Below, one piece after another: positions 1 to 59,369 of a DNA stretch of 59,369 nucleotides. The stretch comes from an uncultured Thermococci archaeon. GTDB taxonomy: Archaea; Methanobacteriota_B; Thermococci; Thermococcales; Thermococcaceae. The translations under genes and the position numbers were made by a program. The stretch is from the NCBI GenBank assembly GCA_964615185.1, contig CAZTOS010000004.1, positions 1 to 59,369 on the forward strand, read 5' to 3'. The notes beneath the pieces were generated by a model. That model had not been told where the DNA came from. It did not search any database and worked only from the letters and a program-made list of their open reading frames with translations. The number at the start of each line of letters is the position of its first letter. The first letter of the stretch is position 1.

Positions 1-1
1 G

Positions 2-78
2 TGGTGGGGCGAGGGGGATTTGAACCCCCGACACCCGGATCTTCAGTCCGGCGCTCTCCCAGGCTGAGCTACCGCCCC
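2..78 (-). tRNA. tRNA-Phe (GAA), CCA encoded
   Basis: Reverse complement GGGGCGGTAGCTCAGCCTGGGAGAGCGCCGGACTGAAGATCCGG...GGTTCAAATCCCCCTCGCCCCACCA folds as a cloverleaf with anticodon loop CTGAAGA. Confidence 0.97.
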
Positions 79-171
79 ACCGTCCAAAGAATAAAGGAAA
101 GATTCTGGCTTATAAACCTTGCGGTTTAAGAAAATGAATACTTCTGTTCATTCATGATTGACACCCGACAC

Positions 172-218
172 GAAAAGTTTATAAAGAGTAAATATTTTAG
201 TAACTATTGGTAACCAAA
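172..218 (+). promoter_or_regulatory. BRE/TATA plus Phr heat-shock repressor operator for hsp20-cdc48
   Basis: GAAAAG-TTTATAAA at 172-185, then TTTAGTAACTATTGGTAACCAAA at 196-218, which matches the Thermococcales Phr consensus TTTnnTnACnnnnnGTnAnnAAA; it lies upstream of sHSP and AAA genes, the known Phr regulon. Confidence 0.85.
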
Positions 219-237
219 AATAATGGGGGTGAGAGAT

Positions 238-741
238 ATGGTGAGGAGATCAAGAAGATGGGACATCTGGGATCCATTTGACATAATGAGAGAGATTCAG
301 GAAGAGATTGACAGCATCTTCAATGAGTTCTTCAGAGGCCCAAGACTCTGGAGCTACAGAAGATGGAGAGAGCCAGAGTACTTTGAGGAAAGAACCGAAG
401 GGGTCTGGAGGGAGCCATTCGTCGACATCTTTGACAACGGTGACGAGTTCATAATCACAGCTGAGCTTCCAGGTGTAAGAAAAGAGGACATCAAGGTTAG
501 AGTTACAGAAGATGCCGTTTACATTGAGGCCCAAGTTAGAAGAGAGAAGGAGCTTGAGAGAGAGGGTGCAATAAGGATTGAAAGATACTACAGCGGTTAC
601 AGAAGAGTCATCCGACTCCCAGATGAAGTCATTCCAGAGAAGGCAAAAGCAAAGTACAACAATGGTGTCCTTGAGATTAGGATTCCAAAGAAGCACCCAA
701 CAAAGAAAGAGGGAGAAGGGTTTGAGGTTAAGATTGAGTGA
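238..741 (+). CDS. hsp20: Small heat shock protein (Hsp20/alpha-crystallin)
   Basis: PFVDI, AELPGV and AKYNNGVLEIRIPK motifs; ATG at 238 follows RBS GGGGGTGA. Confidence 0.96.
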   Translation: MVRRSRRWDIWDPFDIMREIQEEIDSIFNEFFRGPRLWSYRRWREPEYFEERTEGVWREPFVDIFDNGDEFIITAELPGVRKEDIKVRVTEDAVYIEAQVRREKELEREGAIRIERYYSGYRRVIRLPDEVIPEKAKAKYNNGVLEIRIPKKHPTKKEGEGFEVKIE

Positions 742-827
742 AGACCTTTCGTTATTTCACTTTTTGTTTTGTTATTTTGTTATTTCACGATCATCTACTC
801 ATCAAAAAAGAATTTGAGGTGATGTAA

Positions 828-3257
828 ATGGCTGAGAAGAGAGAAATCAAGCTTAAGGTTGCCCAAGCACATCAAGAGGATGTGGGCACAGGTAGAGTTA
901 GGATTAGTAGAGATGTCATGAGAAGGTTAGGATTATCTCCAGGTGATGTTATAGAAATAGTAGGGAGTAGAAGTACAGTTGCTAAAGTCTGGCCATTACC
1001 ACCAGAAGACGAGGGATTAGAAATTATCAGAATGGATGGTATTATCAGGAAAAATGCAGGTGTAAGTACTGGGGAATATGTTAAAATCAGGAAAGCAGAC
1101 GTAAAACCTGCAAAAATCGTTAAACTTGCTCCAACTGCTGAAATTCCAGAAGATGTAGCAAAGGAATTAGAGGAAGCTCTTATTGCTTCCAGAGAACTAT
1201 TACACAGGCCTGTAATTCAAGGTGACATGGTTAGATTATACGTCCCAGTAACAATTCCAACATTCTTTGGGTACGAAAGAAGATGGGGTGAGATTACATT
1301 CACCGTAGCAGAAACAATTCCAAGAGGTCCAGTGATTATTACAGAGGACACAAAAATTCAAGTCCTTACTAAGCCTACTAAGGGAGTTTTGGTTCCAGAT
1401 GTTACCTACGAAGACATTGGTGGTCTCAAGGATGTAATCCAGAAGATCAGAGAGATGATTGAGCTCCCGCTTAAACACCCAGAAATCTTCGAAAAGCTTG
1501 GCATTGAGCCGCCTAAGGGTGTATTGCTCTACGGCCCACCAGGAACAGGTAAAACTTTGCTTGCAAAGGCTGTAGCTAACGAGGCAAACGCTCACTTCAT
1601 AGCCATCAACGGTCCAGAAATCATGAGCAAGTACTACGGTGAGAGTGAAGAGCGTTTGAGAGAAGTCTTCAAGGAGGCTGAAGAAAACGCTCCAAGTATA
1701 ATCTTCATTGATGAGATTGACGCAATAGCTCCAAAGAGAAGTGAAGTAACTGGAGAGGTTGAGAAAAGAGTTGTCAGTCAGCTTTTGACCTTGATGGATG
1801 GCCTCAAGAGCAGAGGAAAGGTCATTGTCATAGGTGCAACTAACAGGCCGGATGCCCTTGACCCAGCTCTGAGAAGACCCGGAAGATTTGACAGAGAGAT
1901 TGAAGTTGGCGTACCAGACAGACAGGGAAGAAAAGAAATTCTCCAAATTCACACAAGAGGAATGCCGATTGAGCCAGAGTTCAGAAAGAGCGACGTTAAG
2001 AGAATCTTAGAAGAGCTTAGAGGAGATGAGAGGTTCAGGGGTACCATTGATAGGGCAATTAAGAAAGTCGAAAGAGCCAAAGATGAGAAGGAAATTCAGG
2101 ATGTACTCAGGAGCCTTGATGAGAGGCTTTACGATGAAGTCAAGCACCGCTTAATTGATGCACTGCTGAAAGAGCTTGCGGATAAGACGCACGGGTTTGT
2201 TGGAGCGGATTTGGCTGCTTTAGCGAGAGAAGCTGCAATGGCTGCACTGAGGAGATTAATCAAAGAAGGTAAAATTGACTTTGAGGCAGAGCATATTCCA
2301 AAAGAAGTCCTTGAAGAGCTTAAAGTTACTAAGAGAGACTTCTACGAGGCATTGAAGATGATTGAACCATCAGCACTCAGAGAAGTACTCCTTGAGATCC
2401 CAAATGTAAGATGGGGCGACATAGGTGGGCTTGAGAACGTCAAGCAGGCACTCAGAGAAGCAGTTGAGTGGCCTCTCAAGTATCCAGAGGCATTCCAGGC
2501 ATTAGGAATCAACCCGCCAAAGGGAATTCTCCTTTACGGCCCACCGGGAACTGGTAAGACGTTGTTAGCTAAGGCAGTGGCAACAGAAAGCGAGGCTAAC
2601 TTCATTGGCATCAGGGGTCCGGAAGTTTTAAGCAAGTGGGTAGGAGAAAGCGAAAAGAACATTAGAGAAATCTTTAGGAAGGCAAGACAGGCTGCGCCAA
2701 CTGTGGTGTTCATTGATGAGATTGATGCTATAGCACCAAGAAGAGGAACTGACGTGAACAGAGTGACAGACAGGCTAATTAACCAGCTTCTCACAGAGAT
2801 GGATGGGTTGGAGGAGAATAGTGGGGTTGTTGTTATTGCGGCGACTAACAGGCCTGACATTTTAGATCCTGCATTACTTAGGCCTGGGAGATTTGACCGC
2901 TTGATTTTGGTTCCAGCACCAGACGAGAAAGCAAGATACGAAATATTTAAGGTACACACGAGGAAGATGCCCTTAGCTGAGGATGTTGACCTCAAAGAAT
3001 TGGCCAAGAGAACCGAAGGATATACAGGTGCAGACATAGCAGCGGTCTGTAGAGAGGCAGCAATGAGTGCAATGAGAAGAGCACTCAAGGAAGGAATAAT
3101 CAAACCTGGCGTCAGGATGGATGAGGTCAGACAGAGAGTTAAGATAACGATGAAGGACTTCGAAGAAGCACTGAAGAAAGTGGGTTCAAGTGTTAGCAAG
3201 GAAACGATGGAGTACTACAAGAAGATAGAGGAGCAATTCAAGAAGATGAGAGGATGA
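828..3257 (+). CDS. cdc48: CDC48/VCP-family AAA+ ATPase
   Basis: N domain plus two AAA modules (GPPGTGKT twice, IFIDEID/VFIDEID, RPGRFDR twice). Confidence 0.97.
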
Positions 3258-3329
3258 TTTCATTAGATTCCCAATCCAACTTTCTTTTCTTTTATCAAAA
3301 AAGTGGGGAGAAGAAGGCAAAAGCGAGCG

Positions 3330-3475
3330 TTATATGATCTCAACTTCGACTTAACCGCTCCCATCATTCTTATCTTTCTTCTCGCAATTTCAACAGCTTT
3401 CTCAAAACTGTTTACAACCACAATTTCCTCCTCTGGAAGTGAATTTGGTTTGTAATATACTATCCTTGCTATCAT
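3330..3475 (-). CDS. Small hypothetical protein (~48 aa), probably with a 1-nt deletion near 3349
   Basis: Has an RBS and a TATA (3541-3548). Adding one T gives a natural end ...GAVKFEVEII-stop at 3330 instead of running through the terminator region. Confidence 0.6.
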
Positions 3476-3781
3476 TATCCTACCCCCATATCACCTTTAG
3501 TGTTATGACATTACAGTCCTACTTTGATGAACATGTTAAATATTTAAACGTTTTTGTATTAAAACGGTCATTAATGAACAGAAAAATTAACTGCTATTGA
3601 CAAAAAATGAACATCCATGAAGTTAATCATCAAACATGAACATTTATTCATAATTTTAGCGGCTTTCTGTTGGGAAAACAAGAAGACAGTGATGTACAGA
3701 GGAATTAGACTTTGGCGTTGTGGACAGCAAAGGGAATTATGGAGCATTTATTTTGGAAGATTAAGGAGGTGAAAGTTAAGA

Positions 3782-4510
3782 TCATTCAATCTTAATCTCG
3801 ATCTTTCCGTCTCTGTATCCCTTCATTGACGAGAGCAAGCCCCGTATCGTTTTCTCTACCATCTCTTGCACCCAGTCCTTCATTGGAAGAAGTTTTCCAT
3901 CAATCTTAACGACGACTTTTGGCTTCGAGCTTATGACCTTACAGTCGTTAATGGTTTTTTCACCTTTAACGATGAGCTTTGCCATTTCATAGCATGTGAA
4001 TCCGCACATGTGGCAGTCAATGTTTGGGAGCATGAAAGCTTTTTTCTCAATCAAGTTAGCGAGCTTCTCTGGCTCCTCAAGGGCATTTATTATTGGCAAG
4101 CCATCAATCTCTCCACTCTTTTTGTTGGCTATAACCCCACTCACGGCTATAGCAAGCCCGTCGTTCAGCTCTTTGACATCACTTTCATTTCTGGCACAGA
4201 TGACCTTGGGTACGTGCTTTATGCTCTTAAATCCTTCGAGTAAAAGGAAATCTACTTCTGGCATAAATGAGAAGAATGCATTTATACCCTCCGCTTTGAA
4301 GAGAAGAGCATCAGTGTCTTGGGCTTTCACAAGAACATAATCAGCTATCTGCTCGAATCTCCATGTATCGCTTCCTTCTTTATCAAAATTTGTGTGCATG
4401 CTCTTTGCTATGCCTATTTTATATCCCCTCTCTTTTAGTATCTTGGCAACGTTCTCCAATGCTGAGGTTTTTCCGCTCTTCTTATACCCCACAAATGCAA
4501 CAGCTTTCAT
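3782..4510 (-). CDS. mobB: Molybdopterin-guanine dinucleotide biosynthesis protein MobB with C-terminal Fe-S motif
   Basis: VGYKKSGKT P-loop, DKEGSDT, LLEGFK, DCHMCGFTC...C. Confidence 0.9.
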   Translation of the reverse strand: MKAVAFVGYKKSGKTSALENVAKILKERGYKIGIAKSMHTNFDKEGSDTWRFEQIADYVLVKAQDTDALLFKAEGINAFFSFMPEVDFLLLEGFKSIKHVPKVICARNESDVKELNDGLAIAVSGVIANKKSGEIDGLPIINALEEPEKLANLIEKKAFMLPNIDCHMCGFTCYEMAKLIVKGEKTINDCKVISSKPKVVVKIDGKLLPMKDWVQEMVEKTIRGLLSSMKGYRDGKIEIKIE

Positions 4511-4512
4511 AT

Positions 4513-4728
4513 TTACCACTCCATGAGCATTATCCAGCTTACATCGTCAATTTTGACTAACAGCTCTTTTCCCTTGTTTCCAACCACATCTGTCACGTTT
4601 TCCAGCAGAATTGACTCTTCATCAAAATCCCTGAGGATTCCGATAAATGAGTGCTCGCTGTTAACTGCTAAGGCAACTTTCTTATTTTTCCACTTCTTAA
4701 GGGTCTCATCAAGCAAAGGCTCGCTCAT
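4513..4728 (-). CDS. Sm/Lsm-like small protein
   Basis: 71 aa with an Sm1-like GILRDFDEESILLENV motif; GGTGG RBS before ATG 4728. Confidence 0.7.
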   Translation of the reverse strand: MSEPLLDETLKKWKNKKVALAVNSEHSFIGILRDFDEESILLENVTDVVGNKGKELLVKIDDVSWIMLMEW

Positions 4729-4789
4729 ATTACCACCTATCATGCAAAAGTCTATAAGTCTTTTTATCCTTTCCGTTTTTGGTGAGTAT

Positions 4790-5614
4790 ATGAGATTCAC
4801 AACCAAAAATGAAGCTGTAAAAAATGCCTTTATTAGCGAGCTGAGAGCTGACGGAATAAAATTTGAAGTTAAAGAAAGGCTGGGTTATGAGACATTCATT
4901 GGATACATGATTGAGGGAACCCTTGAAGAAATTAAAGCGCAGATTGATGCTCTAAGCGGTGAAGAAAGGGAAGTTATCCTGAAAGGATTTCAGTCGTTTA
5001 AGGAGCAGCTTAATCATGCTCTTGAACATTTGAAAGAAGGCGACACCCTCGAGAATTTATTGAGTGAGGGCTACTGGATGGCTGATATAATAGATCAGCT
5101 CATGAGGAACTCTGCTCTGGATATTGAGGAGAACAAGGTAAAGCTGAAGGAGGGTATTGATGTCACAAAGCTCAAGTTCCAGTTCCGCTTCCCTTATGAA
5201 TTGGCAAAGCAACTTGATGTTGTGGAAAAAATTGCAAAGCAGTTTGCTTTTATCGATTTAGTTCCTGAGTGGGAGATTGAAATAAGGGAATTTAGGATTG
5301 AGAGAATAAATCGAGCCTTGCACATCGCAGCAAAGTATTTCCCAGAGAAAGATGTCATGAATGTGTACTTTGCTTTGATTGGAAAGTCCATTGTCGCCAA
5401 TGAAATCCTAAAGGCTCTTGGAGATGAAAAGATACCTTTAAATGCTCTTATTGAGGTCTTTTTGAAAGCTTTTCCTCTTGAAATTCCAACGGAAAAAGGA
5501 GTAATGGTAATCAATGCAACCGAGAAGTCTATTTACAGCATTCTAAGGGAGCTTGAGAAGGGTGGATATATTGATATAAAAGGAAACAAAGTCAAAAAGC
5601 TCAGAGAGTTGTGA
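4790..5614 (+). CDS. Conserved hypothetical protein with wHTH-like C-terminus; paralog of 29227-30048
   Basis: GGTGA RBS before ATG 4790; ends ELEKGGYIDIKGNKV. Confidence 0.75.
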   Translation: MRFTTKNEAVKNAFISELRADGIKFEVKERLGYETFIGYMIEGTLEEIKAQIDALSGEEREVILKGFQSFKEQLNHALEHLKEGDTLENLLSEGYWMADIIDQLMRNSALDIEENKVKLKEGIDVTKLKFQFRFPYELAKQLDVVEKIAKQFAFIDLVPEWEIEIREFRIERINRALHIAAKYFPEKDVMNVYFALIGKSIVANEILKALGDEKIPLNALIEVFLKAFPLEIPTEKGVMVINATEKSIYSILRELEKGGYIDIKGNKVKKLREL

Positions 5615-5627
5615 TTTTTCTTTTTTC

Positions 5628-6009
5628 AAGTCTCGCCCTTTAGGGCGGGGTACGAACCACTACCCAATTAGCCTTTAAGCACCGGAACTCTTTTAAACTC
5701 TTGAACGTAGTAAGGCCTCGAAGAGGCCACCGAGGACAAACCCTTTCAAAGAGTTTCATCATGGCCTATCCGTTTGGATAGGCGACGCCGATAGGCGTCC
5801 ACTTTCCACGCCACCCGGCGTGGCCATAAAGACTCCAAAAAGTGGCCTCTAAGCGATAACCCTGAGCCTTCCCGCTCTTGCGGGAGGTAGGGGTAACGGG
5901 GGCAAGACCGTCCCCGAGGGGCTGAAGTTAGGCTATGAAGCCCCTCAAACCTCCCTGTCAATGGCGAGGGGTTAACTCGTTGGAACCCTCGCAAAAGGGA
6001 GGAGGTCAG
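5628..6009 (+). mobile_element. Non-autonomous IS200/IS605-like element with internal promoter and omega-RNA-like 3' end (copy 1)
   Basis: GC-rich with no credible ORF; left-end hairpin CTCGCCC-TTTA-GGGCGGG; right end GGAGGAGGTCAG; colinear with 35557-35937 and 59255-59369. Confidence 0.8.
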
Positions 6010-6012
6010 CAT

Positions 6013-6042
6013 CTGATATATGATGAGTACGGGAGTGTCTGA
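6013..6042 (+). ncRNA. Candidate box C/D sRNA, 3' half (D'-C'-guide-D)
   Basis: CTGA(6013)-TAT-ATGATGA(6020)-12 nt GTACGGGAGTGT-CTGA(6039), canonical archaeal spacing; no 5' C box visible. Confidence 0.5.
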
Positions 6043-6043
6043 G

Positions 6044-6790
6044 CTACCTTTCAATGTAGCATTCAGACATTGCATAATAAAGTGGATGACATACTATACG
6101 CCTCATCTTCGCTTTTCCATTCTTTTTCAACCACTCTAATAACCTTTGGGCAAATTCAAACTTTTTTCTCTTTGATTCCCAGATGGGCGCGTGTTCCCTC
6201 AGATATGGCTTGCTCCACTTTCCGACTATGTCCCCAAAATCAAATCCAACCAAAACTATTTCTTTTGCTCCAAGTTCTTCTGCTAAGAAAGCAGCTCTGT
6301 CCCCATCTGTAAAGCCGCCGAAGTTGTAAACTATGTCTAAAGGTTCTGTTTGGCATGTGCCAAGAACCTTTCCAAGCTGTGGGACGTATTTTCTTATCTT
6401 CTCAATGTTATCTCCATGAGCATGAACCACAATGTAAGCTCCAAGCATGTCAGCTTTCTTTATATCTTCAAAATTTCCATCAAGGTCTGTAACAATGATA
6501 TTTGGAATTACTTCAAATTGCAAGAGAGCAGAAGTTGCACCGTCGGCTGCAATCGTTACTCCATCATGAAAAGAGAGATATTTAAGAGCAAGCTCCAAAC
6601 TTGGTCCAGCTCCAAAAATATATACTTTCCTTCCTTCAAGCATCTCTTTCAAAAAATCAACTTTTATGTAGTTTTTATTTTTGAGAAGTAGATTTTGGAG
6701 AATTTTAGCTGATTCCCTGTCCTTGCTTGTGTCATATCCCATCTCTTCAATAATCTCCATGTAAAAAGGTTTCCAGTTTTGGAACTTCAT
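6044..6790 (-). CDS. mptE: 6-hydroxymethyl-7,8-dihydropterin pyrophosphokinase (DUF115)
   Basis: GAGPSL, IAADGA, VTDLDG, HAHGDN and FGGFTDGDRA motifs. Confidence 0.88.
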   Translation of the reverse strand: MKFQNWKPFYMEIIEEMGYDTSKDRESAKILQNLLLKNKNYIKVDFLKEMLEGRKVYIFGAGPSLELALKYLSFHDGVTIAADGATSALLQFEVIPNIIVTDLDGNFEDIKKADMLGAYIVVHAHGDNIEKIRKYVPQLGKVLGTCQTEPLDIVYNFGGFTDGDRAAFLAEELGAKEIVLVGFDFGDIVGKWSKPYLREHAPIWESKRKKFEFAQRLLEWLKKNGKAKMRRIVCHPLYYAMSECYIER

Positions 6791-7040
6791 GATTCTCCCT
6801 GATAATTTAATAGTTTGAATTTATAAGCATTAACCTATGAGTGTTTTTTCATTCATATGTATTTGTCCATTGGTTTTCATTTCAAACTGAAAATTATTCA
6901 ACAATTGAAATAATATTTCAGATATTTTATAGCATTTACTTGAATGTAAACCTGAATATCCAACTTAATTTCTTTAACATTGACATTCCACAAAACATTT
7001 AAATCCACTGATATATCTAATTAATCATTGGTGGACTTCA

Positions 7041-8624
7041 ATGAAGAAGATAGCCCTATCTTTGGTGTTGGTGTCTATTTTTGTTTTTTCCATAGTAGCC
7101 AGTGGATGTATAGGTGGAAAAGAAACGACATCCACCCAAGCATCAACATCCGGTGCTCAATATGCTGAACAAATTGTTATAGGAGTTACAGACAAAGTTA
7201 CAGACATAGATCCATCAAATGCCTATGACTTCTACACATGGGAAGTGCTCAATAATATAATGGAAGGTTTAGTTAAGTACAAGCCGGGGACTCTGGAGAT
7301 CGAACCTGCACTTGCCGAAAAATGGGAAGTTAGTGAAGACTCAAAGGTTTGGACATTTTATCTTAGAAAGGATCTCAAGTTTGCAGATGGAACTCCTCTA
7401 ACGGCTAAAGATGTTGTTAGGAGCATCGAAAGGGTTATGAAGATAAATGGAGATCCTGCGTGGCTTGTCACCGATTTTGTAGAGAAAGTTGAAGCTAAGG
7501 ATGATTATACCGTCGTGTTCTATCTAAAGCAGCCTACATCTTATTTCTTGGCCTTACTAACGACACCCCCCTATTTCCCAGTCCATCCAAACTATAAGCC
7601 CGATGCAATTGATTCTGATCAAACTGCTGGTGGAGCTGGGCCATATAAGATTGTCAAGTGGGTTAGAGATGAGGAACTGGTTCTTGAAGCAAATCCGTAC
7701 TATTATGGAGAACCTCCAAAGACAAAGAGAATCGTAATAAAGTTCTATAGGGATGCATCAACAATGAGATTAGCGCTACAGAATGGTGAAATTGACATAG
7801 CTTGGAGAACTCTCAAACCAACAGACATTGAGAGCTTGAAGAAAGAAGAAAAGTTCAACGTCATTGAAGTTCCTGGAGGATTCATAAGATACGTCTGCTT
7901 GAACACAAAAGTTAATCCAACTAAAGAGGTCAAAGTAAGACAGGCCTTAGCTGCTGCCATTGACAGGCAAGACATAGCAAATAAAGTCTTCAGAGGAACT
8001 GTTGAGCCTCTTTACAGCATGATTCCAAACGGAATGTGGTCCCACATTGATGTGTTCAAAGAGAAATATGGTGATACAAACATTGACCTTGCAAAGAAGC
8101 TTCTCAAAGAAGCTGGCTATGATGAAAGCAATCCACTCCAAATTGAGCTCTGGTATACACCAACTCATTACGGTGATACAGAGGCAGATTTGGCTCAGGT
8201 TCTCAAGGAGCAGTGGGAGAAAACCGGAGCAATTAAGGTTACAATCAAGAGCGCTGAGTGGGGAACTTATGTGGATTACATCAGAAAAGGACAGTTACAG
8301 GTATATCTGCTTGGCTGGTATCCAGATTATCTTGACCCAGATGACTACACAACACCGTTCCTTAAGAGCACTGCCAACAGCTGGTCAGGAACTGGTTATG
8401 CAAACCCAACTGTGGATGAGCTCTTGACCAAAGCCCAGACCTTGACAGATCAAAATGAGAGAGCAAAGCTCTATGAACAGGTTCAAAAGATTCTTGCAGA
8501 AGATGTACCTTACATACCCCTTATCCAAGGAAAGCTCTTCGTGGTAACGAGTCCAAAAGTCAAGGGTGTTGAAATAGGTCCAGACATGATATTCAAGTAC
8601 TCCACACTTTATAAGGAATCTTGA
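7041..8624 (+). CDS. dppA: Oligopeptide/dipeptide ABC transporter substrate-binding lipoprotein (family 5)
   Basis: Lipobox ASGC; EGLV...PALAEKW, KFADGTPLTAKDV, GAGPY. Confidence 0.93.
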   Translation: MKKIALSLVLVSIFVFSIVASGCIGGKETTSTQASTSGAQYAEQIVIGVTDKVTDIDPSNAYDFYTWEVLNNIMEGLVKYKPGTLEIEPALAEKWEVSEDSKVWTFYLRKDLKFADGTPLTAKDVVRSIERVMKINGDPAWLVTDFVEKVEAKDDYTVVFYLKQPTSYFLALLTTPPYFPVHPNYKPDAIDSDQTAGGAGPYKIVKWVRDEELVLEANPYYYGEPPKTKRIVIKFYRDASTMRLALQNGEIDIAWRTLKPTDIESLKKEEKFNVIEVPGGFIRYVCLNTKVNPTKEVKVRQALAAAIDRQDIANKVFRGTVEPLYSMIPNGMWSHIDVFKEKYGDTNIDLAKKLLKEAGYDESNPLQIELWYTPTHYGDTEADLAQVLKEQWEKTGAIKVTIKSAEWGTYVDYIRKGQLQVYLLGWYPDYLDPDDYTTPFLKSTANSWSGTGYANPTVDELLTKAQTLTDQNERAKLYEQVQKILAEDVPYIPLIQGKLFVVTSPKVKGVEIGPDMIFKYSTLYKES

Positions 8625-8665
8625 ACCTTTTCTTTTTAATTTTCTCCTTTTATGAGGTGGTTCAA

Positions 8666-9685
8666 ATGGCAAGAGGAGTGGGTCAATACATTATAATAAG
8701 AGCTCTTATGATAATTCCGACGATTCTGATTCTCTATACGATTGTTTTTATCTTCTTGAGAATTCTTCCTGGTGATCCAATTTTAGCTGTTGTTGGAACT
8801 AAAAGTATTTCACCTGAGCAGCTTGAGCATTTGAGGGCTATGGCTGGTTTAGATAAACCTCTCTATGTTCAATATTTTGATTATCTCTGGAAAATGCTTC
8901 ATGGAGATTTCGGAGTAACTTTGGCATTTCCAATGGGTAAACCTGTCGTTGAGTATCTAAAGCTGAGATTTCCTGCTACTTTAGAGTTGACAATATTTTC
9001 ATTTACAGTGAGTGTTCTTTTGGGTTTAATAACTGGAGTTGTAGCCGCAATGAAAAAAGGAAGCAAGGTCGATACATCAATGAGAATCTACAGCATAGTT
9101 GCATACACCCTCTTTATTCCATGGTTTGGAATGATGCTCCAGTATATCTTTGGTGTACATTTCCACATTTTACCAACATCTGGAAGGATAGATCCGGGAA
9201 TAGAACTGCACAGAATAACTGGGCTTTACGTTTTAGACAGCATAATAACAGGAAATTGGGAAGCATTCATTAGTGCAATTAGACATCTAATTCTTCCAAG
9301 CTTAACTTTGGGAATTGTCCTGAGCGGTGCTTACACAAGACTTGTCAGGAATAACATGGTTGACGTTTTGAGTCAGGATTTCATTCGGTCATACCATGCG
9401 AGAGGTGTTAGAGATTGGAAAGTTACTCTTTATGCACTAAAAAACGCCTTTATACCGATAATAACTTTGATGGGTCTCCAATTTGCAATTCTATTGGGTG
9501 GTGCAGTTTTAACAGAAACAACTTTCAGCTGGCCTGGAATGGGAACTTTCATAGTTGATAGAATAGACTATAGGGATTACAATGCTATTCAAGGTGCAGT
9601 AGTGTTTTTCGCATTCTTCGTAGGCTTAATCAGCTTGATAGTTGACATAATCTATGCTCTGCTGGATCCGAGGGTGAAATATTGA
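8666..9685 (+). CDS. dppB: Peptide ABC transporter permease
   Basis: LPGDP, GLDKPLYVQY, PATLEL, TETTFSWPGMG; GAGGTGG RBS before ATG 8666. Confidence 0.93.
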   Translation: MARGVGQYIIIRALMIIPTILILYTIVFIFLRILPGDPILAVVGTKSISPEQLEHLRAMAGLDKPLYVQYFDYLWKMLHGDFGVTLAFPMGKPVVEYLKLRFPATLELTIFSFTVSVLLGLITGVVAAMKKGSKVDTSMRIYSIVAYTLFIPWFGMMLQYIFGVHFHILPTSGRIDPGIELHRITGLYVLDSIITGNWEAFISAIRHLILPSLTLGIVLSGAYTRLVRNNMVDVLSQDFIRSYHARGVRDWKVTLYALKNAFIPIITLMGLQFAILLGGAVLTETTFSWPGMGTFIVDRIDYRDYNAIQGAVVFFAFFVGLISLIVDIIYALLDPRVKY

Positions 9686-9686
9686 G

Positions 9687-10544
9687 GTGGTTGAAATGGA
9701 AATAATAACAAAAATTTCGCACTTTATCTTTGAAAAAAAGCCCGGAAGGGGCTTGTTACTCTTTGGTTTGGCAATTGTGATAATTGTAATCGTAATGGCA
9801 ATTTTTGCCCCTTTTATAGCTCCTTATGACCCCACAGCAACAAGTGATGATACATTTGTTCCTCCTGGCTCTAAGCATCTAATGGGAACAAATAGACTTG
9901 GTCAAGATGTGTTTTCAAGAATAGTGTGGGGTTCAAGAATAGTCCTCTATGTAGTTCTGGTCGCTACAATACTTTCAATGAGCATTGGAATTCCTATGGG
10001 CCTAATCTCCGGTTACTATGGTGGAAAGATTGATAGAGTATTAAGCGTGATAATGGACAGTATCTATGCATTTCCAGCTCTTATATTGGCAATAGTTATT
10101 GCTGTGGTTCTGGGCCCAAGTCCAATAAATACTGCAATAGCGATTTCGTTTGTATACGTTCCTACGTACTTCAGAATGGTAAGAGGACAGACCTTGAGTT
10201 TAAAAGGTCAGCTTTTTGTCGAGGCTGCAAGAGCTTTAGGAGCAAAAAACAGGGAAATAATGTTCAAATACATCCTTCCAAATTTGGCTCCAACGATTTT
10301 GGTTGTATTTACTTTGAGTGTTGCTGACGCAATACTAACAGAGGCAGGTTTGAGCTTCTTAGGCTTATCTGTAACACCACCCACTCCGGATTGGGGATAT
10401 GACCTAAGGGTAGGTCAGCCATTCTTGCTCGATGGCTACTGGTGGCTGGTATTCTTCCCAGGAATCATGATAATGCTCTTTGCAATGGCATTTGCACTAA
10501 TTGGAGAGGCCTTGAGTGAAAGAATCTCTCTTGCAACGAGGTGA
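9687..10544 (+). CDS. dppC: Peptide ABC transporter permease
   Basis: HLMGTNRLGQDVFSR, FVEAARALGA, EAGLSFLGL. Confidence 0.93.
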   Translation: MVEMEIITKISHFIFEKKPGRGLLLFGLAIVIIVIVMAIFAPFIAPYDPTATSDDTFVPPGSKHLMGTNRLGQDVFSRIVWGSRIVLYVVLVATILSMSIGIPMGLISGYYGGKIDRVLSVIMDSIYAFPALILAIVIAVVLGPSPINTAIAISFVYVPTYFRMVRGQTLSLKGQLFVEAARALGAKNREIMFKYILPNLAPTILVVFTLSVADAILTEAGLSFLGLSVTPPTPDWGYDLRVGQPFLLDGYWWLVFFPGIMIMLFAMAFALIGEALSERISLATR

Positions 10545-11494
10545 TGAAAATGCTGCTTGAGGTCAAAAATCTTAGCGTTTACTACTTCACTTTGGCTGGG
10601 ACAGTTAAAGCTGTTGAAGATGTTTCGTTCACTATTGGGAAAAAGGAATGGATAACCTTCGTAGGAGAAAGCGGAAGCGGAAAATCTACCGTTGCTTATG
10701 CGATACTCAATTTAGTCCCATCCCCCGGCAGAATAGTCAATGGGCAGGTCATATTTGAAGGAAGAGACCTCCTTTCTTTGACAAAAGAAGAAATGAGAGA
10801 TATCCGAGGAAAAGAAATCAGCATGGTCTTCCAAGACCCCATGACAAGTTTAGACCCATTAAGAAAAGTTGGAGACCAAATAGCTGAGGTTATGACTGAA
10901 CATGGGATTGACAAGGAGGAAGCATATGAACGGGCAAAGGAATTACTTAGAAAGGTTAACCTCCCTGAGGATAGAATTAACTATTACCCTCATCAGCTCT
11001 CAGGTGGCCAGAGACAAAGAATCGCTATTGCCATGGCAATGGCGTTCAATCCCAAGCTATTAATAGCTGACGAACCTACAACAGCCTTAGATGTTGTTGT
11101 TCAAGATTCCATTATGGATCTACTAAAAGTCCTTAAGGAGGAGGGAACGAGTATATTTTTTGTTACCCACGATATCTCCTTAGCTGTTGAACGGAGCGAT
11201 AAGATAGCGGTTATGTATGCAGGGAAGCTCGTTGAGTTTGGGAGAGTTGAGCAGATTGTAGAGAACCCTCTTCATCCCTATACAAGAGCTCTGCTTAATA
11301 GTGTTCCAGACTTGTGGAGTGAGAAAGAAATAAAAGCAATCCCAGGCTACCCACCAGATCTTAGAAACCCACCGAGTGGGTGCAGATTTCACCCAAGGTG
11401 CCCGGCATTCAAAGAAGGAATATGTAATGTAAAAGAGCCTAAAACTATGGAGATTGAAAAAGAACACTATGTGGCTTGTCATCTGTATGGGTGA
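10541..11494 (+). CDS. dppD: Peptide ABC transporter ATP-binding protein
   Basis: GESGSGKS, LSGGQRQR, ADEPTTALD, GCRFHPRC. Confidence 0.94.
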   Translation: MMKMLLEVKNLSVYYFTLAGTVKAVEDVSFTIGKKEWITFVGESGSGKSTVAYAILNLVPSPGRIVNGQVIFEGRDLLSLTKEEMRDIRGKEISMVFQDPMTSLDPLRKVGDQIAEVMTEHGIDKEEAYERAKELLRKVNLPEDRINYYPHQLSGGQRQRIAIAMAMAFNPKLLIADEPTTALDVVVQDSIMDLLKVLKEEGTSIFFVTHDISLAVERSDKIAVMYAGKLVEFGRVEQIVENPLHPYTRALLNSVPDLWSEKEIKAIPGYPPDLRNPPSGCRFHPRCPAFKEGICNVKEPKTMEIEKEHYVACHLYG

Positions 11495-11499
11495 TAAAA

Positions 11500-12486
11500 A
11501 TGAAAGCTTTGCTTAGAGTTGAGAATTTGAAAAAGTATTTTCCAGTTAAGCGAGGAATTCTTGAGACCCTTAAGAGGGCACCTCAAAAATACGTAAGAGC
11601 TGTCGATGGAATAAGTTTTGAGGTAAGGAAGGGTGAAACTTTAGCCTTAATTGGTGAAAGTGGGTGTGGAAAGACCACTACTGGGAGAGTAATTCTTAGG
11701 TTAATTGAACCTACAGACGGAAAGATAATATTTGAAGATGTTGACATTACAAAGCTCAGTCAAGACGAGCTGAGAAGTGTAAGAAGGAAAATGCAGATGG
11801 TATTTCAAGATCCATATGCAAGCTTAAGTCCAAGAATGAAGATTGGGGATGCTATAGCCCATCCCCTACTAATTCATGGCCTTGCTGAGAAAGAAGAAGC
11901 TAAAGAACTCGCTCTAAAAATGCTTAGAAGGGTTGGTTTAACTCCTGAGGATGAATTTTATGAGCGCTATCCTCACCACTTGAGCGGTGGGCAAAGACAG
12001 AGGGTTGTCATAGCGAGGGCAATGATTTTAAAGCCAGCATTTGTAGTCGCTGATGAAGCAGTTTCAATGATAGATGTTTCGATGAGAGCGTCAATTTTAG
12101 AGCTTCTGGAAAGCTTTAGAGAGGAATATCACTTGAGTATGCTCTTTATAACCCACGACATAGCTGTTGCAAAACTCATAGCTGACAGAATAGCGGTAAT
12201 GTATCTTGGCAAAATTGTTGAAGTAGGGCCAACCAATGAAGTCCTCAAAAACCCTGCCCATCCATATACCTTAGCTTTAATTCAGGCAGTGCCCTCAATA
12301 GTAAAGAGAGAAAAAAGGAGGAAAATACAAATAACAGGAGAAGTTCCCAATGCCGTTAATCCACCGAGTGGATGTAGATTCCACCCAAGATGTCCTTTTG
12401 CAACAGAGGAATGCAGAATAAAAGAACCGGAGTTAGTAGAAATTGGAAAGGATCATTTCGTGGCATGTCATCATCCTTTGGGTTAG
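11500..12486 (+). CDS. dppF: Peptide ABC transporter ATP-binding protein
   Basis: GESGCGKT, LSGGQRQR, C-terminal Cys cluster; ATG 11500 after GGGTGA. Confidence 0.94.
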   Translation: MKALLRVENLKKYFPVKRGILETLKRAPQKYVRAVDGISFEVRKGETLALIGESGCGKTTTGRVILRLIEPTDGKIIFEDVDITKLSQDELRSVRRKMQMVFQDPYASLSPRMKIGDAIAHPLLIHGLAEKEEAKELALKMLRRVGLTPEDEFYERYPHHLSGGQRQRVVIARAMILKPAFVVADEAVSMIDVSMRASILELLESFREEYHLSMLFITHDIAVAKLIADRIAVMYLGKIVEVGPTNEVLKNPAHPYTLALIQAVPSIVKREKRRKIQITGEVPNAVNPPSGCRFHPRCPFATEECRIKEPELVEIGKDHFVACHHPLG

Positions 12487-12944
12487 ATTTGGTTTCTTAG
12501 TTTTTTATCCATCCTTACCATTTCTTCCCATTGTCTTCCAGGCCAGTAAATTTGACCGCATTCAGTGCAGATATAGAATTTGTTGTATTTCTCATAAACT
12601 CCTGGGGGAACTTTATCTTTTATCTTCTCTTTGGGTATCTCTTTTATCAGACCATTGCACTTTGGACATCTTGCATTCTCTGGAAACAGCTCATTGAATG
12701 TGAATCCAAGCTCCATAAGCTGTCTTATCTGCTCTTCAAATTTGTTTGATTTTATCAAAATAGCATTCTTTGCCCTCTTTGCGAGCTCTTCATCTCGTGT
12801 GAGAATTATTCTCTCTTCTTTCTCGGCAATTTCGATAATCCTATTATCATCTTTAATCCCATACACCGTATCATAGCCGTAAAGTCTTAACCACCTTGCT
12901 AAACGGCCAAGCATCATATCGGCTATGAGCTTCATTTCCACCAA
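12483..12944 (-). CDS. Mut7-C RNase (PIN-like) domain protein with Zn ribbon
   Basis: DMMLGRLARWLRLYGYD, ILTRD, RCPKCN, CTECGQIYWPG. Confidence 0.88.
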   Translation of the reverse strand: MVEMKLIADMMLGRLARWLRLYGYDTVYGIKDDNRIIEIAEKEERIILTRDEELAKRAKNAILIKSNKFEEQIRQLMELGFTFNELFPENARCPKCNGLIKEIPKEKIKDKVPPGVYEKYNKFYICTECGQIYWPGRQWEEMVRMDKKLRNQI

Positions 12945-12975
12945 AATTTATTAAGATTCGGGGTTAAAAGTCCTT

Positions 12976-13380
12976 TTGGTGATGTCGTTGCATTACGAGG
13001 AAGTTGAAATTCTAAGGAGAAGGGCGAGGGTGCTTTGGGAGTCTGGAGAATACCTATTTAAAAAAGGTGAATATGATATAGCTTCCTTCAATTTTGAACA
13101 GGCCGTTCAGCTTGAGCTGAAAGCCATTTTGCTTGAATACACCGGACAAAAGCTTAAAACTCATTCAATTAGATTACTGCTTGAATCACTGGGTGAAGCA
13201 TTTGGAAAGGAAGAAAAAGTTAGGAAATTTATAAGAGAGCACAGAAATGACATCAAGGCATTGGAAGATGCGTACATAGATACGAGATATGAACCTGTGG
13301 TGTATAAGGATTATGATGCCGAAGCCATAAAAGCTGCAGCTGAATCAGTTCTTCGATTTGCAAGAAGTCTGGTGGTGTGA
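12976..13380 (+). CDS. HEPN domain protein
   Basis: FEQAVQLELKA, KTHSI and YIDTRY; overlaps the MNT gene. Confidence 0.88.
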   Translation: MVMSLHYEEVEILRRRARVLWESGEYLFKKGEYDIASFNFEQAVQLELKAILLEYTGQKLKTHSIRLLLESLGEAFGKEEKVRKFIREHRNDIKALEDAYIDTRYEPVVYKDYDAEAIKAAAESVLRFARSLVV

Positions 13381-13739
13381 ATATGACGAACATAAGAGCC
13401 TGGCTGCTCAAGAAAGGAAAACAAAGGTATGACATGATAAGAAATTATGAACGTTATCTCCCCTCGATAAAAAAAGCGTGTGAGGAGATTCTGGGTGAAT
13501 GTGAGATTTATGTATTTGGTAGCGTGATTGAAGGGAAGTTCACGGCCGGGAGTGATGTTGATATTTTGATAAAAGCTAAAAGAGTGCCCAAAAGCGTAAG
13601 AGAGAAAGCTTCTATTATTGTTAGGATAGAGGAGAAAGCTAATTTACCTTATGACCATCCTTTTGAATTCCATTTAGTTGATGAAAGCGGTTTTAGATGG
13701 TATACCGATGTTTTAAAGGTCAAATTCAGAAAGATTTAA
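13377..13739 (+). CDS. Minimal nucleotidyltransferase (MNT)
   Basis: YVFGS...SDVDILI motif. Confidence 0.88.
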   Translation: MNMTNIRAWLLKKGKQRYDMIRNYERYLPSIKKACEEILGECEIYVFGSVIEGKFTAGSDVDILIKAKRVPKSVREKASIIVRIEEKANLPYDHPFEFHLVDESGFRWYTDVLKVKFRKI

Positions 13740-13773
13740 ATGAGTATTTAACTGCTGTAAAACAGGTGGTTGG

Positions 13774-14520
13774 ATGATAATCTATTTCATTGGAACCGGA
13801 GGGTCTGAGGGAATTCCAGCCCATCTCTGCATGTGTAAAACATGTGAAGAAGCACGCAGATTGGGTTTTGCTCAAAGAAAACCTTCAACATTGGCAGTGA
13901 TAACCAAAAACAACGAAGCAATTTTGATTGATGTTGGAACGGACATAAGAGACCTCCTCCACGTTCCTCTTAAGGCCATTCTTCTTACACACTGGCATCA
14001 CGACCACATTTATGGCCTATATAAGCTCAGATGGATGGCACAAAAAACAGAGCTTTATGCTCCAAAAGGTCATGCAGATGCACTAATCTTGAATGACCCA
14101 AAGAATCTAAGGCCAAAGACAATAAAAGCTGGCGATGTTTTGAAGATTGACTCCTTAAGAATCACTGCTCTTAAGTTAAATCACGAAGTTGAAACTGTAG
14201 GCTTTTTAATTGAGGAAGATGGGGAAAGATTTGCCCTTCTCTATGACACAAAAGGCATTCCTCCAGAAACTTTAGATATCTTGAAGAAAAAACCTCCAAG
14301 AGTGGCTGTAGTTGATGCCACTTATGCTCCCGGTGTTGATGATCCTTATCACAATAACGTCGATGAAGGGGCTGAGATCGGACTCGAAGTTGCTGAAAAG
14401 GTTTACCTATCCCATATATCCCATAGAAATCTGCCTTTTCTCCAACTCCTGACATATGTTAAAAAGAGATATGGAGACAGAGTTAGGGTCGCCTATGATG
14501 GATTAATAGTTAACATTTGA
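13774..14520 (+). CDS. Metallo-beta-lactamase fold hydrolase, PhnP-like
   Basis: GTGGSEGIP, CxCxxC, THWHHDH, SHISH. Confidence 0.88.
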   Translation: MIIYFIGTGGSEGIPAHLCMCKTCEEARRLGFAQRKPSTLAVITKNNEAILIDVGTDIRDLLHVPLKAILLTHWHHDHIYGLYKLRWMAQKTELYAPKGHADALILNDPKNLRPKTIKAGDVLKIDSLRITALKLNHEVETVGFLIEEDGERFALLYDTKGIPPETLDILKKKPPRVAVVDATYAPGVDDPYHNNVDEGAEIGLEVAEKVYLSHISHRNLPFLQLLTYVKKRYGDRVRVAYDGLIVNI

Positions 14521-14711
14521 TTTTTTCTTTCTATTATTTCAGACTATAACTCGATATTATGGCAAGCTAAATAGACCCCCCGATGTTTTGGAATTCAAAA
14601 TGGACTTTTGCAATTTGGTTTAATTTTCGAATATGGTTTAATTGGTTGCATTTATTTTTACAAAAAGTTTTTTTATTTTGAAAGTCTGCAATTCTATTAA
14701 AATGGCGTGAG

Positions 14712-15478
14712 GTGAGTCATGTGGTTGTGAAAACACTTTATGACGAATTGGATGAAGTTATGGGTGGAGGGTTATCACAAGGTTCTGCAATGGCTATATT
14801 GTATGACACATATTCCTTTGCTCAGTATTTTGCGTTACATATTCTCGCAAAGAGAATTAAAAAAGGTGACTTGGGAATAGTTTCCAATTACAGTTATCCT
14901 ATTGGCAGGCTTATACGAGGAGCTCAATTTGCGGGTTTGGATTTAATTTCTGAAGGAAAAAAGGTAATCTCTTTGTTATAGATTACTTCTCATCAAGATA
15001 TGGCAGTCCGCCACAACATCCATTCGTGTATACCTTTTCAGGTCATGTAGGGGAGGAAACCCTTAACCCAAAGACGTTTTTAATATATCAGGAGAAAGTA
15101 CTCCCAAATTTAAACGATAGACTGCTGGTTAGGGTTGTATATACATTAGATGGGTTGGCATTTTTCTTTGGAGAGAACACTGCACTAAAGTTGCTGTACT
15201 TTGACTTAGCAAAGTTCATGGATATGTTTCCTAATTCTGTAACGATTCTCTTGGTCAACAAAGACGCTGTCTCCAAGCATTTTGTTGCCAGAGTTGTCGA
15301 TATAAGTGATTATGTGATTGACTTTAAGAGTCAGGTAACTAAAAAGGGTATAGTTGAGGATGTTATCATATCAAAAGCTCTAACGCCAGAATTCAGTCCG
15401 GAGATATTTGAATTTCTTATAGGAAAGGCAAAGGAAGAAGAAGGGGGTAAGTTCTCTTTTAAAAAGGTCAATCAATAG
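14712..15478 (+). pseudogene. RecA/KaiC-superfamily protein with degenerate Walker A, split by a frameshift
   Basis: N-terminal TLYDELDEVMGGGL is KaiC/RAD55-like; one extra A in the A6 run at 14957-14962 joins ORFs 14712 and 15026 (EGKKGNLFVIDYFSSRYG). Confidence 0.7.
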
Positions 15479-15926
15479 AGTGTTTCTTCAAAAATTCCTC
15501 AAACTTCCTAAGAATGTTCATTTGACTCCAAGTTTCAACGGCTGAGGGCTTAAGTGAGCGAACCCTTATGAGAGCATTCCTCAAACTTAAACCTTGGGAA
15601 TACATTAGGTAGGCAACTGCAATTGTCCCACTTCTTCCACTTCCCCCAAAGCAGTGAATTAACACTTTCTTTCCTTCTTTAGCTCTTTCATCAATCCATC
15701 TAACAATTTCAATTAGTTGCTCTAACGTAGGGGCTGAAAAGTCTTCGATGGGGCTATAAAGAACTTCCACTCCATGCTCTTTCCACTCTTCCAACTCGTA
15801 GTAGAGCTCATACTCATAAGTTAGCACTACAACGGCTTGGAATTCCTCAGCAAGTTTTGAAATTTCATCTGGATACGGCATTGGGGAGAATGCAACTCTA
15901 TCGGTTACAAATTTTGGAGTCACCAT
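15468..15926 (-). CDS. Protein-tyrosine/dual-specificity phosphatase
   Basis: HCFGGSGRSG (CX5R), PIEDFSAP, AVETWSQ. Confidence 0.92.
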   Translation of the reverse strand: MVTPKFVTDRVAFSPMPYPDEISKLAEEFQAVVVLTYEYELYYELEEWKEHGVEVLYSPIEDFSAPTLEQLIEIVRWIDERAKEGKKVLIHCFGGSGRSGTIAVAYLMYSQGLSLRNALIRVRSLKPSAVETWSQMNILRKFEEFLKKHSID

Positions 15927-16608
15927 CTCGACTTACCTCCTCATAACTCAGGATTTCATCTTTAAAACTTTGGGCTATGAGCTTTCCATCTTTATCAAAG
16001 ACCCAAGCGCCACCAAAGCTGTTCCAATGTTCATAAGTGTTGACAATGAAAGTCTTAACTCCGAGAATTTCAACTCTCTCACTCATGCATTTAATCTCCT
16101 TCTCTAAGTCGAGATTCTCGGGGGAATAGTCCATAGGAACAAAGAGGTAGTCAGGTTTCTTACGTTTCACCCATTTGGCTATACGCTTGTTGTAAAGGTC
16201 TCCACAGATGATTACTGCAAATTTTCCAAATTCTGTTCTGGCAGTTTTTACGATGTTGCCGGTGCAGAATTTCATGGGTTCTTGAAACTTACGGTGTTTG
16301 AGAATTATCTCTCCATCACGGCTTATTAAAAGTGCTGAGTTGTAAATACAGTTTTTGTAAGGCTCCACCAATCCAAAAATCACATAAACTGAGTTCTCCT
16401 TTGCAAGTTTGCTGACCCTCTGGACGATTTCGTCGTAAAGCTTTGCTTCGCTGAAGTTCCACTCTTTAAAACCAGTTAAGCAGTACTCAGGGAAAACTAA
16501 GATGTCTGGTTTATATCTTAAACCCTCCTCGAACTTTCTTTTAAACTCCTGCCAGTTTGCTTCAAAGTCGTTGACTTTAACCCTCATAGGGATTAGAGCG
16601 ACCTTCAT
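15898..16608 (-). CDS. Carbon-nitrogen hydrolase (nitrilase superfamily)
   Basis: VFPEY, HRK and ICGD provide the E-K-C triad. Confidence 0.9.
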   Translation of the reverse strand: MKVALIPMRVKVNDFEANWQEFKRKFEEGLRYKPDILVFPEYCLTGFKEWNFSEAKLYDEIVQRVSKLAKENSVYVIFGLVEPYKNCIYNSALLISRDGEIILKHRKFQEPMKFCTGNIVKTARTEFGKFAVIICGDLYNKRIAKWVKRKKPDYLFVPMDYSPENLDLEKEIKCMSERVEILGVKTFIVNTYEHWNSFGGAWVFDKDGKLIAQSFKDEILSYEEVSRDGDSKICNR

Positions 16609-16719
16609 AACTCCTACCTCTAAATGATTTGTCGAAGGAATAGCAAATATCTTTTAGTTAAGCGGGATTGAGATATTAGTGTGACGGTTTCACTACCTCT
16701 GCCAAGCTTTTTATTTTAT

Positions 16720-16930
16720 AAAATAATTCATCCAAACCTTTTGCCGTGATGAGGATGACAACAAATGACTTGACATTGCCTATGAAGCAAAGGTTCAGGT
16801 AATCCTAACATGGGACGATGACTTACTGGATCTAAGAGATAACAAGAAAATCCTGCAGCTTAAGAACCATCAAGTTAAGATCCTTAAACCAATAGAATTC
16901 CTGAAAGAAGAATTAAGAAAAACCTGCTGA
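16720..16930 (+). pseudogene. PIN-domain toxin C-terminal remnant
   Basis: Frame reads CRDEDDNK*LDIAYEAKVQVILTWDDDLL...; in-frame TGA at 16766-16768 and no N-terminus. Confidence 0.65.
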
Positions 16931-16938
16931 GACCACTC

Positions 16939-17121
16939 CTAATCACACTTTTCATATTTTTTAACTTCTTCCCTGTTTGTTATTACATAGGCACCAACAT
17001 TGTAGAGTTCAACAATGGTGCCATCATCAAACTCCAAATCAAAGCCATCTGGACCAGTGACAACCTTAACAACCCTCTTACCCAACACAGCCTTCGCAAG
17101 CTCCTCAAACCTGTCCCCCAT
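16939..17121 (-). CDS. Small hypothetical protein (60 aa)
   Basis: GAGGTGG RBS and protein-like composition; no family recognised. Confidence 0.55.
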   Translation of the reverse strand: MGDRFEELAKAVLGKRVVKVVTGPDGFDLEFDDGTIVELYNVGAYVITNREEVKKYEKCD

Positions 17122-17484
17122 AATACCACCTCATGGCAACTTACCAATTTCTTTCTTCAGATGTTTAAGCAGGAATAACCGTGCCAAGATCACGATACTC
17201 AAATTTTTTCTTGGTATCCATTTCTTCTCCTCTATCACTACGTTATCTTCATAGATCACACGACCATCTCCTATAAAAAGATGTTGTGTGGGTCTTTTTA
17301 TCATCCTTAGGTATGACATCGCCATACTGCAATTCATACACACTTTCCCTAACCAACTGAGAAACATCCTCTATGTCAGTGTCATGACTGCTTTTGTTTT
17401 TAATAAGTCTCAGTTTTTCAATCAAACTGCTTGTTGGGTTTTTCTTTGACGAAGAGCCACCAGAGCTTATTAGAAGATTGAAGA

Positions 17485-17562
<78 letters not shown>

Positions 17563-17664
17563 TCAGCACAAGTTATCAATCTCCAACTTAAAAATCTAAG
17601 GGTCAAATTTGCTGCCCAAAGTTTATATATTCAAATGAATCTTTTTTCTATTCAGTGATGTGAT

Positions 17665-18795
17665 ATGAAAGACAATATGCACAGGTTTACCTTTGATAAT
17701 AACTTGATTTTGATTCCAAAAGAGCCCGATTTAAAGTACCTCTATATTGAAATAACAAATCGGTGCAATTTGAAATGCGAGATGTGTTTTAAGCAGTACT
17801 GGGAAGATGAAGAGGGGGGTATGGACTATAATCTTTTCTTAAAAATCCTCGATGATGCTGAGGAATTCCCAGAGCTTGAAATGATATATTTTGGAGGCGT
17901 AGGTGAACCAACAGTTCATCCACGTTTCATGGATATGGTAAGAGAGATCAAAAGAAGGGGCTATGCGTTGGGGATGTCCACTAACGGCTTCCTACTTACA
18001 GATAAGAGAATCAAAGAGCTTGTAGAGTTAGATGTGGACTTAATATACATCTCGCTTGATACAATACCCACCCAAGAAACCAGAATTGGACATATAATGC
18101 CAAGTGTTGCTGTGGATAGGATAAAGAAGATTATTGAAGAAAAAAAGCGCCAAAGAAAAGACTCCCCTCACATAGGTGTGGAAGTCGTTATAACAAAAGA
18201 AAATTACCGGCAAATGGTTGAGATAGAGGAGTACCTCGGAGATTTAGGCATAGATGTCTTACTTTTTTCAAACATAATCCCAATAGACAAGAGGCATGCG
18301 AATCAGATAGTCTACGATGGAAGTGTTAATTTGCAACCCTACATTGATGAACTCTATGCCAAAGCTTACAAGCAGTTCCTCCTCAAGCTACCGGAATTTC
18401 AATTAAGAACAGAAAGACATTGTGATTTTGTAGAGAAGAATGTTGCAGTTATAAGGTGGGATGGAGAAGTTGCTCCATGCTATCGTTTCCTTCACACATA
18501 TCCAGAGATAATTTTTGGCAGAGAGAAAAAGGTTTATGCACATTCCTTTGGAAATGTTAAGCAAAAATCGCTCAAAGAGATATGGACGAGCAGAGATTAT
18601 ACTTGGTTTAGATTTGTTGTCAAAAATTCCATTTATCCCTCATGTACAGATTGCCAGTTTGTTGACTTCTGTAGTTTTGTCGAAGACACGAATGCAGATT
18701 GCTGGGGAAACATGCCAAGCTGTGGTGACTGTCTGTGGGCAAGAAGGATAGTGATGTGTCCAATTCCTGAAAAAGGAATAAAAGGATTCTGGTAA
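17665..18795 (+). CDS. Tungsten-cofactor oxidoreductase radical SAM/SPASM maturase
   Basis: CNLKCEMC, GGVGEP, Cys-rich C-terminus (CTDC...C...C...CGDC); directly upstream of AOR. Confidence 0.85.
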   Translation: MKDNMHRFTFDNNLILIPKEPDLKYLYIEITNRCNLKCEMCFKQYWEDEEGGMDYNLFLKILDDAEEFPELEMIYFGGVGEPTVHPRFMDMVREIKRRGYALGMSTNGFLLTDKRIKELVELDVDLIYISLDTIPTQETRIGHIMPSVAVDRIKKIIEEKKRQRKDSPHIGVEVVITKENYRQMVEIEEYLGDLGIDVLLFSNIIPIDKRHANQIVYDGSVNLQPYIDELYAKAYKQFLLKLPEFQLRTERHCDFVEKNVAVIRWDGEVAPCYRFLHTYPEIIFGREKKVYAHSFGNVKQKSLKEIWTSRDYTWFRFVVKNSIYPSCTDCQFVDFCSFVEDTNADCWGNMPSCGDCLWARRIVMCPIPEKGIKGFW

Positions 18796-19024
18796 ATTTT
18801 TATTTTTATATTTTTACAATGAAATGGAACCCTCTTATCAGATGAGAGTGTACGTAAAATGTAAGCTGCCATTTTTGTAATCTTTTGTTTTTATACATCA
18901 ATGTTCATATATGCAAATATGTGTATTTAACGTTTGCCAATGTTGATAATAATTTTGCTTTCGTCAAGTTTATTAGCCATAAAACATCTAAAATTATTCT
19001 GAAAGTATCTGGGAGGTTCCAAAT

Positions 19025-20841
19025 ATGTTCGGCTACCAAGGGAAGATTTTGAGAGTAAACCTAACTAATGGGAAAATCAGCGAAGAAAAAATTGACGAAA
19101 ACTTTGCAAAGAAGTGGCTTGGAACAAGAGGATTTGGTATATACTTCCTTCTTAAGGAGATGGATCCCAAGGTTGACCCATTCAGCCCAGAGAACAAGTT
19201 AATCTTTGCAACAGGTCCATTAACCGGAACAACTGCCCCAACAGGCGGTAGATACATGGTTATCACAAAGAGCCCACTAACAGGCTATATTGCAATGGCG
19301 AACTCCGGTGGATTCTTTGGTGCGGAGCTCAAGTTTGCTGGATGGGATGCTATAATATTCGAAGGAAAAGCAGACCATCCCGTGTATCTCTACATAAACG
19401 ATGACCAAGTTGAGCTGAGGATGCTTCACACGTATGGGGTAAAGTCGTCAGTGAGACCGAGAAGATTCTCATGGAGGAAGTTGGAGACAAGAGAGTACAG
19501 ATAGCATCAATTGGACCGGCTGGTGAAAACTTAGTCAGATTTGCCGCCGTTATGAACAACGGACACAGGGCGGCAGGTAGAGGTGGTGTTGGTGCGGTAA
19601 TGGGATCAAAGAACCTTAAGGCAGTGGTTGTGAGAGGCCACAAGAGAGTTGAAGTCGCTGACAGGCAGAAGTTCACAAGTGTTGTTAAGGAAAAGATTGA
19701 GAAGCTTAAGAAGGATCCAGTTGCAAGTGGGGGACTACCAAAGTACGGAACGGCTATTCTGGTCAACATAATCAACTCAAATGGACTATATCCAACAAGA
19801 AACTTCCAAGAGAGCCAGTTTGAGTACGCAGAGGAGCAGAGCGGTGAGGCTTTAGCCGCAAAGTATCTCAAGAGAAATAAGCCGTGTTTTGCATGTCCCA
19901 TTGGATGTGGAAGGTTAACCTACCACCCAGCTCTCGGAGAAACCGAAGGACCAGAGTATGAGAGCATCTGGGCACTTGGAGCTAACCTTGGAATAAACGA
20001 TCTTGCAAGCATAGTAATAGCAAACCATCTCTGTGACGAATACGGTCTTGATACAATATCAACAGGTGGTACTTTAGCAACAGCAATGGAGCTCTATGAG
20101 AAAGGCCTCATAAAGCCTGAAGACTTAGGCGATGCTCCGCCACTTAGGTTTGGAAACACAGAAGTTCTGCACTACTACATTGAAAAACTGACATTCAGAG
20201 AGGGATTCGGTGACAAGCTTGCAGAAGGTGGATACAGGCTTGCTGAGATGTACAATGGCGTTGAGTACTTCATGGGTGTTAAAAAGCAAGAACTGCCTGC
20301 ATATGATCCAAGAGGTGCCGAAGGTCATGGATTAGCTTATGCCACAAACAACAGAGGAGGATGCCACATTAAGAACTACATGATCAGCCCAGAAATCCTT
20401 GGATATCCATACAAGATGGATCCACACGACATAAGTGACGAAAAGATAAAGATGGTCATTCTCTTCCAAGATCTGACGGCAGTAATTGACGCCGCAGGCC
20501 TGTGTGTATTCACGACCTTTGGCCTGGGAGCAGATGACTATCATGACATGCTCAATGCAGCCCTCGGCTGGGACTTCACAACCGAAGAGTACCTCAAGAT
20601 TGGTGAGAGGATCTGGAATGCAGAGAGACTCTTCAACCTTAAAGCTGGACTTGAACCACTCAAAGAGGACACACTGCCAAAGAGACTCCTTGAAGAGCCT
20701 GTCAAAGTAGGGCCCAATAAGGGACATGTCGTTAGGCTCAAGGAGATGCTTCCAAGATACTATGCACTCAGAGGATGGACAGAGGACGGAAAGATTCCAG
20801 AGGAGAAGATCAAGGAACTTGAACTTGAAGAAGTTGCTTGA
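19025..20841 (+). CDS. aor: Tungsten aldehyde:ferredoxin oxidoreductase, split by a 1-nt deletion at 19419-19420
   Basis: [45 protein letters not shown]; adding one G gives [17 protein letters not shown] and a single ~605-aa protein. Confidence 0.93.
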
Positions 20842-20955
20842 TTTCTCTATTTTTAATTTATTCAGGCTCCTCCAAGAGGGTATAAGGCTCAATTTTGACT
20901 TATCCCTAAGAAAACCATAAATATTCCGATTTTAAATTTCTTTATGATGTGATAT

Positions 20956-21525
20956 ATGGGAATTTCAATAACCCCAACTGAAATTAAGATAACAAGAGAA
21001 CTCAGTGAACTTGACAACTTCGTTCTTGATGTTGCTGAACTCATTGAAAAATACTCCCGATATGTAATAGTTAGCGGGTATGTCATAATACTTTTTGGTC
21101 GTTTAAGGGGCACAGAAGACGTTGATTTTGTAATTGAGAGAATCCCCAAAGAAGAGTTCATGAAGTTTTGCAGGGACGCCCAAACGTCCGGCTTTGAGTT
21201 TATAAATCCTGAAGATTGCTCTGGGCTGTATGAGATGCTTAAGGAAAGAATGGCACGTGAAGGAGAGATAATTCCAAATGCTGAAATAAAGTTCCCAAAA
21301 GACTTCTTTCATCAGGAAGCATTGAAGAAGAGAATTCCTGTGCTCTTGAATGACAAACGGATTTACATATCCCCAATAGAGCTCCAAATAGCATACAAGC
21401 TCTATCTTGGGAGTGATAAGGATATAGAGGATGCATATTACCTCCATGAGCTGTTTAAGGAAAACCTTAGCAGGAGGCTTCTTCATGACTATACCCAAAG
21501 ACTGGGAGTTGAAATGCCATTCTAA
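20956..21525 (+). CDS. Nucleotidyltransferase-fold protein, putative toxin-antitoxin component
   Basis: YVIVSGY...GRLRGTEDVDF and C-terminal KL...DKDIEDA. Confidence 0.7.
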   Translation: MGISITPTEIKITRELSELDNFVLDVAELIEKYSRYVIVSGYVIILFGRLRGTEDVDFVIERIPKEEFMKFCRDAQTSGFEFINPEDCSGLYEMLKERMAREGEIIPNAEIKFPKDFFHQEALKKRIPVLLNDKRIYISPIELQIAYKLYLGSDKDIEDAYYLHELFKENLSRRLLHDYTQRLGVEMPF

Positions 21526-21532
21526 GCGAGAT

Positions 21533-21712
21533 ATGAAGGAACGGCTAACCTTCATCAGAATTTACGTCAAAAAGCTCAAAGAAAATCCAGATGATATTTT
21601 CCGACAGCAAGTTAAGCTTGTGAATTCTTTTTTAAAGGCTGCAAAGGATTTTTCTCTCACAAGAGAAGAATATCTCAGAATGAAAGGCGAATTAAAGATG
21701 AAGAAGCTTTGA
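21533..21712 (+). CDS. Small hypothetical protein, likely partner of the upstream NTase
   Basis: Basic helical ~60-aa frame immediately downstream; start uncertain. Confidence 0.55.
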   Translation: MKERLTFIRIYVKKLKENPDDIFRQQVKLVNSFLKAAKDFSLTREEYLRMKGELKMKKL

Positions 21713-21731
21713 AAAAGCTGAAGGTTATGCT

Positions 21732-22290
21732 CTATAATTTCTTTAAAATTCTCTCAGCTTTTTCAAAGTCTTTCTTTTCGATGAGCTTAAGGATTAAGGC
21801 ATAAAGCCCTATCAGTTCAAGATTCTCCGGATTCTCAGCAAGTCTATCAAGCTCTTTATCCAGCTCAGCCTTTGCATTCTCAACGACGCTTTCAGAATAG
21901 TTGGCAAGCTTTAAACCCTGAAGGAGACCGAGGAGCTTTTGAGCTTCAAGCTTTATGATATCTGCCCTCCTCAGTTCTTCCGCGACGGCTTTCTGGGTTT
22001 CGGGGTACTTTGGTTTCGCCGGTTCCCTCGCCACCACCCGCCCCGGTGCTGGTTTTGGTTCCTTCCTCTTCTCGATGAGCCCCATATAAAACTCCTCTTT
22101 CATGAGGGTGTCGAGGTAATTTGTTAGCTTCTTAAGCTGGGTTAGTTCTTCCGGTTTTACACTTGCCTATCTGCTGGCTGAGTGTGTGGTCGACCTTGTC
22201 CACAATGATGACCTCCGCGCTCCTTGATTTCAGGAACCCCTCCTTTTTCTTGTAAATCTTGCCCGTCCGCTTGAACACGTACTCTATCAT
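21732..22290 (-). pseudogene. Hypothetical protein gene broken near 22165
   Basis: The MIEYVFKR... frame and the ASVKPEELTQLKKLTNYLDTLMKEEFY... frame overlap and appear to be one gene; GC-richer than surroundings. Confidence 0.55.
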
Positions 22291-22396
22291 AGTTATCACT
22301 ACTCCTCCGTGGTTTATATTTTGACTGCGATGCTCATTCAGAAATACTTTTCGCCGTCCACAACCCTTAAATAGTTGCAACACGATTAGACTAATC

Positions 22397-23749
22397 ATGA
22401 TGCAACAATTCATCAATCGCGAGTCTGAACTCAAAGCACTTAGCGAGATGTGGAGGAGCAAAAAAGCTGAGCTCGTCATCATTTACGGGAGAAGAAGGGT
22501 TGGAAAGACCGCCTTAGTTCTCAAGGCATTTGAAAATGTCCCTATGATATACTTTCTTGCAGATGAGAGGAGCAACGAAGAAAACCTTGCGGAGTTCCGG
22601 AGGAAGATCGGGGAGTTCTTTGGAGACACGGTAGTAGTCCGCTCCGACCTCAGCTGGCTCGAACTCTTCGAATACATCTCCAAAAGGAACGAAAAGGTTG
22701 TTGTTGTCATTGATGAGCTCCCATACATAGTTGAGTCCAATCCCGCCTTTCCCTCGCTACTCCAGAAGGCTTGGGATTTGCACCTTCAGAACTCCAAGGT
22801 GAAGCTGATTCTTGTTGGCTCTTCGATAGGAATGATGGAAAGATTGCTCGGCTACAGGAGTCCGCTCTACGGGAGGAGGACAATGCAGCTTGAGGTGAAA
22901 CCGCTGAAATACTGGCATTTAAAGGAATTCCTCCCGAGCTACTCTCCAGAAGACTTGCTGAGAGTCTATGGCGTTGCAGATGGCATACCCCTTTATTTAA
23001 ACCAGTTTAATGAAAAGCTCACCTTCTGGGAAAATGTGGAAAGACTTTTCCTGAGAAAGGAGAGCCCACTATACGCTGAAGCTGAGTTCCTTTTGAGGCA
23101 GGAGTTCAGGGAGCCGGCACGCTACTTCGCGATACTCAAGGCAATAGCCTTCGGAAAGACGAGCTTTGGTGAGATAGTTAGCTTCACGGGCTTCGACAGA
23201 GGGACTGTTTCCCGCTACCTTGACAACCTCTCAAGGATAAGGGTTGTCAGAAAGGTTCATCCAGTCTTCGAGCCCGAGAAAAGGAGGAACATGAGGTACG
23301 AGATAACTGACAACTACTTCCGCTTCTGGTTCCGCTTCGTTTATCCAAACAGAGAGCTAATTGAGAGGGAGCTCTACGGGGATGCCTTGAGAACTATCAG
23401 GAATAATTTTGACCACTACATGGGCGGAATTTTTGAGAAAGCAGTTGTTGATTTCCTCTGGAGGAGGTTTGCCTTTGAGAGAGGAGGGAGATGGTGGAGG
23501 AAGGGTGAAGAGATAGACTTTGTTGGAATGAAGGGAGAAACAGCATACTTCTTTGAGGTTAAATGGAGCATGCTGAAGCGTTCCAAGGCGATTGAAGTTA
23601 TTGAAAAGCTGAAAAAGAAGGCGAAGGGAGTCAAAATCAGCGCCACTGAGAAGAAGTTCGGCATCGTCGCAAGGGAAGTTGAAGGGAAGGCGGAGCTTGA
23701 GAAACAGGGCATCATTGTCTTTGAAATTAAAGATTTGTTTGGGGTTTAG
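22397..23749 (+). CDS. Archaeal ATPase with wHTH and C-terminal PD-(D/E)XK (DUF234-type) domain
   Basis: FINRESEL, YGRRRVGKT, VVIDE, DNYFRFW, EIDFV...FEVKW. Confidence 0.9.
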   Translation: MMQQFINRESELKALSEMWRSKKAELVIIYGRRRVGKTALVLKAFENVPMIYFLADERSNEENLAEFRRKIGEFFGDTVVVRSDLSWLELFEYISKRNEKVVVVIDELPYIVESNPAFPSLLQKAWDLHLQNSKVKLILVGSSIGMMERLLGYRSPLYGRRTMQLEVKPLKYWHLKEFLPSYSPEDLLRVYGVADGIPLYLNQFNEKLTFWENVERLFLRKESPLYAEAEFLLRQEFREPARYFAILKAIAFGKTSFGEIVSFTGFDRGTVSRYLDNLSRIRVVRKVHPVFEPEKRRNMRYEITDNYFRFWFRFVYPNRELIERELYGDALRTIRNNFDHYMGGIFEKAVVDFLWRRFAFERGGRWWRKGEEIDFVGMKGETAYFFEVKWSMLKRSKAIEVIEKLKKKAKGVKISATEKKFGIVAREVEGKAELEKQGIIVFEIKDLFGV

Positions 23750-23972
23750 AGAGCTTTATGAGCTCGATGGTGAAGGCATAGGAACCGAGCCTGAGGTTAG
23801 CTTCTCGCAGGAGGAGCTCAATTTTCCTTGCCTCATCTGAAAATTATTCCCTTCCAAATCAACCAGATGCCGAGAGAATGCATCCATATCCCAAGAACTT
23901 CAGAGTTTGGGGGTTTCTTAAAACTACCGTTGCCTTTTTATTTTCCTCTGCACTTCTTTTCTTGGTGGTCTT

Positions 23973-24875
23973 ATGAAAATCATCCCCTTAGCATCTGAGA
24001 GCTTGGGAGTAAGGAGTTTAGCAACTTATGTCAAAATTGACAAAACTGGAATTTTGATTGATCCCGGAGTGGCTTTAGGGCCCAAACGCTACTCTTTACC
24101 TCCAGCAAAAGCTGAGCTTAAAGCTTTGATGAAAGCAAGGGAAAAAATCCAATCCTATGCCAAAAAAGCGGATATAGTTACAATTTCCCATTACCATTAT
24201 GACCATCACACACCCTTCTTTGAAGGAATTTATGAGAGCTCATCCCCAGAGAAGGCAAGGGAGATTTATGAGGGTAGGATTTTGCTCATTAAGCATCCAA
24301 AGGAAAATATAAATTTCAGCCAGCGGAAAAGAGCTTGGAATTTTCTTAAAGAGGCTGAAAAGATTGCTAAAAAGATTGAATATGCAGATGGGAAGTTCTT
24401 TGACTTTGGAGACTTCATAATGGAATTTTCCCCCGCAGTTCCCCATGGGAGTGAAGGGACTAAACTCGGCTTTGTTATCATGGTCATGATTGATGACGGA
24501 ACGAAGAGATTGGTTCACGCAAGCGACATTCAGCTTTTAAATAGAAGATCCGTAGAGTGGATAATAAAACAGGTGCCAGACATCCTCATCACGGGAGGTC
24601 CCCCGACGTATTTGGAAGGTTATAGAGTTAAAGACGCTTGGAATACAGGCTTAAAGAACCTAAATGAAATTATAAAGGAAACCAACGCTCGGATAATCCT
24701 CGACCATCACTTGATTAGAGATAAACGCTACCCAGAATTCTTTGCCCAGCTTAAGAAGAAACCTTTAACTTTTGCACGATTCCTCAAAAGGGAAGATAAG
24801 CCCTTAGAGGCATATAGAAAGGAGCTGCATAAAATCGAGAAGGGAGAAGATGCAGAGTTGCCTTTCAAGATTTGA
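23973..24875 (+). CDS. UPF0282 metallo-beta-lactamase-fold protein
   Basis: ASESLGVRS, SHYHYDHH, HASDIQ, DHHLIRD. Confidence 0.85.
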   Translation: MKIIPLASESLGVRSLATYVKIDKTGILIDPGVALGPKRYSLPPAKAELKALMKAREKIQSYAKKADIVTISHYHYDHHTPFFEGIYESSSPEKAREIYEGRILLIKHPKENINFSQRKRAWNFLKEAEKIAKKIEYADGKFFDFGDFIMEFSPAVPHGSEGTKLGFVIMVMIDDGTKRLVHASDIQLLNRRSVEWIIKQVPDILITGGPPTYLEGYRVKDAWNTGLKNLNEIIKETNARIILDHHLIRDKRYPEFFAQLKKKPLTFARFLKREDKPLEAYRKELHKIEKGEDAELPFKI

Positions 24876-25308
24876 CTTTGAGAAGTTCTCTAATCCACTT
24901 TTGAACAACAGCCTTTTGGGAGAAATCAGGCTTTCTAATCCATCCTTTGACGATGGCTGTCCCAATGATATTTCCTGGAACTCTTTTAACCAAAGCCCCA
25001 ACATAACGCTTTTCGGCATAAGTTTTACCGGCATGTCCAAAAATCTCTGCTATGCAGACCACAAAAACAGCAACCTTCTTGTTTCTAAGTTCATCCTGAT
25101 GCTGTTCCAAAAACTTAAGAACACTCTTTAACGGGCGTTCATAATATATTGGACTCCCAATTACAATTAAGTCACAGTCTTTTAGGTTATTGACTTCGTT
25201 AACATGCATCACTACCGCTTCGGCTTTGTCCCCTATTGCCTCTTTCATCCAATTTGCTATCATTTCAGTTGAGCCTCTCCTTGTGTCATAAACAATGCAA
25301 ACCTTCAT
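24865..25308 (-). CDS. Flavodoxin-domain protein
   Basis: YDTRRGSTEMIA FMN loop, IVIGSPIY. Confidence 0.85.
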   Translation of the reverse strand: MKVCIVYDTRRGSTEMIANWMKEAIGDKAEAVVMHVNEVNNLKDCDLIVIGSPIYYERPLKSVLKFLEQHQDELRNKKVAVFVVCIAEIFGHAGKTYAEKRYVGALVKRVPGNIIGTAIVKGWIRKPDFSQKAVVQKWIRELLKVKS

Positions 25309-25422
25309 CTTCCTCTCCCTGATATTAAATTAGATCGTGAGGGTATAACTATCTTTGCCATATTTAAAACCAAAAACTCTAAATTTGCCTAATGTAAAAG
25401 TTAAAGCATCGGAGGTGAAAAA

Positions 25423-26595
25423 ATGAAGAGCTTTTACATTGCCCATGAAGATGACATAAAAGCTGGAAAAACTACCGATGTTTACTTCATTCGAACAAAG
25501 AAGATACTCGAGGCAAAAGGCATACATAAGAAGGTTCTTGCAGATGTTTCAACAACTTCCCTTCCAAAGGGATGGAAATGGGGAGTTTTGGCTGGAGTTG
25601 AAGAGGTTGCCAAACTTTTGGAAGGATTGCCAGTGAACGTTTATTCCATGCCTGAGGGAACAATATTCCACCCATATGAGCCAGTTATGCAAATTGAAGG
25701 TTATTATAAGGAGTTTGGTATTTATGAGACTGCTCTATTGGGAATGCTTAGTCAAGCAAGCGGAATTGCAACAGCAGCCCTAAGGGTAAAAATAGCCGCA
25801 AAGTTTAAACCTGTCTACTCATTCGGAATAAGGCACATGCATCCAGCCATAGCCCCAATGATAGATAGGGCAGCTTTTATAGGGGGCTGTGATGGAGTAA
25901 GCGGAGTTTTGGGAGCTGAGATGATTGGCGAAAAACCCGTTGGAACAATGCCACATGCCCTGATTCTTACAGTTGGAGACCAGGTGAAGGCGTGGAAGTA
26001 CTTTGACGAGGTTGTTGAACCAGAAGTTCCAAGGACTGCGTTGGTTGATACCTTCTGTGATGAGAAGTTTGAGGCATTGATGGCGGCTGAAGCCTTAGGG
26101 GAAAGACTTTTTGCGGTTAGGCTTGATACTCCAAGCTCAAGAAGAGGAAACTTTAGAAGAATAGTCGAAGAGGTTCGCTGGGAGCTTGACTTGAGAGGGC
26201 ATAACCATGTTAAGATTTTCCTCAGCGGCGGACTTGATGAAGAAAGCATAAAAGAGCTTGTGGATGTTGCTGATGCCTTTGGAGTTGGTGCTTCAATAGC
26301 GTCAGCAAAGCCCGTTGATTTCTCACTTGACATAGTGGAGATAGAAGGAAAGCCAATAACAAAGAGGGGCAAGTTAAGCGGAAGGAAGCAGGTTTACCGC
26401 TGTGAGAACGGACATTACCACAGAGTCCCGGTCAAAAAGAAGCTCGAACGCTGTCCAATATGTAGAGCAAAAGTGGAACCACTTTTAAAGCCTCTCATTG
26501 AAAACGGTGAAATAGTTGCTGAACTTCCAAAAGCCAGGAAGATCAGAGAATATGTACTTGAACAGGCCAAAAAGTTCAACCTCAGCTTAGAATAA
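25423..26595 (+). CDS. pncB: Nicotinate phosphoribosyltransferase
   Basis: TDVYF, SFGIRH, GTMPH, VRLDT, SGGLDE, FGVG. Confidence 0.92.
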   Translation: MKSFYIAHEDDIKAGKTTDVYFIRTKKILEAKGIHKKVLADVSTTSLPKGWKWGVLAGVEEVAKLLEGLPVNVYSMPEGTIFHPYEPVMQIEGYYKEFGIYETALLGMLSQASGIATAALRVKIAAKFKPVYSFGIRHMHPAIAPMIDRAAFIGGCDGVSGVLGAEMIGEKPVGTMPHALILTVGDQVKAWKYFDEVVEPEVPRTALVDTFCDEKFEALMAAEALGERLFAVRLDTPSSRRGNFRRIVEEVRWELDLRGHNHVKIFLSGGLDEESIKELVDVADAFGVGASIASAKPVDFSLDIVEIEGKPITKRGKLSGRKQVYRCENGHYHRVPVKKKLERCPICRAKVEPLLKPLIENGEIVAELPKARKIREYVLEQAKKFNLSLE

Positions 26596-26647
26596 AGCTT
26601 CTACTTTTTCTTGTTTTCTTTTAAAATAGAAGAAAATGAAAAGGAAA

Positions 26648-26878
<231 letters not shown>

Positions 26879-27101
26879 TTAAAAGAGTTTTTTCAACCAA
26901 AGGTGTATAACTACTTATTGGCAAGTCTCTCTGGTAGTTGGGACTTTAAGAAATTTTATTTAGTATTGCCGCAAGGCAACTGTCAAATACTCTTTCACGT
27001 TTAGCGATTTAGTGGTTTGAGAAAAGTTGCATAAGACACGAATCCAATATTGAAAACTAAAAAAGTATTGAACTAAAAAACTTAAAATACAAGCCAGAAG
27101 T

Positions 27102-27562
<461 letters not shown>

Positions 27563-27585
27563 TGGCATCACCAAAGAATATTACA

Positions 27586-27610
27586 AACCTTTTGTTATAA
27601 ACCTTTTGTT
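27586..27610. promoter_or_regulatory. Extended SurR site overlapping the ferredoxin TATA box
   Basis: AAC-N5-GTT-ATA-AAC-N5-GTT, containing the SurR long motif GTTn3AACn5GTT. Confidence 0.75.
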
Positions 27611-27694
27611 TACAATGTAGAATCTAAGACGTTAACATTGCTTATGTAAGGGGATTTCATCAGTGTTGAACTGAAATATAGTAAAAAGAAAAAT

Positions 27695-27910
27695 TCAGTC
27701 TATTTGCTCCATATATATGCAGGCAGCAGTACAAGCGTCAACTGCTTCTTTTACGCAATCATAGAGGTTTTCATCTATTATTTCCTCTAAGACAATAGCT
27801 TTTCCGTCTTCATCAAGCTGAAAAACCTCAGGGCAAAAGCTGACACAAACTGCGTCCCCAACACAAAGTTCTCTATCAATCCAGACTTTCCATCTGGTCA
27901 TTGCAATCAC
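27695..27910 (-). CDS. Single-cluster ferredoxin (CxxDxxC)
   Basis: WKVWIDRELCVGDAVCVSFCPEVF...CTAACI; start may be 27901. Confidence 0.92.
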   Translation of the reverse strand: MIAMTRWKVWIDRELCVGDAVCVSFCPEVFQLDEDGKAIVLEEIIDENLYDCVKEAVDACTAACIYMEQID

Positions 27911-27925
27911 CAGGATTTTTTAATA

Positions 27926-27950
27926 AACCTTTTGTTATAAACCTTTCGTT
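27926..27950. promoter_or_regulatory. Extended SurR site overlapping the ferredoxin TATA box
   Basis: AAC-CTTTT-GTT-ATA-AAC-CTTTC-GTT, nearly identical to 27586-27610. Confidence 0.75.
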
Positions 27951-28082
27951 AACTTTTCTAAAAGTAGCAATATTTTGACAAAAGCAATAAGAAAAGTGAA
28001 ATAAATGACAAATAAAACCTTTATTTTTATCTTAGTTTGAATGTTAATAATGTCAAATAAAAAGCAAAAAATTTGACAAAAG

Positions 28083-28403
28083 TCAAATAAGCCCGAGCTT
28101 CTTTTTGTACTCTTCGCTTATCCTGTCCGGTGACCATGGAGGATCAAAGGTGAGCTCAATTTCAACATCTTTGACTCCGGGGATTTCAAGTATCTTTTCC
28201 TCAACTGCCTTTAAAAGCCACATAGTTAATGGGCAGCCAGGGGTTGTCATGGTCATCTTTACGTAAACTGTGTTGTCTGGTCTTGTATCAATTTCATAAA
28301 TCAGTCCCAAATTAACAACATCAATGCCTATTTCAGGGTCAACCACTTCTTTAAGCTTCTCCAGAATTAACTCCTTACTTAGTGCACTATTTCCTTCATC
28401 CAT
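28083..28403 (-). CDS. Metal-sulfur cluster assembly factor (DUF59/SufT)
   Basis: VVDPEIGIDVVNLGLIY, TTPGCP, FDPPW. Confidence 0.92.
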   Translation of the reverse strand: MDEGNSALSKELILEKLKEVVDPEIGIDVVNLGLIYEIDTRPDNTVYVKMTMTTPGCPLTMWLLKAVEEKILEIPGVKDVEIELTFDPPWSPDRISEEYKKKLGLI

Positions 28404-28483
28404 TATGCTTCACCTAAACTTCCCTCTTGGATAACAGATTTAAACCTTTTGGGTCATTTTTGATTACCGTTAAGATACTATGT

Positions 28484-29236
28484 TCATTTCATGAGCACAT
28501 CAAGTATAAGCCTCTTTGCAATATCCTCATCTATTGCCCCAGCCCTAAGTTCTCTCAGGATTCTTTGAATTGCGAACTTTTTTAGCACATTGTACTTGCG
28601 GACAGCTGATTCCCAGAGAGAGCATCCAAATTCAAGGGCGTATTTTTTCCCCAAGACACTTATAGCTTCTCTTTTATCCATGGCAAGAAAGGCAGGAAGA
28701 TTTAGCCTGATTACCTTGCCCTTTGGATATATTGAAATGCTGCCCACACTCAGAAGATCTCCTGAGGCAACTATTTTAATTCCCTCCCTGATTGCATACT
28801 CTTCAACAGCTCTCATTATCATTGAGTGACACCTGCCACAAATCGGGGCACCTTTTTCGATTTGCTTGCTTATTGTTTCCATATAATCTGGGATCTCAAC
28901 AAAAACGGCACCATATGATTGAGCATTCAAGAGAACGGGTTCTCTTATTTGAGGTAGTTTTACCATAACTGGGACGACTTCAAAACCAGCCCATCTGAGA
29001 ATTTTTACTGTTGCCGTGCTATCACTTCCTGCAGAGAATGCAACAACTATTTTTTCATCAATGGGAGTTTTATCAAATTCTTTGCCAAAAAGTCGATATT
29101 CAACCAATGCTTTCAATCTTTCATAGCTTTGCTCACTAATTCTCCCTCTAACTCTCTCAAGAGCTTCAAGAGACTGCTGTAGTCTGTAACGCTTTACAAA
29201 ATCATCTCCCACCACTCTAAGCAAAGTCACCACCAA
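28484..29236 (-). CDS. PP-loop ATPase family protein
   Basis: VAFSAGSDS, PICGRC, ASGD. Confidence 0.75.
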   Translation of the reverse strand: MVVTLLRVVGDDFVKRYRLQQSLEALERVRGRISEQSYERLKALVEYRLFGKEFDKTPIDEKIVVAFSAGSDSTATVKILRWAGFEVVPVMVKLPQIREPVLLNAQSYGAVFVEIPDYMETISKQIEKGAPICGRCHSMIMRAVEEYAIREGIKIVASGDLLSVGSISIYPKGKVIRLNLPAFLAMDKREAISVLGKKYALEFGCSLWESAVRKYNVLKKFAIQRILRELRAGAIDEDIAKRLILDVLMK

Positions 29237-30048
29237 ATTCGGTTACCCTTTACCTTAATGTATCCTAAGCTTTGCAACTCTTTGAGGATATCCTCCAAAG
29301 CTTCTTCGTCAAAATATATATTTACCCTCTCCCTTTTTCCTTCTATTGGAATAGGCTCCCTTTCAAGCAAAGCTTCAATAAGCTCATTTTTTCTATTTTT
29401 CTGCTTGACTAATTCGAGGATGATCTCCGCTAAGACGGATTTTGCTACTCCCACAAACATTGCATCCACTAAAGATTCCTCAGTTGCATATTCTTCTGCT
29501 ATCTCAAGAGCTTCTTGAACTAAATCTTTCTCAACTTCGAGAACTTCAACATAGTACTTTTTCATGAAAGTAAATTCCGTTATGAGCTTTGCATCCATCT
29601 TTTCTTCAAGTTCATCCAAAAACTCCTCAACTTCATCTATTGGAAATCTCAATTCAATAACTAAATCATCAAGCTTAGGTTTTTCCACGAGCTTCAGCTT
29701 CTCTTCCCCGACAACATACCCTCCTTCAACCAGTGCTGACAGCACTACAAGTCGGTTTATATCAACCTCATCAAACAGTTCACCAATTTCCTTTTCTTCC
29801 CCAACTTGCCAGTTTTCCATAAGCCTCTCGAAAGTCTGCTGAATCTCGCCAAGCTTTTCATCAATCACATCAAATTCCTCACCTTTTGCAACTAACTTAG
29901 AATATTTCCCTTTAATCATGATGAAGTGCTGAACCTCCCAGCTAAGTTCCTCTTTTGTTTTATTCATAATTCCAGCCTTACTAAGCTCTTTTGAGAGCTC
30001 AATCATATCCTCTTTACTCAAAACTTCGAATCTCATTTGTATCCCCAA
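29227..30048 (-). CDS. Acidic conserved hypothetical protein; paralog of 4790-5614
   Basis: Starts MRF, similar length, ends ELQSLGYIKVKGNRI. Confidence 0.75.
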   Translation of the reverse strand: MGIQMRFEVLSKEDMIELSKELSKAGIMNKTKEELSWEVQHFIMIKGKYSKLVAKGEEFDVIDEKLGEIQQTFERLMENWQVGEEKEIGELFDEVDINRLVVLSALVEGGYVVGEEKLKLVEKPKLDDLVIELRFPIDEVEEFLDELEEKMDAKLITEFTFMKKYYVEVLEVEKDLVQEALEIAEEYATEESLVDAMFVGVAKSVLAEIILELVKQKNRKNELIEALLEREPIPIEGKRERVNIYFDEEALEDILKELQSLGYIKVKGNRIWW

Positions 30049-30080
30049 AGGTACTCCAGAAAATCATGTTATAAAGTTTC

Positions 30081-30737
30081 TCAATCATTTTCAAGAAGGG
30101 ATGTCAAAAGAGCTTTTAAAGGTTTGTTTCTTAAGAGTTTTACTGTTTCCTCAATTTCGTCTTTGACGTCTTTATCTCTGTTCAAATATAGATAAAGGGC
30201 ATATGCCATTACTTTTGGATCTCCTTCATTAACATCCTTTACTGCTTTTGCTAAGCTTAGATTTGTGAGTAAATCATCAGCAAGAAAACGAAGCTTTTCT
30301 TCGTCCCTCTTTTCCAGTGCTTCTTTTAGTGGAAGATAGAATTCATTTAGAACAGTACGTGCACTTTTCTTTCTTCTGTTAAGATACTCCACTGGACTTT
30401 CAACCTCTTCTTTGCTCATAAATTTCCAAACTATATATCCCAAAGGGAAGAAAACCAAAACCAGTGTGAGAAGTACATATGGAGTGAAGGAAATGGGAAC
30501 TCTCTGAGCATACCGACTTTTGATGTAGAATAAAAGCATTAAACCTGTAACCATCCATATTGCGATGAATATTAAATAATACTCCGAATAACTTTTTCTT
30601 TTTTCCCAGACCTTATATTTATGGACTGCTCCGGTCTCTTCAAGTAATTTTAATCTTTGCTCAGCCAGTTCAATCTCCGCTTCCAGTCTCTTTATCCTCT
30701 TTTCTATTTCTTCAAATACCTTCTCCATATATCTCAT
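30081..30737 (-). CDS. Hypothetical membrane protein (coiled coil plus 2 TM)
   Basis: Two hydrophobic segments; co-oriented in the operon. Confidence 0.75.
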   Translation of the reverse strand: MRYMEKVFEEIEKRIKRLEAEIELAEQRLKLLEETGAVHKYKVWEKRKSYSEYYLIFIAIWMVTGLMLLFYIKSRYAQRVPISFTPYVLLTLVLVFFPLGYIVWKFMSKEEVESPVEYLNRRKKSARTVLNEFYLPLKEALEKRDEEKLRFLADDLLTNLSLAKAVKDVNEGDPKVMAYALYLYLNRDKDVKDEIEETVKLLRNKPLKALLTSLLEND

Positions 30738-30738
30738 C

Positions 30739-31449
30739 TCAATCTCCTAAGATAAAACGGGCAATCTTTTCACTAACAATATCTAAAATTGCCTCGCCTT
30801 TTTCTTTTGTTGCTCCCTTTGGGTTGTCATTTACTCCGTTTGGAAAGAGCTCAAGAGCTATATCTTTCCTGATTATTCTAACTTTTGAAGTTCTCTTTTC
30901 ACCTTCAGCCTTTTCCATTTTGACTAATTCAGGCTTTATTGCCAAAATAACAGAGGTTTCGTCTTCTCCGGCGTGACCTTGAGAAGAGCATATGCTTAGA
31001 ATGTCTTCCCTAAAGTCAATCCACCAATTTATAAGCCACACTTCAACATCGTATTTCCCAGCAACATCTTCAGCAGCTTCAACAAGCGGATAATAATTCC
31101 CACCATGCCCATTTATCAAAATAATCCTCTTGAAACCCTCTTCTGCAAATTCTTCCATAACATCACGAACATATCTCCTTAAGGTATCAGCTTTCACATT
31201 TATAGTTCCCGGAAAGATATTGAGAACGAAACTGTGCCCATACCAGATTGGAGGAGCAATTAGAATTTCTTTTCCCTTTTCTTTCAGCTTAGCCTCAACC
31301 CTTTTCGCTATCTCAACTGGAGCGAATACATCAGTGCCAAGAGGCAAATGCTTTCCATGAGCCTCAACACTTCCAATTGGCAGAATTATAGTATCAATTC
31401 TCCCTCTAATTTCATCAAACTCATCCCATGTTAAGTTTTCCATGCGCAT
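30739..31449 (-). CDS. Creatininase-family amidohydrolase
   Basis: PIGSVEAHGKHLPLGTD, NGHGGN, GHAGEDETS. Confidence 0.92.
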   Translation of the reverse strand: MRMENLTWDEFDEIRGRIDTIILPIGSVEAHGKHLPLGTDVFAPVEIAKRVEAKLKEKGKEILIAPPIWYGHSFVLNIFPGTINVKADTLRRYVRDVMEEFAEEGFKRIILINGHGGNYYPLVEAAEDVAGKYDVEVWLINWWIDFREDILSICSSQGHAGEDETSVILAIKPELVKMEKAEGEKRTSKVRIIRKDIALELFPNGVNDNPKGATKEKGEAILDIVSEKIARFILGD

Positions 31450-31460
31450 TTTACTCCCCT

Positions 31461-32597
31461 TTAGATTTTTGACAGAATTTCTTCATAAGTTTTTTCAATC
31501 CGTTCTGCAACTTTATCCCAGGAATATCTCTCTTCTACAGCCTTCCTCCCATTGCTTCCGAACCACTCTCTAAGATTATCATCAAGGAGGAGCTTTTGAA
31601 TTGCTTTTCTTAGCTCAAGTTCATTACCTGGAGGAACTAAAAGTCCACTTTCGCTTTCCTTTATAATCTCAGGAATTCCTCCCACATCTGTTGCAATGAC
31701 TGGTAAACCAGATGCCATCGCCTCTAAGATCACGATCCCAAATGCCTCAGCTGTTATTGAAGGAAGAACAAATATATCTGCCATTCCAAAAATCTTTGGT
31801 AACATCTTACCATCCACATATCCCAAAAACTTAACCCTATCTCCAATTCTCAGGAACTTTGCTTGTGCTCTTAAGAATGGAAGCATTTCCCCAGAGCCCA
31901 CCATAACCAAAGTTGCATCTTCAATTTCTGAGAAGGCATTGAGAAGAACATGAGGCCCTTTTCGATAGCTCATCCTGCTTACATACAGCACAACCCTATC
32001 TTCAATCCCAAACTCAGCTTTAATTTCTTCTTTATCCCAATTTGGCGTGAAAAGTTTGTCATCAACGCCGTTTGGGATGATTTCTATTGGAGTATCCGTA
32101 AAATGTCCTATAAAAGCTTTGGCAGCCTTGCTAACTGCAATTATCTTATGTGGGTACCGTAGGTAATTGCTGAACATCGAGAATGTTAAACCCAAGGCTT
32201 CCCAGAGCTTTGATTCATGAGCAAAAGAAATGCTGTGAGTTGTTAGTACTGTTGCTCTTCCCATCTCTCTTCCAGCTTTTGCTGCCTTTAAAGCCAAGGG
32301 GGTGAATGCATGATGGGAGTGAACGACATCAAAATCGCTTAAAAACTCATTAAGTTCTCTTGTAGATTTTAGGCTGTATGAGATATTCACTTCAAGAATT
32401 GGACTTACCACGCCAGGGATTCTTATGAGTTCAATTCCATTCTTTTCTAATTCTTCCTCCTTTCCAGTTTTTCTGTTATTTGTAACAATAGCAACTTCAT
32501 GTCCCATTTCTCTGAGTTTTAAGGCTAAGTGGTGCATATGACTTGCAACACCGCCAATTTTTGGATAGTACCAATCACTAACGAGGGCTATTCTCAT
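31461..32597 (-). CDS. GT4 glycosyltransferase, PIG-A-like
   Basis: VSDWYYPKIGGVASH, IPNGVD, EAFGIVILEAMASG. Confidence 0.92.
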   Translation of the reverse strand: MRIALVSDWYYPKIGGVASHMHHLALKLREMGHEVAIVTNNRKTGKEEELEKNGIELIRIPGVVSPILEVNISYSLKSTRELNEFLSDFDVVHSHHAFTPLALKAAKAGREMGRATVLTTHSISFAHESKLWEALGLTFSMFSNYLRYPHKIIAVSKAAKAFIGHFTDTPIEIIPNGVDDKLFTPNWDKEEIKAEFGIEDRVVLYVSRMSYRKGPHVLLNAFSEIEDATLVMVGSGEMLPFLRAQAKFLRIGDRVKFLGYVDGKMLPKIFGMADIFVLPSITAEAFGIVILEAMASGLPVIATDVGGIPEIIKESESGLLVPPGNELELRKAIQKLLLDDNLREWFGSNGRKAVEERYSWDKVAERIEKTYEEILSKI

Positions 32598-33498
32598 GTT
32601 TACCACCCTGGCTCAGACTCTCATAAAAAATAACCGCACCCACTATTGAATATATGTACTGAAAGAGGAATTTATAAATAAACGCTGTTATTGTGGCTTT
32701 TGTTGAGGCGCCAATTCCAAGAACGATTCCAAATTCATTTGCCCCAAATCCTGCAGGAATTCCACTAACGGAGGCAAAGAGTACGCTCATCAAAAATCCA
32801 TACAAAGCCTGTTTCATTGAGATTTCTAAGCTGAATGCTTTTCCAACTGTGATGATTCCAAAAACTTGGAGGAAAATTATAGCCACAGAAAGTAAGAAAG
32901 ACAGAAGAAAAACCGTCTTGTTTTCTTTTGCCTCACTCCATCCTTTATAGGTTCGCTCTAAATAGCTCCTAAGAGTTGAGATTAATCCTTTAAGTCCAAC
33001 ACTTTCCCAAAACTTCAGCAGGGAATCAAGAGCTTTGTATATGCCCTTTTCATAAATAAGAGCAATCAAAATAAGAACTAATCCAAAAATTCCAAGCTTT
33101 GTAAAGCCAACGAAGATAAGTGCAAATGACAGGACTACTAAAAATTCCGTGCTTAATCCAATTACAAGCGATGATAAAGCTTTGAAGTAATCTCCCCCAA
33201 CGAGCTTAACTTTTGCTATATGGCCTACACTTGGGGGAAGGATAGTCATTAGATAATAGCCACTTAAGAAAGCTTTAAGAGTTTTCTTAAAACTTGTTTC
33301 TTGAACTTCTCTTAAAAACAAATACCATCTAAGAGATGACAAAAGCACTGTAAAAACCGAGAGCATAAAAGCTACAAGAAGATACTCAGGGGAGGCACTT
33401 TTTAGAGCTAATTCAAGCTCATTAACATCAATGTTTTTATAGAGATATGTAAGTGAAATTAAGAGAGCAATTAAGGCAAACAACTTCTTTCCGTTCAT
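32578..33498 (-). CDS. Lysylphosphatidylglycerol-synthase TM / flippase-like membrane protein
   Basis: Multi-TM; SLRWYLFL and PAGFGANE motifs. Confidence 0.82.
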   Translation of the reverse strand: MNGKKLFALIALLISLTYLYKNIDVNELELALKSASPEYLLVAFMLSVFTVLLSSLRWYLFLREVQETSFKKTLKAFLSGYYLMTILPPSVGHIAKVKLVGGDYFKALSSLVIGLSTEFLVVLSFALIFVGFTKLGIFGLVLILIALIYEKGIYKALDSLLKFWESVGLKGLISTLRSYLERTYKGWSEAKENKTVFLLSFLLSVAIIFLQVFGIITVGKAFSLEISMKQALYGFLMSVLFASVSGIPAGFGANEFGIVLGIGASTKATITAFIYKFLFQYIYSIVGAVIFYESLSQGGKHENSPR

Positions 33499-33499
33499 G

Positions 33500-34294
33500 C
33501 TATGCCCCCACTAATGTCCTCAAAGCATGCAGAGCCAAAAGGAAAACAACAATTCCATCAAGAGTTCTGTAATTAACTTTGATTCCAACAACCATAATTC
33601 CTAAAGCCCCAAATGAGATATTTAAAGTTGCTAAGAGCAGGGCTATTGAGAGACCCGAAAACATTACAATGAGTTTTTCTGATAGGTTTTTACCGATAAC
33701 AATTGGTGTGGTTCTTAAATTTGCTTTTAAGTCACTTTCATAATCCTCAAGATGATTTCTCAGTTCCATTGCAAATGAATAAAATAAGAGTGCTAAACCT
33801 ATCGCAATTTCATATTTTGTTAAAACTCCATCAAAAAATGCTCCATAAAAGAATGGCATTGCTCCAAAGAATATTCCGTGGGATAGGACATCTAAGATGG
33901 GCTGAGCCTTAAGTCTCGGAGGTGCTGAGTAAAAGGTAGCCAGCAGTATCATCAAAATATAGGTTAAGAGCTCTTTGTATCCAAGAAAAGACGCAAATAA
34001 CACCCCTAAAATCGCAATTGTGATTGACGATAGAATCCCCATTCTGAAACTGAGCTCTCCACTGGCTATTGGGTTTTTATTTCTCTTTTTAGGGTTCATT
34101 AAATCAGTGTCTATATCAAAGCAGTTATTCACAGCAAAGGCATATGCGACGTACAATATCAGAGACATCAAGACCATGAAGGCACCTTTAAAATCAGGAT
34201 TATACTTAAGATTCATTATCAGACCGAGCAATCCCATACCTATGAACGATTTACCATCGATTATTCTCGTGTTTTTTATCACAGCTCGTAACAT
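33500..34294 (-). CDS. UbiA-family prenyltransferase
   Basis: NNCFDIDTD, KNPIASG, YSAPPRLK, NHLEDYESD. Confidence 0.88.
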   Translation of the reverse strand: MLRAVIKNTRIIDGKSFIGMGLLGLIMNLKYNPDFKGAFMVLMSLILYVAYAFAVNNCFDIDTDLMNPKKRNKNPIASGELSFRMGILSSITIAILGVLFASFLGYKELLTYILMILLATFYSAPPRLKAQPILDVLSHGIFFGAMPFFYGAFFDGVLTKYEIAIGLALLFYSFAMELRNHLEDYESDLKANLRTTPIVIGKNLSEKLIVMFSGLSIALLLATLNISFGALGIMVVGIKVNYRTLDGIVVFLLALHALRTLVGA

Positions 34295-34376
34295 AGCACC
34301 ACCGTTGAACATCTCTCGGAAAGGTTTATAAGTGTTTTCACTAAATTGTGAATAGGTATGAAGAAAAATTTTCATA

Positions 34377-34709
34377 GTGATTAGAATGGAGGAACTGTTA
34401 AAAGCCTTCACAAATACCCTTGGAAAATTTAAGCTTACCAGTTCGGAAATCGAGATATATTCCCTTCTTCTACAGGAGCAGTTGACACCAAGACAGATAG
34501 CAAAAAAGCTTAATTTGTCTGAAAGAATAGTTAGGGAGAAGCTTAAACACCTCCTTGAGCTGGGATTAGTTGAAAGGGAGCTAATAAATAGGGGATGGCT
34601 TGGCTATATCTACAAGGCTAAGGCTCCAAAGGAAGCATTGAATTCTCTTCTCTCTAAGATGGAAGAACTCATAAAAATCTTCGAAAAGGAAGCAAATAGG
34701 ATACTTTAA
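34377..34709 (+). CDS. TrmB-like winged-HTH transcriptional regulator
   Basis: [30 protein letters not shown]; divergent from the UbiA operon. Confidence 0.82.
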
Positions 34710-35542
34710 AGATTAAGCTTTCCCTCCAGTAAATCTCTAACGTATTTTGGCATTTGGAACAGAGTTTCATGCTTTTCGGGATCATAATAAATAAGTTCAA
34801 GCTGCCTTGCCCTTTCCAAATCTATCCTCTCAAAGTCAACATTACCCTTAACTCCAACTAAGAAGCTCCATGGTGAAGCATAGCCAATCACTGGAAAGCT
34901 GAAGTAGTAAACCTTGTCAAACGCCTTTTTCATGGCTTTATGAGCATCTAACAGCTCATTTGTAAAGAGGTAAACACTGCCAGCTTGTGTTATGAGAATC
35001 CCATCATCATTCAATGCATTGTACGCAGCCCTATAGAATTCTTCGCTGAATAACTGCCTTGCTGGTCCAACTGGATCTGTTGAGTCAACAATTACTATGT
35101 CAAACTTCTCGTTAGTATTTTTCACGAATTCAACCCCATCACCAATGACAACTTCCGCTCTCGGGTCATCAAACGCTCCCCTATCAATGCCAAGATAAAT
35201 CTTTGAAATCTCAACAACCATTTCATCAATCTCGACCATAACAGCTTTTTCAACAGTTTTGTGTTTTAAAACTTCTCTAAGTGTGCCTCCATCACCGCCA
35301 CCAATGACGAGGACTTTTCTTGGATTGGGATGAGCTAACAAAGCGGGATGAACTAAGGGTTCGTGGTAGCTTTCCTCTCCCTGCTCTACTAACTGAACAG
35401 TTCCCTCTAAAACCAAAAGCTTTCCAAATCCTTCAGTCTCATAAATTTCAATTCTCTGGTACATGCTTTGGGTCTCAAACAGCTTTTCCTTAATTTTGAA
35501 TGCAACCCCGTAACCTCTTGGATACCACTCTATGAAATGCAT
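34706..35542 (-). CDS. speE: Polyamine aminopropyltransferase (spermidine synthase family)
   Basis: [25 protein letters not shown]. Confidence 0.95.
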
Positions 35543-35556
35543 CCATCTTCACCCTG

Positions 35557-35937
35557 CTGACCTCCTCCCCTTTGCGAGGGTTCTAACGAGTTAACCCCTC
35601 GCCATTGACGGGGAGGTTTGCGGGCTCATAACCTACTCCCGTTGCCGGTTTCGGCTCAGCCCATAGGCCCGGTCTTGGGCCCGTTACCCCTACCGCAGAG
35701 CGGATTGGGGTTATGGTTTAAAGGCCACCCATTGGAGTTTTCAACCGCTTGAAAGCGGTTTTGAAAGGACGCCTTACGGCGTCATCCCTCCCAACGGGAG
35801 GGACACGATAAACCTCTCATCTCATCGGGTTGTTCTTTGGTGGCCTCTCCGAGGCCCTATTACGTTGCAAGAGTTTAAAAGGGTTTCGATTTATAAAGAG
35901 CCGGATTCTCAATTACTGCATCCCCGCCCCGAGACTT
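35557..35937 (-). mobile_element. Non-autonomous IS200/IS605-like element with internal promoter and omega-RNA-like 3' end (copy 2)
   Basis: Colinear with 5628-6009: AAGTCTCG start, CTTTTAAACTCTTG promoter, GACGCC-loop-GGCGTC, TAGGGGTAACGGG, CAAACCTCCC.GTCAATGGCGAGGGGTTAACTCGTT, end GGAGGAGGTCAG. Confidence 0.8.
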
Positions 35938-36052
35938 TCAAGAGAAAAAGTAACATATCTCCATATTTTAGTTTTAAACTTAATGAAAACTAAGGCTATA
36001 AATCAGCTTTCAGAAAAAGACAAAAAGCTGAAAATAACGAAAGTAAAAAGAT

Positions 36053-36436
36053 TTAATCCTCAAAAAGCAATCCCCTGTCAAGCTTAACGATTGTTGGTCT
36101 TCTGCATTTAAGCTCTTTGATTATATATTCACCGGCTTTCAGTGGCATTGTGTGGTCGCCACATGTATAGACATCAACTGCTGCATACCCGTGTTCTGGC
36201 CACGTATGAATTGCGATGTGGCTTTCAGAAACGACAACAACACCAGAAACACCTTGAGGGGAGAATTTGTGAAACCTCTTGTCAATAATTGTGGAATTTG
36301 CTATTTCAGCCGCTTTAGTTAAAATTTCCTCTATCTTTTCTATATCGTCCAGAATGTGGGGATCGCATTCGTATAAATCTAAGACAACGTGCATTCCAAT
36401 AGGATTGTCCACAGTGCCCTTGGTCATCGCCCTCAC
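36053..36436 (-). CDS. speH: S-adenosylmethionine decarboxylase proenzyme
   Basis: FSPQGVSG, VSESHIAIHTWPEHGYAAVDVYTCG. Confidence 0.95.
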   Translation of the reverse strand: MRAMTKGTVDNPIGMHVVLDLYECDPHILDDIEKIEEILTKAAEIANSTIIDKRFHKFSPQGVSGVVVVSESHIAIHTWPEHGYAAVDVYTCGDHTMPLKAGEYIIKELKCRRPTIVKLDRGLLFED

Positions 36437-36467
36437 CTCCCTCCATCTACATCACCTCCCTTGGGAT

Positions 36468-36941
36468 TCAATATGGGAACATTACCACAGCAGCAACAAC
36501 AGCAGCAGGTTTATTCCTTACCGTTATCTCAGCGGCAGCGACTTTGAATTCTTTAAGCTTCCATCCTCTAACTCTAAAGCCTTCTTCGACCATTCTTCTT
36601 ACCATCTCTGTTGCTTCGTCTTTTGTACAGTATCCGCTGTATTCATATATTAGTCCTCCCTGGTTTCCCTCACTTATTCCAACTCCTAAAGCTGCACTTA
36701 TTGTTGTCCCTGGTTCATCACTTTCAATATGAGCATAAACTGTAGGAAGTAGCATTCCAATTGGAACCTCCGGAACTTTCTCAATCCACTCTATATGAGA
36801 TGGAATAACACTGCTGAGTTTAACGAGATTAACATTTCCTATCCCCATCTTAAGTAGAGCATTGTCAAATGCATTTAACTTAGTCCCACCCTCAGCGCTC
36901 GCGGCAAGCATAATTGCTTTTTTCGGCGTTGTCCAGCTCAT
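36468..36941 (-). CDS. pdaD: Pyruvoyl-dependent arginine decarboxylase
   Basis: LNAFDNAL, GNVNLVKLSSVIP self-cleavage site. Confidence 0.93.
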   Translation of the reverse strand: MSWTTPKKAIMLAASAEGGTKLNAFDNALLKMGIGNVNLVKLSSVIPSHIEWIEKVPEVPIGMLLPTVYAHIESDEPGTTISAALGVGISEGNQGGLIYEYSGYCTKDEATEMVRRMVEEGFRVRGWKLKEFKVAAAEITVRNKPAAVVAAVVMFPY

Positions 36942-37164
36942 CTCTCTTTACCTCCCATTTTGGCTATTTTTAACCACTTAATCCCAATTTTAATAAAAAT
37001 TATTGCGAAATTTTAGGTTCAATTAATCCATACTTGGCAGTTTACTTATAAGTCTTTCGCTTTCAGTCAAAATTTAAAATAGCCAATAAATATTTAATCA
37101 CTTTCAAAATAACCAAGAATAAACCAATTAAAAGAAAAACAAACAGCTAAAAACAGTTTTTGCT

Positions 37165-38313
37165 TCATGTTTCTTTACTGTTAATATGAGATATAACCCT
37201 GCCAATCGTCGCTGAAACAAAAATTCCCATGATACTTGCAAGAGATGCAAGTGCATACATGTGCTGGCTTAAAACTCCATATGTATATCCTATTTCACCA
37301 ACCAAGAGACCTAAAACTCCAAAGCTTGCAACTCCGGCTCCTCTGGCCAATGATGTCTTGAGGTCATGCTCCCAAAGGAGAATTGTTGTAAGGAGAACTC
37401 TAACTAAGTAAATCACCACAAAGAAGTATACAACCTCAAGAGAAAACTCGGTCTCAAAATTTATCCCCCTCCAGGCAAAGAAAATCGGGGCAAATATTCC
37501 GTATGTGACACCTGATATTATCGTGTGAAGTCTCTCATACTGCTTCGTTCCGACTAAGTCGCTGTGAAGGATTAAGCCTACTAAGAACGCCCCAATGCTG
37601 AAATGGAGACCAATCTCCTCACTTATTAAAGCCAAAGAAGTTGCAAGGATCATCACCAGTCCAAATACTGCTTCATCGCTCTTTAATCTCCTTAATGCTC
37701 TTATAATCCAAACTTTGTGCTGAATCCCAATGAAGTAATTCAATCCAAGCACAGTTCCTAAAAACACTATATCCTTGATAAGCTCAAAGAGAAGCTCTGT
37801 ATAACTTAAGTGGTGTAACTCAAAATTTATAAGCAGATATAGAATTACCAAACTCCCAACTTCGCTAATAACTGCATATGAAAGAGCCACATGGAGAAAT
37901 TCTTGACCAAAAAACCTTGTGAATCTGATGACAATTGGTGCAGATGCAACAGCAAGTATTGATGCCACTATCAAATTGTCTGTTGAAAAGCTGTAATTTG
38001 TGAATGGCAAGGTTAAAAACAACATGGTTACATATGTTACAATATATATCGGCAGGCTTTTCTTCCCTCCAAGGTGGATTTCTTCAGGGGTTAGCTCAAG
38101 ACCAGCATAGAGCATAAGAAAAAACACACCCAACTCTGCCAAAAGAACCATCCCTTCTCTTGGAAGATTCATTAAGAGTACCCCAAGCAGAAGTCCAGCA
38201 CTTATTTCCCCAAGAAACCCGGGATATCCTAATCTCTCAAAAATTTCAGCCAGAATTCTTGCCACTGCGATGATTATAAAGACATACCCTATAACATCCA
38301 CATAGATCCCCAT
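37165..38313 (-). CDS. Cation:proton antiporter (CPA2/NapA-like)
   Basis: Multi-TM; GEISAGLLLG, LGVFFLMLYAGLE, IGAFLVGL. Confidence 0.88.
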   Translation of the reverse strand: MGIYVDVIGYVFIIIAVARILAEIFERLGYPGFLGEISAGLLLGVLLMNLPREGMVLLAELGVFFLMLYAGLELTPEEIHLGGKKSLPIYIVTYVTMLFLTLPFTNYSFSTDNLIVASILAVASAPIVIRFTRFFGQEFLHVALSYAVISEVGSLVILYLLINFELHHLSYTELLFELIKDIVFLGTVLGLNYFIGIQHKVWIIRALRRLKSDEAVFGLVMILATSLALISEEIGLHFSIGAFLVGLILHSDLVGTKQYERLHTIISGVTYGIFAPIFFAWRGINFETEFSLEVVYFFVVIYLVRVLLTTILLWEHDLKTSLARGAGVASFGVLGLLVGEIGYTYGVLSQHMYALASLASIMGIFVSATIGRVISHINSKET

Positions 38314-38452
38314 TTAGTTATGAAAAAACATTATTAAAAAATTTTCGGAAAATTCCCTACACTATGAGATCAATTTTTAGATTAATGTCAAAATTTCGAA
38401 CATTAATTCGCAAAGTTTATTATCATGGCATCCTAATATGCTCCGATGCACT

Positions 38453-38860
38453 ATGAGGCACTATGAGATTATAAAGATAAAAGAAGATGGCAAGGTAACG
38501 ATTCCATTAGAGTTCGCATATGAGGTTGGATTATTGAAGGATGCATACTTTTTAGTTGAAATTGACACCGATTTAAAGGAACTGCATTTGGAACGAGTCG
38601 CCCTTCCCGGGAAAAAACTTGTTGAGATTGAGCTTGTAGTTGAAGATAAACCAGGTGTTCTCGCAAAGATAAGTGGAGTTCTTGGACGAAACCGAGCAAA
38701 TATTCTTTTTAGTGAAGCGGAAGAACTTGAGGGAATAGGGCTTGCTGCCATTATAGCTGTCATTGATGTTAGTGAGATGAAAATCGGCCTTGAAGAACTC
38801 AAAGCCGAGTTGGAAAATGTTGAAGAAGTGAAAGAGATAACATTAAAAGCTCTGGAGTAA
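38453..38860 (+). CDS. AbrB-like plus ACT domain protein
   Basis: EDGKVTIP and EDKPGVLAKIS. Confidence 0.82.
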   Translation: MRHYEIIKIKEDGKVTIPLEFAYEVGLLKDAYFLVEIDTDLKELHLERVALPGKKLVEIELVVEDKPGVLAKISGVLGRNRANILFSEAEELEGIGLAAIIAVIDVSEMKIGLEELKAELENVEEVKEITLKALE

Positions 38861-40369
38861 CAAAACCAGCAAAAACAATGAATAGAGAACCATGTATGCA
38901 TTTACCTCCCTTCCAATTTCTTCCATGCTTTCTCCAAAATACTTTTTTAGAGTTATATTGAAAAATCCAACTCTCTGCAATAGCCAAAAAGTCAATATTG
39001 CAACTAAAATAACCAATAAATCCCTATATGAGATTACCAGACCAAAATACACTCCAAAAGCTAAAGTTAATACTGCGATGATTAATGAAAGCACTTTCTG
39101 TGTTAAATCGCTTTTAACTGCTTTTCCTTGCTTCATCAGATAGTAGTTCAACTTGGTAAACGATACGAGCGTTCCAACTCCAGCTATGTAGAACAGATAC
39201 AACTGAATTCCACTGAGATTGGATAAGAGAAGCTTTTTTCCAAAAGCCCCCACAAAGGGGGATATCCCTCCAATTGCCAAGCTGAGCATTATTATGCTTA
39301 TCATCAAAATTTTATCGTGTCTGTATGTGAGACTTTCCAAATCTTTTGTTTTTTGAGCGTTTATCAATGTTCCAATACTTAAAAAAAGTCCACCTTTAAA
39401 TAGAGTGTGGGCAAAGGCATAATAAATTGCTCCAAGAGGATTTGATGTGGCTATACCCAAAAGCACATAACCCATCTGGGAAACTGTATGATATGCCAAT
39501 AGGCGCTTTGCATTCTTCTGGAGAAGGGCAAAAATAACTCCAATCAGCATTGATGAGAACGCTATAAGTGTAAGTAAGTTTAAGAGCGATTTTCTAATTG
39601 GCAGAGCAAGATATAAAAGCAGCATCCCATAGATTGGGGCTTTAACAACAATTCCAGAGAGCAAAGCACTTATCGGATTTGGGGCCTTTGAGTGGGCATC
39701 TGGGAGCCAAAAGTGAAGTGGGAAAATTCCAGCCTTCAAAATTAAAGCAGAGAAAGCAACTGCCAAAGCAACATTAATTTCTCTTGAGACAGTAACACTG
39801 CTCTTTATTAGCTCAACATTCAGATAACCAGTTTTTAAATAAATTATGCCAATTGCAAAGATGAAAAGATAGGATGCTACAAGGGAAAATGCTAAGTATT
39901 TATATGCCGCTTTTTTCGCTCCTTTTTCATCTGATAGGGCTACTAAAGCAAAAGAGGATACTGAGGCAACTTCCATATAAATATAGTAGTTGAACAAATC
40001 TCTGCTGATGAAAGCTCCCAATAGCCCAGCATGCATTAAAAGTAAAAGTGCATAAATCTTCCCATTTTTTGCACGCTGTTTGAAGTAACTCATTGAATAA
40101 ACAGCCACAAGGGAGAACAGAATTAATTCAGCTAATATAAAGTAGAAATTGTAAATGTCAAGAGAAACCTGTATTCCAGCTTCTTTTGCGTGATTCCCAA
40201 CAATTTCACTCAGAGGTAACTTTGTGGCAGTATGAATGAAAATCACCCATGGCAAGAGAATTCCAGCCAAAAAGACTGATTTAATTTTCCCTTCTTTAAC
40301 CTTCAAAGTTTCAAAAAGGGTAACCAGAAATGCTACAAGCAAGGGAAGAGCGACTAAAATAGGAATCAC
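38843..40369 (-). CDS. mnhD: Mrp antiporter subunit D (MbhH-like)
   Basis: DLFNYYIYME, KAGIFPLHFWLPDAH, KRLLAYHTVSQMG. Confidence 0.92.
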   Translation of the reverse strand: MIPILVALPLLVAFLVTLFETLKVKEGKIKSVFLAGILLPWVIFIHTATKLPLSEIVGNHAKEAGIQVSLDIYNFYFILAELILFSLVAVYSMSYFKQRAKNGKIYALLLLMHAGLLGAFISRDLFNYYIYMEVASVSSFALVALSDEKGAKKAAYKYLAFSLVASYLFIFAIGIIYLKTGYLNVELIKSSVTVSREINVALAVAFSALILKAGIFPLHFWLPDAHSKAPNPISALLSGIVVKAPIYGMLLLYLALPIRKSLLNLLTLIAFSSMLIGVIFALLQKNAKRLLAYHTVSQMGYVLLGIATSNPLGAIYYAFAHTLFKGGLFLSIGTLINAQKTKDLESLTYRHDKILMISIIMLSLAIGGISPFVGAFGKKLLLSNLSGIQLYLFYIAGVGTLVSFTKLNYYLMKQGKAVKSDLTQKVLSLIIAVLTLAFGVYFGLVISYRDLLVILVAILTFWLLQRVGFFNITLKKYFGESMEEIGREVNAYMVLYSLFLLVLLLQSF

Positions 40370-40665
40370 CTCTCCTCCCTCCTCATTCTCAAAATCAACG
40401 CTAAGGCTAAAGATGTAATCGCAACATCAACCACAAGCGTTGTTAGCATCAAAGTTGCAGGCAAGGGATCAACAACTGCTTGTTGAGGCAGAATCGGTAC
40501 TTCTGCATTTTCCACATACCCAGTTCCTACAAAAAATAGAACCAATCCAGTTGAGATTACATTAATTGCCAGAACTTGCTTGATTAAATTCCTCTTTGTT
40601 ATCAGCCCATATAAGCCAATTAGCATGATCACTATTCCAGCTGTTTCGGCATTAATCACTTTCAA
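40366..40665 (-). CDS. mnhC: Mrp subunit C (MbhG-like)
   Basis: NLIKQV, DPLPATLMLTTLVV. Confidence 0.9.
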   Translation of the reverse strand: MKVINAETAGIVIMLIGLYGLITKRNLIKQVLAINVISTGLVLFFVGTGYVENAEVPILPQQAVVDPLPATLMLTTLVVDVAITSLALALILRMRREER

Positions 40666-41074
40666 CCCACCTCAGCAAGATGTAAAATAGGAATGTAAAA
40701 GCTGCCCCAACTTTCAGCCCAACTGCTATATTAAAGAGTGGAACTATTCCCCCACTCAAAAGTGACCCAAATTTCCCTCCATTTAGAAAGTTGTAGAAAA
40801 ATCCCCCAAACAACACTCCCACTAAACCAATGCACACAAGAGAAACTGCTGAAGAACTCTCTATAATGCCAACTTCTTTGAATTTGAATCTCTTCCTAAC
40901 CTTTTTGTATCCATGTGATGTTATGAGGAGTATGACACTAACTGCCAGTATAACACCTGCTTGAAATCCCCCTCCAGGGCTTAAATGCCCATACACCATC
41001 AGATAAGCTGCATAAGTTACAAGAAAAGGACTGACAAGCTTTGTGGTTGTTCGCACAACTGTGCTCATCTTCAT
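40652..41074 (-). CDS. mnhB: Mrp subunit B (MbhF-like)
   Basis: GHLSPGGGFQAG. Confidence 0.9.
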   Translation of the reverse strand: MKMSTVVRTTTKLVSPFLVTYAAYLMVYGHLSPGGGFQAGVILAVSVILLITSHGYKKVRKRFKFKEVGIIESSSAVSLVCIGLVGVLFGGFFYNFLNGGKFGSLLSGGIVPLFNIAVGLKVGAAFTFLFYILLRWVESD

Positions 41075-41316
41075 TTTTTCTTACCCCCCAACAACAAATA
41101 AAATCCACTAACGGCAGTAAAAAGCAGAGTTGCTTCTCCAATGCTGTCATAAGCACGCCAATCAGCTAAGATTGCCATCACAAGATTTGGAACGTTCACC
41201 TCTTGCCAGTGCAAAATGTAATATTCGTAACTTCCCCCTTCTACCTTTGAATAATCCAGCTGCAAAAATATGAGTGCCAATGAAAGGACAATTAGGACTC
41301 CAATAATTCTCTTCAC
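41071..41316 (-). CDS. Mrp subunit, MbhE-like
   Basis: NLVMAILADWRAYDSIGE. Confidence 0.87.
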   Translation of the reverse strand: MKRIIGVLIVLSLALIFLQLDYSKVEGGSYEYYILHWQEVNVPNLVMAILADWRAYDSIGEATLLFTAVSGFYLLLGGKKK

Positions 41317-41561
41317 TTCTTTATCCCCTCCGACTTTTCTACCTCCTCTATCGTGAACAGAAAAATCCCAATAACCATGGCTCCAACGACTATAGCAGAT
41401 AAAGCAACATCCGGAGCTTTAAGCTGAAAGAGGACAAGGATAAAGACTAAGCTGAGCAGGGCATACTTAACTACTGCACTAATTAGGTCATTCTCTTCAA
41501 TTACAGCTATTGCTATGACTATCATAACAAACAGTAAAAACTCATGGATTATCCCAAGCAT
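41313..41561 (-). CDS. Mrp subunit, MbhD-like (DUF4040)
   Basis: LKAPDVAL. Confidence 0.87.
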   Translation of the reverse strand: MLGIIHEFLLFVMIVIAIAVIEENDLISAVVKYALLSLVFILVLFQLKAPDVALSAIVVGAMVIGIFLFTIEEVEKSEGIKK

Positions 41562-41856
41562 ACATATCCACCACTACTTTTGGTTTTATCCCATATTTGT
41601 AAGCCCCCTTAGCTATTGCATGAGAAATCATGGGGTTTATCAAAGCTATGAGGAATGCCAAGACAAGTAGCTTAAGTTTGATGAAAACAGAGGCATCAGT
41701 GTAGAGCGCCAAAGCTAAGAGAATTGTCATGGCACCACCAGTATCACACTTCGTAGCCGCATGCAGTCGAGTATAGACGTCAGGAAAGCGAATTATCCCC
41801 AGAGCTCCAAATATCATTATAACTTCCCCAAAGGCTAAAAGAAGGTATTCAATCAC
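41542..41856 (-). CDS. mnhG: Mrp subunit G (MbhC-like)
   Basis: RFPDVYTRLHAATK. Confidence 0.9.
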   Translation of the reverse strand: MIEYLLLAFGEVIMIFGALGIIRFPDVYTRLHAATKCDTGGAMTILLALALYTDASVFIKLKLLVLAFLIALINPMISHAIAKGAYKYGIKPKVVVDMYAWDNP

Positions 41857-42133
41857 CTCTTCCCCTCCTCTCCAAATATTTTGACAAAATCAGCCCACCA
41901 ACTGCATTGACCATTAAAAGAACAACCGCTAAGTCTATCAGAAAATACTGCTTGCTAATTACTGAAAGGATTGCTATCATTATAACCACCTTTGTGGTTA
42001 TCGTGTTTAGTCCAACTATTCTATCGGGCAAAGTGGGACCGAAGAGCACTCGGTAGGTTAGCAAGATACTTGTGAACATCAGAACCAAAACTCCCCATCC
42101 AAAAGGTGTTACCAGAAGATTTTCTTCAACCAT
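41849..42133 (-). CDS. mnhF: Mrp subunit F (MbhB-like)
   Basis: GPTLPDRIVGLN. Confidence 0.9.
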   Translation of the reverse strand: MVEENLLVTPFGWGVLVLMFTSILLTYRVLFGPTLPDRIVGLNTITTKVVIMIAILSVISKQYFLIDLAVVLLMVNAVGGLILSKYLERRGRGD

Positions 42134-42714
42134 TCCTCAATGTCCCCCTTAATTTTTTCTCCTGCTTTTTCCCTGTTAAGGGTTTCAACATCAATCCAGT
42201 GCACATACAAATATGTTTCTCCAAGCTTCTTTGAGACATCCAGTGTCAATGTACCGGGAGTTAAAGTTATTGAGTTTGCTAATATAGCAACTCCTGTATC
42301 TGAGCGCAGATCTGTCTTTATTTTCACAATACCTGGCTTGATGTCCATGAAGATGACATTTTTCGCAACCTTTATGTTGCTTTCAATAAGACGAAAAGCC
42401 ATTATTATAAGATATTGAGGAGCGTACAGCAACAGAAAATAGATGATTTTCTCAATTAGGTGTCCTTTATGCCTAACATCCTCCATAAGCATGTCCCTCA
42501 TAAATGACGCAATAATTAGCGTTGCGATACCACCTATGACAAGATTATCTAAAGAGGTATTTGCCGTTATGACAATCCAAAAGGAAAACAATACTATCCA
42601 AGTTAACGTTATTCGCTCCCATACTGGGAGTTTTTGAGCCTCATAACTTTCATAGAGGACTCTCTTCTGAACTTCTTCTAATCTCTCTTTAAGGTAGAAG
42701 GGGATTCTACTCAT
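42109..42714 (-). CDS. mnhE: Mrp subunit E (MbhA-like)
   Basis: PGIVKI, LANSITLTPGTLT, LYVHWID. Confidence 0.9.
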   Translation of the reverse strand: MSRIPFYLKERLEEVQKRVLYESYEAQKLPVWERITLTWIVLFSFWIVITANTSLDNLVIGGIATLIIASFMRDMLMEDVRHKGHLIEKIIYFLLLYAPQYLIIMAFRLIESNIKVAKNVIFMDIKPGIVKIKTDLRSDTGVAILANSITLTPGTLTLDVSKKLGETYLYVHWIDVETLNREKAGEKIKGDIEEWLKKIFW

Positions 42715-42853
42715 AGTTTAATATTCGTTTTTGAAGGTTATAACCCTTTTTGCAGATTTTAACAGAGACTTTCCAGACAGGGAACTGTCCAAAATTATGT
42801 CTCCTCAAATTTACTCCTTTAATTTTAACCCTTTGGTTAAAAACTCCTTTTTG

Positions 42854-42870
42854 GTTTTCAACTTTAGGTT
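42854..42870. promoter_or_regulatory. SurR site upstream of the hypF promoter
   Basis: GTT-TTC-AAC-TTTAG-GTT is an exact long motif just 5' of GAAAGATATAAAT; a short GTT-AAA-AAC also lies at 42836-42844. Confidence 0.7.
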
Positions 42871-42918
42871 TTGGAAAGATATAAATTAGTTTTTTCAAAG
42901 TTAGACATAGGGGAGAAG

Positions 42919-45231
42919 ATGAAGGGGTATCATATTCACGTTGAAGGCATAGTTCAAGGGGTTGGATTTCGACCTTTCGTTTATAGGATAGCCCATAAAC
43001 ACAATTTAAGGGGCTATGTTAAAAACCTTGGAGATGCTGGAGTTGAAATCGTTGTTGAAGGAGAAAAACGTGATATTGAAGCTTTTCTCCATGATTTAAA
43101 GTACAAAGCCCCTCCACTTGCTAAAGTTGAAAAAATTAAGAAAAAAGAGATACCCCCTCAAGGATTCGACAGCTTTTACATAGAAAAAAGCTCCGAAGGT
43201 GGCTCTGGTGGAGATTCAATAATTCCTCCTGACGTTTCAATTTGTGAAGACTGTGTTAGAGAGCTTTTTGACCCAACCAATAAGAGGTATATGTATCCAT
43301 TCATTGTGTGTACAAACTGCGGACCAAGGTTCACCATAATTGAAGACCTACCCTATGACCGCACCAATACGACAATGAGAGAGTTTGAGATGTGTGAATT
43401 CTGTGAGAGCGAGTATAAAGACCCGCTAAACAGAAGATATCATGCCGAACCAGTCTGCTGCCCTGTTTGTGGGCCATCTTACAGGCTCTACACAAGAGAT
43501 GGGGAGGAAATCATCGGAGATCCAATAAAAAAGACGGCTGAGCTGATTGATAGAGGATACATCGTGGCAATCAAGGGGATTGGCGGAATACACATTGCTT
43601 GCGACGCAACGAATGAAGATGTTGTTGAAGAACTGAGGAGGAGAATCCTAAGACCCCAGCAGCCTTTTGCTTTAATGGCAAAAGACTTAGAAACCATTGA
43701 GAGCTTTGCTATAGTTAGTGACGCTGAGAAAGAGGAGCTTTTGAGCTACAGGAAACCAATAGTTGTGCTGAGAAAGAAAGAACCTTTCCCGCTTCCAGAG
43801 GCTTTAGCTCCGGGTCTGCACACGATAGGTGTCATGCTTCCATATTCCGGCATTCATTACTTACTCTTCCACTACTCAAAGAGCCCCGTTTATGTCATGA
43901 CCTCCGCAAACTATCCTGGCCTGCCGATGGTCAAAGATAATGATAAAGCTTTCAAAGAGCTCAAAGATTTGGCCGATTACTTCCTCCTCCATAATAGAAA
44001 AATCCTCAACAGATGTGATGACAGTGTAATAAGGTTTGTAGATGGAAAAAGAGCAGTCATTAGAAGGAGCAGAGGTTTTGTGCCTCTGCCGATAGACATT
44101 CCATTTGAGTTCACTGGCCTAGCTGTTGGTGCAGAGCTCTTAAATGCCTTCGGCTTTGCCAAGAATGGAAGGATTTACCCAGGTCAGTATATAGGCAACA
44201 CTTCAAAAGTAGAAGTTCTTGAGTTCATGCGCGAAGCCATAGCACATTTCCGCAAAATTTTGAGGATTAAAAACCTCGACTTGGTCATATCGGACTTACA
44301 TCCCCTCTACAACACAACAAAACTCGCCATGGAGATAGCTGAAAATGAAGGAGTTGAGTTTCTGCAAGTACAACACCACTATGCGCACATAGCTTCAGTG
44401 ATGGCAGAGAACAAACTAGATGAAATAATCGGAATAGCTGTTGATGGTGTCGGATATGGGGTTGACGGCAACACTTGGGGAGGAGAAGTCATCTACATGA
44501 GTTATGAAGATGTGGAAAGATTAGCACATATTGATTACTACCCACTTCCTGGAGGAGATCTGGCAAGCTACTATCCCCTTAGAGCTTTGATGGGCATTTT
44601 AAGTAAAATATACGACATAGAAGAAGTCAAGGAAATTATTCAAAGATGCTGTCCAAAAGCCGTTGAGGGCCTAAAATATGGCAAAGTTGAGTTCAATGTA
44701 ATCCTAAATCAGCTCGCGAGAGAGATAAACGTCAGCTATGCATCTTCAACAGGAAGAGTCCTTGATGCTTTTGCCGTTATGCTGAACGTCGCCTACAGGA
44801 GAACATACGAAGGAGAACCAGCCATGAAGCTTGAGAGCTTTGCATTCAGAGGTAAAAACGATTTAGGATTTAGTATTCCGATTGATGGAGAGAAGATTAA
44901 AGTTGAAGAGCTGTTCAGGCAAGCCCTTGAAGTGAACGCAAATCCCGCAGACATTGCTTACTCCGTCCACTTAGCCCTTGGAAGAGCTTTTGGAGAAATA
45001 GCAGTTGAAAAAGCAAAGGAATTTGGAGTGAAAAGCATTGGAATAAGCGGTGGTGTTGCATACAACGAGCTGATAGTCAAAACCGTAAGAAAAATCGTTG
45101 AAAGAAACGGGCTGAAGTTTTATGTCACTCAGGAAGTTCCCAGAGGGGACAACGGCATAAACGTTGGACAAGCATTTTTGGGCGGACTTTACTTGGAGGG
45201 ATACTTAAGCAAGGAGGATCTAATGCTTTAA
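42919..45231 (+). CDS. hypF: [NiFe]-hydrogenase maturation carbamoyltransferase HypF
   Basis: GIVQGVGFRPFVY, Zn fingers, KGIGG, QHHYAH, DGVGYG, GDNGINVGQ; RBS before ATG 42919. Confidence 0.97.
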   Translation: MKGYHIHVEGIVQGVGFRPFVYRIAHKHNLRGYVKNLGDAGVEIVVEGEKRDIEAFLHDLKYKAPPLAKVEKIKKKEIPPQGFDSFYIEKSSEGGSGGDSIIPPDVSICEDCVRELFDPTNKRYMYPFIVCTNCGPRFTIIEDLPYDRTNTTMREFEMCEFCESEYKDPLNRRYHAEPVCCPVCGPSYRLYTRDGEEIIGDPIKKTAELIDRGYIVAIKGIGGIHIACDATNEDVVEELRRRILRPQQPFALMAKDLETIESFAIVSDAEKEELLSYRKPIVVLRKKEPFPLPEALAPGLHTIGVMLPYSGIHYLLFHYSKSPVYVMTSANYPGLPMVKDNDKAFKELKDLADYFLLHNRKILNRCDDSVIRFVDGKRAVIRRSRGFVPLPIDIPFEFTGLAVGAELLNAFGFAKNGRIYPGQYIGNTSKVEVLEFMREAIAHFRKILRIKNLDLVISDLHPLYNTTKLAMEIAENEGVEFLQVQHHYAHIASVMAENKLDEIIGIAVDGVGYGVDGNTWGGEVIYMSYEDVERLAHIDYYPLPGGDLASYYPLRALMGILSKIYDIEEVKEIIQRCCPKAVEGLKYGKVEFNVILNQLAREINVSYASSTGRVLDAFAVMLNVAYRRTYEGEPAMKLESFAFRGKNDLGFSIPIDGEKIKVEELFRQALEVNANPADIAYSVHLALGRAFGEIAVEKAKEFGVKSIGISGGVAYNELIVKTVRKIVERNGLKFYVTQEVPRGDNGINVGQAFLGGLYLEGYLSKEDLML

Positions 45232-45272
45232 TTTATGGTGTTCCGCAGACTGTCCAAACATTTATAAATATA

Positions 45273-46568
45273 GTGGACTATCTACAGAACATGATAGAAA
45301 AGGAAATATGGGGAAGAATAGTCAAAGATCACCTTGACTTTCATATACAGGTTATCGAGAGAGATATACTTGTCAAATTCCCAAAAACGCCAAGAGCAGT
45401 TTCTATAATCGGTCCAAGGAGAGCTGGTAAAACGTATTTCATGTTCCAAATTATAAACCAGCTACTTTCCCAGGGGCTACCAAAGGAGAAAACCGTTTAC
45501 GTGAATTTTGAAGATCCTCGATTAGTTGGTGCAGAGGTCAACGACCTCTTGACCTTCCTTGATGTGTATTATGAAATGTTCCCCGAAAATGCTAAGGAGC
45601 AGTGCTACTTTTTCCTTGATGAAGTTCAGAATGTGGAGGGCTGGGAAAGATTTGTCAGGTTCCTCCTTGATAGAAACCAGCGTGTCGTGGTTTCAGGCTC
45701 CTCTTCAAAACTCATGTCAAAAGAAATTGCAACGTCCCTAAGGGGGAGGAGTTTGAGGATAAAAGTTTACCCCTTTTCATTCAGAGAAATTCTCAAAGCC
45801 AACGGTATCAAAGCTGGGAAGTTCTATTCGACTTATGAAAACGCCAAGATAAACAAGCTTGTCCGCGAGTATCTGCACTGGGGAGGATACCCAGAGGTCA
45901 TCCTAAATCCCCATCTACGGGCTGAAATTCTAAAGGAGATAATTGACATGACCATTTACCGTGATATAGTTGAGAGATGGAAGGTCGAAAACCTAAAAGC
46001 CTTGAGGCTCCTCCTTAAAATGCTGGCGTTTTCGTCTCATCTCTCGGCATCGAGGGCATACCGCAATCTAAAGAGTCTTGGCATCGGAGTTGGGAAAGCA
46101 ACCATAGCCAATTACCTTGAGTACTTCTCTGACTCAATGGTACTTTATCCTCTGAAGCCCTACGTGAAGTCATACAAGCTGCAGGAGCAAATGGGGTTTA
46201 AGCCTTATCTTGTCGATAATGGACTGCTCAGAGTGATGGGTGTCGAGGATGAAAGCAGACTCTTGGAAAACCTCGTCTTTGCAGAGCTGCTTAAGAAAGG
46301 GTATGAGTCCAATGAAGAGCTGTTTTACTACGTGACAAGAAACGGACATGAGGTTGATTTTGCAATCAAAGGCGAGGAGCTCATCCAAGTTACTGCGGAG
46401 CTTAATGAGAACAATCATGAAAGGGAAGTCAAAGCTTTAATTGAGGCAGGCAGAGAGCTTGGCATCAGAAAGCTGACAATTATAACACTGAACCAAGACG
46501 ATGTTATAAAGAGGAGGGGAAAGGAGGTAAAGGTTATCAGCCTGAAGAGATGGCTGTTGAATCTTTAA
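45273..46568 (+). CDS. AAA_14/DUF4143-type ATPase
   Basis: GPRRAGKT, FLDEVQ, GGYPE, ENLVF, EVDF...IQV. Confidence 0.9.
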   Translation: MDYLQNMIEKEIWGRIVKDHLDFHIQVIERDILVKFPKTPRAVSIIGPRRAGKTYFMFQIINQLLSQGLPKEKTVYVNFEDPRLVGAEVNDLLTFLDVYYEMFPENAKEQCYFFLDEVQNVEGWERFVRFLLDRNQRVVVSGSSSKLMSKEIATSLRGRSLRIKVYPFSFREILKANGIKAGKFYSTYENAKINKLVREYLHWGGYPEVILNPHLRAEILKEIIDMTIYRDIVERWKVENLKALRLLLKMLAFSSHLSASRAYRNLKSLGIGVGKATIANYLEYFSDSMVLYPLKPYVKSYKLQEQMGFKPYLVDNGLLRVMGVEDESRLLENLVFAELLKKGYESNEELFYYVTRNGHEVDFAIKGEELIQVTAELNENNHEREVKALIEAGRELGIRKLTIITLNQDDVIKRRGKEVKVISLKRWLLNL

Positions 46569-46847
46569 TTGAGTTTTGTTGCTGAGCACTGACGGACTGT
46601 ATGACCACGTGATAGGGAGATACGGGGATGTGTAAGACCTGAAGAACATCGAGAAAATCCTGAAGGAGCCAATTAGTCATGTTGGTAATTGTGCTCTCTT
46701 TTTACAGATTATGTCAAGGTAGGAATAGACTACTACTGGGCTAAATCCCAATAATGCAAGGATGAAAACTTCTATATAATTTATTAGTAGCAAAGATCAA
46801 AAACACAACACAAAGTTGATTAAACCCCATGGGATAGAAAAGGATGG

Positions 46848-47867
46848 GTGACCAAAATGAAAATTAAACTCGAACATGGAGCCGGTGGAGAGCTAATGGA
46901 AGAGTTCATCAAAGACTTCATCTTAAAGAACTTAAGCTTAAAATCGGCGGGAGGGGTTGGATTGGAAGCTTTAGATGATGGTGCAACAATTCCTTTTGGA
47001 GACAAGCACATAGTTTTCACAATTGACGGACACACAGTTAAGCCTATCTTTTTCCCGGGTGGAGACATTGGAAGATTGGCTGTCAGCGGAACAGTTAATG
47101 ACCTGGCAGTGATGGGAGCAAAGCCCTTAGCTTTGGCAAATTCCATGATAATTCAAGAGGGATTCAGCAGTGAAAATTTTGAGAGAATTTTACAGTCAAT
47201 GGATAAAACTGCCAAAGAGGTTCCAGTTCCGATAGTTACGGGAGATACAAAGGTGGTTGAAGACAAGATTGGAATCTTTGTGATTACAGCTGGACTTGGG
47301 ATAGCTGAGAGAATCATCACGGATTCTGGAGCAAATATTGGAGATGTCGTTTTAGTTAGCGGAACGGTTGGAGATCACGGAATAGCAATAATGAGCCACC
47401 GTGAAGGAATAGCATTTGAAACTGAGCTCAAAAGTGATGTTGCACCAATTTGGGAAATCGTGAAAGCGGTTGCCGATGCAATTGGATGGGAGAATATTCA
47501 CGCGATGAAGGATCCTACGAGAGGTGGACTGAGCAACGCCTTAAATGAAATAGCGAAGAAAAGCAACGTTGGGATTCTCGTAAGAGAAAGCGATATTCCG
47601 GTAAAGCCAGAAGTTAGAGCAGCAAGTGACATGCTTGGAATAAGCCCCTATGAAGTTGCAAATGAGGGCAAGGTTGTTATGGTTGTTGCAAGGGAGTATG
47701 CTGAAGAAGCACTTGAAGCCATGAGAAAGACAAAGAGAGGAAAAGATGCCGCAATGATTGGAGAGGTTATCGCTGAATATAAAGGTAAAGTTATATTGGA
47801 GACTGGGATTGGCGGCAAAAGGTTCATGGAGCCTCCCATTGGAGATCCTGTGCCAAGAGTTTGCTAA
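46848..47867 (+). CDS. hypE: Hydrogenase maturation protein HypE
   Basis: HGAGG, FPGGDIGRLAVSGTVND, DPTRGG, C-terminal PRVC. Confidence 0.97.
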   Translation: MTKMKIKLEHGAGGELMEEFIKDFILKNLSLKSAGGVGLEALDDGATIPFGDKHIVFTIDGHTVKPIFFPGGDIGRLAVSGTVNDLAVMGAKPLALANSMIIQEGFSSENFERILQSMDKTAKEVPVPIVTGDTKVVEDKIGIFVITAGLGIAERIITDSGANIGDVVLVSGTVGDHGIAIMSHREGIAFETELKSDVAPIWEIVKAVADAIGWENIHAMKDPTRGGLSNALNEIAKKSNVGILVRESDIPVKPEVRAASDMLGISPYEVANEGKVVMVVAREYAEEALEAMRKTKRGKDAAMIGEVIAEYKGKVILETGIGGKRFMEPPIGDPVPRVC

Positions 47868-48561
47868 TGCACCCCCACAATTCCTCTATTTGCGGAACTA
47901 TCTCTACTTCTTTACCCTCCAAACTGTCATAAATGAACTTCTGATTGAATGGAATGACCACATCGGGCTTAACATTAACTTTGTCCAAAATTTCCGGTAA
48001 AGCCTTATTTAGAACAAAAATATGCTTTAAGCCAGCTTTTTCGGTCAATTTTTCAATCTTTCTTGAAAGCTCAATTGACTCCAAATTTGGCTCTGCAACA
48101 TTCACTATAACATCAACTTCCAAGTCTATTCCTCTCCCAAAATGCTCTATTCCAGCTTCGGTATCAACCAAGACAATTTCTCCTTTCTTTGGTTGTAAAT
48201 TTTTTAGAAATTTCTTTGCTAGGACCCCATATGGACAGGCGCATCCTTCGCCAGGTTCTTCAATCTTACCAATGCTCATCACACTTAAGTTTTCTCTTTT
48301 TGAGAGAATTTCCTCTGGAATTTCCTCAAAGGTCTTGGGCAGTTCTGGATTATTTAGAATCGCTTTTACCTGCTTCTTTCCACCTAAATATTCCGCCAAA
48401 GTTTTTGTCTTGGACAAGCCTAACATTCTGTATAAGCCGGGATTAGACTCATCTGCATCCACTATTAGGACTCTATAACCCTTATTCGCTAAGTGCTTCC
48501 CAAGCATTGCTGTAATTGTACTTTTCCCACAACCACCTTTTCCGCATATTAAAATCTTCAT
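47824..48561 (-). CDS. cooC: CooC-like nickel-insertion ATPase
   Basis: GKGGCGKS, GCACP, DTEAGIEHFGRG. Confidence 0.88.
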   Translation of the reverse strand: MKILICGKGGCGKSTITAMLGKHLANKGYRVLIVDADESNPGLYRMLGLSKTKTLAEYLGGKKQVKAILNNPELPKTFEEIPEEILSKRENLSVMSIGKIEEPGEGCACPYGVLAKKFLKNLQPKKGEIVLVDTEAGIEHFGRGIDLEVDVIVNVAEPNLESIELSRKIEKLTEKAGLKHIFVLNKALPEILDKVNVKPDVVIPFNQKFIYDSLEGKEVEIVPQIEELWGCISKLLAQDLQWEAP

Positions 48562-48840
48562 TACTATCTCACCAAACTCAAAACAAGTAACCTGATTTAT
48601 AACACTTTCTTGATAATTAGTATTACATGTGCATATGCATATGAAGAATTCAACAATTTGCTCGGGGATTAATTATGAGACTTCATAAAAGAGCATGGAG
48701 ACGAACTTGTCCTGGCTTATGGTATGGGAAGAAGAACAATGACATACTTCTAAAGCTTGGGAATACAGGTAATTACAGGGGCACATGGGAAAAATAGAAG
48801 ATGTTGTTAAGGATTTCATGCAAAGAGAGGGACAGAAACT

Positions 48841-49317
48841 TTACTTATTTTTAAAACACTCCGCTTCCTCTTCTTCCATTTTGATGATTTTTGAAAGCAC
48901 ACATTCAAGTGCATTAAGATCAGAGAGAATTTCTTCAAATCTTACTTTCTGCTCAAAGGATTGCCCCCTCTTCATCAGAATAGAGACTATATTCTTAAGG
49001 GGTTTTACCTCCTTTTCAAGAATTTCTTTGGGTTGCTTTAGGAACTTCTCGAGAAATGCGGGGATAGGATAAAACAACTTCGTTTTGCCACTCTTTCTAA
49101 CGATTACAAGATAATCCCGAGCAAGTTTGTTTAAGGATGTAGAGACTGAAGAACGACTTAAACCTGTCAATTGCACAAGCTCGTTTATTGTAAGGGGTTT
49201 TTCATTCAATAGAAGGAGGGCATATACTTTACCGTCAGTGTGAGTGTAGCCCCATCTTATCATCATCCTTTCAACGATTTCAATGAACTTTTTACTTTCT
49301 CTATCCCCTCCCCTCAT
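48841..49317 (-). CDS. GbsR/MarR-like transcriptional regulator
   Basis: WGYTHTDGKVYALL, TGLSRSSVSTSLNKL. Confidence 0.85.
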   Translation of the reverse strand: MRGGDRESKKFIEIVERMMIRWGYTHTDGKVYALLLLNEKPLTINELVQLTGLSRSSVSTSLNKLARDYLVIVRKSGKTKLFYPIPAFLEKFLKQPKEILEKEVKPLKNIVSILMKRGQSFEQKVRFEEILSDLNALECVLSKIIKMEEEEAECFKNK

Positions 49318-49377
49318 CTTACAGACACCTAATAAAATAAGGTTGAAGGCCTATTTAAGCTTTTTTCATTTAAATTT

Positions 49378-49403
49378 GATATGACAGTTATAACAGTTAT
49401 ATC
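49378..49403. promoter_or_regulatory. Imperfect 26-bp palindrome between divergent promoters (candidate operator)
   Basis: GATATGACAGTTATAACAGTTATATC, next to GAAAATTTTATAC BRE/TATA. Confidence 0.55.
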
Positions 49404-49452
49404 GAAAATTTTATACAGGGAGATATTCAATCATATAATCGGGGGAGGAAAA

Positions 49453-51060
49453 ATGAAAGGTAGTAGTAAGAATGAGGGAAATCAACTCACCACTGCGTTA
49501 AATGCATTCAAGCTTATCCTCGGAAACCCCCTCACAAGGGCACTCATACGGCCAAGCCTTAAAAAGTACAAAATCAACGGACGCGAGCTCCCAGCACTCT
49601 ACTGGGCTCTCAGCATTTATGCAGGTGAAAGCATAAACTGCCCACTCATGATACGCTTCCAAGCAGAGATTATAAAAACTCTCCTTAAACTCGGCATAAA
49701 AATTGCAAAGGGTGAGGAAGAAGCTGTTAAGGAAGCCCTTCTCCGGGATCCCCATATAAGACGTGGTATTTGGGTTGTCCTTGAGGGTATTGCGAGATAC
49801 GGAATTACAGTGCCTCAACGTTTAGCAGGACCATTTCTTATAGTGTGGAACTTCACCAATATGTGCAACTTCCGGTGCAAGCACTGCTACCAGAGGGCCG
49901 ATAGGCCTCTACCAAGTGAGCTCAACCTTGAAGAGAAGCTAAATCTCGTTGACCAGCTCGACAAAGCTGGTGTTGCGTCAGTTGCTTTAAGCGGCGGCGA
50001 GCCGACGATACACCCGCACTTCCTCAGAATAGTTAAAGAGCTTTCAAGCAGGGGGATACACACGTCGGTGGCAACCAACGGCTGGACGTTCGCGAAGAAG
50101 GAGGAGCTTGAGAAGGCGGTTAAAGCGGGAATAAAGTACGTCGAAGTCAGCGTCGATTCTGCAAAACCTGAAAAACACGACGAGTTCCGCGGGATTCCCG
50201 GGGCATGGGAGCATGCGATAAAGGCTCTTGAGAACGCCGTTGAGCTCGGAGTAAGCCATGGGATGGCAACGATAATGGACAAAGAGACGTTTCAGGAGAT
50301 AGACGACATCCTTGACCTCGCAGAGAGCATAGGAGTAAAGCGTGTCATCTTCTTCAACCTCGTGCCGACGGGAAGGGCTGAGGACATGGTCAAGGTCGAC
50401 CTCTCGCCAGAGGAGCGCGAGGAGTTCATGAAAGAAATCTACCGTCAGATGAAGAGGAGGAAGCTTGAGATACTCACGACGGCACCCCAGTACGCGAGAG
50501 TAACCCTGGTGATGAGCAGTGGAAAGGAGGTAACCCCTGCGCACTTCTACATTGGGGGGAACAACTCGGTAAGGACACTCGCAGAGTTCATCGGTGGTTG
50601 CGGAGCAGGGAGGATTTATGCGGGCATAGAGCCAGATGGAACTGTTGTTCCCTGTGTGTTCCTGCCACTTCCGGTCGGCAACGTCAGGAACAGGACCTTC
50701 AAAGAGATATGGGAAAATAGCAAGATATTCAACATCCTCCGCGACCGAGACAGCTGGGAAGGCCAGTGCGGCAACTGTCCATACAAATACATCTGCGGTG
50801 GTTGTCGTGCAAGGACCTACCACTACACGCTCGACTTAACAGGGGACGATCCAGGATGCATAATGAACAGACGAGTATGGGATGGTATCCTTAAACATAA
50901 AAAGACAAGAGGAATTACCGAGATAAATTGGGTTGATGAGAATGTTGCTATCCGTACCCCTCTGCTCTATTTCCCAAGCTATTATGAAACCCTTGAGATT
51001 GTTGGAGAAAAATCTCTTAAAAGCAATTGGGAAAAGAGAGTAAAGGAAATTCACGCCTAA
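49453..51060 (+). CDS. Radical SAM/SPASM protein with N-terminal extension
   Basis: CNFRCKHC, SGGEP, GCGAG, PCVF, CGNC...CGGCRAR...DPGC; GGGGGAGG RBS before ATG 49453. Confidence 0.9.
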   Translation: MKGSSKNEGNQLTTALNAFKLILGNPLTRALIRPSLKKYKINGRELPALYWALSIYAGESINCPLMIRFQAEIIKTLLKLGIKIAKGEEEAVKEALLRDPHIRRGIWVVLEGIARYGITVPQRLAGPFLIVWNFTNMCNFRCKHCYQRADRPLPSELNLEEKLNLVDQLDKAGVASVALSGGEPTIHPHFLRIVKELSSRGIHTSVATNGWTFAKKEELEKAVKAGIKYVEVSVDSAKPEKHDEFRGIPGAWEHAIKALENAVELGVSHGMATIMDKETFQEIDDILDLAESIGVKRVIFFNLVPTGRAEDMVKVDLSPEEREEFMKEIYRQMKRRKLEILTTAPQYARVTLVMSSGKEVTPAHFYIGGNNSVRTLAEFIGGCGAGRIYAGIEPDGTVVPCVFLPLPVGNVRNRTFKEIWENSKIFNILRDRDSWEGQCGNCPYKYICGGCRARTYHYTLDLTGDDPGCIMNRRVWDGILKHKKTRGITEINWVDENVAIRTPLLYFPSYYETLEIVGEKSLKSNWEKRVKEIHA

Positions 51061-51157
51061 TTTTCTCTCATTTTAATTTTCTTGGGAGTTTAAGAAAAAT
51101 ATTTAAAAATTTCATAACAAAATTTTCTCATGTGAAGAAAAAGACAGGTGAATAAAA

Positions 51158-52162
51158 ATGAAAATAAGTGTGAAAGATTTTGCGCCTTCTTGGTTTGCAA
51201 GTGTCATGGGGACTGGAGCACTTGCTCTGGTTAGTTTGGCATATTCAAGCAAAGTGTCAGCACTAAAAAGCGTTGCAGTTGGATTGACATATTTAAATAC
51301 AGCGTTGTTTTTCATTCTTTTAATCCCATGGAGTTTGAGATGGCTCAAATACAGAGAGGATGCCCTGGAGGATTTATATCACCCAGTAATCTGCCATTTT
51401 TATGGAACAATAGCAATAGCCCTGCTCATCCTCTCAGCTGATTATCTGCTGATATTAAAGAATCTCACACTTGCAAAGGCTTTCTGGCTGATAGGAATGC
51501 CCTTAACGATATTCTTCGCCTTTCTAATCCCATATCTGATGTTCATACAAGAGAAAATAGATATCAAGAACGTTACTCCAGCTTGGTTTATTCCGCCTGT
51601 TGGTTTAATCGTAATTCCTCTAAGTGGAGGTGCGTTGATACATACATTCTCTGGAATTTGGAAAGAGGTTATGGTATTCATAAACTACTTCTCATGGGGT
51701 GCCGGATTTTTCCTCTACTTAGCTCTCTTTGCAGTAGTTATGCACCGCTTCATTGCCCACGAGCCTTTACCCTGCGGAATTGCTCCAGCAATTTGGATTA
51801 ATCTTGGTCCTATTGGAGCAGGAACTTCAACATTATACATGCTCGTGAAGAATTCAGAGTTTATAACGACGAAAGAAGCTTTCTTCGTTTTTGGGCTGAT
51901 ATTCTGGGGCTTTGGTGTATGGTGGTTTGTAATGGCCGTTGTCTTGATGCTTCATTACATTAGAAAGCTCAATTTACCATACAGCTTGGCTTGGTGGGCG
52001 TTCATATTCCCACTTGGAGCTTATGTGAGTGCAACACATAATGTTGCCCTATCTTTTAACATAAACGTCATAGACAGCTTTGGATTTGCCCTTTACTGGC
52101 TTCTCTTTGCTCTATGGCTAATAACGGGAATTAAAACCCTAAAGCATGTTTTCGTTTCTTAA
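51158..52162 (+). CDS. TDT/SLAC1 family anion transporter
   Basis: PSWFASVMGTG, PAWFIPPVG, WWAFIFPLG. Confidence 0.9.
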   Translation: MKISVKDFAPSWFASVMGTGALALVSLAYSSKVSALKSVAVGLTYLNTALFFILLIPWSLRWLKYREDALEDLYHPVICHFYGTIAIALLILSADYLLILKNLTLAKAFWLIGMPLTIFFAFLIPYLMFIQEKIDIKNVTPAWFIPPVGLIVIPLSGGALIHTFSGIWKEVMVFINYFSWGAGFFLYLALFAVVMHRFIAHEPLPCGIAPAIWINLGPIGAGTSTLYMLVKNSEFITTKEAFFVFGLIFWGFGVWWFVMAVVLMLHYIRKLNLPYSLAWWAFIFPLGAYVSATHNVALSFNINVIDSFGFALYWLLFALWLITGIKTLKHVFVS

Positions 52163-52249
52163 TTCTTTTTTAATCCCCTAAGTAAGCCTCTTGTTATTAG
52201 CTCAACAACTTCTTCTGTTAGTCCTTTTGCCATTAGCTGAACCAGCTTC

Positions 52250-52490
52250 ATATCAAGTAGCTTCCTGCCATAGAAGGCTTATTCCACGCTTAACCCTTTT
52301 CCGAAACTTCAAGATTAGTTATATCCTCTCTATCAAGGATAACCTCCCCTCAGTTGGCTTTTTAACGCCCATTATGATGTGTGCAAGGGTAGATTTTCCA
52401 GCTCCATTTGGATCAAGGATAGAAGAGATACCTTCCCTAAACGTTATGTTTACATTCTCAATTTTTGTCTTCATAAGTCATGTTCCATAA
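52250..52490 (-). pseudogene. SufC-like ABC ATPase N-terminal remnant
   Basis: Minus frame ILDPNGAGKSTLAHIIMG, followed by frameshifted ILDREDITNLEVSE and truncation. Confidence 0.6.
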
Positions 52491-52559
52491 GCGGAGAATT
52501 TTCTATTGCCCAATCCTCTATCTATAGGATTTTAACGCTTTTTAAACAGTTTTGAGTAT

Positions 52560-52576
52560 AACTAAAGGTTTAAAAC
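52560..52576. promoter_or_regulatory. SurR site upstream of the dicluster ferredoxin gene
   Basis: AAC-TAAAG-GTT-TAA-AAC (long motif, reverse orientation) 5' of CTTTTAAAT. Confidence 0.65.
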
Positions 52577-52634
52577 TTTAAAGGGAGGAAAGACTTTTAA
52601 ATGAAACTATTTTCATCTGTAAGGGGGTGATAAC

Positions 52635-53066
52635 ATGACTGAGATCCCTATAATAGGCGAAGACATCTTAGGAAGGAAGATTAGGGATTACTCAAAGATC
52701 AAATGGTGGGGGATTGACAGAAAAGAAATTCCATGGTATCCCCAAATAGACTATGACAGGTGCATAGGCTGTGGTCTCTGTTTTATGACCTGCGGCGGAA
52801 GGATAGTCTATGACTGGGACTTCGAGAAGATGCGCCCTGTAGTTGCCAGACCCTACAACTGCATGGTCGGTTGCGATACATGTGCAAAGATGTGTCCAAG
52901 AGATGCAATAATCTTCCCCCATATAGGGGTTTTGAGAAAATACAGAGATGAGGCGTTGGCAGTTACGAAATCGAGAAAAAAGCTTGAGGAGCTGAGAAAG
53001 AAGCTCGAAAAGGAGGGCAAAGTTAAGTCGACTGGCAGGCATATATTCTCCAACAACAAAGGGTAG
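52635..53066 (+). CDS. 2x[4Fe-4S] dicluster ferredoxin-like protein
   Basis: CIGCGLCFMTC and CMVGCDTCAKMCP. Confidence 0.9.
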   Translation: MTEIPIIGEDILGRKIRDYSKIKWWGIDRKEIPWYPQIDYDRCIGCGLCFMTCGGRIVYDWDFEKMRPVVARPYNCMVGCDTCAKMCPRDAIIFPHIGVLRKYRDEALAVTKSRKKLEELRKKLEKEGKVKSTGRHIFSNNKG

Positions 53067-53241
53067 CAGTTTACTAATTTCATCTAAGCTTCCCAACTCT
53101 ATAGGAGCATGCATGCCTAAAATGCATACAAGAAGTTCATGCTCTTTAACTTTTCTCATTTGCTTTTTGAACTTTTCAATCCACGCTTGCAAACTGCATA
53201 GTTTATAAACCTTAACCACACTAATTCTTTGGGGTGTGAAG

Positions 53242-53658
53242 ATGCACGAATGGGCTTTAGCAGATGGGATTGTGAGAACTGCCATTGACTTCGCCAGACA
53301 GCACGGAAAAGATAAGATTCTTGGCATTAGGGTTGTCCTTGGCGAATTACAAGACGTCAATGAGGAAATTCTCAAGTTTGCCATAGATGAGCTTAAGAAG
53401 GGAACAATAGCCGAGGATGCAGAGATTGAATTTGTGATTGAGGAAGCAGAATTTAAGTGCAGAGATTGTGGTCATGTATGGAAGCTCAAGGAGGTCAAGC
53501 ACAAGTTCGATGAGCGCATAAAAGAGGACATTCACTTCATTCCCGAGGTTGTCCACGTCTTTCTCTCATGCCCAAAATGTGGAAGCAGAGACTTTGAAGT
53601 TGTGAAGGGTAGGGGAGTTTATGTTGCCGCAATAAAGGTTGAGGGTGAAGAACAATGA
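53242..53658 (+). CDS. hypA: Hydrogenase nickel chaperone HypA
   Basis: MHEWALA, CRDC, CPKC. Confidence 0.95.
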   Translation: MHEWALADGIVRTAIDFARQHGKDKILGIRVVLGELQDVNEEILKFAIDELKKGTIAEDAEIEFVIEEAEFKCRDCGHVWKLKEVKHKFDERIKEDIHFIPEVVHVFLSCPKCGSRDFEVVKGRGVYVAAIKVEGEEQ

Positions 53659-54386
53659 TTGATCCAAGAATAAAGGCCATTGAAGCACGCTTGGAAAAAG
53701 TTAAAAGAGTAATCCCAGTCGTGAGCGGTAAAGGAGGAGTTGGGAAGTCGCTGGTTTCAACAACTCTCGCTCTGGCTTTGGCTGAAAAAGGTTATAAAGT
53801 TGGCCTGTTGGACTTAGATTTTCATGGAGCAAGTGACCATGTGATTTTAGGATTTGAGCCAAAAGAGTTCCCAGAAGAAGATAGGGGAATAGTTCCCCCA
53901 GAGGTTCATGGGATAAAGTTCATGAGCATCGTTTTTTACTCAGAGGATAAACCAACACCCTTGAGAGGGCATGAAATTAGCGATGCTTTAATAGAACTTT
54001 TGGCAATCACAAGATGGGAGGATTTGGATTTCCTAATCATAGACATGCCTCCCGGAATGGGCGACCAGTTCTTAGATGTCCTGAGATTCCTAAAGAGAGG
54101 AGAATTTCTGGTTGTTGCTACACCCTCGAAGCTTGCTGTAAATGTTGTTAAAAAACTGCTTGAACTCCTTAAGGAGCAGAATCTCAAGATAATCGGTATC
54201 GTTGAAAACATGAAATTAAACGATGAAAAAGACATCCAAAAGCTCGCTGAAGAGTTTGGAGTTCCATATTTAATTGGCATTCCGCTTTACAGAGACTTAG
54301 ACGCAAAAATTGGCAACGTTGAAGGGCTTTTAAAGAGTGAGTTTGCAGAGAAGATAAGAGAATTAGTGTCTCTCCGATATTTTTAA
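53655..54386 (+). CDS. Mrp/NBP35-family ATPase (Thermococcales HypB-type partner of HypA)
   Basis: SGKGGVGKS, IIDMPPG, GIVENM; coupled to hypA. Confidence 0.9.
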   Translation: MIDPRIKAIEARLEKVKRVIPVVSGKGGVGKSLVSTTLALALAEKGYKVGLLDLDFHGASDHVILGFEPKEFPEEDRGIVPPEVHGIKFMSIVFYSEDKPTPLRGHEISDALIELLAITRWEDLDFLIIDMPPGMGDQFLDVLRFLKRGEFLVVATPSKLAVNVVKKLLELLKEQNLKIIGIVENMKLNDEKDIQKLAEEFGVPYLIGIPLYRDLDAKIGNVEGLLKSEFAEKIRELVSLRYF

Positions 54387-54422
54387 TAGTTTCAAACACT
54401 AACACTCAACAAGTGAGAAACC

Positions 54423-54737
54423 ATGGAGGATCTCATTAAAAAAGCCATAATACAAGTTTGCAAGAGGTACAATATCAAGCCAATCAAAATAATTCTCTTT
54501 GGATCGCAAGCCCGAGGAGACTCCAAATCGTGGTCTGATTGGGACTTGCTAATTGTTACAGAGAAAGAAATTGGGTATCAAACACGCTTAAAGATTTCCG
54601 GGGAGATAAGGAGAATTCTGGCAAAGCATGGAATAGCAACTGATCTGCTTTTTATCTCCGCTTCACAATTAAGAGAGCTAAAAAACGACAAGGGATATAT
54701 CTATTATTATGCCCTTAAGGAGGGAAAAGTTCTATGA
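54423..54737 (+). CDS. Minimal nucleotidyltransferase (MNT)
   Basis: LFGSQARGD...SDWDLLIV. Confidence 0.9.
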   Translation: MEDLIKKAIIQVCKRYNIKPIKIILFGSQARGDSKSWSDWDLLIVTEKEIGYQTRLKISGEIRRILAKHGIATDLLFISASQLRELKNDKGYIYYYALKEGKVL

Positions 54738-55105
54738 CCAGCTACTTGCGGTGGATACAAAAAGCCAAAGATGATATAACGTTAGCTAAGCTTGCCTTCG
54801 AAAATAAGATATATGACTATGCGGCTTTCCATGCCCAACAGGCGGTGGAAAAACTACTAAAAGCTTTTCTCATATATACTGGAAAGCCAATTAGAAAAAC
54901 CCACGACATTGCGGTTCTAATAGAAGAGTGCAAGGAAATTGACAAGAGTTTCGAGGAACTCTACGAAATTGGAGCACACTATCTTACTGATTTTGCTGTA
55001 GAGGTTAGATATCCTTCATATTTCTCTGTACCAAAAGACAATGCAAAAGATGCCATAAAAATAGCTGAGAATGTCTTAGAATTCATTCTCCAAAAGATTA
55101 AATAA
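54734..55105 (+). CDS. HEPN domain protein
   Basis: FHAQQAVEKLLKA, KTHDI, VRYP. Confidence 0.9.
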   Translation: MTSYLRWIQKAKDDITLAKLAFENKIYDYAAFHAQQAVEKLLKAFLIYTGKPIRKTHDIAVLIEECKEIDKSFEELYEIGAHYLTDFAVEVRYPSYFSVPKDNAKDAIKIAENVLEFILQKIK

Positions 55106-55115
55106 GGTGTTCAAA

Positions 55116-55583
55116 ATGCTTAAGGATTTTCTCCAAGGAGCTGAAAAGGTTGTAATCTGTGGCATTGGGAATGACGTTAGGGGAGATGACGCTTTCGGAG
55201 TCATAGTGGCAGAAGAGCTTAAAAACAGACTGAAAAGTGACAAAATTGTCATTCTCAACTGTGGGGGAGTCCCAGAGAGTTATGTTGGCAAAATAGTCAA
55301 CGAGAACCCTACACACGTTATATTTATAGATGCCGTTGACTTTGGAGGTAAACCTGGCGAAATCGTAATTGCAGACCCTGAGGGAACGCTGGGAGAAAGT
55401 TTTTCAACCCACAGGCTTCCTCTTAAGCTCTTAGTTAGCTATTTAAAGCAGAATATAAACGCAAAGTTTATCTTAATTGGATGCCAGCCAAAGCAGCTGG
55501 GTCTTTTTATAGAGATGAGTGAAGAGGTAAAGCAAAGTGCAGAAAAATTAGTTGAAATCTTAGTTCAGGAGTTGGAGTTCTAA
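55116..55583 (+). CDS. hycI: Hydrogenase maturation endopeptidase
   Basis: GIGNDVRGDDAFG, FIDAVD, STHRLPL. Confidence 0.9.
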   Translation: MLKDFLQGAEKVVICGIGNDVRGDDAFGVIVAEELKNRLKSDKIVILNCGGVPESYVGKIVNENPTHVIFIDAVDFGGKPGEIVIADPEGTLGESFSTHRLPLKLLVSYLKQNINAKFILIGCQPKQLGLFIEMSEEVKQSAEKLVEILVQELEF

Positions 55584-55674
55584 CTTCTTTTCTCCAAAAT
55601 TTTATCCAAAAAACTTTAAAATAGGCCTATTCAACTTTCTTTACGAGCTTTTTAAGAGCTTAAAAACTTGGGAG

Positions 55675-56733
55675 GTGCTTAAGGTGAGAGAGATTACAGC
55701 TAAAGTAAAGGAGAAAACAAGGATTCCCGTTTATGAAAGAACGATAAAGAACGTTGTGAGTGCAGTTCAAGCGAGCAGCGACATATGGAGGATTGTGGAT
55801 TTAAGTGAGGAGCCTCTACCTTTAGTTGTGGCAGTTCTTGAAACGCTGAACGAGCTTGGCTATGTAGAGTTCAAGGATGGTGTATTTTTGACAGAAAAGG
55901 GCAAGAGATTTGCCGAGGAGTATGGAATTGGTAAAAGGGAAGACTACACATGTCCTCACTGTGAAGGAAAAACCGTTGATATTAATGCCTTTAACGAGCT
56001 CCTTGAGCAGTTTAAGGAGATGGTCAAGGACAGACCACAACCAAAGCACGAATTTGACCAAGCCTACGTAACCCCTGAAACTACGGTGGCGAGAATAATC
56101 CTCATGCACACGAGAGGAGATTTGGAGAACAAGGAAGTCTTCGTTCTCGGCGATGATGACTTAACGAGCATTGCTTTAATGCTTTCAGGCTTGCCAAAGA
56201 GAATAGCTGTTTTGGATATTGATGGGAGGCTTATTAAGTTCATTGAAAAAACCGCGGATGAACTTGGCTACAGCAACATTGAGATTTTCACATTCGACTT
56301 AAGGAAGCCTCTCCCAGATTATGCACTTAGAAAGTTTGACACCTTCATAACAGACCCACCAGAAACGGTAAATGCCATAAGGGCTTTCGTTGGTAGAGGA
56401 ATTGCCACACTCAAAGGTCCAGGCTGTGCCGGCTACTTTGGAATAACGAGAAGGGAAAGCTCATTGAACAAGTGGAGAGAGATTCAGAAGCTCCTCTTAA
56501 ATGAGTTCAACGTTGTCATAACTGACATAATCAGAAACTTCAATGAATACGTAAACTGGGGTTATGAAGAGGAGACGAGGGCTTGGAGATTGCTTCCAAT
56601 GAAAGTTAAGCCAAGGTACAACTGGTATAAGAGCTACATGTTCAGAATTCAGACTCTTAAAGGCTCAAAGGGCTATGAAGAGGAAATAAAGGATGAGGAC
56701 ATTTACAACGATGAGGAAGCCTCAACTACTTGA
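55675..56733 (+). CDS. bpsA: Branched-chain polyamine synthase (DUF43)
   Basis: FDQAYVT, VLGDDDLTS, FITDPPET, NWGY. Confidence 0.9.
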   Translation: MLKVREITAKVKEKTRIPVYERTIKNVVSAVQASSDIWRIVDLSEEPLPLVVAVLETLNELGYVEFKDGVFLTEKGKRFAEEYGIGKREDYTCPHCEGKTVDINAFNELLEQFKEMVKDRPQPKHEFDQAYVTPETTVARIILMHTRGDLENKEVFVLGDDDLTSIALMLSGLPKRIAVLDIDGRLIKFIEKTADELGYSNIEIFTFDLRKPLPDYALRKFDTFITDPPETVNAIRAFVGRGIATLKGPGCAGYFGITRRESSLNKWREIQKLLLNEFNVVITDIIRNFNEYVNWGYEEETRAWRLLPMKVKPRYNWYKSYMFRIQTLKGSKGYEEEIKDEDIYNDEEASTT

Positions 56734-56889
56734 ACTTTTTAATCCTGTTCTCCTCCACTTTTTATCCTTTCTCTGTAGTCTTTTAAGATGTGGTTTCCTT
56801 TTAAACTTCAGTACAGGTTTTAAACATCTTGCTTAAAGCTTTCAAAACCAGGAAGCTTCATAAAAATTAAAAAACAAAATTAAAAACTA

Positions 56890-58224
56890 TTAGGAGACTT
56901 CAATGTAAAATCCTACGGGAACTGGTGTTCTCTTGTAGGAGGTTCCATACCATGTTTTCACTGGAAGCTTCATCTCATAAGCACTCTTCATTCCTCTAAA
57001 GTGAAGATAATCTCCATTGGTACTTTGTAAATGCCCCAAAACAGCATAATTAACGTAATCTTCCAAACTGAAGCCTGTTACCAATACATCAAGCCAAGCA
57101 GGTGCTGTTTCTGGACCGAGGAAAGCTATTAATGCTCCAAGAGGGACTCCAATGTTAAAGCTTTCTCCACTTGTTCCCACGTAAATTTCACTGTAAAAAT
57201 CTTCAATGTCTGCCTTGTTATTATAAACTGCTCCTGTTGGCTCAATCCAGCGACTTGGAATGCTGTAAGGTGGTTTTCCACGAGTTTCACCAGTTTTAAT
57301 ATGGTATATCCCGTTATAATAGCTGGTGTCAAAACTGTCTATTTTCACGAAGTATCTCTCGTTTCCGGTTGGTTCACAGTAGAGGGAGCAGTAGTACTCC
57401 TTCTGGTAGATATAGTGAACGTTTCCTTTAATCCAAATATACTTTGAGGAGTGAGGACCTACATCAATTGTATATGATGCTTTATACTTTTTTGTAACCG
57501 ACCTTCCGAGGGCTTTTACCGTTATCGAGCTTGGATCAAAGCTAACCTTTTCCGAGATATGATCTCCAAAGGCCACAGTAACCATCGGACCCAAATAATA
57601 ACTCCCCCTATAAGCCATTTCAATATTAGCGTAAACACTGCTCGATGCTTTGTTGTCCACTATTAGAACGGGTATTTTCTGAGAGTAGTATGATTTATCC
57701 TCCACAGTTTCCCATACATAATAAACGTCATGAGCCATCGGCTGAACTTTTGAGTTTTTAGGAGTTAAAGCCTTTAAATCCTTGACTCTTGCTTCTTTAA
57801 GATTGAATTTCAGCATGATGTTTTTTGCAAACGTGTTTTTGCCTACTTTAACTTCAAAGCTTTCTGGTGGAAAGGTGTAAAGCTTCCCATTCTTAACAAC
57901 CCACACGTCAATTCCAATGAAAGCCGTGTGAGAACCCTTCTCATCTGCAATGCTCCTTGGAGTATCTAGATTAAGCTTTACCACGTTGTCTGGGAAAATC
58001 AGGCTCTTAAATGCGTTTTTGGTCAGCATTCCTTTCTGAAGAACTTTGATGCTCCCATTCTTGTCAAAAGTCCAAATTGAGTAATAGACTTTTCCGTAGT
58101 CTGTCAGGGGTTTCCCCTTCTCATCCAGCAGATAAACCTTTGCCCCGCCAATTGGAGCTGCTTGGATGTATCCTACGGCTCCAACAAACAGCAATCCAAC
58201 CAGTAAAGCTAAAAACTTCCTCAT
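56890..58224 (-). CDS. Exported hypothetical protein
   Basis: Signal peptide MRKFLALLVGLLFVGAVGYIQA after GGAGGTG; Tyr/Ser/Thr-rich beta-like body. Confidence 0.8.
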   Translation of the reverse strand: MRKFLALLVGLLFVGAVGYIQAAPIGGAKVYLLDEKGKPLTDYGKVYYSIWTFDKNGSIKVLQKGMLTKNAFKSLIFPDNVVKLNLDTPRSIADEKGSHTAFIGIDVWVVKNGKLYTFPPESFEVKVGKNTFAKNIMLKFNLKEARVKDLKALTPKNSKVQPMAHDVYYVWETVEDKSYYSQKIPVLIVDNKASSSVYANIEMAYRGSYYLGPMVTVAFGDHISEKVSFDPSSITVKALGRSVTKKYKASYTIDVGPHSSKYIWIKGNVHYIYQKEYYCSLYCEPTGNERYFVKIDSFDTSYYNGIYHIKTGETRGKPPYSIPSRWIEPTGAVYNNKADIEDFYSEIYVGTSGESFNIGVPLGALIAFLGPETAPAWLDVLVTGFSLEDYVNYAVLGHLQSTNGDYLHFRGMKSAYEMKLPVKTWYGTSYKRTPVPVGFYIEVS

Positions 58225-58513
58225 ACTTGCACCTCCTATCCAATATTGCAATAATACTTTTGACTTCAAGACTTATAAATTTTTCCTTTTACGAGTTGTA
58301 ATCCATTACGCTTTTTTTTCGTGAATTCTTACTTTCCAACTGCATTTTCAAGAACCCTATTAGTCAAAAGAAAGTCGAGTAAAAGACTGAACAAAAATGG
58401 GCATTCTCCCTAAACCCACTACCACTACTTTTGGTCAACTGATAACAGAAATATTAAACTATCCTTAGGCAATTGCCGAAACATTTATAATCACAGAAAG
58501 AGAAAAATATACC

Positions 58514-59245
58514 ATGCTTGAGAAGGAAAAGGAAGCTTTGGCTAAGAGAATTGCAGGGGAGATTACGCTTTCTTCAGACCCCGGAAAAACCATGCGCAAG
58601 TGGAGAGAGATTTTCGGAATTAGCCAGACAGAGTTAGCTGAGTATTTGGGGGTTTCTTCTTCGGTTATTAGCGATTATGAGGGCGGTAGAAGAAAAAGTC
58701 CCGGTGCTTCGACAATAAGAAAGTTCGTCGAGGCTCTGCTTGAAATTGATGAGAGAAGAGGAGGAAACGTAATTAAAGCTTTCAGCAAAACGCTTGGAAG
58801 TGAGTTCCCAACCAGTGCCATTCTCGACATTAGGGAATTTGCCCTCCCCGTGACTGTAAAAAAGATAGTTGATGCAGTTAAGGGAGAAGTTGCTGCCAAC
58901 ATTGACTTGCTTGATAGGAGGATTTATGGATACACCGTTGTTGACAGCATTCAAGCAATCCTCGAAATGAGCAGTGAGGAATTCCTTAAGCTCTATGGAT
59001 GGACAACAGAGAGAGCCTTAGTTTTCACAAAGGTGACAACCGGAAGGAGTCCCATGATTGCTATCAGAGTCCAAGGACTAAAGCCAGCCGTTGTAGTGCT
59101 GCATGGAGTTAAGAGACTTGATGAGCTGGCAGTTAAAATAGCTGAGAAGGAGAGGGTTCCATTAGTAGTCTCAAAAGTTGAAACCGAAAGTGAGCTTATA
59201 ATGAATCTCAGAAAGCTTGTAGAAAAGAGAGAAAAAGAACTCTGA
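58514..59245 (+). CDS. XRE-family HTH transcriptional regulator (conserved archaeal)
   Basis: MRKWREIFGISQTELAEYLGVSSSVISDYE, GRSPMIAIRV. Confidence 0.9.
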   Translation: MLEKEKEALAKRIAGEITLSSDPGKTMRKWREIFGISQTELAEYLGVSSSVISDYEGGRRKSPGASTIRKFVEALLEIDERRGGNVIKAFSKTLGSEFPTSAILDIREFALPVTVKKIVDAVKGEVAANIDLLDRRIYGYTVVDSIQAILEMSSEEFLKLYGWTTERALVFTKVTTGRSPMIAIRVQGLKPAVVVLHGVKRLDELAVKIAEKERVPLVVSKVETESELIMNLRKLVEKREKEL

Positions 59246-59254
59246 ATCAGAAAG

Positions 59255-59369
59255 CTGACCTCCTCCCCGCTGTGAACGGCGAGGCTTCCAACGAGTCAAC
59301 TCCTCACCAATGGCGGGGAGGTTTGCGGGCCCATCACCATGAGGTTCAACCCGCAGGCTCGGTCTAAGG
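59255..59369 (-). mobile_element. Right end of an IS200/IS605-like element (copy 3, truncated by the window)
   Basis: Reverse complement ...GCCCGCAAACCTCCCCGCCATTGGTGAGGAGTTGACTCGTTGGAAGCCTCGCCGTTCACAGCGGGGAGGAGGTCAG. Confidence 0.8.

What the first reader, a model, noticed from the sequence alone, without database searches (positions are those of the whole stretch)
5720..5850. Unassigned covarying multi-hairpin RNA domain in place of the tnpB ORF
Seen: in both full copies the segment between promoter and omega scaffold is closed by a long-range helix (GAGGCCAC/GTGGCCTC; GGCCACC/GGTGGCC). Its stems change sequence but keep pairing: GCCTATCC-GTTT-GGATAGGC vs TCCCTCCC-GTT-GGGAGGGA, and CCACGCC-ACCC-GGCGTGG vs AACCGCT-TTCA-AGCGGTT. 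The stem GACGCC-(GATA/GTAA)-GGCGTC is invariant, and the linkers ATCRTG, CTTTC and ACTCCAA are conserved. Inference: compensatory change with conserved length implies selection on RNA structure, not decay of a transposase gene. I cannot match it to a known ribozyme or sRNA class. It could be a stabilising, protein-binding or catalytic module fused to a guide RNA.
Basis: partly seen in the sequence, partly recalled or inferred. Interest (0 to 1): 0.85.

Follow-up and report, generated by a model that had tools for sequence, protein, structure and literature searches.

The report
Folded leader on gene-less guide-RNA transposon
The flagged stretch is a conserved, tightly folded RNA leader of about 135 bases that sits between a built-in promoter and a guide-RNA scaffold inside a small protein-less mobile element repeated across heat-loving archaea; the element is of a known kind, but this leader has not been described and its job is still open.

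Summary
Window 5722-5850 folds into four hairpins closed by a long-range helix, in both full copies (A 5615-6009 +, B 35949-35557 -). On 100 copies from the family, 91.9% of cells pair (79.6% shuffled, 35-48% slid) and 25 of 37 pairs show double changes.

It is the internal segment of a ~395-nt non-autonomous IS200/IS605 element. The element shares its left end and its omega-RNA scaffold (HgcC/sot-like) with tnpA-tnpB copies in the same genome, but it has no ORF. Same-genus genomes show empty sites for both copies.

The leader has no Rfam match, does not translate like TnpA or TnpB, and was found only in this element (94 of 100 copies; 6 cut or nested). It occurs in 49 of 133 phylum genomes, all in one family.

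Its function is inferred, not shown. The most likely reading is a self-contained leader that buries the 5' end and stabilises or insulates an omega-RNA that must wait for TnpB supplied in trans.

Expression could not be tested. RNA and top-strand ssDNA cannot be told apart.

The scan reached the same reading on another contig of this genome (e1-7660967).

Verdict: new variant of a known kind.

The parts
5615..6009 (+). Copy A: complete non-autonomous IS200/IS605 element (395 nt) with no ORF
   Evidence: The left end matches the left ends of tnpA-tnpB copies on other contigs. The right-end junction is fixed by same-genus empty sites.
5634..5647 (+). Left-end subterminal palindrome (CGCCCT..AGGGCG). 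It is also present at the left and right ends of the autonomous copy. It is optional among copies.
5683..5698 (+). Archaeal BRE/TATA-like promoter; the TATA-like motif is at 5691-5698
   Evidence: Read from the sequence. By regex the TATA starts 13 to 16 nt (mostly 15-16) before domain position 1 in 29 of 40 copies; the other 11 had no hit or a distant one. Spacing rule taken from passages of PMC4247193. Inference only; not shown by RNA data.
5714..5728 (+). Near-invariant palindrome GGCCTCGAAGAGGCC straddling the predicted start site (about 5719-5721). Its 3' arm is the 5' strand of P1.
5722..5850 (+). Structured leader domain: P1 5722-5730/5842-5850, H0 5738-5756, H1 5764-5783, H2 5784-5799, H3 5806-5823
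5851..5855 (+). Single-stranded linker between P1 and the first scaffold stem; candidate processing site
   Evidence: inference
5856..6009 (+). Omega-RNA-like scaffold shared with the 3' end of tnpB copies. It begins ATAACCC and ends GGAGGAGGTCAG.
6010..6029 (+). Flank that would serve as the guide. It is the remaining 3' half of a C/D box sRNA gene.
35557..35949 (-). Copy B: complete element (393 nt). Both junctions are fixed by empty sites in 7 of 7 same-genus genomes.
35708..35864 (-). Copy B leader domain, model positions 1-157
35557..35707 (-). Copy B omega-RNA-like scaffold
59255..59369 (-). Copy C: scaffold and right end of a third element, cut by the end of the window (a contig end)

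Best explanation
Identity (about 0.9). The stretch is the internal leader of a PATE-type, protein-less IS200/IS605 element, built as: left end, left-end promoter, 129-nt closed multi-hairpin domain, 5-nt linker, TnpB omega-RNA scaffold, right end, flank used as guide.

Mechanism (inferred, about 0.35). The element is transcribed from its own BRE/TATA promoter, starting 2 to 3 nt before P1. The 5' end is therefore buried at once in a 9-bp helix that closes a thermostable four-hairpin fold. This self-contained leader would do two things:
- Protect the RNA from 5'-end-dependent decay.
- Keep the G/C-rich scaffold from mispairing.

The omega-RNA could then persist until TnpB made by another element binds it in trans. 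The complex would cut the empty site (TAM plus flank) and favour retention of the element. The leader may afterwards be cut off in the linker before ATAACCC.

Shown: the fold, its conservation, its place in the mobile unit and the mobility of the unit. Inferred: transcription, the start site, the stabilising role and the processing.
For: Element identity:
- The left end (5612-5655) matches the left ends next to tnpB or tnpA-tnpB on C16, C42, C27 and C1. The scaffold matches the sequence directly after tnpB on 8 contigs.
- Sub-threshold but recurrent HgcC and sot0042 matches fall only on the scaffold. In the window they score 18.7 and 15.2 bits. In related loci they reach 46.3 and 34.1 bits.

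Mobility:
- The copy B site is empty in 7 of 7 same-genus genomes, after a TTAC-like motif.
- The copy A right junction is exact in 3 relatives, after TTGAC.

Constant build:
- The right end lies 117-171 nt after the domain in 94 of 100 copies.
- By regex the TATA motif starts 13 to 16 nt before the domain in 29 of 40 copies; the other 11 had no hit or a distant one.
- In Thermococcus kodakarensis the TATA box lies a median 23 bp before start sites (PMC4247193 passages). That puts the start just before P1.

Fold:
- Covariation is supported.
- P1, H1, H2 and H3 survive folding at 85 C.
- No covarying helix joins leader and scaffold, so the leader folds on its own.

Strand and RNA hints:
- G-U to A-C ratio is 201:95.
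- The H2 loop is GNNA in 99 of 100 copies, and the H3 loop is UUCG in 20 of 100.

Co-occurrence and context:
- 41 of 43 domain-holding genomes have a TnpB match, against 32 of 54 others. Related genomes are not independent samples.
- Promoter-driven, 5'-processed omega-like RNAs from gene-less repeats are reported in Pyrococcus abyssi for other families (PMC3124441).
- PATEs 'often encode' omega-RNAs that need TnpB in trans (PMC10055086 passages).
Against: - No RNA data: no RNA holder was listable, so transcription and the start site rest on motif spacing alone.
- P1, the helix the mechanism leans on, shows little covariation.
- A near-invariant palindrome overlapping the start site competes with P1 if transcription begins further upstream.
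- Same-sense ssDNA would give the same covariation and the same G-U bias.
- tnpB-bearing copies do without this domain. They have a TATA-like motif 15 nt before ATAACCC in 6 of 6, so the scaffold does not need the leader.
- Many copies lack one or both end palindromes, and 22 of 43 domain-holding genomes lack a TnpA match. Many copies may therefore be inert.
- A single origin followed by spread explains the fixed linkage without any function.
Confidence: 0.4

Rival explanations
1. The fold acts in DNA. The excised or lagging-strand top strand has the same sense as the RNA. It would fold into the same hairpins, shortening the distance between the left and right ends or shielding the single strand, and so raise TnpA-mediated excision or insertion.
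For: IS200/IS605 elements move as single-stranded DNA of the top strand (established knowledge, recalled). Covariation and the 201:95 G-U bias are blind to RNA versus same-sense DNA. The near-invariant palindrome at 5714-5728 lies at or before the predicted start site, so it is conserved at the DNA level.
Against: The element is already short. tnpA-tnpB copies transpose without the domain. A consensus promoter points into the domain at fixed spacing. UUCG and GNRA-type loops are RNA stability motifs. G-T pairs weaken DNA hairpins at 85 C.
Confidence: 0.15
2. The leader is a functional small RNA or protein-binding platform of its own. It would be released from the omega-RNA by cleavage in the linker. 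The invariant H2 hairpin with its GNNA loop would be the recognition site, for example for L7Ae or another RNP protein.
For: The H2 stem is nearly invariant while its neighbours covary, and its loop is GNNA in 99 of 100 copies. Other transposase-related RNAs of Pyrococcus abyssi bind L7Ae and are 5'-processed (PMC3124441 passages). Many copies have an H0 loop with tandem GA motifs.
Against: No K-turn is conserved across the family; the H0 loop differs between subtypes. No copy was found apart from an omega scaffold: 94 of 100 are linked and the other 6 are cut or nested.
Confidence: 0.15
3. The domain is a neutral passenger. It arose once when the gene-less derivative formed and spread with it. 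The apparent covariation reflects a few subfamilies, not ongoing selection.
For: Linkage to this one element is fixed. Related copies inflate shuffle tests, as the text of the count of structure pairs warns. Many copies look inert.
Against: Several pairs show three or four Watson-Crick types (for example UA 48, AU 36, GC 8). Pairing stays at 98% in H1 and 90% in H3 at a median identity of 0.68. Slid controls fall to 35-48%. Hairpin loops vary freely in sequence and length while the stems stay paired.
Confidence: 0.1
4. The domain is a self-cleaving or self-processing RNA that frees the 5' end of the omega-RNA.
For: It is a multi-helix junction with some conserved unpaired bases (the AAAAC run and the UUU after H0) lying just upstream of the scaffold. 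TnpB-linked omega-RNAs are known to need 5' processing (Nety et al. 2023, seen only as cited in PMC12558985 section 24).
Against: No ribozyme family of Rfam matches at E up to 10. Junction sequences are mostly variable. TnpB itself is reported to do this processing.
Confidence: 0.07
5. The domain is a decayed remnant of tnpA or tnpB coding sequence.
For: One weak model match (13.6 bits, E 0.01-0.06) lies inside the N-terminal part of tnpB on two contigs.
Against: tblastn of TnpA and TnpB against 100 copies gives a best E of 0.066, at scattered positions on both strands. blastn hits are scattered too. Lengths modulo 3 are 36/35/29, and stop-free frames occur at about the chance rate. The stems covary.
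Confidence: 0.02

Closest known systems
PATE-type non-autonomous IS200/IS605 elements that carry omega-RNAs (Meers et al. 2023 preprint, PMC10055086; passages read)
   Same: It is protein-less and has left and right ends shared with autonomous copies. An omega-RNA scaffold sits at the right end and needs TnpB and TnpA in trans. It is multi-copy and inserts after a short TAM.
   Different: A 129-nt covarying multi-hairpin domain and a left-end promoter lie between the left end and the scaffold. No such internal RNA module is mentioned in the passages read.
HgcC family RNA (RF00062) and sotRNA sot0042 (RF02656), the omega-RNA-type transcripts of archaeal IS1341/tnpB genes (PMC4615843 and PMC4247193; passages read)
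   Same: The scaffold at 5856-6009 aligns to both models. It ends with the same GGAGGAGGUCAG-type tail and lies at the 3' end of tnpB in the full copies.
   Different: Scores are below the gathering threshold: 18.7 against 50 in the window, and at most 46.3 in relatives. The models start at or after 5854, so the leader is outside both families.
sRkB/sRkC and sRk48/sRk52 of Pyrococcus abyssi (PMC3124441; passages and supplementary files 4 and 6 read)
   Same: They are gene-less repeats related to the 3' ends of orphan OrfB genes. They are transcribed from BRE/TATA promoters, their 5' ends are processed, and their stems are structured and covarying.
   Different: The sequence families are different: the supplementary alignments show no copy of the leader motifs searched. 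Their 5' parts are retained pieces of orfB, not a separate closed domain.
Leader on a gene-less omega-RNA transposon of a sponge symbiont
   Same: The layout is the same: a structured RNA domain in front of a TnpB guide RNA on a protein-less element of about 405 bp.
   Different: It comes from another organism and was described as pseudoknotted. No sequence relation was tested here.

Membership tests
PATE-type non-autonomous IS200/IS605 element | Ends shared with an autonomous tnpA-tnpB element in the genome | tested here: met
   The left end and the scaffold/right end match IS copies on C16 (tnpA plus tnpB), C42, C27, C1, C56 and C13.
PATE-type non-autonomous IS200/IS605 element | No protein-coding gene | tested here: met
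   The elements are 395 and 393 nt. There is no TnpA or TnpB similarity, and lengths are not in multiples of three.
PATE-type non-autonomous IS200/IS605 element | Discrete insertion next to a short motif, with sites empty in relatives | tested here: met
   Copy B: 7 of 7 same-genus genomes are empty. Copy A: the right junction is exact in 3 of 6 relatives with a match, while the left flank differs.
PATE-type non-autonomous IS200/IS605 element | Subterminal hairpins at both ends for TnpA | tested here: inconclusive
   The palindrome is present at the left end of copy A and at both ends of the autonomous copy. It is absent from the right end of A and from both ends of B.
PATE-type non-autonomous IS200/IS605 element | Mobilised by TnpA in trans | not testable with these tools
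   One tnpA is found in the own genome. No assay was possible.
TnpB omega-RNA (HgcC RF00062 / sot0042 RF02656), scaffold only | Reaches the Rfam gathering score | tested here: not met
   18.7 bits against 50 and 15.2 against 88 in the window. The best scores in 20 related loci are 46.3 and 34.1.
TnpB omega-RNA (HgcC RF00062 / sot0042 RF02656), scaffold only | Overlaps the 3' end of tnpB and ends at the right-end boundary, followed by the guide | tested here: met
   The same scaffold directly follows the zinc-ribbon region of tnpB on 8 contigs. The right-end boundary is fixed by empty sites.
TnpB omega-RNA (HgcC RF00062 / sot0042 RF02656), scaffold only | Binds TnpB and guides DNA cleavage | not testable with these tools
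   None.
Any Rfam family, for the leader 5722-5850 | Covariance-model match | tested here: not met
   No gathering-level match. At E up to 10 only chance-level snoRNA and miRNA rows appear. There is nothing over the domain in 20 of 20 related loci.
tRNA-like element | Cloverleaf recognised by ARAGORN or the Rfam tRNA model | tested here: not met
   0 genes in 5500-6150. No tRNA row falls there. An 18-nt linker separates H3 from the closing helix.
Remnant of tnpA or tnpB | Translated or nucleotide similarity to the transposon's genes | tested here: not met

The most novel reading that the evidence does not exclude
The leader is a new class of RNA module that licenses trans-acting omega-RNAs. 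Gene-less IS200/IS605 derivatives must keep a free guide RNA alive and correctly folded until a TnpB from another element arrives. They would have evolved, perhaps repeatedly in unrelated lineages, a closed structured leader that does this. The leader might also carry its own processing activity or a protein handle. An unchecked note of this scan reports a like layout in a sponge symbiont.
Probability: 0.15. Interest if true: 0.8.

Novelty: new variant of a known kind. Interest (0 to 1): 0.55.

Why it matters
TnpB omega-RNAs are the ancestors of Cas12 guide RNAs and are being engineered as very small genome editors. A natural, thermostable leader that evolved on omega-RNAs working without a linked tnpB gene would show how selfish guide RNAs survive apart from their nuclease. 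It could also give a portable 5' stabilising or insulating module for guide RNAs at high temperature.

It also marks an RNA domain present in about half of the Thermococcaceae genomes searched that is absent from Rfam. The searches made here turned up no paper that describes it.

If the fold instead works in single-stranded DNA, it would be a new cis element of peel-and-paste transposition.

Tried and rejected
- RNA evidence: no RNA holder was listed for window 5560-6100.
- Alternative helix P2, pairing the 3' strand of H0 plus UUU with the AAAACYC run: 88.5% of cells paired but only 1 double change. It is compatible but unproven, and it is lost at 85 C.
- Leader-scaffold pairing: a scan of a MAFFT whole-transcript alignment of 94 copies found only invariant complementarities, for example GGCCUC with the GAGGUC tail, and no covarying cross helix. 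The two earlier scans were too loose and were discarded.
- RNAalifold on a plain MAFFT alignment missed H1 and H3 because of misalignment. I replaced it with model-guided alignments.
- Model R2 on 11 tnpB loci with filters off: there was no full-length match.
- The 17-nt H2 motif occurs in 4 IMG/VR contigs, but only the hairpin itself matches the model.
- Bulge-helix-bulge or circularisation route (PMC12558985): I saw no such motif at P1 by eye and did not pursue it.
- Supplements of PMC4247193 hold no copy of the leader motifs searched (12 of 15 files searched). The HgcC4/HgcC5 figures carry no sequence, so I could not tell whether those transcripts include this leader.
- Literature searches found no description of this domain.

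Full report
WHAT IS THERE

Window 5615-6009 (+) is a 395-nt repeat; I call it copy A. Reading 5' to 3' it holds these parts:
- A T-rich left terminus and a small palindrome at 5634-5647.
- A BRE/TATA-like motif, with the TATA part at 5691-5698.
- A near-invariant palindrome at 5714-5728.
- The flagged domain at 5722-5850.
- A 5-nt linker.
- A G/C-rich segment at 5856-6009 that starts ATAACCC and ends GGAGGAGGTCAG.

Copy B has the same build at 35949-35557 on the minus strand. A third copy, of which only the last 115 nt are seen, runs into the window end at 59369-59255. The region is 53-60% G+C in a window of about 40%.

CHECKING THE OBSERVATION

The minimum-energy folds of the whole RNAs draw the same picture: a closing helix around hairpins (z -6.88 and -6.03).

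I built a covariance model from copy A and a 91%-identical copy on another contig. With it I found:
- 14 matches in the own genome.
- Matches in 43 of 97 genomes of the family.

A second model, built from 40 copies, gave:
- Matches in 49 of 133 genomes of the phylum.
- All 49 lie in the one family; 0 of 36 genomes from the five other families match.

On 40 copies, and then on 100 copies (98 distinct), the pairs hold far above the controls:
- 93.7% and 91.9% of cells are paired, against 80.0% and 79.6% in shuffles and 35-52% when partners are slid.
- 23 and 25 of 37 pairs carry changes on both sides.
- 0 of 500 shuffles reach the observed score.

These alignments are fitted to the model, which leans towards the structure. 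The copies are related, so the shuffle test overstates significance. The slid controls and the many pair types per position are the stronger argument.

Support by helix:
- H1 and H3 carry most of the signal.
- H0 covaries but is weak: 76% of cells paired, and it is lost at 85 C.
- H2 is almost invariant, apart from its closing pair.
- P1 is conserved and tolerates G-U, but it hardly covaries.

At 85 C the predicted fold of both copies keeps exactly P1, H1, H2 and H3.

WHAT IT BELONGS TO

The own genome has about ten tnpB genes and one tnpA. The copy on contig C16 is a complete IS200/IS605 element with tnpA and tnpB.
- Its left end, including the same palindrome, matches 5612-5655.
- Its tnpB 3' end and right end match 5856-6009.
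- Nothing in it matches the leader. This held for blastn, for the model with filters off, and for tblastn and sensitive blastn.

In all 6 tnpB-bearing copies examined, homology with the short element begins exactly at ATAACCC. A TATA-like motif embedded in the coding sequence lies 15 nt upstream of it.

Rfam gives sub-threshold but recurrent matches to HgcC and sot0042 on the scaffold only. These are the families now read as archaeal tnpB-linked guide RNAs. Nothing matches the leader.

The segment therefore stands where tnpA and tnpB stand in the full element.

MOBILITY

For copy B, all 7 other genomes of the genus carry the uninterrupted site.
- The element sits between a TTAC-like motif and the ribosome-binding site of the downstream gene.
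- No target duplication is seen.

For copy A, three relatives carry an intact C/D box small RNA gene at the site. It scores 43.2 bits for snoPyro_CD against a gathering score of 45.
- The right end of the element abuts the second half of that gene.
- In the relatives a TTGAC motif precedes the junction.
- The first half of the small RNA gene is missing on the left side in the window. The left flank resembles a different relative most closely, so a later rearrangement is likely.

The leader thus lies inside a unit that moved as a whole.

LINKAGE

- In 94 of 100 copies the right-end tail lies 117-171 nt after the domain.
- The other six are cut by contig ends or hold a nested left end.
- No copy has a gene between the leader and the scaffold.
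- No copy of the leader was found on its own.
- 41 of 43 domain-holding genomes have a match to this TnpB at E up to 1e-20, against 32 of 54 genomes without the domain. Two complete genomes have the domain but no such match.
- Only 21 of the 43 have a TnpA match, some of them distant.
- Related genomes are not independent samples.

HOW IT MOST LIKELY WORKS

The promoter reading rests on motif and spacing only.
- By regex the TATA motif begins 13 to 16 nt (mostly 15-16) before model position 1 in 29 of 40 copies; the other 11 had no hit or a distant one.
- The first 16 positions carry no indels.
- In Thermococcus kodakarensis, TATA boxes lie a median 23 bp upstream of mapped start sites (PMC4247193, passages).
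- That places the start at about 5719-5721, 2 to 3 nt before P1.

The RNA would then begin inside the closing helix. It would fold into a compact, thermostable unit joined by five unpaired bases to the first scaffold stem. No covarying contact between leader and scaffold was found.

A guide RNA on a gene-less element cannot be loaded as its nuclease is made. It has to wait for TnpB from elsewhere (PMC10055086, passages). A leader that hides the 5' end and keeps the many GGGG and CCCC runs of the scaffold from mispairing is therefore the simplest reading. TnpB is reported to trim the 5' ends of its guide RNAs; I saw this (Nety et al. 2023) only as cited in PMC12558985 section 24. The linker would be the natural place for such a cut.

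All of this is inference.

Weak hints for RNA rather than DNA:
- G-U pairs outnumber A-C mismatches 201 to 95. This fits the sense strand, but that is also the strand that transposes.
- The H3 loop is UUCG in 20 of 100 copies.
- The H2 loop is GNNA in 99 of 100 copies.

RIVALS

- A role of the same fold in the single-stranded DNA intermediate cannot be excluded by sequence.
- The invariant H2 hairpin suggests a recognition site for a protein or another RNA. Related transposase-derived RNAs of Pyrococcus abyssi bind L7Ae (PMC3124441), but those are different sequence families.
- A self-cleaving activity has no support beyond position.
- A neutral passenger is hard to square with stems that stay 90-98% paired at 68% median identity, while loops change freely.
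- A decayed gene is excluded as far as sequence can tell.

WHAT IS KNOWN

Already in print:
- Gene-less IS200/IS605 derivatives with omega-RNAs (PATEs).
- HgcC and sot RNAs.
- Promoter-driven, processed repeats related to orfB in Pyrococcus.

In T. kodakarensis, two HgcC transcripts not linked to transposase genes have their own start sites. Whether they carry this leader could not be checked: the supplement figures hold no sequence, and the motif search found nothing in 12 of 15 files.

My searches found no description of the leader.

The scan reached the same reading on another contig of this genome (e1-7660967). It noted a like layout in an unrelated bacterium (e1-6754042). Both are unchecked notes, not evidence.

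VERDICT

- The element is of a known kind, and the leader is an undescribed module of unknown function.

Noticed in passing
window 6010-6046; L177 1418-1473: Copy A is inserted in a C/D box small RNA gene. Three same-genus genomes carry the gene intact (snoPyro_CD 43.2 bits against a gathering score of 45). The window keeps only the half after the first guide: the D', C' and D boxes. So this guide RNA for rRNA or tRNA methylation is probably lost in this strain.
   Followed up: partly
window 35540-35560 and 35950-35990: Copy B sits between the TATA-like motif and the ribosome-binding site of the downstream gene, a spermidine-synthase-like ORF at 35542-34706 (-). The gene's own promoter is pushed 393 nt away. 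The element's outward-reading promoter may now drive the gene, with the whole leader and scaffold as its 5' UTR.
   Followed up: partly
window 5560-5614 compared with L174-L179: The left flank of copy A is closest (90%) to a relative that has a different downstream arrangement. The right flank matches three other relatives. About 36 nt of the small RNA gene are missing on the left side. This suggests a rearrangement or recombination at the element after insertion.
   Followed up: no
window 5634-5647, 5990-6000, 35925-35935; other copies: A small palindrome (CGCCCT..AGGGCG) is present or absent independently at the left and right ends of different copies. Copy A has it only at the left end, copy B at neither end, and the autonomous copy at both. 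Either it is not the TnpA binding hairpin, or many copies are immobile.
   Followed up: no
window 5714-5728: A near-invariant palindrome GGCCTCGAAGAGGCC straddles the predicted start site. Its 5' arm has the same sequence as the 3' strand of P1. In a few copies all three strands change together. It could be an operator, an alternative hairpin in read-through RNA, or a DNA hairpin.
   Followed up: partly
own genome: 6 tnpB-bearing copies (contigs C16, C42, C27, C1, C56, C13): A TATA-like motif is encoded within the conserved C-terminal motif of tnpB, 15 nt before ATAACCC, in 6 of 6 copies. This fits the internal start sites reported for HgcC1-3 in T. kodakarensis and would make the scaffold a primary transcript in full-length elements.
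   Followed up: partly
own genome contig ends (C45:1, C42:1, C99:1, C120 end, C5:1, C114:1, window end 59369): Many contigs of this 138-contig assembly end inside copies of this element or of its tnpB-bearing relatives. The repeat family is therefore a main cause of the assembly breaks, and copy numbers are lower bounds.
   Followed up: no
L069 and L070, downstream of the domain: Two copies in different genomes have the scaffold interrupted after about 30 nt by an inverted left end of another element. This is a nested or head-to-head insertion.
   Followed up: no
own genome C31:6469-7700 and C69:8232-9500: A second, more distant tnpB type (open frames of 421 and 418 aa) is present. One lies 1.6 kb from a leader-bearing element but is not joined to it.
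   Followed up: no

What the first reader, a model, noticed from the sequence alone, without database searches (positions are those of the whole stretch)
5628..6009. Protein-free, self-promoted omega-RNA elements: a dispersed family of solo guide-RNA cassettes
Seen: 5628-6009 (+, 382 bp) and 35557-35937 (-, 381 bp) are colinear, diverged copies with no credible ORF. They share an AAGTCTCG left end, a conserved internal BRE/TATA (GGAACTCTTTTAAAC and GAAACCCTTTTAAAC) and the right end GGAGGAGGTCAG. A third right end lies at 59255. Established: IS200/IS605 elements have terminal hairpins and no target duplication, and their right end encodes the TnpB omega-RNA whose guide is the flanking DNA. Inference: these are tnpA/tnpB-less derivatives that still express a ~300-nt RNA. 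Each would have a different guide (CATCTGATATATGATG..., CAGGGTGAAGATGGATG..., CTTTCTGATTCAGAG...) and be loaded by a TnpB encoded elsewhere, forming a dispersed guide set for element retention or host regulation.
Basis: partly seen in the sequence, partly recalled or inferred. Interest (0 to 1): 0.85.

Follow-up and report, generated by a model that had tools for sequence, protein, structure and literature searches.

The report
Gene-less transposon carrying TnpB guide RNA
These are roughly 390-base, protein-free jumping elements, present in about half of Thermococcus-type archaeal genomes, that carry a promoter-like signal, an uncatalogued folded domain and the guide-RNA end of a TnpB nuclease gene, and likely borrow enzymes from full-length relatives to move and to defend their own insertion site.

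Summary
The two copies are real and 70% identical; the left ends start about 12 nt further out (5616-6009; 35557-35949). They are non-autonomous IS200/IS605 elements: left end, BRE/TATA motif, a ~130-nt five-helix domain not derived from tnpB, an HgcC-like omega-RNA scaffold derived from the tnpB 3' end, and right end. All three window sites have empty alleles, without target duplication, in 5 of 5 relatives. The genome holds 8 full solo copies, 8 cognate tnpB genes (rearranged RuvC-II type) and one tnpA. The 5' domain occurs in 53 of 99 Thermococcales genomes and in none of 34 other genomes of the phylum. Guides are simply the insertion-site flanks, so retention is favoured over host regulation. 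Transcription and TnpB loading are untested. The kind is known (omega-RNA-bearing PATEs; P. abyssi sRk RNAs); I found no record of the 5' domain. At this locus, copy 1 split a box C/D sRNA gene and copy 2 sits in the speE leader. This scan noted the same family before on other DNA (e1-8572816, e1-9884856, e1-9965668).

The parts
5612..5615 (+). TAM-like tetranucleotide TGAT next to the left end of copy 1 (its TGA is the stop codon of ORF 4523-5614); the original target is inferred to be a TGAC 35 bp further right in the empty allele
5616..6009 (+). Copy 1: whole non-autonomous IS200/IS605 element (394 bp)
5616..5650 (+). Left end: T-rich segment, predicted guide tetranucleotide CAAG (5627-5630) and subterminal hairpin (5631-5650)
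   Evidence: the same end precedes tnpB genes on C42 and C27
5683..5697 (+). BRE/TATA-like promoter motif (CTTTTAAA at 5690-5697)
   Evidence: 87 of 109 copies carry it at a fixed place
5714..5728 (+). Short inverted repeat GGCCTC-GAA-GAGGCC straddling the predicted transcription start (G5720)
   Evidence: loop G lies 30-31 nt from the first TATA base in 84 of 87 copies; spacing rule from PMC4247193; start site inferred
5720..5849 (+). 5' structured domain: a closing helix around up to four hairpins; not tnpB-derived; no Rfam family
5856..6009 (+). omega-RNA/HgcC-like scaffold homologous to the tnpB 3' end, including the right end (GAAC 5983-5986, shortened hairpin, terminal TCAG 6006-6009)
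6010..6029 (+). Predicted guide of copy 1 (insertion-site flank)
   Evidence: inferred from TnpB biology
6010..6046 (+). 3' remnant of a box C/D sRNA gene: D' box 6013-6016, C' box 6020-6026, D guide 6027-6038, D box 6039-6042
   Evidence: intact in 5 of 5 relatives; Rfam snoPyro_CD 36-43 bits in 3 of 3 scanned, gathering score 45
35950..35953 (-). TAM TTAC of copy 2
35557..35949 (-). Copy 2: whole element (393 bp), inserted between the promoter-like motif and the ribosome-binding site of speE
35921..35949 (-). Left end of copy 2 with AAAG (35935-35938); hairpin tip is 7 nt shorter than in copy 1
35874..35888 (-). BRE/TATA-like promoter motif of copy 2
35720..35850 (-). 5' structured domain of copy 2, with a K-loop-like GAUGA-GAUGA hairpin (motif label recalled)
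   Evidence: CM score 163 bits
35557..35714 (-). omega-RNA scaffold of copy 2, of the solo type with a loop-E/K-turn-like arm (motif labels recalled)
35537..35556 (-). Predicted guide of copy 2; it covers the RBS and start codon of speE (34706-35542, spermidine synthase)
59255..59369 (-). Copy 3: 3' part of another element, cut by the contig end; its scaffold is of the solo type
   Evidence: empty site after CTAC (3), TTAC (1) or TTGC (1) in 5 of 5 relatives

Best explanation
These are protein-free IS200/IS605 mini-transposons (PATE-like) of Thermococcaceae that likely move with a Y1 transposase encoded elsewhere and are predicted to transcribe a ~310-nt RNA whose 3' half would guide a TnpB encoded elsewhere to cut the empty copy of their own insertion site. 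Shown: architecture, precise insertion after a TTAC- or TGAC-type motif without duplication, recent spread, shared ends and scaffold with tnpA/tnpB elements of the same genome, and a conserved fold. Inferred from known families: TnpA peel-and-paste mobilisation; TnpB cutting at TAM plus flank, followed by recombination that restores the element. Inferred only: transcription from G5720; the 5' domain stands in for the lost tnpB mRNA as a protective, probably L7Ae-bound leader that TnpB may trim off.
For: Empty alleles for all three window sites in 5 of 5 same-genus genomes, joining the flank directly to a TAM-like motif. Left-end tetramer tracks the target: of 89 AAAG/AGAG/AAGG ends, 61 follow TTAC/TTAT, 6 follow TGAC and 22 have no motif; of 7 CAAG ends, 5 follow TGAC/TGAT. 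In tnpB elements this held for 4 of 4 CAAG and 6 of 6 AAAG ends (10 of 20 left ends were located), as the IS608 pairing rule predicts (recalled). Copies 98-99% identical lie at different sites in G021 and G086. 8 of 10 tnpB hits in this genome are the cognate family; two are full length, with RuvC-I D, RuvC-II G, a downstream E and RuvC-III D, the arrangement of active TvTnpB with TAM TGAC (PMC10530073 passages). One tnpA-tnpB element shares the ends. Cognate TnpB is in 45 of 53 domain-positive genomes versus 20 of 46 negative ones (kin are not independent). The promoter motif is in 87 of 109 copies at fixed spacing, against 0.003 expected per window. Scaffold and right end are kept in 108 and 111 of 126 hits (loci picked by best score). 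Double-sided pair changes occur in both halves (16 of 42 pairs; 62 cells against 25.7 +/- 3.5 shuffled). Scaffold types swap between solo and tnpB elements.
Against: There is no transcript evidence for any solo copy. In this genome 8 of 16 copies not cut by a contig end have lost most of the scaffold, and 5 of those also lack the promoter; several share a breakpoint, so spread does not require the RNA. Eight of 53 positive genomes lack the cognate TnpB at E 1e-40, some of them complete. The solo-type scaffold (86 of 99 solos) differs from that of 19 of 19 sampled tnpB copies, and was seen on 1 of 6 further tnpB copies, a broken one; loading by the resident TnpB is therefore not assured. Two of the five covariation measures were not beyond shuffles (69/500 and 215/500), and the structure was derived from the same alignment. 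Copy 1 now abuts TGAT, not TGAC, and both window copies have a shortened right-end hairpin.
Confidence: 0.62

Rival explanations
1. Passive PATE: the element spreads through TnpA alone; promoter and scaffold are inherited baggage refreshed by recombination with tnpB copies, and the hairpins matter, if at all, as single-stranded DNA structure during transposition.
For: Scaffold-less and promoter-less variants occupy several sites; four ~45-bp fused-end elements exist; copies persist in genomes without cognate TnpB; mosaic copies show recombination.
Against: Full ~390-bp copies dominate the sampled loci and include the youngest ones. The solo lineage has its own scaffold arm with double-sided changes, a fixed promoter spacing and GNRA, K-loop-like and loop-E-like motifs typical of RNA (labels recalled).
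Confidence: 0.22
2. Competitor or decoy RNA: the solo RNA is made and binds TnpB or L7Ae, but the 5' domain keeps it inactive as a guide, so it titrates TnpB and tunes cleavage or tnpB mRNA processing.
For: 5' mRNA sequence inhibits AmaTnpB cleavage in cis (PMC10278001 Results part 1); the 5' domain is as conserved as the scaffold; copy number is high where tnpB is abundant.
Against: No direct data. TnpB removes 5' sequence from its RNA. The scaffold-flank boundary is exact in 111 of 126 hits, as a working guide needs.
Confidence: 0.09
3. Domesticated host regulators: the dispersed guides direct TnpB to host genes or invaders, or the elements are kept as promoters and leaders for downstream genes.
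For: Copy 2 lies in the speE leader; 19 of 107 flanks have a start codon within 60 nt; a few insertions are shared between species, one after loss of the left end (L066/L071).
Against: Sites are empty in 5 of 5 relatives, so insertions are lineage-specific. Only 2 of 27 guides have a TAM-adjacent 14-mer match elsewhere in the genome, both T/C-rich, and none of the window's three. The cognate TnpB keeps its catalytic residues. No hit in viral contigs or plasmids.
Confidence: 0.07

Closest known systems
omega-RNA-encoding PATEs / standalone omega-RNAs of IS200/IS605 (Meers et al., PMC10055086, passages; Altae-Tran et al., PMC10691335, passages)
   Same: Protein-less elements with left and right ends shared with tnpA/tnpB elements of the same genome; RNA predicted to be used in trans.
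   Different: Here an archaeal lineage of fixed ~390-bp design with an extra ~130-nt folded domain not derived from tnpB, two target classes and a rearranged-RuvC TnpB partner.
HgcC family (Rfam RF00062), sot RNAs and the PATE RNA VNG_R0052 (PMC4615843, passages); T. kodakarensis HgcC1-5 (PMC4247193, passages)
   Same: The 3' half matches HgcC at 19-38 bits including GAGGAGGUCAG; HgcC4 and HgcC5 are transcribed without a transposase gene.
   Different: Below the gathering score of 50; the model covers only the 3' ~130 nt. Whether HgcC4/5 belong to this family was not established.
sRk48/sRk52 and sRkB/sRkC of Pyrococcus abyssi (Phok et al. 2011, PMC3124441; sections 8-9, supplements 4 and 6 read)
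   Same: Repeated, intergenic, promoter-driven, L7Ae-binding RNAs resembling tnpB 3' ends, with fixed 5' and variable 3' ends, in the same order of archaea.
   Different: Different sequence families: their alignments end in AACGG, not GGTCAG, and by eye show neither this 5' domain nor these ends.
TnpB2 / RIIr-type TnpB, e.g. TvTnpB of Thermoplasma volcanium (PMC10530073, PMC10691335; passages)
   Same: The cognate nuclease has the same catalytic rearrangement and, for one subgroup, the same TGAC motif before the left end.
   Different: No direct alignment to TvTnpB was made; a second subgroup here goes with TTAC; nearest solved structures are distant (E 4e-11).

Membership tests
IS200/IS605 non-autonomous element (PATE-like) | Subterminal hairpins at both ends, shared with a Y1-TnpA element | tested here: met
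   hairpin tips are shortened in the window copies
IS200/IS605 non-autonomous element (PATE-like) | Insertion 3' of a fixed tetranucleotide, without target duplication | tested here: met
   empty alleles in 5 of 5 relatives at three sites; TAM counts
IS200/IS605 non-autonomous element (PATE-like) | No protein-coding gene | tested here: met
   only a start-less TnpB remnant in copy 1
IS200/IS605 non-autonomous element (PATE-like) | Dispersed copies and recent mobility | tested here: met
   19 copies of the 5' domain in this genome; 98-99% identical copies at different sites in two other genomes
IS200/IS605 non-autonomous element (PATE-like) | Excision and insertion by TnpA in trans | not testable with these tools
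   needs an excision assay
Standalone TnpB omega-RNA | Scaffold homologous to the tnpB 3' end, ending at the right end, with a variable flank | tested here: met
Standalone TnpB omega-RNA | Cognate TnpB with catalytic residues in the same genome | tested here: met
   by sequence only
Standalone TnpB omega-RNA | Is transcribed | tested here: inconclusive
   promoter motif conserved; the RNA runs held relatives with empty sites and no cover of the 5' domain
Standalone TnpB omega-RNA | Loads TnpB in trans and guides cleavage | not testable with these tools
   needs RIP-seq and in vitro cleavage
HgcC (RF00062) | Score at or above the gathering threshold of 50 bits | tested here: not met
   18.7 bits for copy 1; at best 38.2 bits among six loci
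sRk48/52 and sRkB/C (IS607-like solo RNAs) | Sequence family ending in AACGG | tested here: not met
   by-eye comparison with supplements 4 and 6

The most novel reading that the evidence does not exclude
The 5' domain is a purpose-built RNA module that lets gene-less elements capture TnpB in trans, out-competing the nuclease's own mRNA. That would make this a family-wide hyperparasitic guide cassette with its own evolved scaffold. At this locus the transcript would also run into the split C/D gene and form an omega-RNA / box C'-D chimera that still guides 2'-O-methylation.
Probability: 0.25. Interest if true: 0.78.

Novelty: new variant of a known kind. Interest (0 to 1): 0.5.

Why it matters
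The role of standalone omega-RNAs is stated to be unknown (PMC10691335). This family makes the question testable in genetically tractable hyperthermophiles: many natural copies, empty alleles, deletion variants, two TAM classes and TnpB-free hosts as controls. The 5' domain is a structured RNA candidate without an Rfam family in about half of the Thermococcales genomes examined. It may be a natural way to express a thermostable guide apart from the nuclease gene, which would be useful for high-temperature TnpB tools. The element also remodels host loci: it split a C/D sRNA gene and sits in the speE leader.

Tried and rejected
Rfam at gathering level found only two tRNAs in the window. Origin of the 5' domain from tnpB coding sequence was rejected (best tblastn E 0.12, against 1e-15 for the 3' half). 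RNA evidence: eight runs from two studies held 6% of the words; they show empty sites and only 3'-scaffold matches, so they say nothing on solo copies, and contig depth cannot rank expression. A 5'-3' closing helix (GGCCUC with GAGGUC), predicted, was set aside because the predicted start site lies just after that hexamer; it stays possible if transcription starts about 6 nt earlier. The target of the split C/D sRNA was not found (no exact complement of the D guide outside its own locus in two genomes; no clear match in 16S or partial 23S). Viral contigs: 0 matches to a strict 5'-domain pattern. Plasmids: none. In genome contigs, 12 of 18 pattern hits are labelled Thermococci; the 6 bacterial hits have no full domain. 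A third TnpB subfamily was not found: the weaker hits checked in five genomes were truncated or frameshifted members, or distant families. The sigma-70 promoter scan does not apply to archaea. Seven paper searches listed no description of this family; the library lacks most subscription journals, ISfinder was not available, and supplement files 13-15 and the figures of PMC4247193 could not be seen.

Full report
Observation. Copies at 5628-6009 (+) and 35557-35937 (-) align end to end (70.5% over 352 nt, E 2e-39) and fold better than shuffles (z -7.0, -4.2). A third right end at 59255 is cut by the contig end. The window is contig C4 of G000, a 138-contig genome; pattern hits with the full domain in named records are labelled Thermococci.

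Boundaries and targets. Left ends across the genome share a T-rich segment of about 12 nt before CAAG or AAAG and a hairpin, so the elements are 5616-6009 and 35557-35949. In 5 of 5 same-genus genomes each of the three sites is empty, with the right flank joined directly to a TAM-like motif and no duplication. Among 100 parsed left ends, AAAG-type ends follow TTAC/TTAT in 61 of 89 (6 TGAC, 22 none), and CAAG ends follow TGAC/TGAT in 5 of 7. The right end has GAAC before the hairpin and ends in TCAG. Both fit the guide/cleavage-site pairing rule of IS608, which I recall rather than read; PMC10055086 (passages) states the principle.

Partners in the genome. Ten TnpB zinc-finger hits were found; eight belong to one family whose 3' end is homologous to the element's 3' half, and seven of these show the full right end. 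Two are full length (C56; C16, which lies behind the single Y1 tnpA). They have RuvC-I D, G in place of the RuvC-II E, a downstream E and RuvC-III D, the arrangement described for TnpB2/RIIr proteins, of which TvTnpB cleaves at TGAC (passages). In other genomes, tnpB elements close to C56 have CAAG/TGAC-type ends (4 of 4 located) and those close to C16 have AAAG/TTAC ends (6 of 6); 10 of 20 left ends were not located by my pattern.

Anatomy of the RNA. A BRE/TATA-like motif sits at a fixed place in 87 of 109 copies, against 0.003 expected per 60-nt window; the same strict pattern matched 6 of 42 tRNA upstream regions. With the 23-bp spacing of T. kodakarensis the start falls on G5720, the loop of a short inverted repeat; this G is 30-31 nt from the first TATA base in 84 of 87 copies. 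The predicted RNA is about 290 nt plus flank. Its 3' ~155 nt derive from the tnpB C-terminal coding region (tblastn E 1e-15) and match HgcC below threshold (19-38 bits of 50). Its 5' ~130 nt do not derive from tnpB (best E 0.12), have no Rfam match and form five helices with 91.8% of cells paired and 62 double-sided changes against 25.7 +/- 3.5 in shuffles. Two other measures were not beyond shuffles, and the structure came from the same alignment of related sequences.

Distribution. The 5' domain has 19 copies in G000, 8 of them in complete elements 67-89% identical. A covariance model finds it in 53 of 99 genomes of the order, all in one family, and in none of 34 further genomes of the phylum. 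Of 126 hits in fetched loci (chosen mostly by best score, one duplicate), 116 have the promoter motif, 108 the scaffold start and 111 the right end. Of 46 pattern-derived genome and metagenome hits with enough flank, 41 have the scaffold start and 43 the right end. Three copies in G021 and two in G086 are 98-99% identical at different sites, so the full design still moves. Cognate TnpB occurs in 45 of 53 positive and 20 of 46 negative genomes, TnpA in 17 of 53 and 3 of 46; kin are not independent. A loop-E-like arm occurs in 83 of 99 solos and 0 of 19 tnpB copies, but in 1 of 6 further tnpB copies; 4 of 99 solos, including copy 1, carry the tnpB-type scaffold. The solos are thus an old lineage that exchanges 3' halves with tnpB elements.

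Results against. No RNA data test a solo copy: the runs laid came from relatives with empty sites. Eight of the 16 G000 copies not cut by a contig end lack most of the scaffold, five of them the promoter too, and four ~45-bp fused-end elements exist. Eight positive genomes lack the cognate TnpB; five of them checked hold other TnpB families.

Guides. They are host flanks. Of 27 right ends tested in G000, 2 have a TAM-adjacent 14-mer match elsewhere with at most one mismatch, both T/C-rich; the three window guides have none. Of 107 distinct flanks, 19 have a start codon within 60 nt and only copy 1 runs into C/D boxes. This favours self-retention over host regulation.

Local consequences. Copy 1 inserted at TGAC inside the D' guide of a box C/D sRNA gene that is intact in 5 of 5 relatives (snoPyro_CD 36-43 bits of 45 in three). 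Compared with the two relatives that share the upstream gene, G000 lacks the 35 bp holding box C, so the left end now abuts TGAT; the D', C', D guide and D boxes survive behind the right end. Copy 2 lies between speD and speE, 14 nt before the speE start codon.

Mechanism. Most likely TnpA in trans excises and inserts the element; the internal promoter gives an RNA whose 3' half loads TnpB in trans; TnpB cuts TAM-plus-flank empty alleles and recombination restores the element, the model of PMC10055086 (passages). TnpB can trim 5' sequence from its RNA and tolerates 3' padding (PMC10278001, abstract and Results part 1), so the 5' domain may be a removable protective leader. Only the anatomy, mobility and conservation are shown here.

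Novelty. Protein-less elements with omega-RNAs, standalone omega-RNAs, a transcribed archaeal PATE and promoter-driven tnpB-like intergenic RNAs in Pyrococcus are in print. This family and its 5' domain did not appear in seven searches or in the passages of a 2026 archaeal IS survey. Earlier notes of this scan describe the same family on other DNA; I saw them after reaching this reading. Verdict: new variant of a known kind, interest 0.5.

Noticed in passing
window 6010-6046; L074-L078: Copy 1 split a box C/D sRNA gene; box C is lost but the D', C', D guide and D boxes remain behind the right end, whose GGAGGA sits where box C was. Target not found.
   Followed up: partly
window 35537-35556 and 35950-36000: Copy 2 separates speE from its upstream promoter-like motif; the predicted guide spans the RBS and ATG, and the element may now be the speE leader.
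   Followed up: partly
window 5714-5728 and other copies: An inverted repeat straddles the predicted start site; its loop is GAA or GGA in 110 of 123 parsed copies, like stable DNA GNA triloops (recalled). It may be an operator or a DNA hairpin.
   Followed up: partly
G000 C32:14408-14453, C13 near 26091, C6 near 35797, C67 near 827: About 45-bp elements in which left and right ends are fused around one hairpin (minimal PATEs).
   Followed up: no
L035, L036, L037, L039, L040: A promoter-less sub-lineage that keeps the 5' domain but lacks most of the omega scaffold has spread to several sites, some with a shared breakpoint.
   Followed up: partly
L010:395-547: TGAC-type tnpB elements carry a 51-aa ORF before tnpB with a weak ribbon-helix-helix match (E 0.002, below cut-off).
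   Followed up: partly
L066/L071 (G031, G034); L054/L055; L045/L134; L130/L133: Insertions shared between genomes; L066/L071 lost the left end but keep promoter, both domains and an identical 25-nt flank, so they are candidates for domestication.
   Followed up: no
L272 (G018): A broken tnpB gene ends in the solo-type scaffold, showing exchange from solo to tnpB element.
   Followed up: partly
L001 (C31) and L002 (C69): Two unrelated TnpB families; the C31 gene has no omega-like 3' flank, and the C69 protein has N at the RuvC-I aspartate position.
   Followed up: no
L047:1443-1527: A second HgcC-like match on the opposite strand near a solo copy in G094.
   Followed up: no
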